A stretch of DNA of 64,000 nucleotides from positions 1 through 64,000 of the IMG/VR virus record IMGVR_UViG_3300042294_004068. One strand, written 5' to 3'. Of this stretch, positions 1 through 64,000 are shown one piece after another. A program made the position numbers and the translations under genes. The notes below the pieces were generated by a model. The model did not search any database, was not told where the DNA came from, and saw only the letters and a program-made list of their open reading frames with translations. The stretch comes from a virus. Within the stretch, counting starts at the first letter, position 1. Each line of letters begins with the position of its first letter.

Positions 1-97
1 CCTCCCTGCATTAATACCGTTGCAATTTAGGTGTAAGTTACTACGTGACACACCGTTGTAGTACAGGCGTACACGAGCGTGCCGTTATAATTTAAGA

Positions 98-283
98 ATG
101 ATTTCTGTGTTTGCGCATGCCGACCCGTCAGGTGACTGGGGTCTCCACCACGTATTACCAGCGCTCGCCGCTTTTGGGAGCACCGTTGGTATGTATCTCG
201 TCTTAGGGCGAGCCGCTATTTCGAAGTTGGTTCGACGGGCCGCTGGGTTATTGCGCAGCTTTTGCACACGCCGTCCGCATTAA
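98..283 (+). CDS. Small membrane peptide, leaderless
   Basis: TATAAT (86-91) exactly 6 nt before ATG; one hydrophobic segment. Confidence 0.55.
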   Translation: MISVFAHADPSGDWGLHHVLPALAAFGSTVGMYLVLGRAAISKLVRRAAGLLRSFCTRRPH

Positions 284-403
284 GTTCCTCGCCGCACCAG
301 AAGCAATCCGTTGTCATAGCAGGTCATCCATTAAAGACACGCCGTCTTCAGGCACGGGTTCTTTAGTACAGTCACCGTCTCGCAATCCCATGCCGTTCTC
401 CTC

Positions 404-459
404 TTGACAAACCATTAATTACTAACTATGCTAGCACCTAGCATAGTTTAGTAATTAAT
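404..459 (+). promoter_or_regulatory. Sigma70-type promoter TTGACA-N17-TATGCT overlapping a 21/22-bp palindrome
   Basis: TTGACA 404-409, TATGCT 427-432; inverted arms 414-434 and 438-459. Confidence 0.6.
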
Positions 460-661
460 CTATAAATCCCATGCCGCTAATGTTGCGAACAACTTGCGGC
501 TCGTTTGATTGAAGTTTCAACAATCCGTTAACCATCTCCGCTGCTTCATTGGCGCGAGCCGTTACTCTGATGTGCTCGTCTCTTGTGCGGGCCAGCTTGA
601 TGTCATTCTCTAGCCGCTCTGCGTGCAGCTGTGCTAATTCTAAAAGTTGTTCGGTTGTCAT
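455..661 (-). CDS. Hypothetical coiled-coil protein
   Basis: ATGA overlap with upstream 658..1641 gene. Confidence 0.6.
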   Translation of the reverse strand: MTTEQLLELAQLHAERLENDIKLARTRDEHIRVTARANEAAEMVNGLLKLQSNEPQVVRNISGMGFID

Positions 662-1641
662 CGTAGCTCGTCGAGCTCCTCGTCTGAGATAGCGGGTTGT
701 TCGGAAGTTGGTACAGCTTCAGCTTGGGGGGTAAAAATTTTGGCGGGTTCCTGATCGAGCTCCAGAACAACTTCCGCATCTTGTATGGAAGTCTGATCAA
801 CGAGCTGGCCCTGGATGACATTCGCTCCTGATTTCAAACGAGCAAGCCGTTCAGCAATAATCTCAGCGGGTGTGCGGGAATCCTTTAACTCCACGCCGAT
901 GTCAATCTCCATACCAGCACGCACGCCAGCACGGTCGAGAATCTCCGTCGCCGCTTTGAGGCGGACGGGTTCAGAGACAGCGGTCTCCATAAGTTCTTCA
1001 AGTTTGTCCACAGCGTAGGGAGCAGACTGTAGGAGTTTTGCGCGGGCCCGTTCCACATCGTGAGTTGACTTGTTATTTTTACCCAGGTGCATCTTGCACA
1101 GGCTGTCATCTTTGATGCGACCCGTTGACCACAACTGGCAGCGCATGCCTTCAAATGTTGTTTCGCGACAGCGGACGGGTAGAACTCTCGGCGCTCGCTT
1201 TGCGGTAGGCGGGCCGCCAGCTTCCTGCTCTTTTATGTAGGCGCGAGTTGCCGCTACCACCCAAGGTGGTGCTTGCCGTGATGCCTCGGCATCGACCACA
1301 AGGTCAAGGCCCGTTAGGTAATCTGAGTTTGAATTCTTCTGGTCAGAGAGCAGAGCCCGTTTGGTGCTGATGGTAAGCAGACGCCGCTCTTGGAGTTGTT
1401 CCTTAGAGCGGGCCTCAATGAGATTAGTTGCGTGACCTGATTCGGTATAGACGGGTGTCCATGTGAAGCCCATGCTTCGGAGGACTCCGCGGTTGGAGTA
1501 ATTATCCTCAACAACGCCGCGTTCGTGTTCGACCAATCCGTATTCAGAAAGGTCGGGCCGTAGGTCTACGGGTGTATCGATGATGGGAGCTTCGCGCTCC
1601 TCCTCATCTGGTGTTCCAAAAAGTGAGAGGCCGTCAGTCAA
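658..1641 (-). CDS. Putative terminase small subunit-like protein with C-C-C-H Zn finger (HGGxSTG-like)
   Basis: RC..TFEGMRC...LCKMHLG and SEPVRLKAATEILDRAG motifs. Confidence 0.5.
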   Translation of the reverse strand: MTDGLSLFGTPDEEEREAPIIDTPVDLRPDLSEYGLVEHERGVVEDNYSNRGVLRSMGFTWTPVYTESGHATNLIEARSKEQLQERRLLTISTKRALLSDQKNSNSDYLTGLDLVVDAEASRQAPPWVVAATRAYIKEQEAGGPPTAKRAPRVLPVRCRETTFEGMRCQLWSTGRIKDDSLCKMHLGKNNKSTHDVERARAKLLQSAPYAVDKLEELMETAVSEPVRLKAATEILDRAGVRAGMEIDIGVELKDSRTPAEIIAERLARLKSGANVIQGQLVDQTSIQDAEVVLELDQEPAKIFTPQAEAVPTSEQPAISDEELDELR

Positions 1642-1656
1642 AATTTTTACCCCCCA

Positions 1657-1842
1657 CTAGTTCAAGCCGAGGTGATCCCTCAGCTCTAATCTTTTAGCTG
1701 CCAATTGGTCTGCGTAGTACGCCTTCTCCGTTTTGGTGCGGTACTCCGAGTTACGCAGACGCTCCACCAAAGCCTCAATCTCGGCTTTAAGTTCGAGCTC
1801 TTTTTCAACGTGAGCTTCTAGCTGCTCTGGTGTCATTGGCAT
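1657..1842 (-). CDS. Hypothetical protein
   Basis: ORF with AAGGA SD in minus-strand operon. Confidence 0.65.
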   Translation of the reverse strand: MPMTPEQLEAHVEKELELKAEIEALVERLRNSEYRTKTEKAYYADQLAAKRLELRDHLGLN

Positions 1843-1860
1843 CGTAAAGTTATTCCTTTG

Positions 1861-2157
1861 TTAGGACTTCTTCTTAGCTGGGGCCTTCTTGGCCTTTGTT
1901 GTTTCGGCTGCAAGTTTCTTGGTTACCTCTGCTGCTGCTACGGCTGCGATGCGACCGAAAGCTGGGTCCTTCTTGTTCATCCAGCGAAGAGCCGTTGGGA
2001 TGATAGATGCCCATAGAGCGTTGGCTACAAGGAGCCATTCGCCAGAACCAAAGTCAAGTGGGGAGCCCACTCCGCTGGTCTGGCTGACAATCATTACTGC
2101 GCCGATGACCTGACCTGCGAGGTTACGGAGGTAGGACTCGAGTGCTGCTTTGTTCAT
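1861..2157 (-). CDS. Actinophage holin-like membrane protein
   Basis: Two hydrophobic segments, PTALRWMNKKDPAFGR motif, Lys-rich tail. Confidence 0.6.
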   Translation of the reverse strand: MNKAALESYLRNLAGQVIGAVMIVSQTSGVGSPLDFGSGEWLLVANALWASIIPTALRWMNKKDPAFGRIAAVAAAEVTKKLAAETTKAKKAPAKKKS

Positions 2158-2323
2158 CGATGTATCTCTCTAAGTAGGGTTTTTTAGTTTCTACTTGGAA
2201 TACAAAATAACACACATGGTTGAAAAGTTTTTTTCAAAAATGGTGTGAAACAAGAGTCCTTTAATAAGGAAAGTTTTGACAGGAAAGTCCGAAATGAGCG
2301 TAAAACACTGGGTTTTTAATTAT

Positions 2324-2379
2324 TGAACGACACCCAAAAAGTTCTGAATAAAAAGTGATTTTATACGGCGTGTCGTTCA
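2324..2379. promoter_or_regulatory. 10-bp inverted repeat TGAACGACAC/GTGTCGTTCA with GACAC cores
   Basis: Arms 2324-2333 and 2370-2379, intergenic. Confidence 0.5.
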
Positions 2380-2562
2380 CACATCGAGGAACTCTTCGAG
2401 CTTTTTAAGAAGGTGGCTTGCATCATCAACAAACTGGTTTTTGCCTTTGGGCCAGACGGTTTCGTCGAGTTCTTTATGTCTGTGCCAACCACCTGCTCGA
2501 GCAATCCGTAGGGCAGTGATGGCTTCTTCTCGAGTTAGGGTTATTTTATCTTTATCACTCAT
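2377..2562 (-). CDS. Hypothetical protein
   Basis: ORF in minus-strand operon; start moved to MSDKDK. Confidence 0.55.
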   Translation of the reverse strand: MSDKDKITLTREEAITALRIARAGGWHRHKELDETVWPKGKNQFVDDASHLLKKLEEFLDV

Positions 2563-2848
2563 CAGGGGTATCCTCCTTTTCAAGGATAGGCAGTTGCTTC
2601 AAAATGTCTGGGTCATTGTCAACTATGACATCAATGGCTCGACGGATTCCAAGGGTGTAGAAACTCTTATCGTCTTCCCCCATGGAGGCTTCCCAATCTT
2701 TGACCATCTGCTCGAGTTTTTCGACCTTATCCAAAATAGCATCGTTGGATAGACCTTCGACCTTTTGGATGATTTTTTGATAAGCCTCTGGGGTGATTTC
2801 ATTATTGATGGTCATGTCCCAAAGTAGGGCGGTAAGTGCTTGCTTCAT
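2555..2848 (-). CDS. Hypothetical protein
   Basis: AGGAG SD; overlaps neighbours. Confidence 0.65.
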   Translation of the reverse strand: MKQALTALLWDMTINNEITPEAYQKIIQKVEGLSNDAILDKVEKLEQMVKDWEASMGEDDKSFYTLGIRRAIDVIVDNDPDILKQLPILEKEDTPDE

Positions 2849-3324
2849 CGTATCTCCTCAAGACAGGTGGTGCATAGAAGGGCATCAAAACCTGTGGCTT
2901 CATAGGACACGGTTTTGTATTCGGTCACAGCGACAGGTGAGATTTGAACATCCCCTGCTGGAGTTGCTTCGACCCCACACTTATCGCATTTGACTTCGGC
3001 AATCCACTCAACGTTTTTGTCTGCGCTAAAGGATGCAGCAAGTCCACGAGTCAAAGCGTGTTCTGCTCCAGGACCACTGGTCTTTCTCAAGAACAATCTG
3101 GTGTCCTCAACAAGGACGACTGGTCTCATGTTTTTGCATGGGCAGTAGTAGCGGCTTGGTACACATTGGATAACACCCGATTCTGTGGAGTGTTTGTTTA
3201 TAGCGTGTCCACACAAACAGATTCGCTTGTCTGAACTTGGTTTGCGAGTCAAGGCTTGATCGACCTCAACTGCTTCTTCTGCGTTTATGCCTAACATGGC
3301 AAGTGCATTTCTAGCGTTTGTCAT
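2845..3324 (-). CDS. Cys-rich putative Zn-binding protein
   Basis: CxCGH, CxC and two CxxC motifs. Confidence 0.65.
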   Translation of the reverse strand: MTNARNALAMLGINAEEAVEVDQALTRKPSSDKRICLCGHAINKHSTESGVIQCVPSRYYCPCKNMRPVVLVEDTRLFLRKTSGPGAEHALTRGLAASFSADKNVEWIAEVKCDKCGVEATPAGDVQISPVAVTEYKTVSYEATGFDALLCTTCLEEIR

Positions 3325-3541
3325 TGTCGTCTCTTTCGTCTCTCATGAAGTTCCATCCCATGATGTTCTTGAATTGAACATCCGTTTCTGCTCGCTCAAT
3401 AAGTTGACCGAACATTCGCTCGAGGAACTCAGATTTTCTTTTAGCTTCTTTGTACTCTCGTACAGCAGAAATTATGAAGACTGCAAGTAGCACTCCAAAA
3501 AAGTTTGCAGTTGCAATTATCAATATCTCAATCCAGTTCAT
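3311..3541 (-). CDS. Single-pass membrane protein
   Basis: N-terminal TM helix; ATGA coupling. Confidence 0.6.
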   Translation of the reverse strand: MNWIEILIIATANFFGVLLAVFIISAVREYKEAKRKSEFLERMFGQLIERAETDVQFKNIMGWNFMRDERDDNDKR

Positions 3542-3801
3542 TGGTCACCAACCTTCAATAACCCATGAGCCAGTAACTCATCGACAACCCAGCTTGCATC
3601 TTGGGTTGCAATCTTTAGCCACTCATCTGCATCAAGTGGAATCCTTGTAGGAAACCATTCCTTCATCAAACGACCAGCAACTATGTATTTAACTCTCTCA
3701 GGAGTAACTATCATTCCGTCATTCATAAAAGTATTATTACCTTTCGACCTAACACTTGTCAACCCAAATCCCCTAACTTTTTTTGACTTCTCTACAACCA
3801 T
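3538..3801 (-). CDS. Hypothetical protein
   Basis: First ORF of leftward operon; start uncertain. Confidence 0.5.
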   Translation of the reverse strand: MVVEKSKKVRGFGLTSVRSKGNNTFMNDGMIVTPERVKYIVAGRLMKEWFPTRIPLDADEWLKIATQDASWVVDELLAHGLLKVGDQ

Positions 3802-4240
3802 ACACTATATTTAAATACTACCATACACTACTTCTTAATTTTATAAATTTCAACCCAGTTTTCTAGGGGGTGAAACTTTTTTATCGTACGCGTCTAGAAA
3901 ATAGGTTAAGATTTATATTATTAAGTATAGTTTTTAGTTGTACTATCGTCAAAAATTAAAAGTTTTTTGTTTTTTCCTGATAGTACTGACCTTCCTGCAA
4001 AAACATGTACTATCGTCAAAAATTAAAAAACTTTACGATTTCAACGATAGTTATTTAAAATAACTATCAGCTTTTAAAAGATGGAAGGGCTTTTTTGACG
4101 ATAGTTATTTTTCTTTAAAAAAGTGCAGGAAGGTAGATACTATCGTCAGAAATTGAAAAACCTTTTAATGTTTTTGGCGCTAGTACAACCAAAGACCATA
4201 CACTAGATTTGAATAAGACTTAACTTAGAAATGTCGACAT
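3802..4240. repeat. AT-rich iteron array, candidate replication origin
   Basis: ACTATCGTC-type cores in both orientations at about 3941, 3977, 4008, 4041, 4061, 4096, 4138 and 4176; no ORF. Confidence 0.65.
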
Positions 4241-4900
4241 TTAGACTGTAAAAATGACAGCCTTATGGTGCTCAACCCTAATCAGAGGGTGGAGCCAAAT
4301 CTTGTAGCCAGCCTCCTTAGCCCCCACACACCAAGAGTAGTCCTCCCCAAACATGACAGGAAAATCTGCCCCCTCAATCTCAGTCTCCCTAATCCGAAAC
4401 CAAGGACGTTGCATCTTCTTGAAGACCTCAGCCTTGACGGCTACAAATCCAAAGCCAACCCCATCGACCATGACAGGTTCTCCCTCTAGAAGAAATTCGG
4501 TGGCGTTTAAGGAGACAGGGTGTCCATTACTGTTCAGACGCATAGCCGAAATCCGTCCATCTCGACCCACCGCAACCATCCCAGAGAGGATGTCCTTGTC
4601 CGACTGGATAAGGGCTTCAAAGGCTTCGACAGACCAAGAGATGTCGGAATCTATCCACACAATCTTTTCGCAGGTGAACTTCTCACCCCCAAAGGAGGTA
4701 GCCTCCCAATCTGACCCATAACTATCTGTAGCAGTGTTCTCTCTAGCACTTGGAACAAAGCTCGAAAATTGAGAGACGAAGTGATAACTCAGACCTTTTT
4801 TGCTCAGCCATTTAGTAGTTTCAATAAGGCTTTTTACAAAGTCAGCCTTCATATCAGAGCCTGGAGTTGCAATCACTATGTTGTAATGCTTCTTTTCCAT
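4241..4900 (-). CDS. GT-A fold (GT2-like) glycosyltransferase
   Basis: IVIATP, WIDSD (DxD), GFGF and GEDYSWC motifs. Confidence 0.75.
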   Translation of the reverse strand: MEKKHYNIVIATPGSDMKADFVKSLIETTKWLSKKGLSYHFVSQFSSFVPSARENTATDSYGSDWEATSFGGEKFTCEKIVWIDSDISWSVEAFEALIQSDKDILSGMVAVGRDGRISAMRLNSNGHPVSLNATEFLLEGEPVMVDGVGFGFVAVKAEVFKKMQRPWFRIRETEIEGADFPVMFGEDYSWCVGAKEAGYKIWLHPLIRVEHHKAVIFTV

Positions 4901-4924
4901 GGCACCACACTATAGGATGAACCC

Positions 4925-5272
4925 ATGAAAAAGAAGAAAACGACAGACTTTAATGACGAATTGCCCGCTGGCTCAGCGGTCTTAGAACATACAGACATCC
5001 TTATCCATAATGTTCATGAACCTGATAGGTGCGGCAAAGAGTTCTGTACCGTTCACAACCGCTCTAATCACCACATGCGCTCCTTCCCTCAATACTGGAG
5101 AAGTGACATAGGGGTTATGGAGAGGACATGCTCGCATGGCGTTGGACACCCAGACCCAGATGAATTTGCAATTGCAAAGGACATCTATCTAGCAATCCAC
5201 GGATGCGACGGATGTTGCCAAGCTCCCACACAACTTGTAGTACGCAGAGATTTAAGGAACTTAGGAAAATGA
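4925..5272 (+). CDS. Conserved phage His/Cys-rich hypothetical protein
   Basis: ERTCSHGVGHPDPD and HGCDGCC motifs; leaderless -10. Confidence 0.7.
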   Translation: MKKKKTTDFNDELPAGSAVLEHTDILIHNVHEPDRCGKEFCTVHNRSNHHMRSFPQYWRSDIGVMERTCSHGVGHPDPDEFAIAKDIYLAIHGCDGCCQAPTQLVVRRDLRNLGK

Positions 5273-5757
5273 ATATTCAAAGTATCAAAAATGCTTTAGC
5301 CATCGAAATGATGAAGGGTGGAGGTTGGGACCCCGATCATCCAGAAGAGCACCCCATTGAATGGGACTTGACTCGACCAGATAGTCAATACTCCATGGCT
5401 GTTGACCAAGCATCTAAAGTTACAGATTTTATTCTGCAACAGATTATGAATATGTCAGATGAATCAGATGATGAAGAAGAAGAGTTGGAAGAGTATGAAT
5501 TTGGACCTCTTCATAGAAACCAAACTAATACAACATCTGCCTCACTTTTTATTTTTATGGATGCAGGTACAGGCAATCCACGTTATGTTTCCGATGTTCG
5601 TAAGTGGTTAGAGAATGTCGACAAAGCAGGTATCCCAGATAACACAGAAATCGAGGGACAGTTATATTTAGATTATGACCTTAACGGCATAATTGAAACT
5701 ATTGAATGTGGAGAGTGTGGAACAAGAGATATGCTTATCTCCACCTGTGGGCATTGA
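5269..5757 (+). CDS. Acidic hypothetical protein with C-terminal CxxC
   Basis: ATGA overlap at 5269. Confidence 0.65.
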   Translation: MNIQSIKNALAIEMMKGGGWDPDHPEEHPIEWDLTRPDSQYSMAVDQASKVTDFILQQIMNMSDESDDEEEELEEYEFGPLHRNQTNTTSASLFIFMDAGTGNPRYVSDVRKWLENVDKAGIPDNTEIEGQLYLDYDLNGIIETIECGECGTRDMLISTCGH

Positions 5758-6128
5758 TGCTCAATCCTAAAAATCTAGCAAGACTATTAGACAAAAATAC
5801 TAATAAACCTTTGACCTACATATCAGGTCCTATGACAGGGTTACCTGATTTTAACCGCCCAGCATTCAATAATGCTGCAGACTATCTACGCTCACAAGGG
5901 TTAAATGTGTGGAATCCTGCAGAGGAGTTTGACTCAAACTATCTATATCCACGTAAGGTTTACATGCGCCGAGACATCGAAGCACTTTTAAAGTGCGACT
6001 CAATCGTGATGTTGAACGGGTGGGAGAAATCTTCTGGTGCTCGTTTAGAGCTTGAAATAGCTCGAGAATTGGAAATGAACATCTTCTACTTAGGAGATAA
6101 TAATCTATCTAAGGAGACTACAAAATGA
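5757..6128 (+). CDS. DUF4406 / nucleoside 2-deoxyribosyltransferase-like protein
   Basis: YISGPMTG, NPAE and GWEKSSGARLE motifs. Confidence 0.8.
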   Translation: MLNPKNLARLLDKNTNKPLTYISGPMTGLPDFNRPAFNNAADYLRSQGLNVWNPAEEFDSNYLYPRKVYMRRDIEALLKCDSIVMLNGWEKSSGARLELEIARELEMNIFYLGDNNLSKETTK

Positions 6129-6271
6129 GACCAACACCAGAAAAGCTTCCAGAAAACTTGCGTGACAAGTGTCCATATTGTGGACGTCCTAGGGAATACG
6201 ACGATGGTCACGGTCGTCCACGCTGCCCAAAGCAGGGATGCGCTGGACAGCACTCAGGCTGGAATAAGTAG
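6125..6271 (+). CDS. 48-aa Zn-ribbon peptide (not in ORF track)
   Basis: AAGGAG SD; MRPTPE...CPYC...CPKQGC. Confidence 0.55.
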   Translation: MRPTPEKLPENLRDKCPYCGRPREYDDGHGRPRCPKQGCAGQHSGWNK

Positions 6272-6294
6272 TAGTTTCAGCAAGACCAAAAGCT

Positions 6295-6323
6295 TTGCAA
6301 TAACTAGTCTACGCAAGTAGGCT
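6295..6323 (+). promoter_or_regulatory. Promoter of nrdJ operon
   Basis: TTGCAA-N17-TAGGCT. Confidence 0.6.
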
Positions 6324-6367
6324 AAATCATCAACCCATAAACAGAACAACTGTCAGGAGACAACAAC

Positions 6368-8410
6368 GTGAGTATCGCTTTCTCTTTTTCACTATCAAAA
6401 GATTTCGTAGCAACATATAAAGAGAAGAAAGCGCCATTTGGTTATCGCGATGCTGGTGGAAACTCCGTTGGTGAAATTACATTCCTTCGCACTTACTCTC
6501 GTAAGAAAGAAGATGGAACTAAAGAGACTTGGGCTGAAGTCTGCGAGCGCGTAACCAACGGTACATACTCACTTCAAAAAGATTACGCAAAGTCTCAACG
6601 TCTTCCTTGGAACGATGCAAAGGCACAATCCTCTGCTAAAGAATTTTTTGATCGCCTATTCAACTTGAAGTGGACTCCACCAGGACGTGGACTTTGGGTT
6701 ATGGGTACAAGCATTGTCAACGTACAGAAGAACTCTGCTGCACTTCAAAACTGCGCATTTGTTTCTACTGCAGAGATGACAAAGAACAACCCAGCAAAAC
6801 CATTTGCATTTCTTATGGAAGCATCAATGCTTGGCGTTGGTGTTGGCTTTGACCAAGTAGGTGCAGACAAGGACTTCACTATTTATGAGCCACAAGGTGA
6901 AGAGGCTTACGTTATCCCTGACACTCGTGAAGGATGGCAGGAGTCAACCGTTGCACTTATTAACTCTTTCCTTAAGGAAGGACAGAAGGCTCTAGTTTTT
7001 GATTACTCAGAGATTCGTCCATACGGTGCACCTATTGCAACCTTTGGTGGAACAGCATCTGGTCCAGACCCACTCATCCTTCTTCACGATGTTATTCGCA
7101 AGATGTTCACTGGTCGTGCAGGTGGCAAGCTCACACGCACAGATATTGCAGATATTGGTAATTTGATTGGTCGTTGTGTAGTCTCGGGCAATGTTCGTAG
7201 AAGCGCAGAAATCCTCATTGGTGACATCAATGACGAAGACTTCCTCAACCTCAAAAATGCAGAGCGTTTCCCTGAGCGCAACTCATACGACCCAGAAAAT
7301 CCAGGGTGGGGTTGGATGTCAAACAACTCAGTCGCAGTTGAAGTTGGAACTGACTTCAACCCAATCATTGATGGAATTGTCCGCAATGGTGAGCCTGGCG
7401 TTATCTGGATGGATACGTCTCGTCAGTACGGAAGATTGGCAGACCCAATCAATAACAAAGACTGGCGAGTCGCAGGTTACAACCCTTGTGCAGAACAGTC
7501 TCTCGAATCATATGAAATGTGTACGCTCGTTGAAACTTACCTCAACCGTCACGACTCACTCGAAGACTACAAGCGAACACTCAAGTTTGCTTACCTCTAC
7601 GCCAAGACTGTAACTCTTCTCCCAACGCACTGGGAAGAGACAAACGCAATCATGCAGCGTAACCGTCGCATTGGTACATCTATGTCAGGTGTTGCAAACT
7701 TTGCAGATACAAAAGGTCTTCCAGTTCTACGTAAGTGGATGGACGAAGGCTATGCAGTTGTGAAGAAGTATGACGAGGTTTACTCAGAGTGGCTTGGAGT
7801 TCGTGAGTCAATTAAGACCACAACTGTTAAGCCATCAGGAACAGTGTCAATCCTTGCAGGTGAGTCACCAGGAGTTCACTGGACTCCAGGTGGAAAGTTC
7901 TTTAACCGTGCAATTCGTTTTGGTAACAACGACCCAATGCTTCCGTTGTTTAAGATGGCTAACTACACAGTTGAACCTGCATCAGAGTCACCAGAGACAA
8001 CATCAGTTGTTTACTTCCCAATCAAGTCAGATGCAGAGCGTGCAGAAAAAGACGTTACCATCTTTGAAAAGATGTCACTTGCTGCAATGGCTCAACACTG
8101 GTGGTCAGATAACTCTGTATCTGTCACAGTCTCATTTGATCCCGAGAAGGAAGGCGAGCATGTAGGCACAGTCCTTCACATGTACGACGGACAGCTCAAG
8201 ACTGTTTCATTCCTTCCATCAGGAAACTTTACTTACCCACAGATGCCTTACACACAAATCACCGAAGAAGAATACGAGGCTTCAGTTAACAAGATTTTCC
8301 CAATTGACTTCGATGGTGTTTACGCTGGACTTGCATCTGACGCAATCGGTGAGGCTTACTGCACCACAGATGCTTGCGAGATAAAACTAGTCGTGGAGAA
8401 CAACAAGTAA
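6368..8410 (+). CDS. nrdJ: Class II adenosylcobalamin-dependent ribonucleotide reductase (monomeric RTPR type)
   Basis: PPGRGLW, NCAF, VSGNVRRSA, NPCAEQ, TTVKPSGTVS and C-terminal YCTTDAC motifs. Confidence 0.95.
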   Translation: MSIAFSFSLSKDFVATYKEKKAPFGYRDAGGNSVGEITFLRTYSRKKEDGTKETWAEVCERVTNGTYSLQKDYAKSQRLPWNDAKAQSSAKEFFDRLFNLKWTPPGRGLWVMGTSIVNVQKNSAALQNCAFVSTAEMTKNNPAKPFAFLMEASMLGVGVGFDQVGADKDFTIYEPQGEEAYVIPDTREGWQESTVALINSFLKEGQKALVFDYSEIRPYGAPIATFGGTASGPDPLILLHDVIRKMFTGRAGGKLTRTDIADIGNLIGRCVVSGNVRRSAEILIGDINDEDFLNLKNAERFPERNSYDPENPGWGWMSNNSVAVEVGTDFNPIIDGIVRNGEPGVIWMDTSRQYGRLADPINNKDWRVAGYNPCAEQSLESYEMCTLVETYLNRHDSLEDYKRTLKFAYLYAKTVTLLPTHWEETNAIMQRNRRIGTSMSGVANFADTKGLPVLRKWMDEGYAVVKKYDEVYSEWLGVRESIKTTTVKPSGTVSILAGESPGVHWTPGGKFFNRAIRFGNNDPMLPLFKMANYTVEPASESPETTSVVYFPIKSDAERAEKDVTIFEKMSLAAMAQHWWSDNSVSVTVSFDPEKEGEHVGTVLHMYDGQLKTVSFLPSGNFTYPQMPYTQITEEEYEASVNKIFPIDFDGVYAGLASDAIGEAYCTTDACEIKLVVENNK

Positions 8411-8634
8411 TGAGTCAAGTAGTTATTTACACAATGCCTAATTGTGTCCAGTGCAATGCAACCAAAAAGTATTGCGATGATAAGAACATCGAGTACACAA
8501 CCGTTGACATTAGTACTGACCCAAGTGCTTACAACCTTGTCTCCTCTTTAGGCTACAAGCAAGCACCTGTCGTTATAGCGGGGGATAGCCACTGGGCTGG
8601 CTTTAGACCAGATATGCTTGCGACCCTCCACTAA
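8410..8634 (+). CDS. nrdH: NrdH-redoxin
   Basis: CVQC, QAPVV, WAGFRPD; TAATG coupling to nrdJ. Confidence 0.9.
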   Translation: MSQVVIYTMPNCVQCNATKKYCDDKNIEYTTVDISTDPSAYNLVSSLGYKQAPVVIAGDSHWAGFRPDMLATLH

Positions 8635-8644
8635 AGGACAGACA

Positions 8645-8818
8645 ATGGCAACCTACGAGTACAAGTGCAAAAATGAGCATCTTCAAGAGGTTCGTCGTCC
8701 CATGACAGCCCCTGAAGAGGATGTCGTTTGCGATACATGCTCTGAGCCTATGAGTAAGATATACCACCCAGCTCCGACAATTTTTAAAGGTTCTGGGTTC
8801 TACTCAACTAGGAAATAG
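8645..8818 (+). CDS. FmdB-family zinc ribbon protein
   Basis: MATYEYKC...CDTC...FKGSGFYST. Confidence 0.85.
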   Translation: MATYEYKCKNEHLQEVRRPMTAPEEDVVCDTCSEPMSKIYHPAPTIFKGSGFYSTRK

Positions 8819-8888
8819 AATTAATGTTGGGCGAGCCTATTGACGTGCCAGTAGGCTCCCCTTCATACTTGGCTCAAAGGGGGTAATA

Positions 8889-9053
8889 ATGTTATTTACA
8901 CAAGGTGACGTTGTTGCGATTATTATTGCGTTATTAGGATGTTTAACAGTAATGGGGCTATTCTGGAGACAGAATGTTGCACTACAAAAACAAAACATTA
9001 GGCTCAGAAAGCGTATTGTTGAGTTAGAAGCAAAATCTACTCGTAGTAGATAA
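8889..9053 (+). CDS. 54-aa membrane peptide with coiled tail (not in ORF track)
   Basis: AAGGGGG SD; MLFTQGDVVAIIIALLGCLTVMGLFWRQ. Confidence 0.55.
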   Translation: MLFTQGDVVAIIIALLGCLTVMGLFWRQNVALQKQNIRLRKRIVELEAKSTRSR

Positions 9054-9093
9054 AATGCTATGATTGAATACCAAAGCATAAGGAAGGACAAAG

Positions 9094-9348
9094 ATGGCAA
9101 TTCAAGTACCGCACTTCGATGACCCGAAGGAAAAGATTGCATGGATTCGTGCAAAGACAGTAGAGCTTTCTGTAAATAGCGATAACCCTGCTATTGAAGA
9201 AGACCGTGCATCTCTTGATGCTGTTTATAAGGCAGCACTTGAAGAGGCTGATCTTGCAGAGTGGACACCTACTGAAGCTCAGCGTCATCCAGAGGTTGAC
9301 CCATTTGTTGAAGAAGTTCTTGCTCCACCAACTGAACCAACAGAATAG
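9094..9348 (+). CDS. Acidic hypothetical protein
   Basis: AGGAAGG SD. Confidence 0.65.
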   Translation: MAIQVPHFDDPKEKIAWIRAKTVELSVNSDNPAIEEDRASLDAVYKAALEEADLAEWTPTEAQRHPEVDPFVEEVLAPPTEPTE

Positions 9349-9849
9349 TTGGAACGCTTAAAAGAATTCTTAGAAACAGACCTTGTGAATCTTTCACAGG
9401 GTCTTGTTTCTATTTCTAGAGCAACAACTCATGACTCTGCAAAAGTAAAAGAAGTTTATGATAGAAACGCTCATCTTATTGAGCCTTATCGTTTAGCTCC
9501 TGAAGAAGGTGCTGTTCTTAAAGTTTTTAACATCTTCTGGCAATTTCATGTTTGTGGTCAGATAGTTCTTCAAATTAAAGACAACAAGGGAGTTATTAGT
9601 TATTGGGTTGATTCCCAACTATCTAATAGGAACATCGCCACTAACGCTGTAATCCTTTTGAAAGAGTATGCATTTGATGTACTTAATCTTTCATCTTTAG
9701 AAGCCTACATTCTTTCAATAAACGAACGAAGTATTCGAGTTATTGAAAAGTCAGGCTTCTACAAAACAGAATCAGTTTACAAAGCCAACACCCCAGCAAA
9801 CTCCTCGGTTTTACATTTAATCTATAAAACACAGCCAGAAGACTTGTAA
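9349..9849 (+). CDS. GNAT acetyltransferase, RimJ/RimL-like
   Basis: ISYWVD, AFDVLNL and NERSIRVIEKSGF motifs; start uncertain. Confidence 0.75.
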   Translation: MERLKEFLETDLVNLSQGLVSISRATTHDSAKVKEVYDRNAHLIEPYRLAPEEGAVLKVFNIFWQFHVCGQIVLQIKDNKGVISYWVDSQLSNRNIATNAVILLKEYAFDVLNLSSLEAYILSINERSIRVIEKSGFYKTESVYKANTPANSSVLHLIYKTQPEDL

Positions 9850-9895
9850 TAATGAAATTAGGGATTCTCCCTGTTTTGTTAGTGTAAGGAACAAA

Positions 9896-10552
9896 TTGGC
9901 AAAAACTCAATACCCAATTGATGGGAAAAAAGGCAAGGCTTGGAAAATTACGAGCCCTTTCGGATGGAGAATACATCCAATCGAAAAAACAAAAAAGCAT
10001 CATAATGGCGATGACATTTGGGGATCTAACCCAAAGATATATTGCGAAGCATGGCATGACGGAACTGTTGTCTATGCAGGTACTTCAAAGTTAAAAAACC
10101 CTGACGGCTCTATTGGTGGAGTTGGTTATTATGTAGACCTTCGTAGCAAGATTGATGGTAAGTGGTACGTCGCTCGCTACGGTCACATGGTCGAAGGTTC
10201 ACTAAAAGTTAAGACTGGTCAGAAGGTTGAAGCTGGAACAATTCTTGGCATCATGGGAAACACAGGAGCTTCTGCTGGAAGACACCTTCACTTTGAAATT
10301 GTTGAAGGTAAAGTCCACCGCTGGGATTTAAACGGTAAAGGTTTTGTTAGCCCGATTGCTTTTGTTGAAGCAGTTATGTCTTTTGAAAAGTTAAAAACCT
10401 CTGCGCAAGAAACTACACCTGACACTGGTGCTGTTGACACTACACCTCCTAGCTTTGATGTAAGTAGTTTAGAAGCAAAAAAGAAACCAAAAGGAAAACT
10501 AGTAAACCCTGTACCTTCCTTTAATTCAAAGCCTAAAAAGAAAAAGCCTTAA
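9896..10552 (+). CDS. M23 peptidase (endolysin paralog 1, Lys-rich tail)
   Basis: HNGDD, YGHM and HLHFE motifs. Confidence 0.9.
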   Translation: MAKTQYPIDGKKGKAWKITSPFGWRIHPIEKTKKHHNGDDIWGSNPKIYCEAWHDGTVVYAGTSKLKNPDGSIGGVGYYVDLRSKIDGKWYVARYGHMVEGSLKVKTGQKVEAGTILGIMGNTGASAGRHLHFEIVEGKVHRWDLNGKGFVSPIAFVEAVMSFEKLKTSAQETTPDTGAVDTTPPSFDVSSLEAKKKPKGKLVNPVPSFNSKPKKKKP

Positions 10553-10570
10553 AAGAACTGGTGTTCTAAC

Positions 10571-10638
10571 TTAAAGTCGCATCTTTCTAGTTGACTTAGT
10601 ATTTTTATACAATTTTTAACTAGAAAGATGCACTTTAA
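10571..10638 (+). promoter_or_regulatory. RBS-sequestering hairpin with a -10 element in the loop
   Basis: Arms 10571-10592 and 10618-10638; TACAAT 10608-10613. Confidence 0.7.
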
Positions 10639-11420
10639 TGGCTAAGTCACAATTTCCAATTGATGGTGTTCCAGGTAAAGACTGGAAGGTAACCAGCCAC
10701 ATGGGTTGGCGTGTTCACCCTGTCAAAAAGCAGCGCAAACACCACAACGGCACAGACATCGTTGGTAAGGGTGGAAAGACCTACATCGAAGCATGTTTTG
10801 ATGGCAAGGTCACTTATGCAGGTCCATCTCAAACTAAGATGGACAACGGAGAGCCAAGCGGTTTTGGCTACTATGTAAAAATTACCAGCCAAGTAAATGG
10901 ACAGTGGTATAGCCATTTGTATGCCCATCTTGAGAAAAACTCACTTCAAGTTAAGACAGGGCAGAAGGTGACTGCTGGAACTGTACTGGGTGTCATGGGC
11001 ACTAGTGGCATGAGCACTGGTGTACATTTGCACCTCGAGGTATGGAAAGGAAAAACGCACGGATGGTCAGACGATGGATCAGGATTTTTGGAGCCAACGG
11101 AGTTCATCAAGAGTGTAATTGCAAGCGAGAAGGTAGCTGCAACTGCACAGTTACCGACTCCAGAGGATGTAGTTGTGCCGCTAGCTCCGACCAACGAGAA
11201 AGCTCCCGTCACGAAAGCATCACCCTCTGCGGATGTGAAAGCAAAGCCATCCTCCACACCTGCTCCTGCGGCAACTGCTAAGGTTCATAAGGTTGTATCT
11301 GGAGACACTCTTACCAGAATTGCTGCTTCCTACAAGACAACAATTGCTGTTCTTGTGAAGCTTAATGGTATAAAAGACCCAAACAAAATCAACGTTGGTC
11401 AAACAATTAAACTCCCTTGA
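10638..11420 (+). CDS. M23 peptidase with C-terminal LysM (endolysin paralog 2)
   Basis: HNGTD, YAHL, HLHLE; HKVVSGDTL...[19 protein letters not shown]. Confidence 0.92.
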
Positions 11421-11445
11421 CACCTTAAGGTCTAGCACATAGACT
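11417..11445 (+). promoter_or_regulatory. Consensus housekeeping-sigma promoter
   Basis: TTGACA-N17-TAGACT. Confidence 0.7.
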
Positions 11446-11485
11446 GCAGGTAAAAGAAACAATAACGACAGGAAGACAAAACGAC

Positions 11486-11665
11486 ATGTCATTAGCTCTC
11501 ACATGCGACGGACCCAGCTGTACTGCATCCGTTCCCAATACTTACGCCAATAAAGCAGCATGGGTTCTTATCTCCCATAAAAATGCAGACAAACATTTTT
11601 GTTCATGGAACTGCACTATTGCTTTTGTAACAGAAGTAGATGTCCTAGACGGTTTTAGCGATTAG
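11486..11665 (+). CDS. 59-aa Zn-finger peptide (not in ORF track)
   Basis: CDGPSC...HFCSWNC. Confidence 0.6.
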   Translation: MSLALTCDGPSCTASVPNTYANKAAWVLISHKNADKHFCSWNCTIAFVTEVDVLDGFSD

Positions 11666-11682
11666 TAGGGTAGGCTTTCAAT

Positions 11683-12387
11683 ATGGGAAGAAAGTTAATC
11701 AAATTCGGTAAAAGCCACGACTACCCAGACACTCCTATTCCTATTAGGAATGTCGTACCTGACTGGTATAAAAAGTCTCCCCGTTTTATTGATGGTAAAG
11801 AGGCAAGTTACATCAATACAGAAAAAGGGTTACGCCCCAACATTGGCATGAAGATGTGCGTTCCTTTTTTTGATTCAATGATTTCTGGCTATACCGCCAC
11901 ACTTTGGCAAGATGTTCTTGTAACTAGACGTCCTGATGGTTTAAAAACCGAGTGGATAGTTGAACCAATTCCTATGATAGAAAGAAGCGTTCATGGAATG
12001 GAATTGCTGCCAATTCCAGCAGGTCATCATCATACTCAATATGCATGGGTAACACCTTTCTCAATTCAAACTCCACCAGGTTATAGCGTTTTGATTACTC
12101 ATCCATTTAATAGATTTGATTTGCCGTTTACTACTCTTACAGGTATTCATGATTCGGATGCGATTATGCCTCATGGTCATCTTCCGTTTTACATCAAAGA
12201 CAACTTTGAAGGAGTCATTCCTGCTGGAACTCCTATCTACCAAATTTTCCCATTTAAACGTGACAACTGGGACTCAGAGTTTGACCCTTCTTTAGCCGAT
12301 AAAGCAGACAAACGTATGTGGCAAGGTATGACCAAATTGTTTGGTCATTACAAACAAAACGTATGGAAGAAGAAGGAGTACAACTAA
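11683..12387 (+). CDS. Conserved phage protein, DUF6065-like (paralog A)
   Basis: PDWYKK, KMCVPFFD, TPPGYS, GxxDSD and IFPFKR motifs. Confidence 0.7.
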   Translation: MGRKLIKFGKSHDYPDTPIPIRNVVPDWYKKSPRFIDGKEASYINTEKGLRPNIGMKMCVPFFDSMISGYTATLWQDVLVTRRPDGLKTEWIVEPIPMIERSVHGMELLPIPAGHHHTQYAWVTPFSIQTPPGYSVLITHPFNRFDLPFTTLTGIHDSDAIMPHGHLPFYIKDNFEGVIPAGTPIYQIFPFKRDNWDSEFDPSLADKADKRMWQGMTKLFGHYKQNVWKKKEYN

Positions 12388-13952
12388 TGGACCTTCGAGA
12401 TATAAAAGATGTCACTATTTTAGGTGGAGGGACCGCAGGATGGCTTGTTGCTCTCTATGCAAAAACGGTTCTTCCGACAAAAAAAGTAACTCTTATTGAG
12501 TCAGACAAGATTGGCATTCTTGGTGCAGGAGAAGGTTCAACTCCTCAGTTAATTTCATTTTTAGATGTACTTCAAATTCCTATTTCAAAACTTATTCAAG
12601 AAGCAGACGTAACTATAAAAAATGGAATCAAGTTTACAAATTGGAATAATGGTGGAAAGTCAGATTGGTTCTACCACCCATTTGTAGGGTACGGCAACTG
12701 TGCAGCTAGTAACGTATCTCTTGAGAGATATGTTTCAGGAACACCAACAATTTTTGCGGAAGCTGCAAAGTTAAAAGAGTCACAAGATGAGTGGTGTTTT
12801 ATAACTCGCTTATGTGAGCAAAATAAAGTTTCTTTTAAAACAATTCAAAATCAAATGTATTCAGCAGAAGATCCTGTTCTTCAATTTGAAAAAATGGGAT
12901 CTTTTTCTTTACATTTTGATGCTAGGAAGCTGGCAAAAACTTTATCCGAAATTGGTCAAGACAGAGGGATTATTCACGTTGAAGGGGTTGTAGAGGACTA
13001 CACAACTGATGATGAAGGCTATGTAACAACTTTAAAGTTGGAAAATGGAGAGTCTATAAAGACAGACTTTATTTTTGACTGCAGTGGCTTTAAGTCTTTT
13101 TTTAGCAAGAAGTTTAATACTAAGTGGATATCTGCAAAACAACATTTAACAGTTAATGCTGCTATGCCATTTTTTATTGATATGGATTCAGAAATTCCTC
13201 CGTACACAGAAGCTGTTGCAATGAAATACGGTTGGATGTGGATGATTCCTTTGCAGTCTCGCTACGGATGTGGCTATGTCTTCAACAGCGACATGATTGA
13301 TGACGAGCAAGCAAAAGAAGAAATTATTGAGTTCCTTGGCTATGACCCAGAGTGGCCTAGAGAGAAATCATTCTCATGGGAGCCAGGTTATTTAGAAGAG
13401 CCTTGGAAGAAGAATGTCTATACTGCAGGTCTTTCAGCAGGGTTCGTTGAGCCATTAGAAGCAACTTCTATTTGGACAACTATCATTGACTGGACTAGTG
13501 CAATTCTTGGTAACACCGAACTTATGTATATCAAAGACCAAGGTGTTATCGATGATTTCAATGCTTCGTGGCGTAAAAATCAGGAAGAAGTTATTGGATT
13601 TATTTACGCTCACTACATGAGTGGTAGGACTGATACAGAGTTCTGGAAGCACTACACATACGAGAATGCTCCAGCAAAAGCCAAGCAATACTTAGACATT
13701 AACAACAAGCGAGCTTTTATTGTTAATGACTTTATTGACCACGCATTCTTTGAAATTGATTCATGGTCTTATATTTTGCTTGGCATTAAAAATCAAAAGT
13801 TTATCGATAACCATAAACTCTTTGAGTTTTACAACTTTACTAGAACTTTTATGGAACAAAGATATATTAGTTTTAAAAAGTTAATTCAAACCGTTGCAGA
13901 TTTTGAAGCAGTCAGTCATAAAGAGTTCCTAGAGAGAATGAAAGAACAGTAA
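12387..13952 (+). CDS. prnA: Flavin-dependent (tryptophan halogenase family) halogenase
   Basis: GGGTAG, GAGEGST, catalytic K in TIKNGIKF, WMWMIP and FVEPLEATSI. Confidence 0.9.
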   Translation: MDLRDIKDVTILGGGTAGWLVALYAKTVLPTKKVTLIESDKIGILGAGEGSTPQLISFLDVLQIPISKLIQEADVTIKNGIKFTNWNNGGKSDWFYHPFVGYGNCAASNVSLERYVSGTPTIFAEAAKLKESQDEWCFITRLCEQNKVSFKTIQNQMYSAEDPVLQFEKMGSFSLHFDARKLAKTLSEIGQDRGIIHVEGVVEDYTTDDEGYVTTLKLENGESIKTDFIFDCSGFKSFFSKKFNTKWISAKQHLTVNAAMPFFIDMDSEIPPYTEAVAMKYGWMWMIPLQSRYGCGYVFNSDMIDDEQAKEEIIEFLGYDPEWPREKSFSWEPGYLEEPWKKNVYTAGLSAGFVEPLEATSIWTTIIDWTSAILGNTELMYIKDQGVIDDFNASWRKNQEEVIGFIYAHYMSGRTDTEFWKHYTYENAPAKAKQYLDINNKRAFIVNDFIDHAFFEIDSWSYILLGIKNQKFIDNHKLFEFYNFTRTFMEQRYISFKKLIQTVADFEAVSHKEFLERMKEQ

Positions 13953-14893
13953 TGGATTTTTCCAAGTTTCCATACGTTAGAGACTTAGGCGGACATATTA
14001 TCGATGTTCGTCGATTAATTGACCCTAACGAAAAAAAGTGGGGCGCGACTAATCTTTCTATTGGAAACTATAAAAATAAGTATGTTGGAGCTTTACGCTC
14101 TAGCAACTATGTCATTCTTGACAATGGGACTTACCATGTCACTGAAGGCAACCTAATAACCTCAAAGATTTATTGGGGAGAGTTCAACAAAGAGTTCAAA
14201 CTAGAAAAGCTAAGACTAATTGACACCTCAATTGCTGGAGATTTTAAACGAGGGCTCGAGGACCCAAAGGTTTTCTACCGCGATGGTGCATGGCACTTAA
14301 CCTGCGTAGTAATGGATAAAGGAGACTTTCCTTATGCACGAATGGCTATTGCTAGGCTAGACGCCAAATGTACTAAGTTTGTTGACTTTAAGATTTTTGC
14401 AGGTATGGATACCCAGCGTCCAGAAAAAAACTGGATGACTACATATGATAAAAATCCTTATTTTGATTTTATCTATGGACCAAACTCCACAGTTCAAAAC
14501 AACATGTTGACTTCGCTATTTTCAGATATAAAGCAGCTGTCTCAACTAAGAGGCAATACAAACTTGCTACTCCTTGAAGACGGGACCTACCTTGGGGTTA
14601 TGCACAGAACTTTTATTAAAAACGAGGCTAAGTGGGCCCCCGAAAGGTTTAGCACTCAAAACGCTGCAGTCCGAAACTACATCCACTACTTTGTAAGGTT
14701 TGACTCCAAAGGCAGTATTTTAGAGATTTCAAAAGGCTTCCAGTTCTTCAAATCTGGAATTGAATTTGCAGCAGGATTGGTAGCCCATAAAGATAACTTC
14801 CTAATAAGTTTTGGAAGAGATGATGTATCTAGTCATATTGCTGTTATGCCAAAAGAGCTAGTTTTAAAATCACTCATTCCAATCGAGTATTAG
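13952..14893 (+). CDS. Five-bladed beta-propeller glycosidase-like protein (GH130/GH43-like)
   Basis: GLEDPK, EKNW, IEFAAGL and ISFGRDD motifs. Confidence 0.65.
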   Translation: MDFSKFPYVRDLGGHIIDVRRLIDPNEKKWGATNLSIGNYKNKYVGALRSSNYVILDNGTYHVTEGNLITSKIYWGEFNKEFKLEKLRLIDTSIAGDFKRGLEDPKVFYRDGAWHLTCVVMDKGDFPYARMAIARLDAKCTKFVDFKIFAGMDTQRPEKNWMTTYDKNPYFDFIYGPNSTVQNNMLTSLFSDIKQLSQLRGNTNLLLLEDGTYLGVMHRTFIKNEAKWAPERFSTQNAAVRNYIHYFVRFDSKGSILEISKGFQFFKSGIEFAAGLVAHKDNFLISFGRDDVSSHIAVMPKELVLKSLIPIEY

Positions 14894-14902
14894 AATCGTT
14901 GT

Positions 14903-15139
14903 ATGACCCTGCTAGGTTCTGGCACTCAAAGCCAAGAAGACACTCGCGTCCTATTTGAGGAAGGCGATCACGAGCGGTACGCCCACTACGCCCCAAAAGA
15001 TGAAATTATGGAGGCGCTAGTTAATGGCACACCGATTATGGCTTTATGCGGAAAGATTTGGGTACCATCCCGAGACCCAAAAAAGTTTCCTGTTTGCCCC
15101 ATGTGCAAAGAGATTTTTGAGCATATGAGCCATGAGTGA
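14903..15139 (+). CDS. DUF3039 protein (actinobacterial family)
   Basis: GDHERYAHY...ALCGKIWVPSRDPKKFPVCPMC. Confidence 0.9.
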   Translation: MTLLGSGTQSQEDTRVLFEEGDHERYAHYAPKDEIMEALVNGTPIMALCGKIWVPSRDPKKFPVCPMCKEIFEHMSHE

Positions 15140-15344
15140 AACAACACAAATAATAAAGCTTGAAGACAAACCTCTAGAGTATGTAACTCTTCGAGAGCAG
15201 TGTGACTCCTGCGGTCATCAAGCTTATTATCGAATCACTTTTGAAGCAGGTCATCTATTTTTCTGTAGGCATCACTACATGAAGCAAGAAGACAACTTCT
15301 TTGAAAAGGCTTTAGATATTGTTGATGAGTCTGAATTACTTTGA
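15132..15344 (+). CDS. Actinobacterial small Zn-binding protein
   Basis: CDSC...LFFCRHH. Confidence 0.7.
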   Translation: MSETTQIIKLEDKPLEYVTLREQCDSCGHQAYYRITFEAGHLFFCRHHYMKQEDNFFEKALDIVDESELL

Positions 15345-15722
15345 AGGCTTTGTAAAGTCTTCGATAGTAAATCCGTCAGTTCTTTCAAGAACTACATAGG
15401 TATAGTCAAACAAACTTAAGTTAGTTTCAAGATTATCTAGTACCTGCTTTACAGGAAGCTCTCCACAAGTGTACAAATCGAACTGGACTTTTGAAGGCTT
15501 GTCCTCGTCCCAAATGTGCATTGCAATGTGAGAAGTTTCAATCATAACTACTGCGGTTAACCCGCGATTACCTTCAGCAGTTACGTATGAAGCGTAAGGT
15601 CCTTGAATGACCTTCATGTCAATTGATTCAACTAGATTGCGCATCCAGTCAATAACAACTTGTTCATCAGTCGGGGGATTTAGTGTCCAACCGTTCACTA
15701 GCAAATGATTGTGTAAAGGCAT
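15336..15722 (-). CDS. speD: Pyruvoyl-dependent S-adenosylmethionine decarboxylase family proenzyme
   Basis: GLTAVVMIETSHIAMHIW and FDLYTCG. Confidence 0.85.
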   Translation of the reverse strand: MPLHNHLLVNGWTLNPPTDEQVVIDWMRNLVESIDMKVIQGPYASYVTAEGNRGLTAVVMIETSHIAMHIWDEDKPSKVQFDLYTCGELPVKQVLDNLETNLSLFDYTYVVLERTDGFTIEDFTKPSK

Positions 15723-15778
15723 ATCTTTACCTCTCTTCGTAATTTGTCTTACCTTACAGTTTAGTAGAATAGTACTTT

Positions 15779-16264
15779 ATGATTAAAAAGTGGTGGAAAC
15801 TCACCGTGTTTCCTTTGTTTATTGTATTATTTCTTACTAGTTCTAGCATAGTCTCAGCAAAAGAAAGTGTTCATTGGAAGACTCAAAAAACCCAATGGAT
15901 AAAAGCTAATTCATGGAAGACTCTTGATTTTGATGGAAAAACATCAATTAGCAAGATAAGTAAAAGCAGAGCACTTTATTGCACACAAGTGGGGCTAAAA
16001 TTTCCCGCAAAGAAACCCGATTATATTAAAGTCAGATTTGCCAGAGTTCTCCCCAATGGAAGCTTAGATACAACTGCAACTAATACATGGGTATTAGGTA
16101 AGAAAGCACCAGAGACATGGCATGGCTCAATATGTTGGGCGATTAGCACAGAGCACCCAGTAAAGGTGCAAATCAAAATAAAAGGTAAGGGGAGTTACGA
16201 ATCCCACTTACGGCAGTTTAAAGCGTGGAGTCCGAACTCTGATCTTCCTCAGATGCTGGAGTAG
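15779..16264 (+). CDS. Secreted basic beta-rich protein
   Basis: Sec signal peptide ending VSA. Confidence 0.65.
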   Translation: MIKKWWKLTVFPLFIVLFLTSSSIVSAKESVHWKTQKTQWIKANSWKTLDFDGKTSISKISKSRALYCTQVGLKFPAKKPDYIKVRFARVLPNGSLDTTATNTWVLGKKAPETWHGSICWAISTEHPVKVQIKIKGKGSYESHLRQFKAWSPNSDLPQMLE

Positions 16265-16493
16265 TTTCTAGAACCTCTTCTGCTTCTTTCATGTCATGGC
16301 GGGTAAGACCAAGGTCATAGGTCTGCTCACCCTCGTCAGCCTCGCGTACGACAGTAAAGCCACCGTCACGCCATACAACAGTTGGGACAGGCATAATGTC
16401 CTTGCATGCGCCATCGACCATGCAGTCTTGAATGTGGTTAGCAAACACACGGGCATTATTTGGGTAGCTGTGATAGCCGCAGATACATTTCAT
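16218..16493 (-). CDS. Hypothetical protein (N-terminal CxC...H..C)
   Basis: Leaderless TAGAAT + 6 nt. Confidence 0.6.
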   Translation of the reverse strand: MKCICGYHSYPNNARVFANHIQDCMVDGACKDIMPVPTVVWRDGGFTVVREADEGEQTYDLGLTRHDMKEAEEVLETTPASEEDQSSDSTL

Positions 16494-16497
16494 AGTT

Positions 16498-16818
16498 TTA
16501 TTCTACATCCAATCCCTTGGCCTTACGGCCCGCTCTGGTCTTAACTTTATTATGAACCCGACGGATTTTATCAACATGGAAGGACCTTAATGTCTTATAA
16601 CCTGCTGGCCCTCCCACCACATCTACCCACTCAGAACCAGTTTTTGGGTTCAAGACGTGCTTTATGAAATTGAATCTGCCTCGCTCTCCTTTGATGGAAA
16701 GCTCTGACCCTTGCTTGACATGTCTTCCATGGATGACTATCTCGCTCGAAGTAATCCAATGAGCAGTCGGGTTAGGCGTTGGATTAGAAGGTTCAGTCGT
16801 TTTTTTCCTGCGTCCCAT
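16498..16818 (-). CDS. Conserved actinophage hypothetical protein
   Basis: IKGERGRFNF...EWVDVVGG; leaderless TATGAT + 6 nt. Confidence 0.7.
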   Translation of the reverse strand: MGRRKKTTEPSNPTPNPTAHWITSSEIVIHGRHVKQGSELSIKGERGRFNFIKHVLNPKTGSEWVDVVGGPAGYKTLRSFHVDKIRRVHNKVKTRAGRKAKGLDVE

Positions 16819-16880
16819 TTTGTTATCATACCTTCTTCCTCTACTAAAGTCAAATTCCTTTATTACTTTATACTTTAATA

Positions 16881-18137
16881 ATGGCTACAACACCAAACAA
16901 CAATGTTTCTAAACCTTCTCGCGATCAAATCAACGCGTTTCGTTCAGACATGTTTGGACGTACCAAGGTCTCTGATGCTTTTACTTTATTTGACGCCTCC
17001 CACAGATACAGTCAAAACGGAGATTTTAGCGACGTAACCTCTGGTACCGCTTCAGCAACTCACATCCCAGAACAAAGCACAGCTGCTTTGACTGTTGGAA
17101 CTGCTTCTGGTGACAAGCTTTATAGAGAAACAAAAAAGGTTTTTTCATACCAACCAGGTAAATCATTACAGGTTTTGCAGACTTTTGTTTTTGCTCCAGC
17201 TAAAACAAATCTTCGTCAAAGAGCAGGATACTTTTCAGTCCACAATGGTTTTTATTTAGAGCTTGATGGAACAACCGTTAACTTTGTAAGACGTTCTTAT
17301 GCAAGTGGCAATGTTGTCGAAGTTCGAGTCCCTCAATCTGAATGGAATCTAGACAAACTTGATGGCACTGGTCCTTCAGATGTACTTCTTGACTTAAGTA
17401 AGGCACAGATTCTTTGGTCTGAGTATGAGTGGCTTGGTGTAGGTTCAGTTCGTCTTGGTTTTGCTATTGACGGTATTTTTATTGAGGCTCACCAGTTCAA
17501 CCACGCAAACAACATAGACACGGTTTATATGACTACCGCTTCACTTCCCTGCAGATATGAAATTGAAAATACAGGGACTACTGCTTCATCAAGCACAATG
17601 AAGCAAATCTGTATTTCAGTTATTTCTAACGGTGGGTATCAAAAGCAGTCAATCTCTTGGACAGCATCTCGTACTACAGCTGTTTCAGTTGGAACTACTT
17701 ATTACCCACTTGTAGCAATAAGACTTGCAGCTGGTCGAGAAGACTCCGTTATTCTCCCAGCTAACTTTGCTGCACTTCCATCAACTGATGGAAACTTTGT
17801 TATTTCTCTTATTAGAAATCCAGCCTCAATAACTGGGGGAACTTGGTCAACCCATTCAAACGACAATATTGAATATAATAACTCAGCAACTTCTATGAGT
17901 GGCGGAACTGTTGTGGGTGAGTATTTCTTAGCTGGCGGTTCTGGTCCAGGTAACTCAGGGAAGAGTGCTGCAGTTGGTCTTGACATCAATGGGCTAGCAA
18001 ACTTTGCTTTGCAACTTGGAAGAACTAATGCATCAAGCGTTGGCGGCCCAGTAAGTGATGTTTATGTTGTAGCAGCAAAAACTCTTTCAGGGACTGGAAG
18101 CGTTGTCGGTTCAATTTCTTGGTTTGACTTACTCTAA
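16881..18137 (+). CDS. Putative virion structural beta-protein, homologous to parts of 55084.. and 57786..
   Basis: DMFGRTKVS, YQPGKS, EWLGVGSVRLGF and LPCRYEI. Confidence 0.7.
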   Translation: MATTPNNNVSKPSRDQINAFRSDMFGRTKVSDAFTLFDASHRYSQNGDFSDVTSGTASATHIPEQSTAALTVGTASGDKLYRETKKVFSYQPGKSLQVLQTFVFAPAKTNLRQRAGYFSVHNGFYLELDGTTVNFVRRSYASGNVVEVRVPQSEWNLDKLDGTGPSDVLLDLSKAQILWSEYEWLGVGSVRLGFAIDGIFIEAHQFNHANNIDTVYMTTASLPCRYEIENTGTTASSSTMKQICISVISNGGYQKQSISWTASRTTAVSVGTTYYPLVAIRLAAGREDSVILPANFAALPSTDGNFVISLIRNPASITGGTWSTHSNDNIEYNNSATSMSGGTVVGEYFLAGGSGPGNSGKSAAVGLDINGLANFALQLGRTNASSVGGPVSDVYVVAAKTLSGTGSVVGSISWFDLL

Positions 18138-18178
18138 ATAACCTGGACTTTTTTCACTTTCTCTGATAGCGTCGAGCT

Positions 18179-19258
18179 ATGGAGAGTTGGCAAAAGCTAC
18201 TGAGGTCAGACACCCCTCTAACCTCTTATGTAGAGATGGACAGTCTTACGCGGGACTTGGTCCGTCCCTTCGATTACGAAACAGACGGTATTTCAACCTT
18301 TCACCCGTTTGTTCTTCCAGAACTTCCTAGTGAGTTTAACCTTGGCGTAATCGTTGGTGCCTCTGGGACAGGTAAGTCAACTCTCCTCCAATCTTTTGGA
18401 AATCCAGTAGTCACAAAATGGGACTCAACTAAATCAATTGCTTCACACTTTAAAGACCCAGTAGATGCAAATGAAAGACTTTCGGCTGCTGGATTAATGT
18501 CAGTACCTGAGTGGGTTAAGCCTTACAACGTTTTGTCGAATGGTCAGAAGTTTCGAGCTGACTTAGCAATATCTTTGCAAAGTGGTGCTGTCATTGACGA
18601 GTACACCTCAGTAGTAGATAGAAACGTAGCCAAGGCTGCTTCAACATCAATGTCTAAATACATCCGTCGCAACAACATAAAAGGAGTCGTACTGGCTACA
18701 GTCCACCGCGACATCCTTGAGTTCCTTGAGCCAGATTGGGTCATAGACACCGACCGCGGCGAGTGGACCTCAGGAAGGTATCTTCAACGACCTGAACTGG
18801 TTCTCGACATTTACCCTGCCCACAACAGCGTTTGGAGCTACTTCGCTTCGCACCACTATCTCTCGCAGCAACTCAATAAAGCCTCACACAGCTACGTGGC
18901 TATCTGGGAACAACAGTTAGTTGGTTACGTAGCATCCATGACTTACCCTTCAGGTACCGTACAAAATGCATGGCGTGAACATCGCTTAGTTGTACATCCT
19001 GATTATCAAGGACTTGGTTTTGGACCAAAGATTTCTGAAGCAGTTGCTCAACATTACTTAAGCAATAATAAAAGATATTTTTCTAAGACTTCTCATCCTC
19101 GTTTAGGAGAATATAGAGACACTTCTCCATTATGGAAACCAACTTCAAAAAATCACATGAAGCGTTCAGATGGACGTATACATCGTGAAAACATGCGGTG
19201 GGAATTAAATCCAAATCGATGGTCTTATTCTCACGAATACATTGGAAAAAATGACTAA
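18179..19258 (+). CDS. ABC-type ATPase fused to GNAT (Mom-like) acetyltransferase
   Basis: GASGTGKS, LSNGQ, IDEY; HHYL and RLVVHPDYQGLGFG. Confidence 0.85.
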   Translation: MESWQKLLRSDTPLTSYVEMDSLTRDLVRPFDYETDGISTFHPFVLPELPSEFNLGVIVGASGTGKSTLLQSFGNPVVTKWDSTKSIASHFKDPVDANERLSAAGLMSVPEWVKPYNVLSNGQKFRADLAISLQSGAVIDEYTSVVDRNVAKAASTSMSKYIRRNNIKGVVLATVHRDILEFLEPDWVIDTDRGEWTSGRYLQRPELVLDIYPAHNSVWSYFASHHYLSQQLNKASHSYVAIWEQQLVGYVASMTYPSGTVQNAWREHRLVVHPDYQGLGFGPKISEAVAQHYLSNNKRYFSKTSHPRLGEYRDTSPLWKPTSKNHMKRSDGRIHRENMRWELNPNRWSYSHEYIGKND

Positions 19259-19283
19259 TCTGTTACAGGTCTACACTGACTAT

Positions 19284-19577
19284 ATGAGCGATATGAACTC
19301 TCCTGACTCTCCGCAGGAAGAGCCAAAAAAGGACTCTGTTGATTTTAATCAACTAGAGATTGAGCTTGGCATGTCTTCTTTGGACGAAGATGCAGCTCAA
19401 ATGCATGAACTTTTTAAGTCTCTAGTTAAGGCAGGATTTAGAGAGCGTCAAGCTCTTCGCCTCGTTGCTCTAATTATCACCGAGCATGATGTTTTAGATG
19501 AAGCAATAGTTTTTCAGTCAGACATTGATTTTGATGACTCTGATGAGTCAGAGATAGATTTCGACGAAGAAGAGTAG
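19284..19577 (+). CDS. Acidic hypothetical protein
   Basis: Leaderless TACACT + 6 nt defines start; HELFKSLVKAGF motif. Confidence 0.65.
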   Translation: MSDMNSPDSPQEEPKKDSVDFNQLEIELGMSSLDEDAAQMHELFKSLVKAGFRERQALRLVALIITEHDVLDEAIVFQSDIDFDDSDESEIDFDEEE

Positions 19578-19579
19578 TC

Positions 19580-19921
19580 GTGGAAGAGCAAGATCAAGAT
19601 AGGTTTGACTATCTCTTCGAACTCCTCCTTGAGATGGGTGCTGTAGAGTTTTATGGCATATCACCTGATACAGGTGAAGCGGTCTACAAGATAACTGATG
19701 TTTGCGAAGAGCTATTCCCTGAGCTTTGGAACATGCAAGTACAGCATGTAGGAGAAACCGCCAATGCCCTATGGCAAAAAGGCTTAGTTGAAATAAACCT
19801 TACAGTCTCAGGTGAGACAGTTTATTTTAGAGAGCATAACTATAATAAATATCTAGAATTAAAAGATTCCCTGTCAGTAGAGGAAAAATCTTTTATTCAA
19901 GTTTTTCTTGACGATATGTAA
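19580..19921 (+). CDS. Hypothetical protein
   Basis: G...TGEAVYKITD, LWQKGLV. Confidence 0.65.
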   Translation: MEEQDQDRFDYLFELLLEMGAVEFYGISPDTGEAVYKITDVCEELFPELWNMQVQHVGETANALWQKGLVEINLTVSGETVYFREHNYNKYLELKDSLSVEEKSFIQVFLDDM

Positions 19922-19953
19922 TACTATGGTTCATATCCGAGTAGGAGGTAGAA

Positions 19954-20193
19954 ATGGCTTACGCAAGATTTTTTTCTGATGATGTTTATGTATATGCACA
20001 TTCATCAGGCGGAGTAGTCTGTCAAATGTGCAGCTTCGGTGACATGATTGAAACTTTTTATAAAGCTGAATCAACTCAAGAAATGATTGACCACCTCAAG
20101 GCTCATCAAAAAAAGGGTGACTCTATGCCTTCAAATATTTTTGACATGCTTTGGGCAGATGACGCTGAAAACTACCCAACTAAAAAGAATTAG
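19954..20193 (+). CDS. Hypothetical protein
   Basis: AGGAGG SD; CxxC and HxxxH. Confidence 0.7.
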   Translation: MAYARFFSDDVYVYAHSSGGVVCQMCSFGDMIETFYKAESTQEMIDHLKAHQKKGDSMPSNIFDMLWADDAENYPTKKN

Positions 20194-20600
20194 AAGTTTT
20201 TTACGTCTCTTAAACTTCTCATAGTTTCTTCTATATGAGGCGGAAGATTAGTTGGAATAATTGTATTGTTTTCGTAATTTTCATCTTTTCTTGGAGTCAT
20301 AATGACTGTCTTACCTGCATCGTTTGAGTATGCCCGAGGATTTCTTTTGTTTCTCCAGATTTCTGGACCAACTTCTTCCCATTCAGCTGGGTGAGCAGTT
20401 AGAGGTTTTAAGTTGTCGTGCCTCATAAGCTTTTCTAAAATTTCTGGTGTGAAATAAATAGTGTCTTGGTTGTGGGAAAATTCTGTAAAGACGTCTAACA
20501 CCTTTAAGTAAAACTCTTTGTAAATTGGCTGTTCGTCAACAATATCAAGCTCAGTCTTGGCATGACGCATCCATTCTTCTTTGCTGTATTCAAATGCCAT
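20190..20600 (-). CDS. Conserved phage hypothetical protein
   Basis: LKPLT...EW...WRNKR...SNDAGKT. Confidence 0.7.
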   Translation of the reverse strand: MAFEYSKEEWMRHAKTELDIVDEQPIYKEFYLKVLDVFTEFSHNQDTIYFTPEILEKLMRHDNLKPLTAHPAEWEEVGPEIWRNKRNPRAYSNDAGKTVIMTPRKDENYENNTIIPTNLPPHIEETMRSLRDVKNF

Positions 20601-21321
20601 CGTTATTTCTATTCCTTACGTTGTCGTTGTACCACTGTCTGCCTTCGACAATACTATTGACGAATACAGGCTCACCTAAGTCTACCGAAGCAAACCAGTC
20701 ATACCACTTAGGCAGACAGTCTATGTATGGCCCATCTAGTAAAGCAAAAGGCACCCCATAGGCATGTGCAGTCATAGCAGCATGCATAGAGCCAGCTAGT
20801 ACAAATCTTGCACCAGAAATCTTGTGAACTATACGTATAGTGTCGTCAAGAGTTTCAACTACTGCACTATAAATTTCATCTGCTCCATACTCATGAGCAG
20901 TAAATTCATTATATTCAGACGGGTCTTTTAGATGGCGCATTACAAATGCCAAACCATTAGGTTGAGCTTTTGTCAGTAGTTCAGGAAGAACATAGGCAGG
21001 GTCTCTTGTAAATTCAACATCTATCCCATGTCTTGCTAACTCAGCTTGAGTGTTTGGGCCACGCACAGTCCTAAACTCACAGAGCTCAACAAGACTGCTA
21101 TCTAACTCTTCGCCTCTCCACCCACATGTAATAAAAACTGGTTTTAATCCAAGTCTTAAAGTTTCTTCTATTATTTCATTACATATAACGCTTCCCAAAG
21201 GGAAGTACATGTGGTCTTGGTTTTCTGCCCACATTTTATAAATAGAGGGTGGCGTTATTAACTCAGCCAGCGCATCGCCATAGTTCCTGACAACGCCATC
21301 CATCTTCCACTCGTATATCAC
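20590..21321 (-). CDS. Polysaccharide pyruvyl transferase family (ExoV-like)
   Basis: NYGDAL, VRGPNT, DPA and SMHAAMTAHAYGVP. Confidence 0.8.
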   Translation of the reverse strand: MIYEWKMDGVVRNYGDALAELITPPSIYKMWAENQDHMYFPLGSVICNEIIEETLRLGLKPVFITCGWRGEELDSSLVELCEFRTVRGPNTQAELARHGIDVEFTRDPAYVLPELLTKAQPNGLAFVMRHLKDPSEYNEFTAHEYGADEIYSAVVETLDDTIRIVHKISGARFVLAGSMHAAMTAHAYGVPFALLDGPYIDCLPKWYDWFASVDLGEPVFVNSIVEGRQWYNDNVRNRNNDGI

Positions 21322-21376
21322 CCAACAACCCTACCCTCTCCCCCTCACCTTTATTTCTCGCAACGCCGATGCTTTT

Positions 21377-21399
21377 AACGGAAAGGAAGCCCGGAAAAT
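21377..21399 (+). repeat. 23-bp dispersed repeat, copy 1
   Basis: AACGGAAAGGAAGCCCGGAAAAT. Confidence 0.8.
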
Positions 21400-21423
21400 C
21401 CAATTTTGAACTATGATAAATAC

Positions 21424-22176
21424 ATGGCTAAAGACAACAGCGACGAGATAGTCGTATATTGGGGACCAATTTTTGAAATTTACCCTGATACTTACATCGA
21501 CTGGAATATTTTTTATCAAGACCCAATAGAGGTCTTGCCAGAGTTTAAAAAACAAAAAGACAAAGGTGCTAAGCAAGAAAGTCTTATCTATTGCCCAGCT
21601 TTTAACTCCAACTACAAAAATACTTTTATGATAAATAATGTAACAGATAGTAAGTTTGTTTACAACAATCAGGAGGGTATGTGGGAGATACCAAATAAGT
21701 ATCAAATTCATCCAGCTAAATCTAAAGTTAGAACTCCATACATTGTAAATAGGCATCCATTGATGCTTTCAATGGCTTGGCTATTTGTTGCAGAAGAGAG
21801 CCTTGAGATGGAGATGATTGCCCCCTACCTACACAGAACCGAAGCTTCCAAGTATGGAGTTATTGGAACAGGTAAGTTTGACATTGGTAAGTGGTTTAGA
21901 CCAGTTCACGCAGAGTACCTACTGTGGGAAGGTGTAGAACACATGCACATTTCTGAAGGCGAGCCTATGTTTTATGTCAGGTTTAACACAGACAAAAAAG
22001 TTGTTTTAAAAAGATTTGTCAACAATGAAGAGATTTTTAAGCGTACTGTTTCTATAGTAGAAACTAAATATATTTTTGGTAAATTTCCTCCTTTAGAAAG
22101 ACTTTACGACTATTTTGCTAAAACAAGAACAAAAGATGTAATGCTAAAAGCCATCAAAGAGTCTGTGATTGATTAA
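21424..22176 (+). CDS. Conserved phage protein, distant relative of paralogs A and B
   Basis: CPAF, GKFDIGKWFRP and GEPMFY; leaderless TATGAT + 6 nt sets start. Confidence 0.65.
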   Translation: MAKDNSDEIVVYWGPIFEIYPDTYIDWNIFYQDPIEVLPEFKKQKDKGAKQESLIYCPAFNSNYKNTFMINNVTDSKFVYNNQEGMWEIPNKYQIHPAKSKVRTPYIVNRHPLMLSMAWLFVAEESLEMEMIAPYLHRTEASKYGVIGTGKFDIGKWFRPVHAEYLLWEGVEHMHISEGEPMFYVRFNTDKKVVLKRFVNNEEIFKRTVSIVETKYIFGKFPPLERLYDYFAKTRTKDVMLKAIKESVID

Positions 22177-22628
22177 TGGAATCTTCAGCGCTTATTGAAC
22201 TTGAGAGGATGTTCAAGCAGAACAAAGTTGGATTTACTGCCTCATGCTTTGACTTACTTCATGCAGGGCACATTTTGATGCTTGAAGAGGCAAAAACCGT
22301 CTGCGATCACTTAATAGTTGCCCTGCAGACTGACCCAAGTATTGATAGACCCGAAAAGCGCAAGCCAATCCAATCTTTAATTGAGCGTCAGATTCAGTTA
22401 AAAGCAGTTAGTTATGTAGATGAGATTGTTGTTTATGAGACCGAGGAAGACCTACTCAACCTATTAAAAACCCTGCCTATTGATGTTCGTATCATCGGGG
22501 AGGACTACGCAGGTAAAGACTTCACAGGACGCGACTGGTGCGCAACTCACGGTATAGAAATTTATTACAATAGTAGGAAGCACGAATACTCTTCAACGGA
22601 GTTGATAGAGCGTATCCGAAAGGGTTGA
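22176..22628 (+). CDS. tagD: Glycerol-3-phosphate cytidylyltransferase family
   Basis: FDLLHAGH (HxGH), GEDY and SSTELIERI. Confidence 0.85.
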   Translation: MESSALIELERMFKQNKVGFTASCFDLLHAGHILMLEEAKTVCDHLIVALQTDPSIDRPEKRKPIQSLIERQIQLKAVSYVDEIVVYETEEDLLNLLKTLPIDVRIIGEDYAGKDFTGRDWCATHGIEIYYNSRKHEYSSTELIERIRKG

Positions 22629-22629
22629 A

Positions 22630-22845
22630 ATGAATTACAGAAGTATTGAAGCTGGCTCAATAGCTCAAGGGTGGGGAAGTTTTACTGCTCCAGCTTTAGA
22701 TGACGCTGTAACTCTATCTATTACTACTAAGTGTCCAGAAAAGTGGCTTCTTGTTGATAGAGAGACTGGACAGGTCTACCAAGGTTCTTCTGAAGTAAAT
22801 CCTTACATGTCTTCACAATACTTGTGGAAACCGATAGACTCTTAG
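22630..22845 (+). CDS. Conserved phage hypothetical protein
   Basis: TKCPEKWLLVDRETGQVY. Confidence 0.65.
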   Translation: MNYRSIEAGSIAQGWGSFTAPALDDAVTLSITTKCPEKWLLVDRETGQVYQGSSEVNPYMSSQYLWKPIDS

Positions 22846-22869
22846 TCTAAACCGATATAGAAAGACAGA

Positions 22870-23331
22870 ATGAGAAAAGTTGTAGTAGGTATTGCTTTAA
22901 TTGTTTTATCACTTGGAACTCTTGTTTTTACTCAGCAATCAAAAGCAGATTGCGCAGAACTTTACATAGACTATGGCCCGCTTAACGGTGGTGCAAAAAC
23001 AACTCAGTGCATTCCTGTAGAGGGAGAGATACCAGCTCTTGAGTTTTTAAAGCTTGCTAACGTTGATATCGAAGGCACTCAAAAGTATGGAAATGCTGTT
23101 GTTTGCCGAGTCAATAACTATCCAGACAGCTCTATGGAAACTTGTGAAAGTATGCCACCAGAGAAAGCGTACTGGGCAGTTTTGTATAAAGAGCATGACC
23201 ATTTCTTAAATCCATTTGATTTAGTTGGTGAATGGGGATGGGCTCAAACAGGTATTGACCAAATCCCAATTCATAATGGGGATGGGATTGCTCTTGTGTT
23301 TGCTAACAATGGAGAGGTTAAATTCCCGTGA
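22870..23331 (+). CDS. Secreted/anchored SCO2322/DUF4430-like putative cobalamin-binding protein
   Basis: Signal/TM; VCRVNNYP..C..MPP..AYWA...W.WAQTG pattern. Confidence 0.55.
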   Translation: MRKVVVGIALIVLSLGTLVFTQQSKADCAELYIDYGPLNGGAKTTQCIPVEGEIPALEFLKLANVDIEGTQKYGNAVVCRVNNYPDSSMETCESMPPEKAYWAVLYKEHDHFLNPFDLVGEWGWAQTGIDQIPIHNGDGIALVFANNGEVKFP

Positions 23332-23486
23332 AAACTCTAACGCGTCCTACTGACATTATTTCTGGCGAGCAGACTAAGGCAACTCTATGGGTGCAGTTTG
23401 CAGTAACACTTGGTTTTAACGCGGTAGGGCTTTACGTTTCTCATCAAATTACGCTACACGTGTGGCGTGCCATGACAGGACACTAA
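23328..23486 (+). CDS. 52-aa single-TM peptide with His residues (not in ORF track)
   Basis: GGAGAGG SD; GTGA and TAATG overlaps with both neighbours. Confidence 0.65.
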   Translation: MKTLTRPTDIISGEQTKATLWVQFAVTLGFNAVGLYVSHQITLHVWRAMTGH

Positions 23487-24055
23487 TGGTAAACCTCACT
23501 CGCATCTATACCAAGACTGGCGATGATGGCACCACATCTCTCGGAGATATGAGCCGTACATCTAAGAATGACCCACGCCTTGAGGCTTTTGCAACTGTAG
23601 ATGAGGCTAACTCTTTTATTGGTGTTGCTATGTTGCATGTAGAGAGTCGAGAGATAAAGACTCTTCTTCTTCGTATTCAAAATGAGTTGTTTGATGTTGG
23701 TGCTGATTTGTGCACTCCTGTAGTAGAAAACCCAACAACTGAAGCCCTTCGAGTTACCGAGAAACAGATTTACTATATTGAGACTCAGATTGACTATTAC
23801 AACTCATTTTTAGACCCCCTGCGTTCTTTTGTACTTCCATCAGGAACTTCTAGTTCTAGCCATCTCCATGTTGCACGTACAGTTGTTCGTCGTGCAGAAA
23901 GAGCAACATGGCATGCAATACATCAGTTTGGTGATGGAGTAAATCTTTTGACTGCTCGTTATTTAAATAGGTTGTCAGACCTTCTTTTTGTTATGGCTCG
24001 ATACGAAAACCGTTCAGTTGGAGATTCTCTTTGGGAAGCAGGTAGGGATAGATAA
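23486..24055 (+). CDS. pduO: ATP:cob(I)alamin adenosyltransferase, PduO type
   Basis: IYTKTGDDGTT, VDEANS, QNELFDVGADL, ARTVVRRAER and YLNRLSDLLF. Confidence 0.95.
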   Translation: MVNLTRIYTKTGDDGTTSLGDMSRTSKNDPRLEAFATVDEANSFIGVAMLHVESREIKTLLLRIQNELFDVGADLCTPVVENPTTEALRVTEKQIYYIETQIDYYNSFLDPLRSFVLPSGTSSSSHLHVARTVVRRAERATWHAIHQFGDGVNLLTARYLNRLSDLLFVMARYENRSVGDSLWEAGRDR

Positions 24056-24165
24056 TGGCAGCTAAATCAGCTAGAGTTACAAACGACAAAAGAAACAACG
24101 GAAAAGCTTTTAAGAAGTATCCAAAAAAGTTTGATCAAACTAAGAGAAGATTAGTTACAGCATAG
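24055..24165 (+). CDS. 36-aa basic peptide (not in ORF track)
   Basis: TAATG coupling to pduO; MAAKSARVTNDKRNNGKAFKKYPKKFDQTKRRLVTA. Confidence 0.5.
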   Translation: MAAKSARVTNDKRNNGKAFKKYPKKFDQTKRRLVTA

Positions 24166-24172
24166 TTAAACT

Positions 24173-24247
24173 GCCCTGATAGCTCAGTGGTAGAGCATTC
24201 GCCTTGTAAGCGAAGGGTCGTCAGTTCAATCCTGACTCGGGGCTCCA
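24173..24247 (+). tRNA. tRNA-Thr(TGT)
   Basis: Cloverleaf; acceptor GCCCTGA/TCGGGGC, anticodon loop CT-TGT-AA, encoded CCA. Confidence 0.95.
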
Positions 24248-24255
24248 CATTTCAA

Positions 24256-24326
24256 TCCCTGTTCGTCTAACGGCAAGACGCCGCCCTTTGGAGGCGGTTA
24301 TCGTGGTTCGAATCCATGACGGGGAG
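24256..24326 (+). tRNA. tRNA-Gln(TTG)
   Basis: Cloverleaf; TCCCTGT/ACGGGGA, CT-TTG-GA, GTTCGAATC; no encoded CCA. Confidence 0.93.
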
Positions 24327-24327
24327 C

Positions 24328-25056
24328 TTAGTTATACTCTTTCTTAGACCAAAATCTGTCTTTGTATCCGTTATAAAAACTCATTTTTAGTTTTCTTAAA
24401 GAACCATTTACTCGTTTTACATCTTCTTTAGTAGTTTCAAAACTCATAGCATACGACTCTCTTTTAAAAGGAATCACTTGCACCATTGGGTACCCAGCAG
24501 GGAGTATTCCAGTCCATTCAGGGTCTATCAAAAAAGGAAAGTTGATTGGATGTGTAAAAGTGTCAGTGTCTACAACTCCTGGCAAACACTCAACAATTCT
24601 TTCATTTTTATCTCTATTTAAGGGGGATATAAACAGACAGGAGTAACCTGGTGGAGTGATAATTACCCAAGGCGAGTTAAATTTTGGAATTGCATTATTT
24701 GGATGCTCTTCAACTTGAGGATGTGTAGTCATTTGTAACGGGGGGTGGAAAGCAAGAACTTCATGGTCAGGCCACTGAAAAAGCTGTTGACCGTTTTGTT
24801 TAGTTACTTTTACATCTGTTGGTAAAGGGATAATATACCCAGCAGTCATGGCATCTAACATTGGTATGCATTTTTTGCCAGTTGCTGTCCCCTGATTAAT
24901 TCCTACTTCATTCCAGTAAACCTGACCCTGCTTGCCATCGATGTATGAAGGCAGTTTTTTATACCACTCTGGTAAAACCTTTTTTGCGGGGTAGGGTCTT
25001 ACTTCCTCAGGGATATCCCCTAAAGCATCTAAGAACTTAATTTTGATTTCTCGCAT
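24328..25056 (-). CDS. Conserved phage protein, DUF6065-like (paralog B)
   Basis: PEWYKK, KKCIPMLDAM, TPPGYS, GVVDTD and VIPFKR. Confidence 0.7.
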   Translation of the reverse strand: MREIKIKFLDALGDIPEEVRPYPAKKVLPEWYKKLPSYIDGKQGQVYWNEVGINQGTATGKKCIPMLDAMTAGYIIPLPTDVKVTKQNGQQLFQWPDHEVLAFHPPLQMTTHPQVEEHPNNAIPKFNSPWVIITPPGYSCLFISPLNRDKNERIVECLPGVVDTDTFTHPINFPFLIDPEWTGILPAGYPMVQVIPFKRESYAMSFETTKEDVKRVNGSLRKLKMSFYNGYKDRFWSKKEYN

Positions 25057-25150
25057 ACTCCATAACTTACACTGTTTTTCCTATAAAACCCATACCTATG
25101 TGTTTTATAATCAGTTTATTCACTAAGTTTCCTTACCCGACAAGCAAGGA

Positions 25151-25195
25151 AAAAGGCGGCTGGACCAATAAAAAACGGTCCAGTCGCCTTCTTTT
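25151..25195. terminator. Hairpin, probable intrinsic terminator
   Basis: AAGGCGGCTGGACC...GGTCCAGTCGCCTT followed by CTTTT. Confidence 0.55.
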
Positions 25196-25237
25196 CTATA
25201 AGCGATAATAGACCTTGGACAGTGTATTGGAGGGAAA

Positions 25238-25459
25238 ATGAGAAAACTAGGACTCCTAAGCGTGGTAGCGCTAGGTCTTCTTCTCACAGGGTGTGGAAAC
25301 GGTCATTACCGATATCCATGTCAAGACCCTGTAAATTGGGAAACAGCAGATTGCAAACCGCCTATCTGCACAGTCGCTGGGACATGCCCAGAAGACTTGG
25401 TTGGTGAGGATGTAGTTAATGGAACTACATCAGATGGAGGAACAGTAACAAATGACTAG
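25238..25459 (+). CDS. Small Cys-rich lipoprotein in lysis cassette
   Basis: Lipobox LTGC; YRYPCQDP..W....CKPP.C...G.C. Confidence 0.7.
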   Translation: MRKLGLLSVVALGLLLTGCGNGHYRYPCQDPVNWETADCKPPICTVAGTCPEDLVGEDVVNGTTSDGGTVTND

Positions 25460-25844
25460 AGTTAGGTACTCTTCAGCAGATCTAGATGCTCGCTTGAAGT
25501 TTATTCTTGGAATCATTCTTGGATTGATTCTATTGTTCACAGCAGTTGGCATTCTTTATGCGCTGATTTTTGTTACTCAGCCAGTCAATGCTCAGTCTGA
25601 GAATGACAAGATGTTCTTTAATGTTTTGGGAAGCATCGCAACATTTATTACAGGAACACTTGCAGGTATTTTGATTGGCAGCAAGGGCGGAGATTCTCCT
25701 GCACCTATTGACTTCGGAACACCAGAAGCACCTGCAGCAGCGGCACCAGTAGACCCAACACCTACTGAAGATGCTCCAACAGGTAAGCCAGAAGGCCAAA
25801 TGCCAGAAGAACAAGACATCGATGAAGGATGGGATAAAGACTAA
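25452..25844 (+). CDS. Two-TM membrane protein (holin-like)
   Basis: Two TM helices, acidic Pro-rich tail; directly before CHAP lysin. Confidence 0.65.
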   Translation: MTRVRYSSADLDARLKFILGIILGLILLFTAVGILYALIFVTQPVNAQSENDKMFFNVLGSIATFITGTLAGILIGSKGGDSPAPIDFGTPEAPAAAAPVDPTPTEDAPTGKPEGQMPEEQDIDEGWDKD

Positions 25845-25846
25845 CA

Positions 25847-26407
25847 ATGGCAGATATGGGGACAGCAGCCAAACTTATTGAGGTTGCAAAAGCTGAATTA
25901 GGAACTATTGAAGGTCCTAAGGATAACGAAACAAAGTACGGTGCTTACACAAAGGCTAACTTCCAACCCTGGTGCGGAAGTTTCGTCAACTGGTGCGGGA
26001 ACGAGGCCGGGGTAAAAATCCCTAACACTGTTTTCACTCCAGCTGGCGCAGCAGCGTTTAAAAAAGCTGGTCGTTGGTACGACGCACAAGTGTGTGACCC
26101 AGAGCCAGGCGATATTGCGTATTTTGATTTCCCGGCAGATGGCGTTGATCGTATTAGTCACGTTGGAATTGTCATTGCAGACAATAACGATGGAACTGTC
26201 TGGTGTATCGAAGGAAACACTAGCCCAGATAAAAAGGGAAGCCAACGAAATGGCGGACAAGTTTCAAAGAAACTTCGTGGATATAAGAAGAACAAGGCTG
26301 GCGAACAGATTTCAATCGTTGGCTTTGGTCGTCCTAAGTTCAAAGGAGCGGGTGCAGCACCTGCTGCTCCAGCTGCAGCAGCTAAATGCCCAACTTGCGG
26401 TAAGTAA
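25847..26407 (+). CDS. CHAP-domain endolysin
   Basis: PWCGSFVNW, SHVGIV and IEGNT. Confidence 0.88.
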   Translation: MADMGTAAKLIEVAKAELGTIEGPKDNETKYGAYTKANFQPWCGSFVNWCGNEAGVKIPNTVFTPAGAAAFKKAGRWYDAQVCDPEPGDIAYFDFPADGVDRISHVGIVIADNNDGTVWCIEGNTSPDKKGSQRNGGQVSKKLRGYKKNKAGEQISIVGFGRPKFKGAGAAPAAPAAAAKCPTCGK

Positions 26408-26416
26408 GGAAATATA

Positions 26417-26605
26417 ATGGAAGCAGTAATTGTTTACCTTCTTCTTGGCGCTGTCATAGCTTTAATTGCTATTGCTGATGACAAAAACGCAAAGAAGATT
26501 GAAAAAGGATATAACCCAAACGCTACTGACCGCGATGGCGATGGGATTATTCAAGAAGGAACTAAGTTCCAACGTAAGGCAAAAAAGCCTAAGAAAAAGC
26601 AATAA
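26417..26605 (+). CDS. Small membrane protein
   Basis: N-terminal TM; DRDGDG motif; Lys-rich tail. Confidence 0.65.
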   Translation: MEAVIVYLLLGAVIALIAIADDKNAKKIEKGYNPNATDRDGDGIIQEGTKFQRKAKKPKKKQ

Positions 26606-26622
26606 CAGCTTCTAGACTTACG

Positions 26623-26661
26623 AAAGCACCTGTAGTAGAGTGATCTATTACAGGTGTTTTT
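26623..26661 (+). terminator. Intrinsic terminator
   Basis: AAGCACCTGTAGTAGA-gtga-TCTATTACAGGTGTTTTT. Confidence 0.65.
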
Positions 26662-26686
26662 CATTATATAGACAAAGGGACTTTAT

Positions 26687-27868
26687 ATGTTGCGTAACCT
26701 CAGCGAGCTATTCCTAGCAGCTACTCTCCTAATTTATGTTGTTCCATACATTATTTGGAAAGTCTTTAAAACTGACAACTTTGTCCCACTACCAATTATT
26801 CAGATTATCTCTGGCCTTCTCCTAGGCCCAGCAGTTCTTGGCTCTCTACACCCTGAGTTCTTCAACTACTTATTTACTAAAGACAATATCAATGTCTTGA
26901 GTGGAGTGGCGTGGCTTGGCATTATCTTTTTTGTTTGGTCAGCAGGAGTTCACCTAGATATAAAAGCAGCCTTTACAAATAAGAAAGACACCTTCACAAC
27001 AGCATCACTAGCCTTAACTGGCCCTCTAGTTTTTGGTTCTATCTTTGCTTTTATTATCTATGACCGAGGTCCTTGGGCAGGAGAACAGGCAGCAACTTGG
27101 CAGTTTGTTCTTGCTGTGGGTATGGGCATGGCTGTAACAGCGCTACCAATTTTGGTTTTGTTGATGGAAAAGCTTGGCATTTTTAATGGACCTATAGGAA
27201 GAAGAGTCCTAACTTATGCAAGCTTAGATGATATTTTTATTTGGGTTGTTTTAGGCATAATCATTATGGATTGGGATAGGTCTTTACGACAGCTAATCTT
27301 CCTTCCAATTTTTGCTTTGGCAGCCTACGGCTTAAACGCATTAGTAAAGACTCTTAAAAACAAACAAGACATCTGGTACATAACAATTGTTTGGACTATT
27401 GCAGTTGCTCTTGCTGCAGACTGGTCAGGATTGCACTACATCGTAGGTGGCTTTATGGCTGGTGCAGTAATGAAGAAGGAGTGGTTTGAAGAAAAGCAAC
27501 TCGAGGTCTTCAAAAACACAGTCTTAATTTTGATGATGCCTACATACTTCTTACTAACTGGTTTAAGGACCAGTTGGGAAGTAAGCGGTATTGCAGTTCT
27601 TCTCTTGGCTCTTGGTTTGTTTGCTGTTCAGTTTGCTGGAAAGACTACTGGTGTTTTTGTGGCAAGCAAGATTCTAGGTTGGCCTAAGGGCGAGTGGAAA
27701 CTTATGGGCACTTTGCTTCAGACAAAGGCTCTTATAGAAATCATATTTGCTACGATTCTTTTGGATAAAGGCATCATCACAGCGGACATGTTTACAGCTC
27801 TCTTGCTTATGGCTGTACTCAGTACGATGGTGACGATACCGATAGCCAGAAAGCTTTTAAAAGCTTAA
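26687..27868 (+). CDS. Cation:proton antiporter (CPA2 / Na+/H+ exchanger family)
   Basis: About 12 TMs; GLLLGP, AVTALPIL, ASLDD and GGFMAG. Confidence 0.88.
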   Translation: MLRNLSELFLAATLLIYVVPYIIWKVFKTDNFVPLPIIQIISGLLLGPAVLGSLHPEFFNYLFTKDNINVLSGVAWLGIIFFVWSAGVHLDIKAAFTNKKDTFTTASLALTGPLVFGSIFAFIIYDRGPWAGEQAATWQFVLAVGMGMAVTALPILVLLMEKLGIFNGPIGRRVLTYASLDDIFIWVVLGIIIMDWDRSLRQLIFLPIFALAAYGLNALVKTLKNKQDIWYITIVWTIAVALAADWSGLHYIVGGFMAGAVMKKEWFEEKQLEVFKNTVLILMMPTYFLLTGLRTSWEVSGIAVLLLALGLFAVQFAGKTTGVFVASKILGWPKGEWKLMGTLLQTKALIEIIFATILLDKGIITADMFTALLLMAVLSTMVTIPIARKLLKA

Positions 27869-28164
27869 TCGTGTTTTAGGTTGCTTGGCACTTTAGCCAG
27901 CTTTCCTACAAACCCTTCTGGTGCATCTTCGAATCCGACCTTCTCATCAAGGTAGCCTTTGATTGCTCGTGGCACAATGAAAGTCAAAATTTCTCTTGCC
28001 TCACATACGTTGCATCCACAAAACGGTAGACCGCTTTCAGTCTCCACTTCAGAGTTCTCCTCATCCACGGAGTCGTACAAAGCCATCATGTAGCCTTCCA
28101 AACCATTTTGTAGGTCGGTAGCCCAATCTTCATCCCTAATCACAAACTCTTTAATTTCGCTCAT
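27865..28164 (-). CDS. Hypothetical protein
   Basis: SGLPFCGCNVC; leaderless TATGAT + 6 nt. Confidence 0.65.
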   Translation of the reverse strand: MSEIKEFVIRDEDWATDLQNGLEGYMMALYDSVDEENSEVETESGLPFCGCNVCEAREILTFIVPRAIKGYLDEKVGFEDAPEGFVGKLAKVPSNLKHD

Positions 28165-28192
28165 TCCATCATCATACGCTGCTTCGGCGTAA

Positions 28193-28215
28193 AAGGGAAT
28201 GGGAGCCCGGAAAAT
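28193..28215 (+). repeat. 23-bp dispersed repeat, copy 2
   Basis: AAGGGAATGGGAGCCCGGAAAAT. Confidence 0.8.
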
Positions 28216-28240
28216 AGGATTTTTATGCTAGCCTCATTCC

Positions 28241-28378
28241 ATGATTGAATTCCTTAAAAAGCTTTTTTGTAAGCACCCAATCACCACCCAAAGCTCCTGC
28301 CCTTTCACCATGAAGAATTACGACATCTGCATCGCATGCGGAAAGGTCTCAGAACGGAACGGGAGCCCGGAAAATTGA
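28241..28378 (+). CDS. 45-aa Cys-rich peptide (not in ORF track)
   Basis: Leaderless TAGCCT + 6 nt; LFCKH...SCPFT...CIACG. Confidence 0.6.
   Translation: MIEFLKKLFCKHPITTQSSCPFTMKNYDICIACGKVSERNGSPEN
28353..28375 (+). repeat. 23-bp dispersed repeat, copy 3
   Basis: AACGGAACGGGAGCCCGGAAAAT. Confidence 0.85.
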
Positions 28379-29163
28379 TTTCCGAGCCATATAAAGACAT
28401 TCCTAAAGAGATAGTGAATGTTCTTGAAGACCTTATTACCCCTGAAGACTCATACCATCAGGGGCATAAGCGTCGTATGGCTCGCACCCTTGATGTACTT
28501 CTCAAAGAGAAACCAAAAGGCAAGCTACTAGAGCTCGGAACTTCAAAAGTTATTCCGTTGTCACTTCAGCAGCTAGCTCCAGATTTAGAAGTTCATGTCA
28601 CCGATTTTGACAAAGACTTGCCTTTAAGTGGTACTTCAACTATCTCAATCAAGGATAAAACCCTCAAAGCAACGACATACAGGGTTGACTTAGAGACAGA
28701 GGTTATCCCTGTTGAAGATGCCACTTTTGATGTAGTTATCTGCTGCGAAGTCATAGAACACATGGAGTTAGACCCCATGTTTATGTTGGCTGAGATAAAT
28801 CGAGTTTTGAAGCCAAATGGAAAGCTAATCCTCACCACACCAAACATCACCAGCTCACGGGCTTTATACAAGATGCTTCGAGGAACAGATCCATACTTCT
28901 ACATGCAATACCGACACAAGCCAGCCTTGTATCGCCACAACTACGAATACAGCGAATACTCACTACGCCAAGTAGTCAAGGCAGCAGGGTTCTCAGGTCA
29001 GGTATGGACCGAGGACTCTTTCGAAGACGGGGTTATGGAAGATATCACCCGCCTACGACAGCTTGGCTACCCACTTACCTCAATCGGGGACAACATCTTT
29101 GCAACCCTCACCAAAACTCGTGGAGTTGTAAATCGCTACCCCTCAGTAATCTACGCAGACTAA
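28375..29163 (+). CDS. Class I SAM-dependent methyltransferase
   Basis: LLELGT, FDVVICCEVIEH and RVLKPNGKLILTTPN; TTG start inferred from GGGAG in the repeat. Confidence 0.85.
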   Translation: MISEPYKDIPKEIVNVLEDLITPEDSYHQGHKRRMARTLDVLLKEKPKGKLLELGTSKVIPLSLQQLAPDLEVHVTDFDKDLPLSGTSTISIKDKTLKATTYRVDLETEVIPVEDATFDVVICCEVIEHMELDPMFMLAEINRVLKPNGKLILTTPNITSSRALYKMLRGTDPYFYMQYRHKPALYRHNYEYSEYSLRQVVKAAGFSGQVWTEDSFEDGVMEDITRLRQLGYPLTSIGDNIFATLTKTRGVVNRYPSVIYAD

Positions 29164-29164
29164 T

Positions 29165-29187
29165 AACGGAACGGGAGCCCGGAAAAA
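29165..29187 (+). repeat. 23-bp dispersed repeat, copy 4
   Basis: AACGGAACGGGAGCCCGGAAAAA. Confidence 0.85.
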
Positions 29188-29360
29188 TGGCTAAATGCAC
29201 AAAGAAAGGTTTTCAAAGTAGGGAGCTGGCTGACAGGATGGTTCAAATGAAGAACTATTCTGAAACCAAAAAAGGGCGACCAGCCAATTACTTTCTACAC
29301 CCTTGCGATGCCTGTAACCACTGGCATGTCTTAAAAGCACGCTCGGCTCGTACTATCTGA
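29187..29360 (+). CDS. Small Zn-binding phage protein
   Basis: C.KKGF...CDACNHWH; ATG abuts repeat 4. Confidence 0.6.
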   Translation: MAKCTKKGFQSRELADRMVQMKNYSETKKGRPANYFLHPCDACNHWHVLKARSARTI

Positions 29361-29366
29361 AAATGG

Positions 29367-29624
29367 CTATTTTGTTGAAGGTTTTGCTTTTTTAAACCTT
29401 AGTCCTTTTAGTTTCAAGATTGCAGGTTTTTCTGAATACTTAACCCACTCATAGACAAAAATGCATCCAGCGATTAGGAAGCCCAAGGACTCTGCTTGAA
29501 CTATGTAATAGGTGGTTGGGTCTACTAGGTAGGTCTCCCAAGGGAAGGTGTATGCAACTACAGGGAAAGCAATGGCATTGCCAAACACCACTGAAGTTAC
29601 GATGCTTTTATATACGTTTGTCAT
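29367..29624 (-). CDS. Two-TM membrane protein
   Basis: Hydrophobic segments, basic tail. Confidence 0.55.
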   Translation of the reverse strand: MTNVYKSIVTSVVFGNAIAFPVVAYTFPWETYLVDPTTYYIVQAESLGFLIAGCIFVYEWVKYSEKPAILKLKGLRFKKAKPSTK

Positions 29625-29643
29625 TGTGTCTTTCTCTTCTCTA

Positions 29644-30405
29644 CTAATTGTTAGTTTCAACAATTCGAGTATAGGTAATTACAACGTCTCCATTACCTTT
29701 ACCCCACTTGCTGATAGATGTAATTTCTGTCTTGTCCCCTCTTTTACCGCCAGAGTGGAGCATCTCGTCTGGTCCAGTGTAGATAGCAGTGTGAAAAGCC
29801 CTGCTATACCCCCTGTGAGTAAATGCAACTATGTCTCCGATTTTAGGCTCATCAACAAGGGTTCCTGCTTCTTTTTGAACCGAAGCGCTGTGATAGAGGT
29901 TGATTCCCAAGTGGGCGTATGTCCAAAGCACAAGTCCCGAACAGTCCCAAGCATCAGGGGTAGAGCCACCTAGGGCGTACCATGTTTTACCGACATAGTT
30001 CTTGGTAAGGGCGATTGCCTTATTGAGGTTTGTAGTGTCCTTAGCAATTTTCTCTAGACGAGCAATCTCTGCCTCTAACTCTGCTTGCTTGCGTTCAGCG
30101 TCTGATTCGAGTTTGTCTTGTCTTGCTTTTTCTTGAGCTAGCCAGTCTATAGAGCCAATCTCAGGAGTTTCTATCTTGATGATTGGACCAGCCACTAAGG
30201 ATGATGTTTTTACTGGCCCCGAAAGGATGCTTGTGACCTGCACAGGATTAACAACCTTTGGAGCGGGGATTGTCACTAGTTGTTCTTTTGTTACTTCTTG
30301 AATCTGTTCTGGCACCGCTTCTGCAAGAGCAAAAGCAGCACTTGTACCTGTAGTTATTACTAGTGCTGTCATTGCACCAGCTGTAATGAAACTTTTCCTT
30401 TTCAT
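29644..30405 (-). CDS. Secreted NlpC/P60 (C40) peptidoglycan endopeptidase with coiled coil
   Basis: Signal peptide; WDCSGL, FHTAIY and MLHS triad. Confidence 0.9.
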   Translation of the reverse strand: MKRKSFITAGAMTALVITTGTSAAFALAEAVPEQIQEVTKEQLVTIPAPKVVNPVQVTSILSGPVKTSSLVAGPIIKIETPEIGSIDWLAQEKARQDKLESDAERKQAELEAEIARLEKIAKDTTNLNKAIALTKNYVGKTWYALGGSTPDAWDCSGLVLWTYAHLGINLYHSASVQKEAGTLVDEPKIGDIVAFTHRGYSRAFHTAIYTGPDEMLHSGGKRGDKTEITSISKWGKGNGDVVITYTRIVETNN

Positions 30406-30480
30406 TTGGCGACCTACCTTTCCTTGGTAGTTAGTACTCGGTCGTTGAGTGTTGAGGTGTTCCTATTAAGTTGTTCGTCC

Positions 30481-30510
30481 ACCATAGCATGTGACCCACG
30501 TCACATACAA
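30481..30510 (-). promoter_or_regulatory. NlpC/P60 promoter containing a perfect CRP/GlxR box
   Basis: TTGTAT-N18-TATGGT on minus strand; TGTGA-N6-TCACA at 30490-30505. Confidence 0.7.
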
Positions 30511-30714
30511 CCTCATTTGGCTTAAAATCTAAACTTTCTATAATAAACACCCCTTTTACTAGCAGGGATGCATGGAAAAAACGGGGAAAACCCATTTTGA
30601 CTCTAAAAAAGCCAAATATACGCTCAGTTCGTACGATCTGAACTTTATCATACCTTTAAAAAACACCCCTCTTGGGTGTTGTAATTTAGAATTAAGTTAC
30701 TATAAACTATTCTC

Positions 30715-31248
30715 ATGACTACACATAACAGACCACAGTTCAGCTCCCTTACTAACAACCCAATGGGAATTGTTGGTGTTTTTCAAGAGAGGCCGAACAA
30801 GTACATGATGCTGCTTTCTTTCGCTCAGGAAATTTTGCGCGAAGAGTCACACCTACCGTCAGTTGACCGCGAGACCATTGCTGCATTTGTTAGCAACCTC
30901 AACGGCTGTCAGTATTGCTGTGGCTCTCATACCGCTTTCACTGCTTCACTTGGTGCAACAGAAGAAGACCTTGCAATTATCAAGGGCGACTTCACTGGTC
31001 ACCGTTTAGAGGCAATCCTCAACTATGTCAAGAAGCTGACTTTAGCTCCAAGCTCTATCTCAGACGAAGACCGTTTAGCAGTGCTTGATGCTGGATTTAC
31101 CGAAGAAGAGCTAAAAGACGCAATTGCAGTTTGCGCTGCTTTTAACCTCTTTAACAGAGTTGTTGAAGGTCACGGTGTTGCCCCACACGACAACTACGAT
31201 GCTGATGTTGCAATGATTAATGAACACGGGTATGACCGTAGATATTAA
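30715..31248 (+). CDS. AhpD/CMD-family peroxidase-related enzyme
   Basis: RETIAAFVS.LNGCQYC..SH and FNLFNR. Confidence 0.85.
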   Translation: MTTHNRPQFSSLTNNPMGIVGVFQERPNKYMMLLSFAQEILREESHLPSVDRETIAAFVSNLNGCQYCCGSHTAFTASLGATEEDLAIIKGDFTGHRLEAILNYVKKLTLAPSSISDEDRLAVLDAGFTEEELKDAIAVCAAFNLFNRVVEGHGVAPHDNYDADVAMINEHGYDRRY

Positions 31249-31735
31249 TCCTTATCAAGAGTCGACTGGCTTCTACTCTAGTAGAACAGCCATGTCGTCT
31301 CTCGACGACACTTGGTCTACGCCAAGAAACTACTATGCCAAGGTAAATGCAGAGTTTAACTTTGCTTTGGATGCAGCAGCCCTGCAGTCCTCTACTTTGG
31401 TGGTAGATAACTGGTATGGACCAGACCACCCTCAGGCAGACAGACAAGACGCTTTCCAGCGTGATTGGACTGCTGACGCCCAAGGTGGTGCTATTTGGCT
31501 TAATCCTCCTTATGGCAAGACCATTAAGGACTGGATGAGAAAGGCTGATGCTGAATCTCAAAAAGGAGCCACGGTTGTGTGCCTAGTGCCAGCAAGAACT
31601 GACACTGCTTGGTTCCACGACTACGCAATACACCACGAAGTTCGTTTTATTCGTGGAAGGCTGAAGTTTGGTAACTCGACCAATGCAGCCCCCTTCCCCA
31701 GCGCTTTGGTGGTCATGAGACCACTAAACAAATAG
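31220..31735 (+). CDS. dam: Phage DNA N6-adenine methyltransferase (Dam family)
   Basis: WSTP, LDAAA, WLNPPYG, PARTDT and APFPS; start uncertain. Confidence 0.9.
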   Translation: MNTGMTVDINPYQESTGFYSSRTAMSSLDDTWSTPRNYYAKVNAEFNFALDAAALQSSTLVVDNWYGPDHPQADRQDAFQRDWTADAQGGAIWLNPPYGKTIKDWMRKADAESQKGATVVCLVPARTDTAWFHDYAIHHEVRFIRGRLKFGNSTNAAPFPSALVVMRPLNK

Positions 31736-31748
31736 AAAGGTAGTAATT

Positions 31749-31982
31749 ATGGATATCGATTGGCAAGCACCTTTTAAGTTGGCCTTTGACTTAGGTCTTT
31801 TCTTAGTAGGGTCACTCATCGTGGTAATTGTTGTTGGATTTTGTCTTCTTTTGCTTTATGCAATTGTTAAGACTTTCTTCCAAGCTTTTGCTCGTGCTAA
31901 GGCAAATGTAGAAAACAAGAGTCCGAGCAAGCCAAAGAAAAAAGAAGAACCAAAGCCAACTCATCTCAAGCCAGTGCAGTAG
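31749..31982 (+). CDS. Membrane protein
   Basis: Long hydrophobic helix; AGAAAGG SD. Confidence 0.65.
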   Translation: MDIDWQAPFKLAFDLGLFLVGSLIVVIVVGFCLLLLYAIVKTFFQAFARAKANVENKSPSKPKKKEEPKPTHLKPVQ

Positions 31983-31990
31983 GCGGGTCC

Positions 31991-32710
31991 ATGCTCCCAG
32001 AATTAAAGTTTAGTTCTGATGTTGTTGTAGAACTTGTAAAGCACAGCGCTTCAGATGATGATGTTGCCTTTGCTGCTCGCGTATCTACTTTAGGTGAAAG
32101 AGCTCAGTCCCAAATCGGGACTGAGGACTCTAAATTGGGCGGTCTTATTAATTTCTTGATGCGAGACCGTCATGGATCACCTTTCGAGCACTCGGTCTTT
32201 ACTTTCTATGTAAAGGCTCCTATTTTTGTTTGGAGAGAGCATATGCGTCATCGCATTGCTTCCTACAACGAGGAGTCTGGGCGTTATCGAGTTTTAGAGC
32301 CAGAGTTCTATATACCTAACAAAGAAAGAAAACTGCTTCAGATTGGAAAACCAGGAGCATATATCTTTGAAGATGGTACTGACGAGCAACATGCAATTGT
32401 CTACAGTAACTACCGACGAGTCTGTAAAGACTCATACATGGAGTACGAAGAGATGATTCGATTGGGTATCGCACGGGAGGTTGCTAGAGGCGTTCTTCCT
32501 CTTACTATCTACTCTTCTGCTTATGTGACGATTAATTCTCGAAGTCTTATGAACTTTTTATCTCTTCGTCGTAATGTTGAAGGTCAAAGTTTTCCGTCTT
32601 ACCCGCAACGCGAGATTGAGATGGTTGCTGAAAAGTATGAAGAATTTTTTAAACAGCTTATGCCTTTAACTCATGATGCTTTTGTGAAGAACGGACGAGT
32701 ATCCCCTTGA
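31991..32710 (+). CDS. thyX: FAD-dependent thymidylate synthase
   Basis: HGSPFEH, RHRIASYNEESGRY and AREVARGVLP. Confidence 0.95.
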   Translation: MLPELKFSSDVVVELVKHSASDDDVAFAARVSTLGERAQSQIGTEDSKLGGLINFLMRDRHGSPFEHSVFTFYVKAPIFVWREHMRHRIASYNEESGRYRVLEPEFYIPNKERKLLQIGKPGAYIFEDGTDEQHAIVYSNYRRVCKDSYMEYEEMIRLGIAREVARGVLPLTIYSSAYVTINSRSLMNFLSLRRNVEGQSFPSYPQREIEMVAEKYEEFFKQLMPLTHDAFVKNGRVSP

Positions 32711-33390
32711 GTGAAGGTATTGCCTATTGCTATGCACGTGTGTCTACTCAGATGCAAGCAGAAGAAGGTGTCTCTCTTGACGCACAAGAAAGACAGTTAA
32801 TTGCTGCTGCTGAATCTGCTGGATACAAAGCGGTAATTCTTCGTGAAGAAGGTAAATCTGGTAAAAGTATTACTGGAAGACCTGTTTTGCGAAAAGCATT
32901 AGATGAATTAGACGCAGGAAAAGCGCAAGCACTTTTTGTTACACGCTTAGACAGACTTGCACGTTCAACAAGAGACTTTTTAAGTATTGTTGACCGTTCA
33001 CATAAATACGAGTGGCGTTTAGCACTTCTTGATTTGGGATTGGACACTGGTACATATCAAGGACGTTTTGTTGTAACCATCATGTCTGCAATGGCAGAGA
33101 TGGAGCGTGGAATGATTTCTATGCGTCAAAAAGACGTACATAAAGACCGTAGAGACGCGGGGAAGATTTGGGGTGTCACAATTGGCCCTAAATCTCCTCT
33201 ATCTGCAGAGATTAAAGAAAGAATTTATAGTCAGCGTTTAGCTGGACTTTCATACGGAAAAATTGCTGAAGGTTTAGAAAATGACAAAATAGAACCACCT
33301 CGTGGAGGAAACGGGTGGTATGCAGCTAACGTGAGACACATTTTTTTGGCGTATTCAAAAGAGAAAAGCATTTTAGGCGAACTCCAATAA
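32707..33390 (+). CDS. Serine recombinase (resolvase family, short recombinase/HTH tail)
   Basis: YARVST, SGKSITGRP, RLDRLARS and AEMER. Confidence 0.9.
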   Translation: MSEGIAYCYARVSTQMQAEEGVSLDAQERQLIAAAESAGYKAVILREEGKSGKSITGRPVLRKALDELDAGKAQALFVTRLDRLARSTRDFLSIVDRSHKYEWRLALLDLGLDTGTYQGRFVVTIMSAMAEMERGMISMRQKDVHKDRRDAGKIWGVTIGPKSPLSAEIKERIYSQRLAGLSYGKIAEGLENDKIEPPRGGNGWYAANVRHIFLAYSKEKSILGELQ

Positions 33391-33480
33391 GGTAAAATTA
33401 CTACGTAGTTTTGTGTGGACAGCAAGCTACAACAGGCGGTTTGTTAATCGCTTGTATTGCCGTGCGTTGGAGGCAGTGCT

Positions 33481-36400
33481 TTGTTGCGTACATTTTTTGG
33501 AAGAGCCGAACTTAATCTAAAAAGATTTTGGCTATCAGCTGCTGCTACCCCTTTTATAATTTTTCTCATCGGGGTTTTAACTCCACAAGCTGCACATGCT
33601 TCTGACGAACAGGGGGTCCAACCAACACCAGACCCAAACCAAGCGCCAAGTTCAAATGCGTCGTCGGGAGGTGATCCACAAGCTTCTTCCAGTGGCTCAG
33701 CGCAAGAGCAAATCACAGAAGTGGCAACCGCAGTAGCAACAGCGGAATCTGCAGTAACACAGTTGGAAACAAAAGTTGACCAGATTTTGGAGGTAGCAAC
33801 ATCAGTATCTCAACCTTCTACGCAAGTAACGGAATCAATATCTAATGCTCAAACTGCGGTAACAGAAGCTTCAAGTGCTACCCAACAAGCCAGTGAATCA
33901 GTACAAACAGCACAAACAGCAGTTACCGTATCGCAAATTGCCAATCAAACTTTGGCCCAAGCAACCTCCACAGTTGAGGCCCAAACCGCAGCAGTAGCAA
34001 CAGCAACATCAGAGGCAACTGCTGCAGCAACAGCAGTATCTAATCAAGAAACAGTAGTCTCTCAAGCACAAGCAACTGCAACTTCAACTCAAGCAGCAGC
34101 AGATTCAGCAAACACAAGTACAACAGTTACAGAGACTTTTAATAACAACACCACCAGCGTAGTTACAGTAACTACTGGTGGAACAACAGTAACTTCTTCA
34201 ACTGGCTCCACTGGTGTTTCAATTGGCGGAAACTGGAACACCCCTCAGACGGCTGGTCCTGCTCTTACAATTATTAATCCAACTAACGATATTGTTATTG
34301 ACGTTAATCCATCTAATACTGGAACAGTTACTCAGGTTGTAATGGGTGTGTACGCTAAAAATGGCGATACTCCAATTATTACAACAAACACAGATGGAAC
34401 CATAACCACAACGGTTTTAGACAACAACGTATCTACTCAGCTACAACCAGTTCAATATACAACTACCGAGACGGTTACTGGCACAAATATTGATACTGTA
34501 ACTATTGTAAAAGATTCCGATTATTACATTATCGACAATATTAAAGTCACGAAAACAACTTCTGACCCAGCGCTTGTTGCTGCAGCTCAGCAAGCAGCAA
34601 CTACTCTTGCCACAGAACAAGCTACTTTAACAACCCTGCAAACAGCTCAAACAACAGCAAATAACAATCTAACTTCAGCTCAAGAAAGCCTTTCTACAGC
34701 TCAAACAACTCAAGAGATGGCTCAGGATTTAGCTACAGTGTCTACTGCTGGCGCTGTTTCGGCAGTCGCAACAGCTCAAGCTTCAGTAGAACCAGCGATG
34801 ACCGCCGTTGTTGAAGCAGTTGTAGTAGTTGCTCAGACTCAAGTTGTTGTTGCTGAAGCAGCAGTTGAAACCGTATCTAACACACTTCAAACAGTTGTTG
34901 CTTCAGCAGACGCTCTTCCACTACAAAAACCAGAAGTTACTGCAGTAGTTGATGCTGCTGTTGATGCAGTTGTTGGGGCACAAGAAGCGGTTGAAGCAGC
35001 AAAGACTGCTATGGAGACTGCAGTTACTTTAGCTCAAACAGCTTTAACAGAACCAGTAGCAGCAGCAGCAGTTGCAGAGAAAACAGAAGTTTTAACACAA
35101 GCTCAAGCTGCAGTTGATGCTCAAGAGGTAGTAGTAACGCAAGCCGTTACTACCGAGGCAGCTGCTCAAGCCGTTGTGGATTCTGCTACAACTCCAGGAT
35201 TAAAAGTCGAGGTTTACAACACTCAAGGGCAAAATGCTTCTCCGACTCTTCCTGCAAACGCAGTTCCAATTCACACCACTACAGATACAAATGGAATTAA
35301 TGAGCAGTGGGGTAGCGGAAACGTTGCTGGCTCAAATCGCGGTGAAGATGTCATTGTTAAATACACTGGTCAGTGGACTCCTCAAACAACTGGGACTCAG
35401 TACCTTCATGCACCAGCAGATGACGGGGTAAGGCTTTACCTTAATGGTGAGCTAGTAATTAATGATTGGTATGACAAAGGCGGAGGTGGTTCTACAGCAG
35501 ATGTAGAGACAATCGCTGGAACAAGCAAAGTTTTTGAGTTTTGGTATTACGAAAATGGTGGTGGCGCTCATGTAGCTTTAATGCGTTTCACAGATAGTGG
35601 TTGGCAGATTATTCCTGGCTCTGAGTTTAGCCAATCATCAGCCACTGCTCAGCAATTGCAGACATTGGCCTCTGCCGAAGCAAATCTTGCAGCAGAACAA
35701 ACCGAGCTTGAAGTCTTAGAGGCAGTAGAAGATGTTGCTCAACAAGATTTAGTAAGTGCTCAAGAAGATTTACAAGATGCTGAAGAAGCTACTGATGCGA
35801 TGGAGACAGCTGTAGTTCTAGCTCAGACAGCAATTACAGAGACAGTTGAAGCAATACAAGCTGTTCAAACTGCTCAAACAACTGTGGCTGAGGAAGTTAT
35901 TCTTCAGAGTCCTATAGCTGCCCCGTCAAATATTGTAGTTACACAGTTGTCAAATGGAGATGTACAAGTTTCTTGGGACCCACCAGCAGGTGTAATTTCT
36001 CCAGAACGTTATGCAATTTCTTGGTCAAATGGAAGTGGCGGATGGGGTGTAGCAACTGGTAATGCGGGAGACGCCAATGCTCTTAATACAAGCATTGTTC
36101 TTTCAGCATCTCTATTTGAGTCAACTGGTGGATTAGACACTACTTATCAAATCAGTGTTCGCTCAGATAATGATTCACTTGCTAAATACTCAGATGTAGT
36201 TGCAACTCAAATGTTTATTTCCGATCCCACCCCGGCTCCAGAACCTCAACCAACTCCTCAGCCTGAACCAACTCCGAATCCTGAGCCTCAACCAGAGCCG
36301 CAGCCTGAACCCACGCAGCCAGAACCAGAGCCAGAACCGCAGCCAGACCCACAGCCAGAACCAGAGCCAGAACCCACCACACCTGAGCCAGAACCTGAAA

Positions 36401-37158
36401 CACCTGAACCTCCTATTGAACCTGAACCTGAGACTCCTGTAGAGCCTGAACCTGAGACTCCTGTAGAGCCTGAACCTGAGCCTGAGACGCCAGTAGATCC
36501 TGAACCAGAATCACCAGAACAACCAACAGACCCAGAAACTGAACCAGAATCGCCAGAGCAACCAACCGAACCCACCACACCTGAACCAACTCCTACCGAG
36601 CCTGAAGAAAAAGCTCCAGAAGCAATTATAGAAGATGCATTGGCTGATGGTGTTCTAACTGCTGAAGAAAAAGAAGCAGTAGTTGAAGCAATTTTGGAAG
36701 ATCTAGCTCCAGGAGAAGCTGTGACTTCAGAACAACTTGCTGAAGCTGGTATCAGTTACGAGGACTTACCGCCAGAAACTCCTGTTGAAACCAGAACTGA
36801 CGAGAACGGCAATCCTGTCATAATTACTGCTGAGGTTGCTGCCGCTTTAGTTTTGTTGGAGAACCCAGCAGAACTTTTGACTGAGATTTTTTCTGACCCA
36901 GGACAAGTGCTTTTAGCACTTGGAAGCATTGGTGCTGATATGTCAGAAGAAGAACGAGAAGAAGCGGAACAGATGATTGTTGCAACCGTTGTTGCTGCTG
37001 GAGCTGCAATACAAGCAGCCGCTGCCGCTGCAGGAACTGCTGGGTCTTCCAGTGGTGGAAGTGGTGGAAGCGGCGGAAGCGGCGGCGGAGGAGCAACTGG
37101 AAAAATGGATGGAACTAGAAGAAGAACTACTAGTGGAAAAGTTAGGAAGGTGAAATAA
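33481..37158 (+). CDS. Large exported protein: signal peptide, Ala/Thr/Gln helical region, PA14, FN3-like domain, Pro-Glu stalk, acidic C-terminal domain
   Basis: GGAGG before TTG 33481; AHA cleavage; [11 protein letters not shown] and YENGGGA (PA14); VSWDPP. Confidence 0.8.
36225..36605 (+). repeat. Pro-Glu coding microrepeats incl. 24-nt tandem CCTGAACCTGAGACTCCTGTAGAG
   Basis: Direct repeats at 36421-36480. Confidence 0.8.
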
Positions 37159-37341
37159 ATGAAAAACTTCTTGAGAGATGTGTTAGACCAACTGTGGACA
37201 CTTCTAGGTATGTTTGTTGCTTGGATTGTTCTAGACGGCTCAGCTAAGACCGTGGTTGGCTATGCCATTATCTGGGCGACAGTTGTATGGGTTATTACAT
37301 ACAGACTGAGAAACCCAAAAGAAGAAGAGGATGAAGAGTAA
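37159..37341 (+). CDS. Two-TM membrane partner of upstream exported protein
   Basis: DQLWTLLGMFVAWIVLDGSAK; abuts upstream stop. Confidence 0.7.
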   Translation: MKNFLRDVLDQLWTLLGMFVAWIVLDGSAKTVVGYAIIWATVVWVITYRLRNPKEEEDEE

Positions 37342-37342
37342 A

Positions 37343-37411
37343 AGTCAGGAAGGTTAAACTGATGTCTTCCTGACTCAAATGGTTGATTTAAAGCTCTATC
37401 TATGATAGATT
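37343..37411 (+). promoter_or_regulatory. Inverted repeat AGTCAGGAAG/CTTCCTGACT followed by promoter TTGATT-N17-TAGATT
   Basis: Upstream of HTH-terL operon. Confidence 0.55.
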
Positions 37412-37456
37412 TACACAGGACGCGTTGGATACAATGACACAGATGGAGATATAAAG

Positions 37457-37915
37457 ATGAGCAATGAGCTTGTAGAACAGTATGCCCAGCTTATTCAACC
37501 GCACCTCGAAGATGCGAAGAAGGCGTATGGAGCAAGAACTCAAAACAGTCCAGCGCATAATGCAAGTCGTGAGTACACACGACTGTTAATTGAATTTCGT
37601 AATAAAGGTGGAAGTCTTCCACTTCTAGCAAAGCGACTTAAAGTGGCATATGCAGGAGTTCGCCGTCGCGTTGTTATGAATGAGATAAATGTTTCTAATA
37701 TTAAACCTCAAACTAAAATTCGAGGAGAAGCAGTCAAAGAGGCTGCCGACCGAGTACGAATTGCTAAAAAGCGCGGCACAGACCAGTATCACGACCAACT
37801 TGCCGAAGAATATAAGTCAGGAATTTCTCTTTCTAATTTAGCAAAAGAGTTAGGTCTTAGCTCTGCTGCACCGCTGTACTATGGAGTTCAGAGAAGTCTT
37901 CAAAGAAATAGATAG
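37457..37915 (+). CDS. DNA-binding protein with two HTH-like repeats
   Basis: GGSLPLLAKRLKVAY and GISLSNLAKELGLS. Confidence 0.7.
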   Translation: MSNELVEQYAQLIQPHLEDAKKAYGARTQNSPAHNASREYTRLLIEFRNKGGSLPLLAKRLKVAYAGVRRRVVMNEINVSNIKPQTKIRGEAVKEAADRVRIAKKRGTDQYHDQLAEEYKSGISLSNLAKELGLSSAAPLYYGVQRSLQRNR

Positions 37916-37923
37916 GTGTCGAT

Positions 37924-39345
37924 ATGGGAAAGAGCTTCATGGAGCAGCTCGCCATGCTATCGCAAGAAGAGCAAGCTGCGGTTCTTTCCAGTATTGACCC
38001 AGAATTACTTCAATGGGATTGGCGTTCTTGGGGTAGACCAGAACAACTTCCTCCAGAAGGTGATGATTGGAATATTTGGCTTGTACTTGCAGGTCGTGGT
38101 TTTGGTAAAACAAGACTTGCAGCCGAATGGGTAAGAGAGCAAGCTAAATACACCACAGAGGGTCAAAGACGTTTTGCATTGGTGGCTCGTACTGCAGCCG
38201 ATGTTCGTGACGTTATTGTTGAAGGTGAATCAGGAATTATCAATGTTTCTCCACCATCAGAGCGTCCACATTACGAGCCATCAAAACGTCGCTTAACTTG
38301 GCCTAACGGAAACACTGCCACACTTTTTACTGCTGACGAACCAGACTCACTTCGTGGTCCACAATTCACTCACGCATGGGGCGATGAGATTGCAGCTTGG
38401 CGTCAAACTCCAGATGCTGCAGGTATGACTGCATTTGACAACCTTCGAGTCGGTACTCGTCTTGGTGCAAAACCAAAAATTGTTTGCACAACTACTCCTA
38501 AGAGAGTCCCACTTCTCTACAAATTGATTGAAGAATCAACTAATTCAAAGAGTCTTTCAAAAGTTATTGTGACCAGAGGCTCCACAATGGACAACGCTGG
38601 AAACTTGTCTGGAACATATCTAGACACAATTATGGGTGTTTATGAAGGAACATCACTTGCTCGTCAAGAGCTTTACGGTGAAATGCTTGATGATGTTGAA
38701 GGCACACTGTGGACAATGGAGATGATAGAAAGTTCTAGACAAGGACTTCTTCCTCCTCAGGCTCCACTTCGTTGTATTGGTGTTGACCCTTCTGTTGCAG
38801 AAAACCCTCGAGATGAGTGTGGAATTGTTGTTTGCGCTTCAACTGCTGATAGAGATTTATATAAACGTCACGCTTGGGTTTTAGAAGATGCATCAGTTCT
38901 TGGCTCACCAGAAGTGTGGGCAAATAAAGTTGTTGAGATGGCTAGACGTTGGGGTGCACCAGTAATTGCTGAAGTAAACCAAGGTGGAGCACTAGTTCGC
39001 AATGCTATTAATGCAATTGACCCAAATGTTAAAGTTTTGGAAGTGCACTCAAAACATGGTAAAGCGCTTCGCGCCGAACCTGTTGTTCTTGCTTACGAAC
39101 AGAATCGCGTTCATCATATTGGATATCTTCCAGACCTTGAGTCTCAGATGACAACTTGGGTTCCAGGAGAGTCCAAAAAATCTCCAGACCGTGTGGATGC
39201 TCTAGTTCACGCAATGACGGCCCTCCTAATCAAACCTCCGCAAGGGTTTGTTGGTGGCAATCTTGTAGCCAAATCTTTTTCCTCACGACGCTTGCCTAAT
39301 TTTAGAGCAGGTGGCGGAGGTCGAGTTTTTACTCCTAGAAGTTAA
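37924..39345 (+). CDS. terL: Terminase large subunit
   Basis: AGRGFGKT, LRGPQF, WGDE, TTTP, IGVDP and PDRVDA. Confidence 0.95.
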   Translation: MGKSFMEQLAMLSQEEQAAVLSSIDPELLQWDWRSWGRPEQLPPEGDDWNIWLVLAGRGFGKTRLAAEWVREQAKYTTEGQRRFALVARTAADVRDVIVEGESGIINVSPPSERPHYEPSKRRLTWPNGNTATLFTADEPDSLRGPQFTHAWGDEIAAWRQTPDAAGMTAFDNLRVGTRLGAKPKIVCTTTPKRVPLLYKLIEESTNSKSLSKVIVTRGSTMDNAGNLSGTYLDTIMGVYEGTSLARQELYGEMLDDVEGTLWTMEMIESSRQGLLPPQAPLRCIGVDPSVAENPRDECGIVVCASTADRDLYKRHAWVLEDASVLGSPEVWANKVVEMARRWGAPVIAEVNQGGALVRNAINAIDPNVKVLEVHSKHGKALRAEPVVLAYEQNRVHHIGYLPDLESQMTTWVPGESKKSPDRVDALVHAMTALLIKPPQGFVGGNLVAKSFSSRRLPNFRAGGGGRVFTPRS

Positions 39346-41963
39346 AAAGCTCTATTGAAGTTATTTAAAGTGCTCCAATCAAGCTCAGCACTTTGAACAA
39401 CTCTTGGAACTAGGGTTCTTCCTCTAATAACTGCTCTAGAGCCTGTTCCTTCGATTGTTACTCCTCTTTCAGTCATTTTCTTTTGTAGAGAACCTTGACT
39501 TAGAGGACGTTCTCCGCGTTCTTCGCTCCATTGACGGTAGACGCCATAAACAATTTTTAGAGCAACGCTAGCTGAAGGATTTTCATTAGTCTCTTCTGAC
39601 AAGAAGATACCGATGCGGTCTTCATTCTTACGATACATCTCAGCAGCTTCAGCTACTTGAGTGCACCAACCCAATGCATCACGAGATGACGAACCTAGAA
39701 TTTTTATCGCACCATCAACAGCCCATGACAAAACTGCTGGCAGTGCTCCTTCTGGGTCGAATATGTATGCCTTCAAATTAGGATCAGGGTTTTCAGGCAC
39801 TCGTGTCATTGGCATCGGACGGATACGACGCCACATGGCATCATCCGTGATGATTGGGCGGTGGTTTGTCGTAACCCAGAGTTTGGCTCTAGATTCGAAC
39901 GTGAATGGCTGTTCTCCTGGAGAACGAGCAGAGATTACAGATGAACCAGTCAACTTCTTAACTTGATTTTCTTTAATTCTTTCATTGTCTGGCAATTCGT
40001 CTACCCAAACTAGGCGACGTCCACGCAACTGAGCCCAGTGGTAAGCATCAGTATTACCACTGCTCATATCGTTTGCAGCAAGAATGTGAGAGTCAAGAGG
40101 CCACGCATATTGCTCAGTGCCAAGACATTTCACAATTGCTTCAACAAGAGTGTTTTTACCAGAACCTGCTGGTCCATAGACAAGAAACATAATGTCGTAG
40201 ATGTTTGAACCAGTTATTGAATACCCAGCAGCTTTTTGAAGCCAGTCTTGATATTCCTTATCGCCACCAGTTGCAAAATCTAAGAACTGCTGCCAACGAA
40301 CATTGGTGTGTCCTCGAGTATATGTAACTGGAGCACGTCGAGTGATGTGTAAGTCTGGTCGTCCTTTAAGAAGTTCACCAGTTTTTAAATCAATAACTCC
40401 GTTGAGAACACCTAAGAGATTTTCATCGTTGTCCCAGCGACTAACAGGGATTTCAATTCTTGGGTCGGACTTTGCAGACTCAATTGCGCCCTTCATTCTT
40501 GCATTTGAGCGAGATTGATGTGCCCATTGAATAACTGAAGCTTGTTGAGAATCTGGATACTGAATTACTTCAGCAGAAATAATTGGTGGAACTCTTTTAG
40601 CTAGTTCTTGAACTTCCAACGACTCTTTGTCTGGCTTCCAGTAGCCTTCTTTCCAAACAAACCAACCCAAACCGCTCGTATAACGAATGCCAGCGCCAAA
40701 TACGTCAACAAGGCGACGACCGTTACCTGTGTCAGAAAGCGAACGTTTGCTTTCATTTCCTCCGTCTTCGATTCGTAGAGCATCTGGGTCCTTTGGAACA
40801 TTGATATTTGTTAATGATGTGGCTTGTTCAATGGAATCTCCATCTTCAATACCAGCCATAACTGTACTTGAAATTGGACCAGTGCCCATTGGAAAAAATG
40901 TAGGTTCTTTTGGAGGTTGGACAACACCAATTAGCGGTTGAACAACACCAGTCAGCGGTTGTAGCTCATTTTGTGGCTGAGATAGGCGCTCTGCTTGTTG
41001 TTTTTGCCATTCAGCTGTCTCTGGAGAAATGAATCCAATCTTTGGATTTGATGCTACAAAGTCAATAGCACGGTGAACGTGGTGCAAGAGTCCATTAGTA
41101 CCGTCTATGTGAAGAGGTGGTCGAATTTTTGTAGCGTTGAATCGAATCATGTCTGACTCAATCATTCGTCTAGCGTCTTTGCTAGTTCCAAATTTATTTG
41201 CAAGAGCGCATGTCAATTTATAAACATCAACAGCACGGGCACCCTCATCAATACCTTTTTCAAGAATTCCAGAGATATCAACTTTTTCGTATTCGAGGTC
41301 GTCCCAATCTCCAGACTCTAAAGTAAAGCTGGTTCTCTTAGATCTCTTACGTAAAGCAGCAAGTAGTTGTTCTGGTGCTTCAGCAATTTCAATTTCCCAA
41401 GGTGCTTTTCCAGGAACCCACTCATAGTTAACTCCAGAGAAGTGTTTACTTGGTGCAATCAGAACATAACCGTTGTGCTTAATATCAATTCCATTAAGAC
41501 CCATCTTGGAAAGATTTCCAATAAGTCCTTCTGAATCATCGCAACGATAAAAAATGTGACGACCACGAGTAGCAACACCTCGGTCGTTTGTATAGACACC
41601 AGTTATCGCTTCTACTGTTGGTGGTAGTGCGCCTTCAACTAGTTCTTCAAATTTAATAAAAGAGTCAGGACCACCAGAACGTGGGTCAATATCGATTACA
41701 AAAAATCCACTCTTAGAACAGTGAACTCCAACGTTGTAGTTTGAATTTTCAGTCCACCATTGTTCAACTCGTGCAGGGTCGTGTGTGGACATAACATTCC
41801 ACTCATTAAGAGCTGGGTGTTTTCCTACCTCTTTAGGTTCACCATGAGGCTTATTGCACGTACAACGCCCATTAACAATTCCGTGGCAGGGAAGAATGCT
41901 CCAGTCAATACTTGAATAGAACCTTGCGCCTTTGACAAGGCGTTCGGAGGACTCGTCGCTCAT
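39342..41963 (-). CDS. Bifunctional primase/polymerase fused to P4/D5-type SF3 helicase
   Basis: GKHP, IDIDPR, GRHIFY, GYVLIAPS; GPAGSGKNT and DDAMWRR. Confidence 0.92.
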   Translation of the reverse strand: MSDESSERLVKGARFYSSIDWSILPCHGIVNGRCTCNKPHGEPKEVGKHPALNEWNVMSTHDPARVEQWWTENSNYNVGVHCSKSGFFVIDIDPRSGGPDSFIKFEELVEGALPPTVEAITGVYTNDRGVATRGRHIFYRCDDSEGLIGNLSKMGLNGIDIKHNGYVLIAPSKHFSGVNYEWVPGKAPWEIEIAEAPEQLLAALRKRSKRTSFTLESGDWDDLEYEKVDISGILEKGIDEGARAVDVYKLTCALANKFGTSKDARRMIESDMIRFNATKIRPPLHIDGTNGLLHHVHRAIDFVASNPKIGFISPETAEWQKQQAERLSQPQNELQPLTGVVQPLIGVVQPPKEPTFFPMGTGPISSTVMAGIEDGDSIEQATSLTNINVPKDPDALRIEDGGNESKRSLSDTGNGRRLVDVFGAGIRYTSGLGWFVWKEGYWKPDKESLEVQELAKRVPPIISAEVIQYPDSQQASVIQWAHQSRSNARMKGAIESAKSDPRIEIPVSRWDNDENLLGVLNGVIDLKTGELLKGRPDLHITRRAPVTYTRGHTNVRWQQFLDFATGGDKEYQDWLQKAAGYSITGSNIYDIMFLVYGPAGSGKNTLVEAIVKCLGTEQYAWPLDSHILAANDMSSGNTDAYHWAQLRGRRLVWVDELPDNERIKENQVKKLTGSSVISARSPGEQPFTFESRAKLWVTTNHRPIITDDAMWRRIRPMPMTRVPENPDPNLKAYIFDPEGALPAVLSWAVDGAIKILGSSSRDALGWCTQVAEAAEMYRKNEDRIGIFLSEETNENPSASVALKIVYGVYRQWSEERGERPLSQGSLQKKMTERGVTIEGTGSRAVIRGRTLVPRVVQSAELDWSTLNNFNRAF

Positions 41964-41987
41964 ATAACCTCCGTCGTCATGAATCCA

Positions 41988-42016
41988 AAGTTACCTGACT
42001 CTACAATATGAGTCAA
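41988..42016 (-). promoter_or_regulatory. Primase promoter TTGACT-N17-TAACTT with TGACTC-N8-GAGTCA palindrome
   Basis: -35 at 42016-42011, -10 at 41993-41988. Confidence 0.65.
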
Positions 42017-42129
42017 GAGTTTTTTTAGTGTGTAGCAAATATACCCTGCAAGAGGCCAAATAAAAGTAGCCAACTAACTTTTACTATAAACTATATCCAT
42101 AGTCCTATAGTCTGGAAGTCGGTACCTAA

Positions 42130-42528
42130 TTGCTAATTCCTCAAGCTAACTCATGGTGGGAACCAGGTACCCCAAATTTTCTGGATATAGGGGATATCTC
42201 AGCGGTTTTGGTATTTCTAATTACCCTCACAGGAGCCTTTTTTGCTGTAACAAAGTTTTGGCTAAAACTACTCCGTCGAATCATTCGTGAAGAAATTGAA
42301 GTGGCTACAGCACCAATTCATCCTAGCGCGAATGGGGGGCTCAGTCTAGCAGATGTGGCTAGAAAAACAAATAAGCTAGAAGAGCAACTGTCAGAGATGC
42401 ATAAAGACAGTCTTGAGACTAAAGATTTGTTGATAAAGGTGCTGGCTCAGTCCGTGATAATTCCAGACACTCCGCCTATGGTTGAACCACCTATGAAGCG
42501 AAAAGGCCGTAAGTCCGCTTCTTCTTAG
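42130..42528 (+). CDS. Actinophage membrane protein (NGG.SL.D type)
   Basis: TM helix plus HPSANGGLSLADV. Confidence 0.65.
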   Translation: MLIPQANSWWEPGTPNFLDIGDISAVLVFLITLTGAFFAVTKFWLKLLRRIIREEIEVATAPIHPSANGGLSLADVARKTNKLEEQLSEMHKDSLETKDLLIKVLAQSVIIPDTPPMVEPPMKRKGRKSASS

Positions 42529-42666
42529 AAACACTTTTTTTCTTAATTTCCGACACGCCATAAGTCACTAATTATTTCATTTTTATATCTTCACTGCTAT
42601 CCTCATATCTAGAGTAACTGTAAGGTTTACGGTAACTCTACATAGAAGGAAAACTGGAGGATTTCA

Positions 42667-42942
42667 GTGAGTTTAGCTGAGAAATTAAACAGTGCTACTC
42701 GTACTCAACCAGGTTTGCCCTGCGGTGTAGGCAAGCTATTGACAGAGCTAAAAGGCGAAGATAAAGAAGCCTTAGAAATTATTTTTTCAACCCGTTCCGT
42801 GCCTGGAACAGTATCAAATAGGCAAGTACATAAAATCCTTCTTGAGGAAGGATATGAAATTGCATTTGCCTCTATCACCCTTCATCGACGTAAGCAATGC
42901 CGTTGCTTTACAAGTCGAGATCAGGCATATAAGGAGAACTGA
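42667..42942 (+). CDS. Small putative DNA-binding protein
   Basis: GGAGG SD; PC.VG...HRRKQCRC. Confidence 0.7.
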   Translation: MSLAEKLNSATRTQPGLPCGVGKLLTELKGEDKEALEIIFSTRSVPGTVSNRQVHKILLEEGYEIAFASITLHRRKQCRCFTSRDQAYKEN

Positions 42943-44159
42943 TGTCGTCTTTAACCGACAAACTCACTGAGCTTATTTCCCCAGGGCCAAGTGGTTCGGA
43001 TATAAGAGCGACCAATACTCCTGAATCTTGGAGACCTCGTCTTGAGATAGACCCAGAAAAAGGTGAAGGTTATTTTATTTCTACCCCTAGACCAGCAGGA
43101 AACAGTCCTGATGGTGTTGAACTATTAAAAGAATTTGATTTAGACCCAAGTGATTGGACTATTACGTCCATCAGAAAATCTCGCTGGCAAAATCATAAAG
43201 GCGATTGGCTTGAAGCTTTTCGAGCAAGTCTTGTACCAACCAGCACAAAAAAATCTTCCGAACTTGATTTTGATTTAGAAAAATTAATACAAGATGTTTC
43301 AAAGTGGAGACCTTCAAAAGTCTCACAAAAAATTACAGGTGATTTAGCTTTTATTTTTGCTCCAAGCGACCAGCAAATTGGAAAAAAGCAAGGAGACGTA
43401 GGAACCGACACCACAGTGTCAAGGTTGCTCACCCTCACAGAGATGGGTGTTCAGAGACTTCACGAGCTGAGAAAAATTGGAAGACCTATAGGAACAGTGG
43501 TTATTCCATTACCGGGAGACCATGTAGAAGGTATTGTTTCGCAGAACGGAAGAGTTCAAGGGCAAGCAGCCTCTGATTTAGGAATTACAGAACAAACCAG
43601 ACTTGCTAGACGAGTTCTTATGGCTCAAATTAAAGCTTTTGCTCCTTTAGCAGAGCGCATCATAGTTCCAGTAGTTAATGGAAATCATGACGAAGCAGGT
43701 CGTCAAGTTATTACAGACCCTTCAGATGGTTGGAATGTTGAAATCGCGAGCGCTGTTCAGGATGCTTGCGCTGAGAATGAAAACCTTTCTCACGTTGAGT
43801 TTAGGTTTCCAGAAAAGTCCCATCAAACATTGTCAATAAATATTTGTGGAACTATGGTCGGATTGTTCCACGGGCATCAGTCAGGTTCTAATGTCATGAA
43901 GTATCTTCAAGAGCAATCTGCAGGTCAAACTGCCCTTGGAATGTCTGACATATGGATTTCTGGGCACTTTCACAATTTTAAAACTATGGATATTGGTGAG
44001 CGTCTGTGGCTTCAGTGTCCAACAGTCGACCCCGGAAGTGCGTGGTTTAGGGACCGCCACGGGCTAGAATCGCCACCCGGAGTTTTGACCCTTGTTGTAG
44101 GAGATGGCTACAACCCAAGAAGGGATATTAGCGTTCTTTCAGTGCCTAGGTCTGCATAA
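42942..44159 (+). CDS. Calcineurin-like metallophosphoesterase / nuclease
   Basis: SDQQIG, GDHVE, GNHD, HGH and GHFH. Confidence 0.85.
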   Translation: MSSLTDKLTELISPGPSGSDIRATNTPESWRPRLEIDPEKGEGYFISTPRPAGNSPDGVELLKEFDLDPSDWTITSIRKSRWQNHKGDWLEAFRASLVPTSTKKSSELDFDLEKLIQDVSKWRPSKVSQKITGDLAFIFAPSDQQIGKKQGDVGTDTTVSRLLTLTEMGVQRLHELRKIGRPIGTVVIPLPGDHVEGIVSQNGRVQGQAASDLGITEQTRLARRVLMAQIKAFAPLAERIIVPVVNGNHDEAGRQVITDPSDGWNVEIASAVQDACAENENLSHVEFRFPEKSHQTLSINICGTMVGLFHGHQSGSNVMKYLQEQSAGQTALGMSDIWISGHFHNFKTMDIGERLWLQCPTVDPGSAWFRDRHGLESPPGVLTLVVGDGYNPRRDISVLSVPRSA

Positions 44160-44265
44160 TTTAAGACATAGCCATGTCTATAACAGCGTACAATAGAGAG
44201 CGATTTAGGAATCTGCTTGCCTGTGCAGATTTCACTGCATGCTATCGAGACCTGGAGCACCACTG

Positions 44266-50559
<6,294 letters not shown>

Positions 50560-50580
50560 GAATGACAGAGAGGAGATAAC

Positions 50581-51282
50581 ATGCCAGCAATTGATTTTCC
50601 AAATAACCCGACGCTAAATCAGGTTTACACAAATGGAGTTAACACTTATTCTTGGGATGGTACTGCTTGGCGACTAGTTCGTACTAGTGCTCAAGGTCCT
50701 ACTGGTCCTACAGGACCAGCAGGTGCAGACTCAACAGCTATTGGTGCAACTGGACCTACAGGTGCGCAAGGACCAACTGGCCCAGAAGGACCAGCAGGAG
50801 CTCCTTCAACTACACCTGGTCCAATTGGACCTACAGGTGCGACAGGTTCTTTCGCGATTGAACCTTGGACTTTATATACACCTGTTTGGTATGGCAGCAC
50901 AACTAATCCGCAAATCGGTAATGGAATTATTCAAGGTAGATATACCTATGTAGGTGCAACAATTTTTGGAGAAATTAGAATTCAAGCTGGAACTTCTGGA
51001 TTTAACAGAGGAAGTGGAACTTATTCTCTAAGCCTTCCTTCAAACGGTATCGTCGAGAATTACCAGCCTGTAGGGCAAGTGGTTATGCGAGATGAAGGTC
51101 CAGGTATTACTTACTTTGGAACTGCAATTTTCAACAATAACTTTACAAACAGAATTGAATTGTTTATGCACTCACAGTCTGCAACATTTGATGAAGGTGT
51201 AGCAGTTACTGAAAGCACTCCATTTTTGTTTAGCGGTAATGACAAGATTCTTGTCCAATTCACATACGAGTCAGTGGTATAG
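50581..51282 (+). CDS. Collagen-like fibre protein
   Basis: MPAIDFP N-domain, GXY run, tail-fibre-type C-domain. Confidence 0.8.
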   Translation: MPAIDFPNNPTLNQVYTNGVNTYSWDGTAWRLVRTSAQGPTGPTGPAGADSTAIGATGPTGAQGPTGPEGPAGAPSTTPGPIGPTGATGSFAIEPWTLYTPVWYGSTTNPQIGNGIIQGRYTYVGATIFGEIRIQAGTSGFNRGSGTYSLSLPSNGIVENYQPVGQVVMRDEGPGITYFGTAIFNNNFTNRIELFMHSQSATFDEGVAVTESTPFLFSGNDKILVQFTYESVV

Positions 51283-51296
51283 GAGGCGAGTAGATA

Positions 51297-53186
51297 ATGG
51301 CAGCTATTGATTTTCCTAATTCTCCTACACCAAACGATTTATTTACTTCAGGTAGTCAAACTTGGCAGTGGGATGGAACTTCTTGGAACTTAGTTATTTC
51401 TCAAGTTGTTGGTCCTACTGGTCCTCAAGGTCCTACTGGAGCAGCAAGTAATGTAACTGGTCCTACAGGTGCGACAGGCACTGTTCTTTTAGCATCAGAC
51501 ACTCCTCCAACTGGAGCTTCTGCAGGTGATGCTTGGTTAAATACTGCAACTGGAAAAATTTATGTTTACTTTGATGACTACTGGGTTGAGTCTGCATCAA
51601 GTTTGAGCGGTAGCCAAGGTCCTACTGGAGCTACAGGTGCTACTGGCCCTCAAAGTACAGTTCTAGGTCCAACTGGTCCTACAGGTTCTACAGGACCAAC
51701 AGGCCCACAAGGAAATACAGGCCCATCTGGTCCTCGAGGTTTTGACATCACTGGGCCTACTGGTCCACAAGGTCCTACAGGTGCACAAGGTGTAACTGGT
51801 CCTGAAGGTGAAAGAGGTCCTACAGGTCCTATTGGACCAATCGGAAATACTGGTCCTCAAGGTGAAGAAGGTACAACTGGCCCAACTGGTGCACAAGGTT
51901 TGCAAGGTGCTACTGGCCCAACTGGTCCTCGCGGATTCGTCGGTCCTACTGGCCCAGTAGGTGCTACTGGTCCGTCAGTAACTGGTGCGACAGGTGCAAC
52001 TGGTGCTTCTGGCCCGACAGGTCCTGCAGGTGGACCTACAGGTCCAACAGGAGCAACAGGCCCTACTGGTTCTGAAGGTCCAACTGGTGCTGCTGGTCTT
52101 CGTGGTGCGACTGGTGCTACAGGTGCCACAGGTGCTGCCTCTACTATTCCAGGACCTACAGGTCCTACAGGTCCATCTGTAACTGGCCCAACTGGTGCTG
52201 CTTCCAATATTCCAGGACCAACAGGTCCTACAGGACCAACAGGTGCTGGTCCTACTGGTCCTACAGGTTCAGCGGGAGCAAGTTTTGCTGGAGTAACATC
52301 TACAAGCAACCTTTCTGTTTCTTTAGGATCTGAAAACTTTATTGTTAATAAAGTTGATGCTTTTGCTGTCGGAACTCGAGCTCGTTTAGCTAGTGCTAGC
52401 TTCCCTCAGGATTATATGGAAGGTGTCATCACCACAATTGTTGGCACAAGCATCACCATGTTTGTGGACAAGGTAAATGGTGAAGGAAATACATATGCAA
52501 GTTGGAACTTAGTTCTTGGTGCTGGAGAAATCGGACCTACAGGTCCTACTGGTCCTCAGGGTGCTTCTATTAAGTTTAAAGGTACTGTTCAATTTGACGT
52601 AAATCTTCCAGCAAGTGGAAATCAAATTAACGATGCTTATGTAGTTTCTGCAACAGGTGACCTTTGGGTTTGGAACGGAACTACTTGGCAAAATGTGGGA
52701 CGTATTCAAGGTCCTACTGGAGGCACAGGGCCTACTGGGTCACAAGGACTAATTGGTCCTACAGGTCCTACAGGTGCTGATAGCACAGTTGCAGGACCTA
52801 CTGGACCTACTGGAAGCACTGGACCTACAGGCTCTACTGGTATTCAAGGACCAACTGGACCTGCATTCTTTAATCTAACTGGTCCTCAGTATTTAGCTTC
52901 TGTAACTCTTACTGCTAATGACAATGCTTCTTTAGTCAAGTTGAACAGCTCTTCTCCTACTGTTGTAACTATTCCAGCAGATGGAACTAGCGGATATACA
53001 TTCGACACTGGTTCTCAGATTGTTTTGACGCAATTAGGTAGTGCTGTTTTCAGTGTTACTGGTGCTGCAGGAGTTAGTGTTCTTAGTGAAGGAAGTCGCT
53101 ATACAAGTAAGCAGCGTTATGCAGTAGCTTCTCTAATTAAACTTGGAGCTAATTCGTGGTTGTTAAGCGGAAACCTACAGGCTTAG
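51297..53186 (+). CDS. Collagen-like fibre protein
   Basis: MAAIDFP N-domain, long GXY runs, C-terminal WLLSGNL domain. Confidence 0.8.
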
Positions 53187-53187
53187 A

Positions 53188-54111
53188 ATGCTGATATCTA
53201 CCCATGCAATGCATGCGACCCTGCCAGTAGCTTTTTTACCTACTAGCTGGTCACTTGTTCCTACCAGTTCTTTTGGCTCTACCAACATTAATTCAATTGC
53301 TACAAATGGCATGGGGCAATTTGTAGCAGTCGGTAGTTCTGGAAAACTTGCCACATCTAACGATGTTTCAACTAGTTGGACCCAGAGAACTTCTGGTTTT
53401 GCTGGTAGCAATATTTATGCAGTGGCATATGGAGACGATATTTATGTTGTTGGAGGAAGTTCTGGAAAACTTGCTACATCAACTGATGGAATAAACTGGA
53501 CACTACGTTCATCTTCTTTTGGTGCTAGTGCAATCTTGGGAATCACATACTCTCAAGCGGCAGGTTTGTGGATTGCTGTAGGTGGTTCTGGAAAGTTAGC
53601 TACCTCTATTGATGGAATTGATTGGACTCAAAGACTTTCTTCTTTTGGGACTTCTTTTATAAACAACGTTTATTCTGACGCAAATCTTATTATTGCTGTT
53701 GGATATGATGGAAAACTTGCAACATCAACAAATGGGGTTAGTTGGACTCAACGCGGGTCATCTTTTATATCAAGCACAATTTTTTCAGTTGTAGGAAATC
53801 CAGCAAGAGACAAGTACATTGCCGTTGGAGACTCAGGAAAAATTGCTAGTTCTACTAATGGTCTTACATGGATTCAGTCTTTCCCAGCAAGTAGTTTCGG
53901 ATCTTCTCAGATTAGGTCAGTCGCAGCAAATAGTGAGAACTACTATCTAGCTGGAGGAACTGCAGGAAAAGTTGCTACCTCAACGGATTCTATTCAATGG
54001 ATTCAAAGAAATTCTGGTGTAGGCATATCCAACGTAAATGATGTTTATTTCGACGAGTCTTTAGCCATTGTTGTTGGAAACGGTGGCAAAATTGCTTACT
54101 CAGGAGGGTAA
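53188..54111 (+). CDS. Beta-propeller repeat protein (virion accessory / receptor binding)
   Basis: Seven AVG.SGKLATS.DG..WT.R.S.F repeats. Confidence 0.75.
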   Translation: MLISTHAMHATLPVAFLPTSWSLVPTSSFGSTNINSIATNGMGQFVAVGSSGKLATSNDVSTSWTQRTSGFAGSNIYAVAYGDDIYVVGGSSGKLATSTDGINWTLRSSSFGASAILGITYSQAAGLWIAVGGSGKLATSIDGIDWTQRLSSFGTSFINNVYSDANLIIAVGYDGKLATSTNGVSWTQRGSSFISSTIFSVVGNPARDKYIAVGDSGKIASSTNGLTWIQSFPASSFGSSQIRSVAANSENYYLAGGTAGKVATSTDSIQWIQRNSGVGISNVNDVYFDESLAIVVGNGGKIAYSGG

Positions 54112-54113
54112 AG

Positions 54114-54290
54114 ATGTTTAGATACAACTTGACATATGACAATCCAAGAGGCCCTATGGTCGAGATTTTAGATGGTGCCAACGTGATTGACGAGAGTGGT
54201 CCGTGGGAGTCTATCGAGTCAGCCACTACTTGGGCAGAAGCATATGTGGGATTAAAAAATTCAAATGAATCAGAACCAGAAGTTGGATAG
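54114..54290 (+). CDS. 58-aa acidic protein, possible fibre chaperone (not in ORF track)
   Basis: AGGAGG SD; GPWESIESATTWA. Confidence 0.6.
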   Translation: MFRYNLTYDNPRGPMVEILDGANVIDESGPWESIESATTWAEAYVGLKNSNESEPEVG

Positions 54291-54338
54291 TAATTATCCA
54301 AGTAAAATAGATAGTTAGTCCAGAAAGGAGCAAGCAGA

Positions 54339-54989
54339 GTGGCAGCAATTGATTTTCCAACGCCCGTAGTAGTTGGAGAAGAGTTCACATCTGGCGGTCA
54401 AACCTGGGTCTGGACTGGACTAGTTTGGGAAGCTAAGCGTGTAACTCCAACAGGTCCTACTGGTCCACAAGGTATTCAGGGTCCTACTGGAGCTACAGGT
54501 CCACAAGGTGACACTGGTCCACAAGGTATTCAAGGTCCGACAGGCCCAGTATCAGATGTAGCTGGTCCTAGTGGTCCAATTGGTCCTACTGGTCCACAAG
54601 GACCTACAGGTCCACAGGGTTTGCAAGGAGACCAAGGTCCTCGCGGTTTTACTGGTCCAACTGGAGCAGATTCAAATGTTACAGGTCCTCAAGGTCCAAC
54701 AGGCCCTCGTGGTGTTACAGGTCCTACTGGTACTACAGGACCACAGTCTGAAGTTCCAGGTCCTACAGGTCCTACTGGCCCAGTCGGTAAGTTTACTGCT
54801 AGCCCAACTCAACCTGACTTGTTGACTGCCGTTAATGGTGATGCTTGGTTTGATACAAACACCGCTATTACTTATGTTTTTTACAACGGAGTTTTTATTG
54901 AGACTCAGGGTGGTTCAACAGGACCAGCTGGAGCAACAGGTCCTGTAGGTTCTTTTGCTGTTAGCACAAGCTGGTGGTTAGGTACGTAA
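54339..54989 (+). CDS. Short collagen-like fibre protein
   Basis: MAAIDFP N-domain, GXY runs. Confidence 0.8.
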
Positions 54990-55083
54990 TAATGCAAAAC
55001 ACGAGCACTTTTTTAAAATCAAAGATTTGTAGCAGTGGTATTCTACTAACAGATCTCGTGTGTGGTGAGAGAGGTAATGAATA

Positions 55084-57768
55084 ATGCCCGGCTTTTTAGG
55101 TGGTAGCTCAGGCGGCTCAAGCGGTGTTGGTGGAGAAATTAACTTCCCAAAGGAGTTTATTGACCCAGTAACTAAACTTCGCGTATCCGAGCCTGAGAAC
55201 CTCATCGATACCGACTTTGAATATGGTCTTCAGCCTACTAAGTGGGAAACTGTTGAGCTCATCAACAACACTCCATCATTCTTTTCTAAGTCTGGTGACA
55301 CCACTATTCCCAACATTACTGCCATCACAACTAACGATGGCACACGTGAAATTACCGTCAGCACTGGCCTCCCACACGGGCTTGCGGTCGGTATTCCTAT
55401 TAACGTAACAGGAACAAAATCAATTACAGCCGATGGTGCATACATCATCAACTCTATTCCGAACCCAAATACTTTCACCTACCTATGTCGCGACGTTCAG
55501 CTAGGCAATAACTCTATTGAAGACCTTTACTCCTCAGTTATTACAGGCGAGTTTTTCCAAGGTTCGCAGCTGCGTCTAGCAGACGCCGCTGGTATTACAA
55601 CAGACGGTGAGTCAGTTTCAACACTTACTGTTACAACAGGTTCTACTCACGGTTTTTATGTTGACACTCCGTTCTATTTCTTGAACCTAAACTCAACTAT
55701 TTCGCAGGAATTCCCTGCAAATAACAACGAAGCTAAGTCTTTTGACGCTTCTAACTCTGCTGTAGCCCAAACATTTGACGGTTCTAACACTCTTTCTCAA
55801 ATCAATATTGATTGGTCTAACTCTGCAACTGTAGCTGGCGTTACTAGCACAGTTAATATGAATGCTCAAAACCTTGTGAACAACACTATTACTGTTGCTC
55901 ACGGCACAGAAAATTTTGCAAACAGAGCTGTTGGAACTCCGTTTTACTATGATGTTGTATCTGGAGGCGGATATTTTGCTACCAATCCTCGCGGCGTTGT
56001 CTTCCTAAAAACAGCAACTGCTCTAGGAACTTCTAGCTCTACCTTCCAAGTTTCAGCAGTTCCAGATGGTGATGTCATTGAAATCCCAACCACAATGACA
56101 GGAACTTTCCAGTTAGCTAACCAAGCACGTACTTTTGCTGGAAATAATACTAACTCTCTTACAGAAGTTGTAGTTGATATTGTTAAAGATACTCCAAAAG
56201 TTTTTGATGGTTCAAACAGCTCTGTTCAAATAGGTCAAGTAACTTCCTACAGCGGCTCCCTAGTAAACGTCACTTCAGCCCAAGCAATCCCTCTCGAGTG
56301 GTACTTCGGAGCTATGGTTTTCTACAACACCACTGGTACCGCTGCAAACGGTCTTACAAATAACACCACTTATTTTATTGACTCTTTCTTCTCTACTGGC
56401 GGACTTAACTACGCTTTCACTCTTAAACCTCTTCCAACTTCAGCAACAATTACATCAATTTCTGGTGGAACTGGTACTCAAACATTTAAACAAATTGGTG
56501 TGTCTCCAGATAGAGATATCTTCCACGTAAAAGACCACGGATACTCTCGCTTTGACATGCTTCGCTATGTTTCACCTGAAAACGGTGCTTTTACAGTAGT
56601 TGACTCATCTCAAGTCAAAAATTTCTACTTTGTAGCTACAGTTATTGACCAACACAACTTCACTTTGAATCAGACCGTTGGTGAGCTAAGCCCACTAACT
56701 ATCTCAAGATCAGGCTTTTCTAGATACGCAATTACTCCAACAACCGTGACGCCTATAGGTATGACTGCCCCTATTACTTATGCAGTTACAAGCGGAACTC
56801 TTCCATCAGGTCTGTCTCTCAACCCTTCAACTGGAGTTGTTTCTGGAACTCCTACAGAAAATATTGCAGTCCCAGGACGTCAAGTTATTATTACTGGTAC
56901 AGACGTAGACGGCATTTCTGCATTCCAAGTACATACATATCAGTTTGATCAACCTCCTGCTTTGTACTCATTCTCAAGCGTTACATTCACACCAGGTGGT
57001 GCTGGTGGTACAGGTGGTCCTAACCTATCTCAAGCTCGCTCGGGTGCGGGCAACCCTTCATGGGGTAATACTTATATCAACATGCCAGGCAACACTGGAA
57101 CAATTGTTTGGACTGTCCCTGAGGTTGCAACATACCGAGTAGAAGCTTATGGAGCAGCTGGTGGTTGGTCCAACGGTTGGGGTGCTCGTGGTGGCTATGG
57201 AACTCGTATGCGTGGAGACTTTAACTGGAGTCTCGGCGATGAAATTAAAATTGTTGTAGGTCAAGCTGGCTCTAATGATGGTTCTACTGGTGCTGGTGGT
57301 GGTGGAAGTTTTGTTGCTCGTCGCTCAGATAACCTTCCATACTTAGTTGCTGGCGGTGGCGGTGGAGCGGGCGCTGGCTGGTACGGATATTCTGACGCAA
57401 CTACTGGTGAATCTTCCCGAGGATCTAACTCATTTGGTGGAGCAGGTGGCGGTAACGGTGGTAACGGCGAGTCTCATGGTGGAGGCGGCGGTTTCTATGG
57501 GAACGGCGGCGGCTGGGCAGGACCTGGCACATCATTCGTAAATGGTGCATACGGCGGCTCTTACTCAAACGCTGGTGGTTTTGGTGGCGGTGGTGCTAAC
57601 CGCGGTTGGGCTGGCGGTTCTGGCGGTGGCGGTGGTTACGCTGGTGGACCAAGTTCTTGGTGGTCATCTGCTGGTGGTGGAGCAGGTTCATACAATGCTG
57701 GTGCTAACCGTAGTGATTCGGAAGTTGCCAGTGGCGGTAACGGTCAAGTTTCAATTACGAGACTGTAG
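55084..57768 (+). CDS. Large virion protein with HG..G repeats, Ig-like and Gly-rich domains
   Basis: LRVSEPENLIDTDFEYG; GTLPSGLSLN...GTP; Gly-rich C-terminus. Confidence 0.8.
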   Translation: MPGFLGGSSGGSSGVGGEINFPKEFIDPVTKLRVSEPENLIDTDFEYGLQPTKWETVELINNTPSFFSKSGDTTIPNITAITTNDGTREITVSTGLPHGLAVGIPINVTGTKSITADGAYIINSIPNPNTFTYLCRDVQLGNNSIEDLYSSVITGEFFQGSQLRLADAAGITTDGESVSTLTVTTGSTHGFYVDTPFYFLNLNSTISQEFPANNNEAKSFDASNSAVAQTFDGSNTLSQINIDWSNSATVAGVTSTVNMNAQNLVNNTITVAHGTENFANRAVGTPFYYDVVSGGGYFATNPRGVVFLKTATALGTSSSTFQVSAVPDGDVIEIPTTMTGTFQLANQARTFAGNNTNSLTEVVVDIVKDTPKVFDGSNSSVQIGQVTSYSGSLVNVTSAQAIPLEWYFGAMVFYNTTGTAANGLTNNTTYFIDSFFSTGGLNYAFTLKPLPTSATITSISGGTGTQTFKQIGVSPDRDIFHVKDHGYSRFDMLRYVSPENGAFTVVDSSQVKNFYFVATVIDQHNFTLNQTVGELSPLTISRSGFSRYAITPTTVTPIGMTAPITYAVTSGTLPSGLSLNPSTGVVSGTPTENIAVPGRQVIITGTDVDGISAFQVHTYQFDQPPALYSFSSVTFTPGGAGGTGGPNLSQARSGAGNPSWGNTYINMPGNTGTIVWTVPEVATYRVEAYGAAGGWSNGWGARGGYGTRMRGDFNWSLGDEIKIVVGQAGSNDGSTGAGGGGSFVARRSDNLPYLVAGGGGGAGAGWYGYSDATTGESSRGSNSFGGAGGGNGGNGESHGGGGGFYGNGGGWAGPGTSFVNGAYGGSYSNAGGFGGGGANRGWAGGSGGGGGYAGGPSSWWSSAGGGAGSYNAGANRSDSEVASGGNGQVSITRL

Positions 57769-57785
57769 GAAAGAGGATAATATAA

Positions 57786-60700
57786 ATGCCAATTAACGTA
57801 ACAGCTGCTGGTGCTGTTGGTACTCACTCTTTTTCTAGAGTAAACGTGAATCTTGATGAAGATTTCATCTACTTTAAGAATACAGCCCCGAACGTTATCC
57901 CAGCTGCCCTAGCTCCTGGAGTAGCATTTTTGTATACATCTGGTGTTGGGTCAGTTACAGGATTTACCGAGAATGGTCTTGTTTATGTAACTACAACTCA
58001 ACCAAAAAAACTACAATTTAGTGCAACTTTTAATGGCTCAGCACTCAATCTTACTGATAGCGCAGCTGGTTCAATTAAGTTTAATACTCCAATTGTTTAC
58101 GCAAATAAGCTAAATATTGACGCATCAACACCAACAAATCAAGCAGTGAAGTATTACACAAACGGAACTCCTTTAGTTGGCTTGACTAGTGGAGATACAT
58201 ACTTCTTAAAGAACGTATCAATTTCTGAGTTTGCTGGTTCACAGGCACTTTATGCCTTTACTAGCCACACCTTTACAACCTGTGGAAAGACTGGTCGTGT
58301 TGGACCTACTCAAACAGAAATGCGTAACTTTTATAATACAACTTGGGACGATCAATATATTTCTCAGGGTTCATTTGTCGGTTATCAAGACTGGACAGTT
58401 CCTGTATCTGGTATTTACAGCTTTAACGTTCGTGGTGCTTCTGGTTTTGATGGTAACGGATCTGGTGGTGTAGGCCGCGGAGCTGTTGTTGAAGGACGTA
58501 TTGCTTTAACTAAAGGTGAAGTTATTACAATCGCCGTTGGTCAACGTGGTGAGCAAGGTGGAAGTGCTACATGGGGTGGCTCTGGTGGTGGAACATTCGT
58601 TGTTCGTAAAACTGGTAACGAGCCTTTGTTTGTCGCTGGTGGTGGTTCTGCTGAATCAAACTCTGGTGCTGGACGAGATGGTGTTCTTACAAGACTTGGT
58701 GGTACATCTACCAATGGTCAGCAAGCTGGCGGTAGTGTTGGTTTTGGTGGTCGTGCGCAAAGCCCTCTTGGTTACTCTGCTGCTGGTGGAGGTTTCTTCT
58801 CTCGCGGACAGAACGGTAGCTTTGGCTCAGAACCAACATTTGGTGGTGGTTCATTCCTAGACGGTCTAACCATGGGAACTAACATTCGTACTGGTGGTTA
58901 TGGTGGTTTTGGTGGCGGTGGTCAATCTGACGGCAACCGTGTAGGTCAGTCTGGTGGTGGCGGTGGCTACTCTGGTGGTGGCGGTGCTCGTTCTACAACA
59001 GCCAACCAGTCTGGTGGTGGTGGTGGCTCATTCATCGTAGCTACTGCTACAAATGTTGGAACTTCTACAGGTATCTTTGACGGAGCAAACACATTTAATG
59101 GTTCTCCAATTTCAAACCTTTCTACATATAACACAGGTGAAGGTCAAGTTACAGTATCACTAGTTTCTAGCTTTACAACTGGTAACAGTATTCACCCAAC
59201 AGCACAGGATGCAGAAAACGGTACAAATGCAATTGCCATTGCACCAGCTGGTTCTTCATACCACGCTTTTGTGCCAATCAGCTTAGACATTCAAAATGAT
59301 CAAATTCATAGTGCTGCTCCACACACTCTTACAAATGGTGAAGCAGTTCAAGTAAATTTCAATGGAGTTCCTCCAGTTGGAATAACAAATGGATCAATTT
59401 ATTACATAAACACAGTCAGTGCGTTTAGCTACCGATTGAGCACTACTCCTGCACCATCGTTTACAAATATTAACTTAACTGCTCCATCTTCTCGAGAAGT
59501 CGCAACAACTGCTAAGTTGAGTCGTGTTGTTGTAAACACAGCTACTGACACTTTGACTATTAATAACCACGGATTCTTAGTAGACCAACCTCTACGTTAC
59601 AACGTTGGTGATGGAACAGCTATCGTTCCTCTTATTGATCAAGCTACATACTATGTATCTGAAGTTATCAATGCTAACCAAATTAGGTTGAAGTCTTCTT
59701 TGAACTCTCCTACTTACATTAATTTCACTAATACTGGTACTGGTACTGGTCACAGCTTTATCTTCTTGACTGTTAACGCTCTTGAAGATACTCTCTACAT
59801 TCCTAACCACGGCCTTGTATCTGGTCAAGCAATCCGCTATTCAAAGGGTGGTTCTGGAAACGTTGTCATCCCAGGTTTGACTGATAACAACACCTATTAC
59901 ATTGTTAAAGTTGACAACAGCATTGTGCGCCTTGCTACAAACAAAGCATTAAGCATTATTGCAAATATCACTAACCAAGATCCATGGCCAGCAACTGGTA
60001 CTCATTCGCTGTTTATTACATCGCTTGATTACACAACTGACACAATCACTCTTCCAAGTCACGGATTCTTGCAGGGAGAGCTTGTTGAATATGACTCAAA
60101 GGGTCAGACAGTTGTCAATGGTTTGACTACTGCTACTCCATACTACGTAATTTTCGTAGATGGAGATAACATCAAACTTGCTACAACTCCAGAAAATGCT
60201 GATGCAGGTACAGCTGTTGATCTAACAGCGAGCCCAGCAGGTGTTGGACGTCATACTTTACGTTCTTTGTCAAAGACTCCAGATGGTATTTACACCATCA
60301 CTTCTACACCTTCTCCTCAGACATTTACTGTCGAGGCAGCAGGTAACGTTCCAATTATTACAAAGGTGTTTAACCCAAGAGGCACAATCGACCTTGAGCT
60401 AAATACTTTCTTTATTCCTTCTCACGGTTTTACAACTGGAACAAAAGTCACATATGAGCAAGGAGATGCTGCAACTGATATTGCTGGTTTGACAAACAAC
60501 ACTGATTATTATGTTGTTGCAATCAACCGTGACTATCTACGTCTAGCAACTTCAGCAGAAAATGCTGCAGCTGGTATTACTCTTAACATCAGCGACCACG
60601 GTACTGGTGTTGGTCACAAGCTTATTACTGACCAAATCAACGGTAACGTAACTGGTTCAGGAACCGTATCTGTTTCATCTGGTTCTGTTCTTGTTAACGG

Positions 60701-63700
60701 TTCTGGTACTGCGTTCTCGAAGATTCTAAAAGTGGGAGACCGTTTCCGTCTATTCCCACCTAACGTAACTAAGCAGCATGGAACTATGGTTTTTGCTGCT
60801 GCAGATGTAAACACAGCTACAAACTTGATTACAAAGAGCAACACCTTCACTACAGGAACACAAGTTGTGTTCTCTGCTGGTGGTGGAACTGCGCCAGCTC
60901 CTCTAGTAGAAGGAGCTACCTACTTTGTAAGAGCAGTTAGCGCTGGGTCTACTATGACTCTTCACCCAACATCAACTGATGCTACTAACAATACAAACGT
61001 TATTGACCTCACAACAGTTGGTACTGGAAGTAATTTCTCTATATCTAGCACAGTAAAAACATTTGCTGATGCTGATGTGAATACAACTAACAACAGAATT
61101 GTTGACACTCACAATTTTGTCACTGGTGATGTTGTTAAGTTTGCAGCAAATGGTGGTGTACCACCAACACCTCTAGTTGATGGTTACTACTACTATGTTC
61201 GTGCAGTTTCTAACACAGAAATTACTCTGCACACTACATTGAACGATGCTCAAAATAACCTTCAGGCTCTTGACTTCAGTACACAAGGTACTGGTACAGG
61301 GTTCACTCTTACAAACACTGTTCCAGTAGGTCCAATCATTCGTCGTATCACCGCGATTGGTGGAGATACTCAGATTACAGTGGACCGTCCGTATGCAAAC
61401 GCATATAGCGCTGTTTCTTACTCATATCCAACATTCGTCTATGTACGTCCTCAGGGCTACTCACTACACCGTCCATTCGATGGTGGCGTTGAGATGTCAG
61501 TAGGTGCTAAGACATCGTTTGGTCAGATTGTTCGTCAGACTCGTAAGTACTTCCGTTACCAATCAGGTAAGGGTATTCAGTCTTCTTGCGGTGTTAACTT
61601 CCAGCCTTCAATTGACCTTGAGAGTATGAGACAGTTCAGCTCACTTACAGTTGAATGTAAGACTCGTCGCCCTCACGGACTTGTTTCTGGTCTCTTTATT
61701 GTAGTAAATGGTGCAGAAGATTCTTATGGAAATACAAGCACTGTTTACAACGGAGAGTTCCAAGTAACAGTTGTTGACCTAACAACATTCCGATTTACTT
61801 CTACACAACCGATTATTGAAAACCGTGCTTACGGATTCCCTCAGTTCTATGTTCGTGAGTGGTCAAACGGTGCTGTCCGTGAAGGTATGTTCGACTTCCA
61901 GAACGGTGCATACTTCGAGTTCGATGGTGAAGCTATCTACGCCGTACGTCGTTCATCTACTCAGCAGCTAGCAGGTACAGCAGCTGCTCTACAAGGCTCA
62001 GAGCTTATCTTTGGAACAAACACAGCGTTCCAAGCTCAGGTTGAAGTTGGTGACTTTATTGTTATGCGTGGTCAGTCTTATAGAATTACAGAGATTGAGT
62101 CAGATACACGTATGTCGATTCGTCCTGAGTATAAGGGTTCTTCTGGAACAGAGAAGGAATTCAATCCTCAGACTCAAGTCAATACAACCACTGACATCTT
62201 TACAATTATTGGTCATGGTTTTGCTGATCGTTTACCAGTTATCTACAACTCCATTGACGGCGAGCCTATTGGTGGAATGATTAACGGTCGTACATACTAT
62301 GTTGATTTGATTAACAACAACACCTTTAAACTTGTTGCTGACCCAGATTCTGAAATTAACGTAGATTTGTCTACTACAGGAACAACCACAGTCCACTCAT
62401 TTGTACCTGCTAAGTCAGGTATTGTTATGACAAAGACTGTAGATACCCGAGTTCCTCAAAGCCAGTGGAACATCGACGTTTGCGATGGTTCTGGTCCTAC
62501 AGGATATAACTTAGATATTTCTCGTATTCAGATGGCTTACATTGACTACTCTTGGTACGGTGCAGGTAAGATTCGCTTCGGTTTCAAGACTACAGACGGT
62601 CAAGTACAGTACGTTCACGAGTTTGTCCACAACAACAACTTGTTCGAGTCATACTTCCGTTCAGGTAACTTGCCAGCTCGTTATGAAGTTGTAACTTACG
62701 AGAACCCAACTTATATTCCTTACCTCTTCCACTGGGGTACTTCGGTCATCATGGATGGTCGTTTCGATGATGACAACGCGTACCTCTTCACTGGTTCAAG
62801 CCAGACTCTGCAGGTAACTGGAACAACCGCTAAGTCATTTGCTTCATCTGGTATCAACCTAACAACTGACTTGTTTACTGTACAGAGTCACGGTTTTGCA
62901 ACTGGTGATTTGCTACAGTTCCAGTCAATTGCTACTAACGGATTCCCAGGTAATAACCTTTTGAACCCAGCAACTCAGATTGTTGGTTCTAACACAAGAG
63001 CTAACCTGACTAACGATGCGTTGTATGGAGTTCTGGTCAATTCACCTAACTTGATTCACTTGACCCCACCTAACGTAACAATTAGCCGTGGAACTTCATA
63101 TGCAATCAATCCTCAGACAATTACTAGTGCTCAAACTGGTACGACTGTAACTATCGTAACCACACAACCACACAACTTGAGTACTGGTATGTATGTCGGT
63201 GTATACGGCTCAACCCGTGTGCCAAATGGTCCGTTCTATGTGACAGTTACTAACTCAACTACATTCACATATCAGGCAACCAACGTTTCAACACCTGTGA
63301 CTGCACTAAATGATCCAGCTATCATCATCTCTGAGGTCATTAACTTCACTACCCAAGGAAACACCCAGTACACTTACTTCTTATATCCAAATGGCTCATT
63401 GAACAACACATCTGGTCCTAACTACCAGCCATTGTTATCAATTCGCCTCTCTCCTTCAGTATCTGAAGGTTTGACAGGTAAGCTTGGTGACCGAGACGTT
63501 ATCAACCGAATGCAGCTACGTTTGCAGGAAATTGGTGTGTCTACGACACAGTTGGTTGACTGTAAGGTTCTTCTAAATCCACGTCTAAACAACCTAAACT
63601 TCGTGGGTGTAGATACACCTTCCTTGACTCAGATTGTTGAGCACACAGCTCAGGACACAGTGTCTGGTGGAGTTCAGGTTTACAACTTCCGTGCTGCTGG

Positions 63701-63890
63701 TGGTGCTAGCGGTGCTGAAGACACCACTGTGGTAGATGTTTCAAGCCTGTTTGAGTTGTCAAACTCTATTCTTGGTGGAGACTCAATTTTCCCAGATGGT
63801 CCAGACATCTTGACAATTGCAGTATCTAGATTGACTGGTAACGCTACACTAACCTCAGCGAAGATGTCATGGGCAGAAGCTCAGGCGTAG
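57786..63890 (+). CDS. Giant virion protein (2034 aa) with Gly-rich domain and many HG..G..V.Y...YYV repeats
   Basis: Repeat modules plus core motifs shared with 16881..18137. Confidence 0.8.
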   Translation: MPINVTAAGAVGTHSFSRVNVNLDEDFIYFKNTAPNVIPAALAPGVAFLYTSGVGSVTGFTENGLVYVTTTQPKKLQFSATFNGSALNLTDSAAGSIKFNTPIVYANKLNIDASTPTNQAVKYYTNGTPLVGLTSGDTYFLKNVSISEFAGSQALYAFTSHTFTTCGKTGRVGPTQTEMRNFYNTTWDDQYISQGSFVGYQDWTVPVSGIYSFNVRGASGFDGNGSGGVGRGAVVEGRIALTKGEVITIAVGQRGEQGGSATWGGSGGGTFVVRKTGNEPLFVAGGGSAESNSGAGRDGVLTRLGGTSTNGQQAGGSVGFGGRAQSPLGYSAAGGGFFSRGQNGSFGSEPTFGGGSFLDGLTMGTNIRTGGYGGFGGGGQSDGNRVGQSGGGGGYSGGGGARSTTANQSGGGGGSFIVATATNVGTSTGIFDGANTFNGSPISNLSTYNTGEGQVTVSLVSSFTTGNSIHPTAQDAENGTNAIAIAPAGSSYHAFVPISLDIQNDQIHSAAPHTLTNGEAVQVNFNGVPPVGITNGSIYYINTVSAFSYRLSTTPAPSFTNINLTAPSSREVATTAKLSRVVVNTATDTLTINNHGFLVDQPLRYNVGDGTAIVPLIDQATYYVSEVINANQIRLKSSLNSPTYINFTNTGTGTGHSFIFLTVNALEDTLYIPNHGLVSGQAIRYSKGGSGNVVIPGLTDNNTYYIVKVDNSIVRLATNKALSIIANITNQDPWPATGTHSLFITSLDYTTDTITLPSHGFLQGELVEYDSKGQTVVNGLTTATPYYVIFVDGDNIKLATTPENADAGTAVDLTASPAGVGRHTLRSLSKTPDGIYTITSTPSPQTFTVEAAGNVPIITKVFNPRGTIDLELNTFFIPSHGFTTGTKVTYEQGDAATDIAGLTNNTDYYVVAINRDYLRLATSAENAAAGITLNISDHGTGVGHKLITDQINGNVTGSGTVSVSSGSVLVNGSGTAFSKILKVGDRFRLFPPNVTKQHGTMVFAAADVNTATNLITKSNTFTTGTQVVFSAGGGTAPAPLVEGATYFVRAVSAGSTMTLHPTSTDATNNTNVIDLTTVGTGSNFSISSTVKTFADADVNTTNNRIVDTHNFVTGDVVKFAANGGVPPTPLVDGYYYYVRAVSNTEITLHTTLNDAQNNLQALDFSTQGTGTGFTLTNTVPVGPIIRRITAIGGDTQITVDRPYANAYSAVSYSYPTFVYVRPQGYSLHRPFDGGVEMSVGAKTSFGQIVRQTRKYFRYQSGKGIQSSCGVNFQPSIDLESMRQFSSLTVECKTRRPHGLVSGLFIVVNGAEDSYGNTSTVYNGEFQVTVVDLTTFRFTSTQPIIENRAYGFPQFYVREWSNGAVREGMFDFQNGAYFEFDGEAIYAVRRSSTQQLAGTAAALQGSELIFGTNTAFQAQVEVGDFIVMRGQSYRITEIESDTRMSIRPEYKGSSGTEKEFNPQTQVNTTTDIFTIIGHGFADRLPVIYNSIDGEPIGGMINGRTYYVDLINNNTFKLVADPDSEINVDLSTTGTTTVHSFVPAKSGIVMTKTVDTRVPQSQWNIDVCDGSGPTGYNLDISRIQMAYIDYSWYGAGKIRFGFKTTDGQVQYVHEFVHNNNLFESYFRSGNLPARYEVVTYENPTYIPYLFHWGTSVIMDGRFDDDNAYLFTGSSQTLQVTGTTAKSFASSGINLTTDLFTVQSHGFATGDLLQFQSIATNGFPGNNLLNPATQIVGSNTRANLTNDALYGVLVNSPNLIHLTPPNVTISRGTSYAINPQTITSAQTGTTVTIVTTQPHNLSTGMYVGVYGSTRVPNGPFYVTVTNSTTFTYQATNVSTPVTALNDPAIIISEVINFTTQGNTQYTYFLYPNGSLNNTSGPNYQPLLSIRLSPSVSEGLTGKLGDRDVINRMQLRLQEIGVSTTQLVDCKVLLNPRLNNLNFVGVDTPSLTQIVEHTAQDTVSGGVQVYNFRAAGGASGAEDTTVVDVSSLFELSNSILGGDSIFPDGPDILTIAVSRLTGNATLTSAKMSWAEAQA

Positions 63891-63899
63891 GAGAGACAC

Positions 63900-64000
63900 A
63901 TGCCAATTCAGCGACTTGGGATTCAGAACCCAACGGGTAATACTGATACTGTTCTTGCTACATTTTCTGAAGCGCACCTTGTTTCAGTAATTATTGCCAA
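63900..64000 (+). CDS. Start of next structural gene (truncated by window)
   Basis: AGGAG SD; MPIQRLGIQNP, open to window end. Confidence 0.65.
   Translation, partial: MPIQRLGIQNPTGNTDTVLATFSEAHLVSVIIA

What the first reader, a model, noticed from the sequence alone, without database searches (positions are those of the whole stretch)
22870..24055. Phage-encoded cobalamin capture-and-activation operon that could feed the phage's own B12-dependent RNR
Seen: three translationally coupled genes (GTGA at 23328-31, TAATG at 23484-88) encode an exported Cys-containing protein, an unannotated 52-aa single-TM peptide with three His residues near its C-terminus, and a clear PduO adenosyltransferase. 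The genome also carries class II nrdJ at 6368. Known: NrdJ needs adenosylcobalamin and PduO makes it; SCO2322/DUF4430-type surface proteins accompany actinobacterial cobalamin ECF transporters; CbtB is a small His-tailed TM peptide. Inference: the phage scavenges B12 at the host surface and adenosylates it for dNTP synthesis in a B12-poor host.
Basis: partly seen in the sequence, partly recalled or inferred. Interest (0 to 1): 0.88.

Follow-up and report, generated by a model that had tools for sequence, protein, structure and literature searches.

The report
Phage vitamin B12 capture-and-activation cassette
An uncultured phage of actinobacteria carries three coupled genes (a membrane-anchored protein folded like the B12-binding half of human transcobalamin, a tiny conserved membrane peptide, and the enzyme that makes coenzyme B12) that most likely secure the cofactor for the phage's own B12-dependent enzyme for making DNA building blocks.

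Summary
Three overlapping genes sit at 22870-24055. gpA has 153 aa, an N-terminal hydrophobic anchor and four invariant Cys. gpB has 52 aa and one TM helix. The third gene is a clear PduO adenosyltransferase. The genome's only detected RNR is a class II, RTPR-type NrdJ (6368-8410).

gpA has no Pfam hit, but its AlphaFold model matches only cobalamin-binding beta domains: transcobalamin, intrinsic factor, haptocorrin and the chain 3u7z, at Z 10-11. The next fold scores Z 6.4. Distant cellular homologs are all actinobacterial. They sit beside ECF transporter genes, and seven of 21 loci examined have a cobalamin riboswitch next to the gene.

gpB is a real family with an invariant W-R-x-x-x-G-H end. 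It is not CbtB, and only the terminal His is conserved.

In relatives the cassette lies directly behind nrdJ, as nrdJ-gpA-gpB-pduO with overlapping genes. No record has a class I RNR subunit. Related nrdJ phages without the cassette are common, so it is an accessory.

The closest published analogues are the Lactobacillus nrdJ-cbrS-cbrT-pduO cluster and ECF systems with split transcobalamin-like proteins. B12 binding is untested, and one such system is reported to import heme.

This scan has flagged the same cassette before, on other phage genomes.

The parts
22870..23331 (+). gpA: 153-aa protein with an N-terminal hydrophobic anchor or signal (residues about 2-21) and an extracytoplasmic domain (about 26-148). 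The domain has the beta-domain fold of transcobalamin, intrinsic factor and haptocorrin. Four Cys are invariant (C28, C47, C79, C92).
   Evidence: ORF and sequence. 79 metagenome homologs and alignment A1. AF2 model with pLDDT 84.8. Foldseek top 16 hits and VIA-align Z 10.0-11.1 only to cobalamin-binder beta domains and 3u7z. No Pfam, PHROG or NCBIfam hit.
23328..23486 (+). gpB: 52-aa single-TM peptide. Its GTG start overlaps the gpA stop, and its TAA stop overlaps the PduO ATG. The C-terminal motif is W-R-x-x-x-G-H-stop.
   Evidence: 222 metagenome homologs of 40-54 aa, none with a Pfam domain.
23486..24055 (+). PduO-type ATP:cob(I)alamin adenosyltransferase, 189 aa from the ATG at 23486.
   Evidence: PF01923 at E 3.4e-60. 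TIGR00636 at 176.3 bits against a cut-off of 108.45. PDB 2g2d/6wgs at E 9e-59, full length, with the N-terminal TKTGDDGTT motif aligned.
6368..8410 (+). NrdJ: monomeric class II (RTPR-type) adenosylcobalamin-dependent ribonucleotide reductase. It is the presumed consumer of the cofactor. Here it lies 14.5 kb upstream of the cassette; in many relatives it is directly adjacent.
   Evidence: PF17975 and PF21995. TIGR02505 at 353.2 bits against a cut-off of 340.05. Adjacency in relatives.

Best explanation
The three genes form an accessory cofactor-supply module for the phage's class II ribonucleotide reductase.

gpA is exported or anchored in the host membrane, with a transcobalamin-beta-like domain on the outer face. 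There it captures cobalamin or another corrinoid. gpB is a single-pass peptide, probably N-in/C-out, whose invariant WRxxxGH end lies at the outer membrane surface. It acts with gpA, for example as an anchor, as an adaptor to the host importer, or as part of the binding site.

The phage encodes no transporter of its own, so the corrinoid would enter through a host importer, probably of ECF type. In the cytoplasm the phage PduO adenosylates cob(I)alamin with ATP, and the resulting adenosylcobalamin loads NrdJ for dNTP synthesis during replication.

Shown here: gene structure and coupling, PduO and NrdJ family membership, the gpA fold, and the conserved linkage of gpA-gpB with PduO and nrdJ.

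Inferred: corrinoid binding by gpA, the topology and partnership of gpB, use of a host importer, and the benefit to the phage.
For: (1) Fold. The AF2 model (pLDDT 84.8) matches only cobalamin-binder beta domains and 3u7z: Foldseek ranks 1-16, Z 10.1-11.1 with rmsd 2.4-3.0 over 92-96 residues. In an independent all-against-all search only 5 of 48,161 chains reach Z>=8, all of that family, and the next scores Z 6.4.

(2) Cellular homologs. All 12 found in the genome collection are Actinomycetota. They precede EcfT (CbiQ), a double ABC ATPase and an ECF S-component, and in Aurantimicrobium they lie next to metH. A cobalamin riboswitch lies upstream on the same strand in 6 of 21 loci examined, and on the opposite strand next to the gene in one more. 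Five such genomes lack CbiC, which argues for corrinoid import rather than cobalt import. One homolog also carries a weak Cobalamin_bind (alpha-domain) hit.

(3) Linkage. gpA, a small ORF and PduO occur in that order in 66 of 80 viral loci. nrdJ lies directly upstream of gpA in 27-32 of 80 viral loci and in 57 of 74 metagenome loci, 48 of which carry the full four-gene block. In a complete 134-kb genome with terminal repeats all four genes overlap. Gene order varies (nrdJ-PduO-gpA in L119, PduO-gpA in L073) but the linkage persists. The gpA-gpB pair stays next to nrdJ even where PduO has moved 19 kb away.

(4) Co-occurrence. PduO is in 39 of 41 records. An RTPR-type nrdJ is in every record at least 71% complete. 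The class I small subunit is in 0 of 41. gpA and PduO are jointly absent from 25 records that carry a 76-85% identical nrdJ, so they behave as one unit.

(5) No ABC ATPase or ECF S-component was found in the phage genome.

(6) A published bacterial precedent has the same logic: the nrdJ-cbrS-cbrT-pduO cluster of L. delbrueckii (PMC5997447).
Against: There is no experimental or residue-level evidence that gpA binds B12. Sequence-level membership in DUF4430 fails: there is no Pfam hit for gpA, and only 2 of 55 family members give sub-threshold hits.

An ECF system with split transcobalamin-like exported proteins in L. sakei is reported to take up heme (bioRxiv 10.1101/864751), so the fold does not fix the ligand.

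The alpha domain, which forms half of the binding site in transcobalamin, is missing from the phage.

Many phages with nearly the same NrdJ lack the cassette, so NrdJ does not need it.

The host and its importer are unidentified. The N-in/C-out topology of gpB rests on a weak charge bias.
Confidence: 0.62

Rival explanations
1. Only PduO serves NrdJ. gpA-gpB capture a different tetrapyrrole, such as heme, cobinamide or another incomplete corrinoid, rather than complete cobalamin.
For: The L. sakei Lsa1836-1840 ECF system has beta- and alpha-transcobalamin-like exported proteins, and its deletion lowers heme uptake. ECF-CbrT also transports cobinamide. The fold match alone does not fix the ligand (notes).
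Against: gpA-gpB sit between nrdJ and pduO with overlapping reading frames in most relatives. They stay next to nrdJ even without PduO. Cellular homologs lie behind cobalamin riboswitches. No heme-dependent function is evident in the cassette.
Confidence: 0.12
2. gpA-gpB are not nutrient capture. They act at the cell surface against other phages or against the host. For example, they could mask or compete with the host's own surface B12-capture protein or importer (superinfection exclusion), as phage T5 Llp blocks FhuA.
For: gpA is a diverged copy (30% identity or less) of a host surface protein family. It is made during infection and comes with a membrane peptide that was not found in the cellular genomes sampled. 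Vitamin receptors are classic phage receptors; that point is my own knowledge.
Against: Exclusion genes have no reason to be translationally coupled to nrdJ and pduO across several NrdJ clades. gpA and PduO are gained and lost together.
Confidence: 0.08
3. The cassette is a recently acquired host fragment (a moron) with no role in infection, and the 52-aa ORF is incidental.
For: Cellular homologs of gpA and PduO exist, and PduO is closest to a corrinoid adenosyltransferase among solved structures. The cassette is absent from many related phages.
Against: At least 125 viral contigs carry gpA. gpB has 222 homologs with an invariant motif, and its reading frame and overlapping stop/start are kept at 23-83% identity to this copy. 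The cassette occurs with three NrdJ clades (about 76-96%, 64% and 30% identity to this one). gpA is only about 30% identical to the nearest cellular protein.
Confidence: 0.04

Closest known systems
[quoted passage not shown] 2009; Santos et al. 2018, PMC5997447)
   Same: The logic and gene order match: a class II RNR, two uptake-related genes, then a PduO adenosyltransferase, in a B12 auxotroph. In many relatives of this phage the block is nrdJ-gpA-gpB-pduO.
   Different: In the bacterial cluster the uptake gene characterised there, cbrT, encodes a membrane-embedded ECF S-component. The phage instead has a surface beta-domain protein plus a 41-57-aa single-TM peptide, and no S-component, EcfT or ATPase. 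The cassette is carried by a virus. In this window nrdJ is displaced 14.5 kb.
Beta (C-terminal) domain of transcobalamin, intrinsic factor and haptocorrin, and the bacterial chain 3u7z (R. gnavus RUMGNA_00854), which is the size of one such domain
   Same: The fold matches: Z 10.0-11.1, rmsd 2.4-3.0 A over 92-96 residues, covering the whole domain.
   Different: Identity is 10-20%. There is no Pfam DUF4430 hit. There is no alpha (toroid) domain. gpA has an N-terminal membrane anchor or signal, four invariant Cys, and an obligatory small membrane partner.
Actinobacterial and Firmicute ECF-type operons with exported transcobalamin-like proteins (for example L. sakei Lsa1836-1840; actinobacterial operons behind cobalamin riboswitches; the Pfam 'SCO2322' family named by the ESM Atlas)
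   Same: gpA's only cellular relatives belong to these operons. They are surface-tethered, and several are lipoproteins.
   Different: The phage copy has no lipobox, keeps only the beta-like protein, and adds gpB, which was not found in 406 actinobacterial genomes searched. The L. sakei system is reported to import heme. PF28005 is not in the local Pfam, so that membership is untested.
Phage-encoded substrate-binding proteins that feed host transporters (cyanophage PstS) and phage cobalamin-related genes (cobS/cobT of cyanophages and 'cobaviruses') - from my own knowledge and PMC6775973 as listed
   Same: The strategy is the same: the virus supplies the capture or maturation step and relies on the host's membrane machinery.
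   Different: The nutrient differs (a vitamin cofactor rather than phosphate), the protein folds differ, and here capture and activation genes are coupled to the consuming enzyme.

Membership tests
PduO-type ATP:cob(I)alamin adenosyltransferase (PF01923 / TIGR00636) | Profile match above the curated cut-off over the full domain | tested here: met
   PF01923 at 203.4 bits (cut-off 24), positions 1-170 of 171. TIGR00636 at 176.3 bits (cut-off 108.45).
PduO-type ATP:cob(I)alamin adenosyltransferase (PF01923 / TIGR00636) | N-terminal ATP-binding motif T-(K/R)-x-G-D-x-G-x-T, and full-length similarity to solved enzymes | tested here: met
   YTKTGDDGTTSL aligns with YTRTGDDGTTGL of 2g2d/6wgs, E 9e-59 over residues 2-189. 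That this motif defines the family is from my own knowledge.
PduO-type ATP:cob(I)alamin adenosyltransferase (PF01923 / TIGR00636) | Adenosyltransferase activity | not testable with these tools
   Needs an enzyme assay or complementation.
Class II (RTPR-type) adenosylcobalamin-dependent RNR | Equivalog profile above cut-off, plus the class II insertion domain | tested here: met
   TIGR02505 at 353.2 bits against 340.05. PF21995 at E 1.1e-15 and PF17975 at E 3.5e-31.
DUF4430 (PF14478) / transcobalamin beta domain | Sequence profile match to PF14478 | tested here: not met
   No Pfam family at E<=0.1 for gpA. Only 2 of 55 family members give sub-threshold hits, the best at E 0.0033. A profile search of PDB sequences finds nothing relevant.
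DUF4430 (PF14478) / transcobalamin beta domain | The three-dimensional fold of the beta domain | tested here: met
   Z 10.0-11.1 to 2bb6, 5no0, 2pmv, 4kkj/4kki and 3u7z. These are the only chains with Z>=8 among 48,161.
DUF4430 (PF14478) / transcobalamin beta domain | Binding of cobalamin or another corrinoid | not testable with these tools
A binding assay is needed.
SCO2322 family (PF28005, Pfam 38.1) | Profile match | not testable with these tools
   The family is absent from the local Pfam copy. The only lead is an ESM Atlas neighbour cluster at score 0.86 in which 32% of members carry PF28005.
CbtB (PF09489) small cobalt-transporter subunit | Profile match | tested here: not met
   No hit at E<=0.1 for gpB, and none in the whole phage genome at E<=10.
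CbtB (PF09489) small cobalt-transporter subunit | Conserved His-rich C-terminal tail | tested here: not met
   Only the terminal His is invariant, and 27 of 38 distinct gpB peptides have a single His.
ECF-type vitamin importer | S-component, EcfT and EcfA/A' ATPases encoded in the element | tested here: not met
   The phage genome has no ABC_tran match above cut-off and no ECF_trnsprt match. These genes flank the cellular homologs only.

The most novel reading that the evidence does not exclude
gpA and gpB together form a two-piece, membrane-tethered 'mini-transcobalamin'. The beta-like domain of gpA would grip the nucleotide face of the corrinoid. The invariant extracytoplasmic W-R-x-x-x-G-His end of gpB would take over the role of the missing alpha domain, for example by giving a His ligand or cap to the cobalt (my recollection that a transcobalamin alpha-domain His does this was not checked). 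gpB would also dock the loaded complex onto a host importer. That would be a virus-specific vitamin-capture device with no cellular counterpart for gpB. Two variants hint that this end is the functional part: one lineage ends in Cys (WRVVTCNC), and another carries the motif inside a loop between two TM helices.
Probability: 0.15. Interest if true: 0.85.

Novelty: new variant of a known kind. Interest (0 to 1): 0.74.

Why it matters
Phages are known to carry B12-dependent RNRs, yet how they secure the scarce cofactor in B12-auxotrophic hosts has hardly been addressed. The papers my searches turned up describe neither a virus-encoded vitamin-binding surface protein nor this cassette.

If the reading is right, viruses of abundant actinobacteria actively pull a keystone vitamin into infected cells and activate it. 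That would add a viral term to B12 budgets and give a new example of viruses plugging capture proteins into host transporters.

The system is small: a 130-residue ectodomain plus a roughly 45-residue peptide. It is widespread, with at least 125 viral contigs. It can be tested directly with binding assays and with heterologous expression in a B12 auxotroph. It also gives gpB, a large family of unannotated micro-proteins, a testable role.

Tried and rejected
Searches that found nothing:
- DNA and protein searches of cultured-phage records. There was no DNA match and no gpA match. PduO appeared in only 15 records, mostly unannotated fragments.
- Sequence-profile searches of gpA families against PDB and Pfam, which gave only chance hits.
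- BFVD viral structure library: no match with E<=0.001.
- Rfam on the window: only two tRNAs and no riboswitch.
- The promoter/terminator scan found no more sites than chance. The TTCACA-17-TAGACT site at 22812-22840 is only a candidate.

CbtB reading of gpB: rejected.

Cellular counterpart of gpB:
- None in 5 genomes that carry a gpA homolog.
- 4 of 401 sampled genomes gave weak hits confined to the TM part, inside large ORFs, which I judge spurious. One of them, G068, is an unpublished genome, and nothing here rests on it.
- No WRxxxG[HC] motif in a sensible ORF near the bacterial homologs.
- An earlier scan note says that acI/Nanopelagicales hosts carry the gpA-gpB pair behind a B12 riboswitch. 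I could not reproduce this. All metagenome loci found through the gpB motif that had upstream DNA were phage-type, with nrdJ upstream. The one small-genome order I tried holds only 8 genomes, none with a match.

Flanking genes (cytidylyltransferase-like, the 71-aa ORF, DUF6065) are conserved only in the closest relatives, so they are not part of the module.

BtuH: my recollection that it is a DUF4430 protein was not borne out by the paper, so I dropped it.

Full report
**What the window is.** The window is the first 64 kb of a 110,921-bp IMG/VR virus record that CheckV estimates to be 83% complete. It encodes a T4-type large terminase, collagen-like fibre proteins and other phage genes. The part outside the window holds two WhiB genes. 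WhiB matched only Corynebacterium among the 14 control genomes. The only cellular relatives of gpA are in Actinomycetota. GC content is 38-48%.

**Observation.** The three ORFs and their overlaps are exactly as described.
- GTGA at 23328-31 joins the gpA stop to the gpB start.
- TAATG at 23484-88 joins the gpB stop to the PduO start.
- A GGAGAGG stretch lies about 11 nt before the GTG of gpB.
- PduO is unambiguous: PF01923 at E 3.4e-60, and TIGR00636 at 176 bits against a cut-off of 108. It matches the solved corrinoid adenosyltransferases 2g2d/6wgs at E 9e-59 over its full length, including the N-terminal TKTGDDGTT motif. That alignment fixes its start at the ATG at 23486 rather than the GTG at 23462.
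- nrdJ at 6368-8410 passes the equivalog cut-off for the monomeric adenosylcobalamin-dependent RTPR type.
- No class I small subunit, no B12-binding Rossmann domain (PF02310), no ABC ATPase and no ECF S-component was found in the whole record.

**gpA.** It has no hit in Pfam, PHROGs or NCBIfam. It belongs to a family of about 150-residue proteins in metagenomes:
- 79 clusters at 90% identity;
- 170 representatives at 50% identity with E<=0.001;
- at least 125 viral contigs.

The family has an N-terminal hydrophobic segment without a lipobox and four invariant Cys. With this alignment AlphaFold2 gives a confident model, with pLDDT 84.8 and above 90 over most of residues 30-100. Three structure searches agree:
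- Foldseek ranks 1-16 are 3u7z (a short R. gnavus chain), transcobalamin, its isolated beta domain, and intrinsic factor.
- VIA-align gives Z 10.1-11.1, rmsd 2.4-3.0 A over 92-96 residues for these and haptocorrin, then drops to Z 6.4 for generic beta-grasp proteins.
- A search that does not depend on Foldseek finds only five chains with Z>=8 among 48,161, all from this group.

Sequence-level membership in PF14478 is not met.

**Cellular relatives and the B12 link.** The twelve genomic loci with a gpA relative are all actinobacterial: Aurantimicrobium, Knoellia, Pedococcus, Marmoricola and several MAGs.
- In Aurantimicrobium the homolog is a lipoprotein. Its gene overlaps a fused EcfT-double-ATPase gene, followed by a membrane protein, and metH lies next door.
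- In Knoellia it follows a gene with a weak SQHop_cyclase_C hit (E 3.7e-4), a family of alpha/alpha-toroid proteins, and precedes EcfT, a double ATPase and an ECF S-component.
- Rfam finds a cobalamin riboswitch upstream on the same strand in six of 21 bacterial loci, and on the opposite strand beside the gene in a seventh.
- Five of these genomes have no CbiC, a core corrin-synthesis marker. Cobalt import for de novo synthesis is therefore an unlikely purpose.
- One 918-aa homolog also has a weak hit to the eukaryotic cobalamin-binding alpha domain.
- About 6% of a 301-genome sample of the class has a gpA relative.
- High-GC versions are stand-alone lipoproteins.

**gpB.**
- A small ORF fills the gpA-PduO gap in 66 of 80 viral loci.
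- The motif W-[RK]-x-x-x-G-H-stop occurs in 72 of 80.
- Thirty-eight distinct peptides of 41-57 aa share one hydrophobic stretch (mean Kyte-Doolittle 1.77 over 19 residues). The N-terminal flank is more positive (+1.9 against +0.6), and 6-15 residues follow the best 19-residue hydrophobic window. This suggests an N-in/C-out topology, but the charge bias is modest.
- Only W46, R47, G51 and the terminal H52 are invariant.
- A profile search finds 222 homologs of 40-54 aa, none annotated.
- There is no CbtB match.
- Two informative variants exist. One lineage ends in ...WRVVTCNC. Another replaces gpB with a Cys-rich micro-ORF plus an 80-aa protein with two hydrophobic segments, which carries WRFYNGH between them. 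This places the motif outside the membrane.
- I found no cellular gpB.

**Linkage with nrdJ and PduO.**
- In the 134-kb record with terminal repeats (100% complete), nrdJ, gpA, gpB and pduO follow one another with overlapping stops and starts.
- nrdJ lies directly upstream of gpA in 27-32 of 80 viral loci.
- It does so in 57 of the 74 metagenome loci retrieved through the gpB motif, and 48 of these show all four genes.
- The arrangement occurs with NrdJ proteins that are about 80%, 76%, 63% and 29% identical to this one.
- Gene order is sometimes shuffled, but the genes stay together.
- Where PduO has moved about 19 kb away, gpA-gpB remain next to nrdJ.
- Among 41 records with gpA, 39 have PduO. 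Every record at least 71% complete has an RTPR-type nrdJ. None has a class I small subunit.
- Conversely, 25 other records (20-89% complete) with a 76-85% identical nrdJ have neither gpA nor PduO.

The cassette is therefore an accessory that is gained and lost as a unit. In the records searched it was never found without the B12-dependent enzyme. In this window nrdJ has simply been separated from the cassette by 14.5 kb.

**Mechanism.** I read the module as capture at the outer membrane face (gpA with gpB), entry through a host importer, adenosylation by PduO, and use by NrdJ.

The PduO-to-NrdJ step rests on established biochemistry and on the published reasoning for the Lactobacillus nrdJ-cbrS-cbrT-pduO cluster (PMC5997447).

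The capture step rests on fold, on the context of cellular relatives and on linkage. It is inferred, not shown. The main caveats are:
- there is no binding evidence;
- the alpha domain is missing;
- a related split transcobalamin-like ECF system in L. sakei is reported to import heme.

Rivals are another tetrapyrrole ligand, surface masking or exclusion, and an inert passenger. The linkage data make each of them less likely.

**Comparison with what is known.** This is a viral variant of known bacterial B12-salvage clusters, and of the viral strategy of supplying a capture protein to a host transporter. The papers my searches turned up describe neither a phage-encoded cobalamin binder nor this cassette. 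PduO appears in viral surveys only in passing.

**Earlier notes of this scan.** They flag the same cassette on several other phage genomes, with the same reading. From them I took two literature leads, which I read myself. I also took one claim that I could not reproduce: a riboswitch-controlled gpA-gpB pair in acI hosts.

**Scores.** Interest is 0.74. Novelty is a new variant of a known kind. Confidence in the full mechanism is 0.62. I put the PduO-NrdJ link alone at about 0.85 and corrinoid capture by gpA at about 0.6-0.65.

Noticed in passing
L037, L038, L046-L049 (for example L046:6456-6865) and L033:5205-5390: These are variant partners of gpA. One lineage has a Cys-rich 39-53-aa ORF plus an 80-aa two-TM protein with an internal WRFYNGH. 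Another has a 61-aa peptide ending in WRVVTCNC instead of GH. In some of these records PduO lies elsewhere.
   Followed up: partly
window 12318-13952 (+): A 544-aa flavin-dependent tryptophan-halogenase-like protein (PF04820, E 8e-96) encoded in a phage genome.
   Followed up: no
window 26687-27868 (+): A 393-aa Na+/H+ exchanger family membrane protein (PF00999, E 7e-27), an unusual gene for a phage.
   Followed up: no
G000 (own record) 74161-74364 (-) and 75169-75378 (-), beyond the window: Two WhiB-family genes (E 1.5e-18 and 3.5e-12). They support an actinobacterial host.
   Followed up: partly
window 24173-24247 and 24256-24327 (+): tRNA-Thr(TGT) and tRNA-Gln(TTG) lie directly downstream of the cassette, after a 36-aa basic ORF (24055-24165) whose ATG overlaps the PduO stop.
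   Followed up: no
window 22176-22628 (+): A cytidylyltransferase-like protein (PF01467; the PHROG family is named heptose 1-phosphate adenylyltransferase) lies just upstream. It is conserved next to the cassette only in the three closest relatives, so it is not part of the module.
   Followed up: partly
L266 and L268 (metagenome contig B570J29584_1000001, 222,391 bp): The same four-gene block occurs twice, about 112 kb apart, on one contig. This is probably a concatemeric or duplicated assembly of a phage genome of about 112 kb.
   Followed up: no
L113-L192 (viral contigs with closely related nrdJ): More than 569 viral contigs encode an RTPR-type NrdJ related to this one. Of the 80 best, only 3 have the cassette within 3 kb, and 25 larger records lack gpA and PduO altogether.
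   Followed up: yes
L085:4160-5881 (Knoellia koreensis): The gene upstream of the bacterial gpA homolog has a weak alpha/alpha-toroid (SQHop_cyclase_C) hit. This suggests a split alpha + beta transcobalamin-like pair, as in L. sakei Lsa1839/1840.
   Followed up: partly
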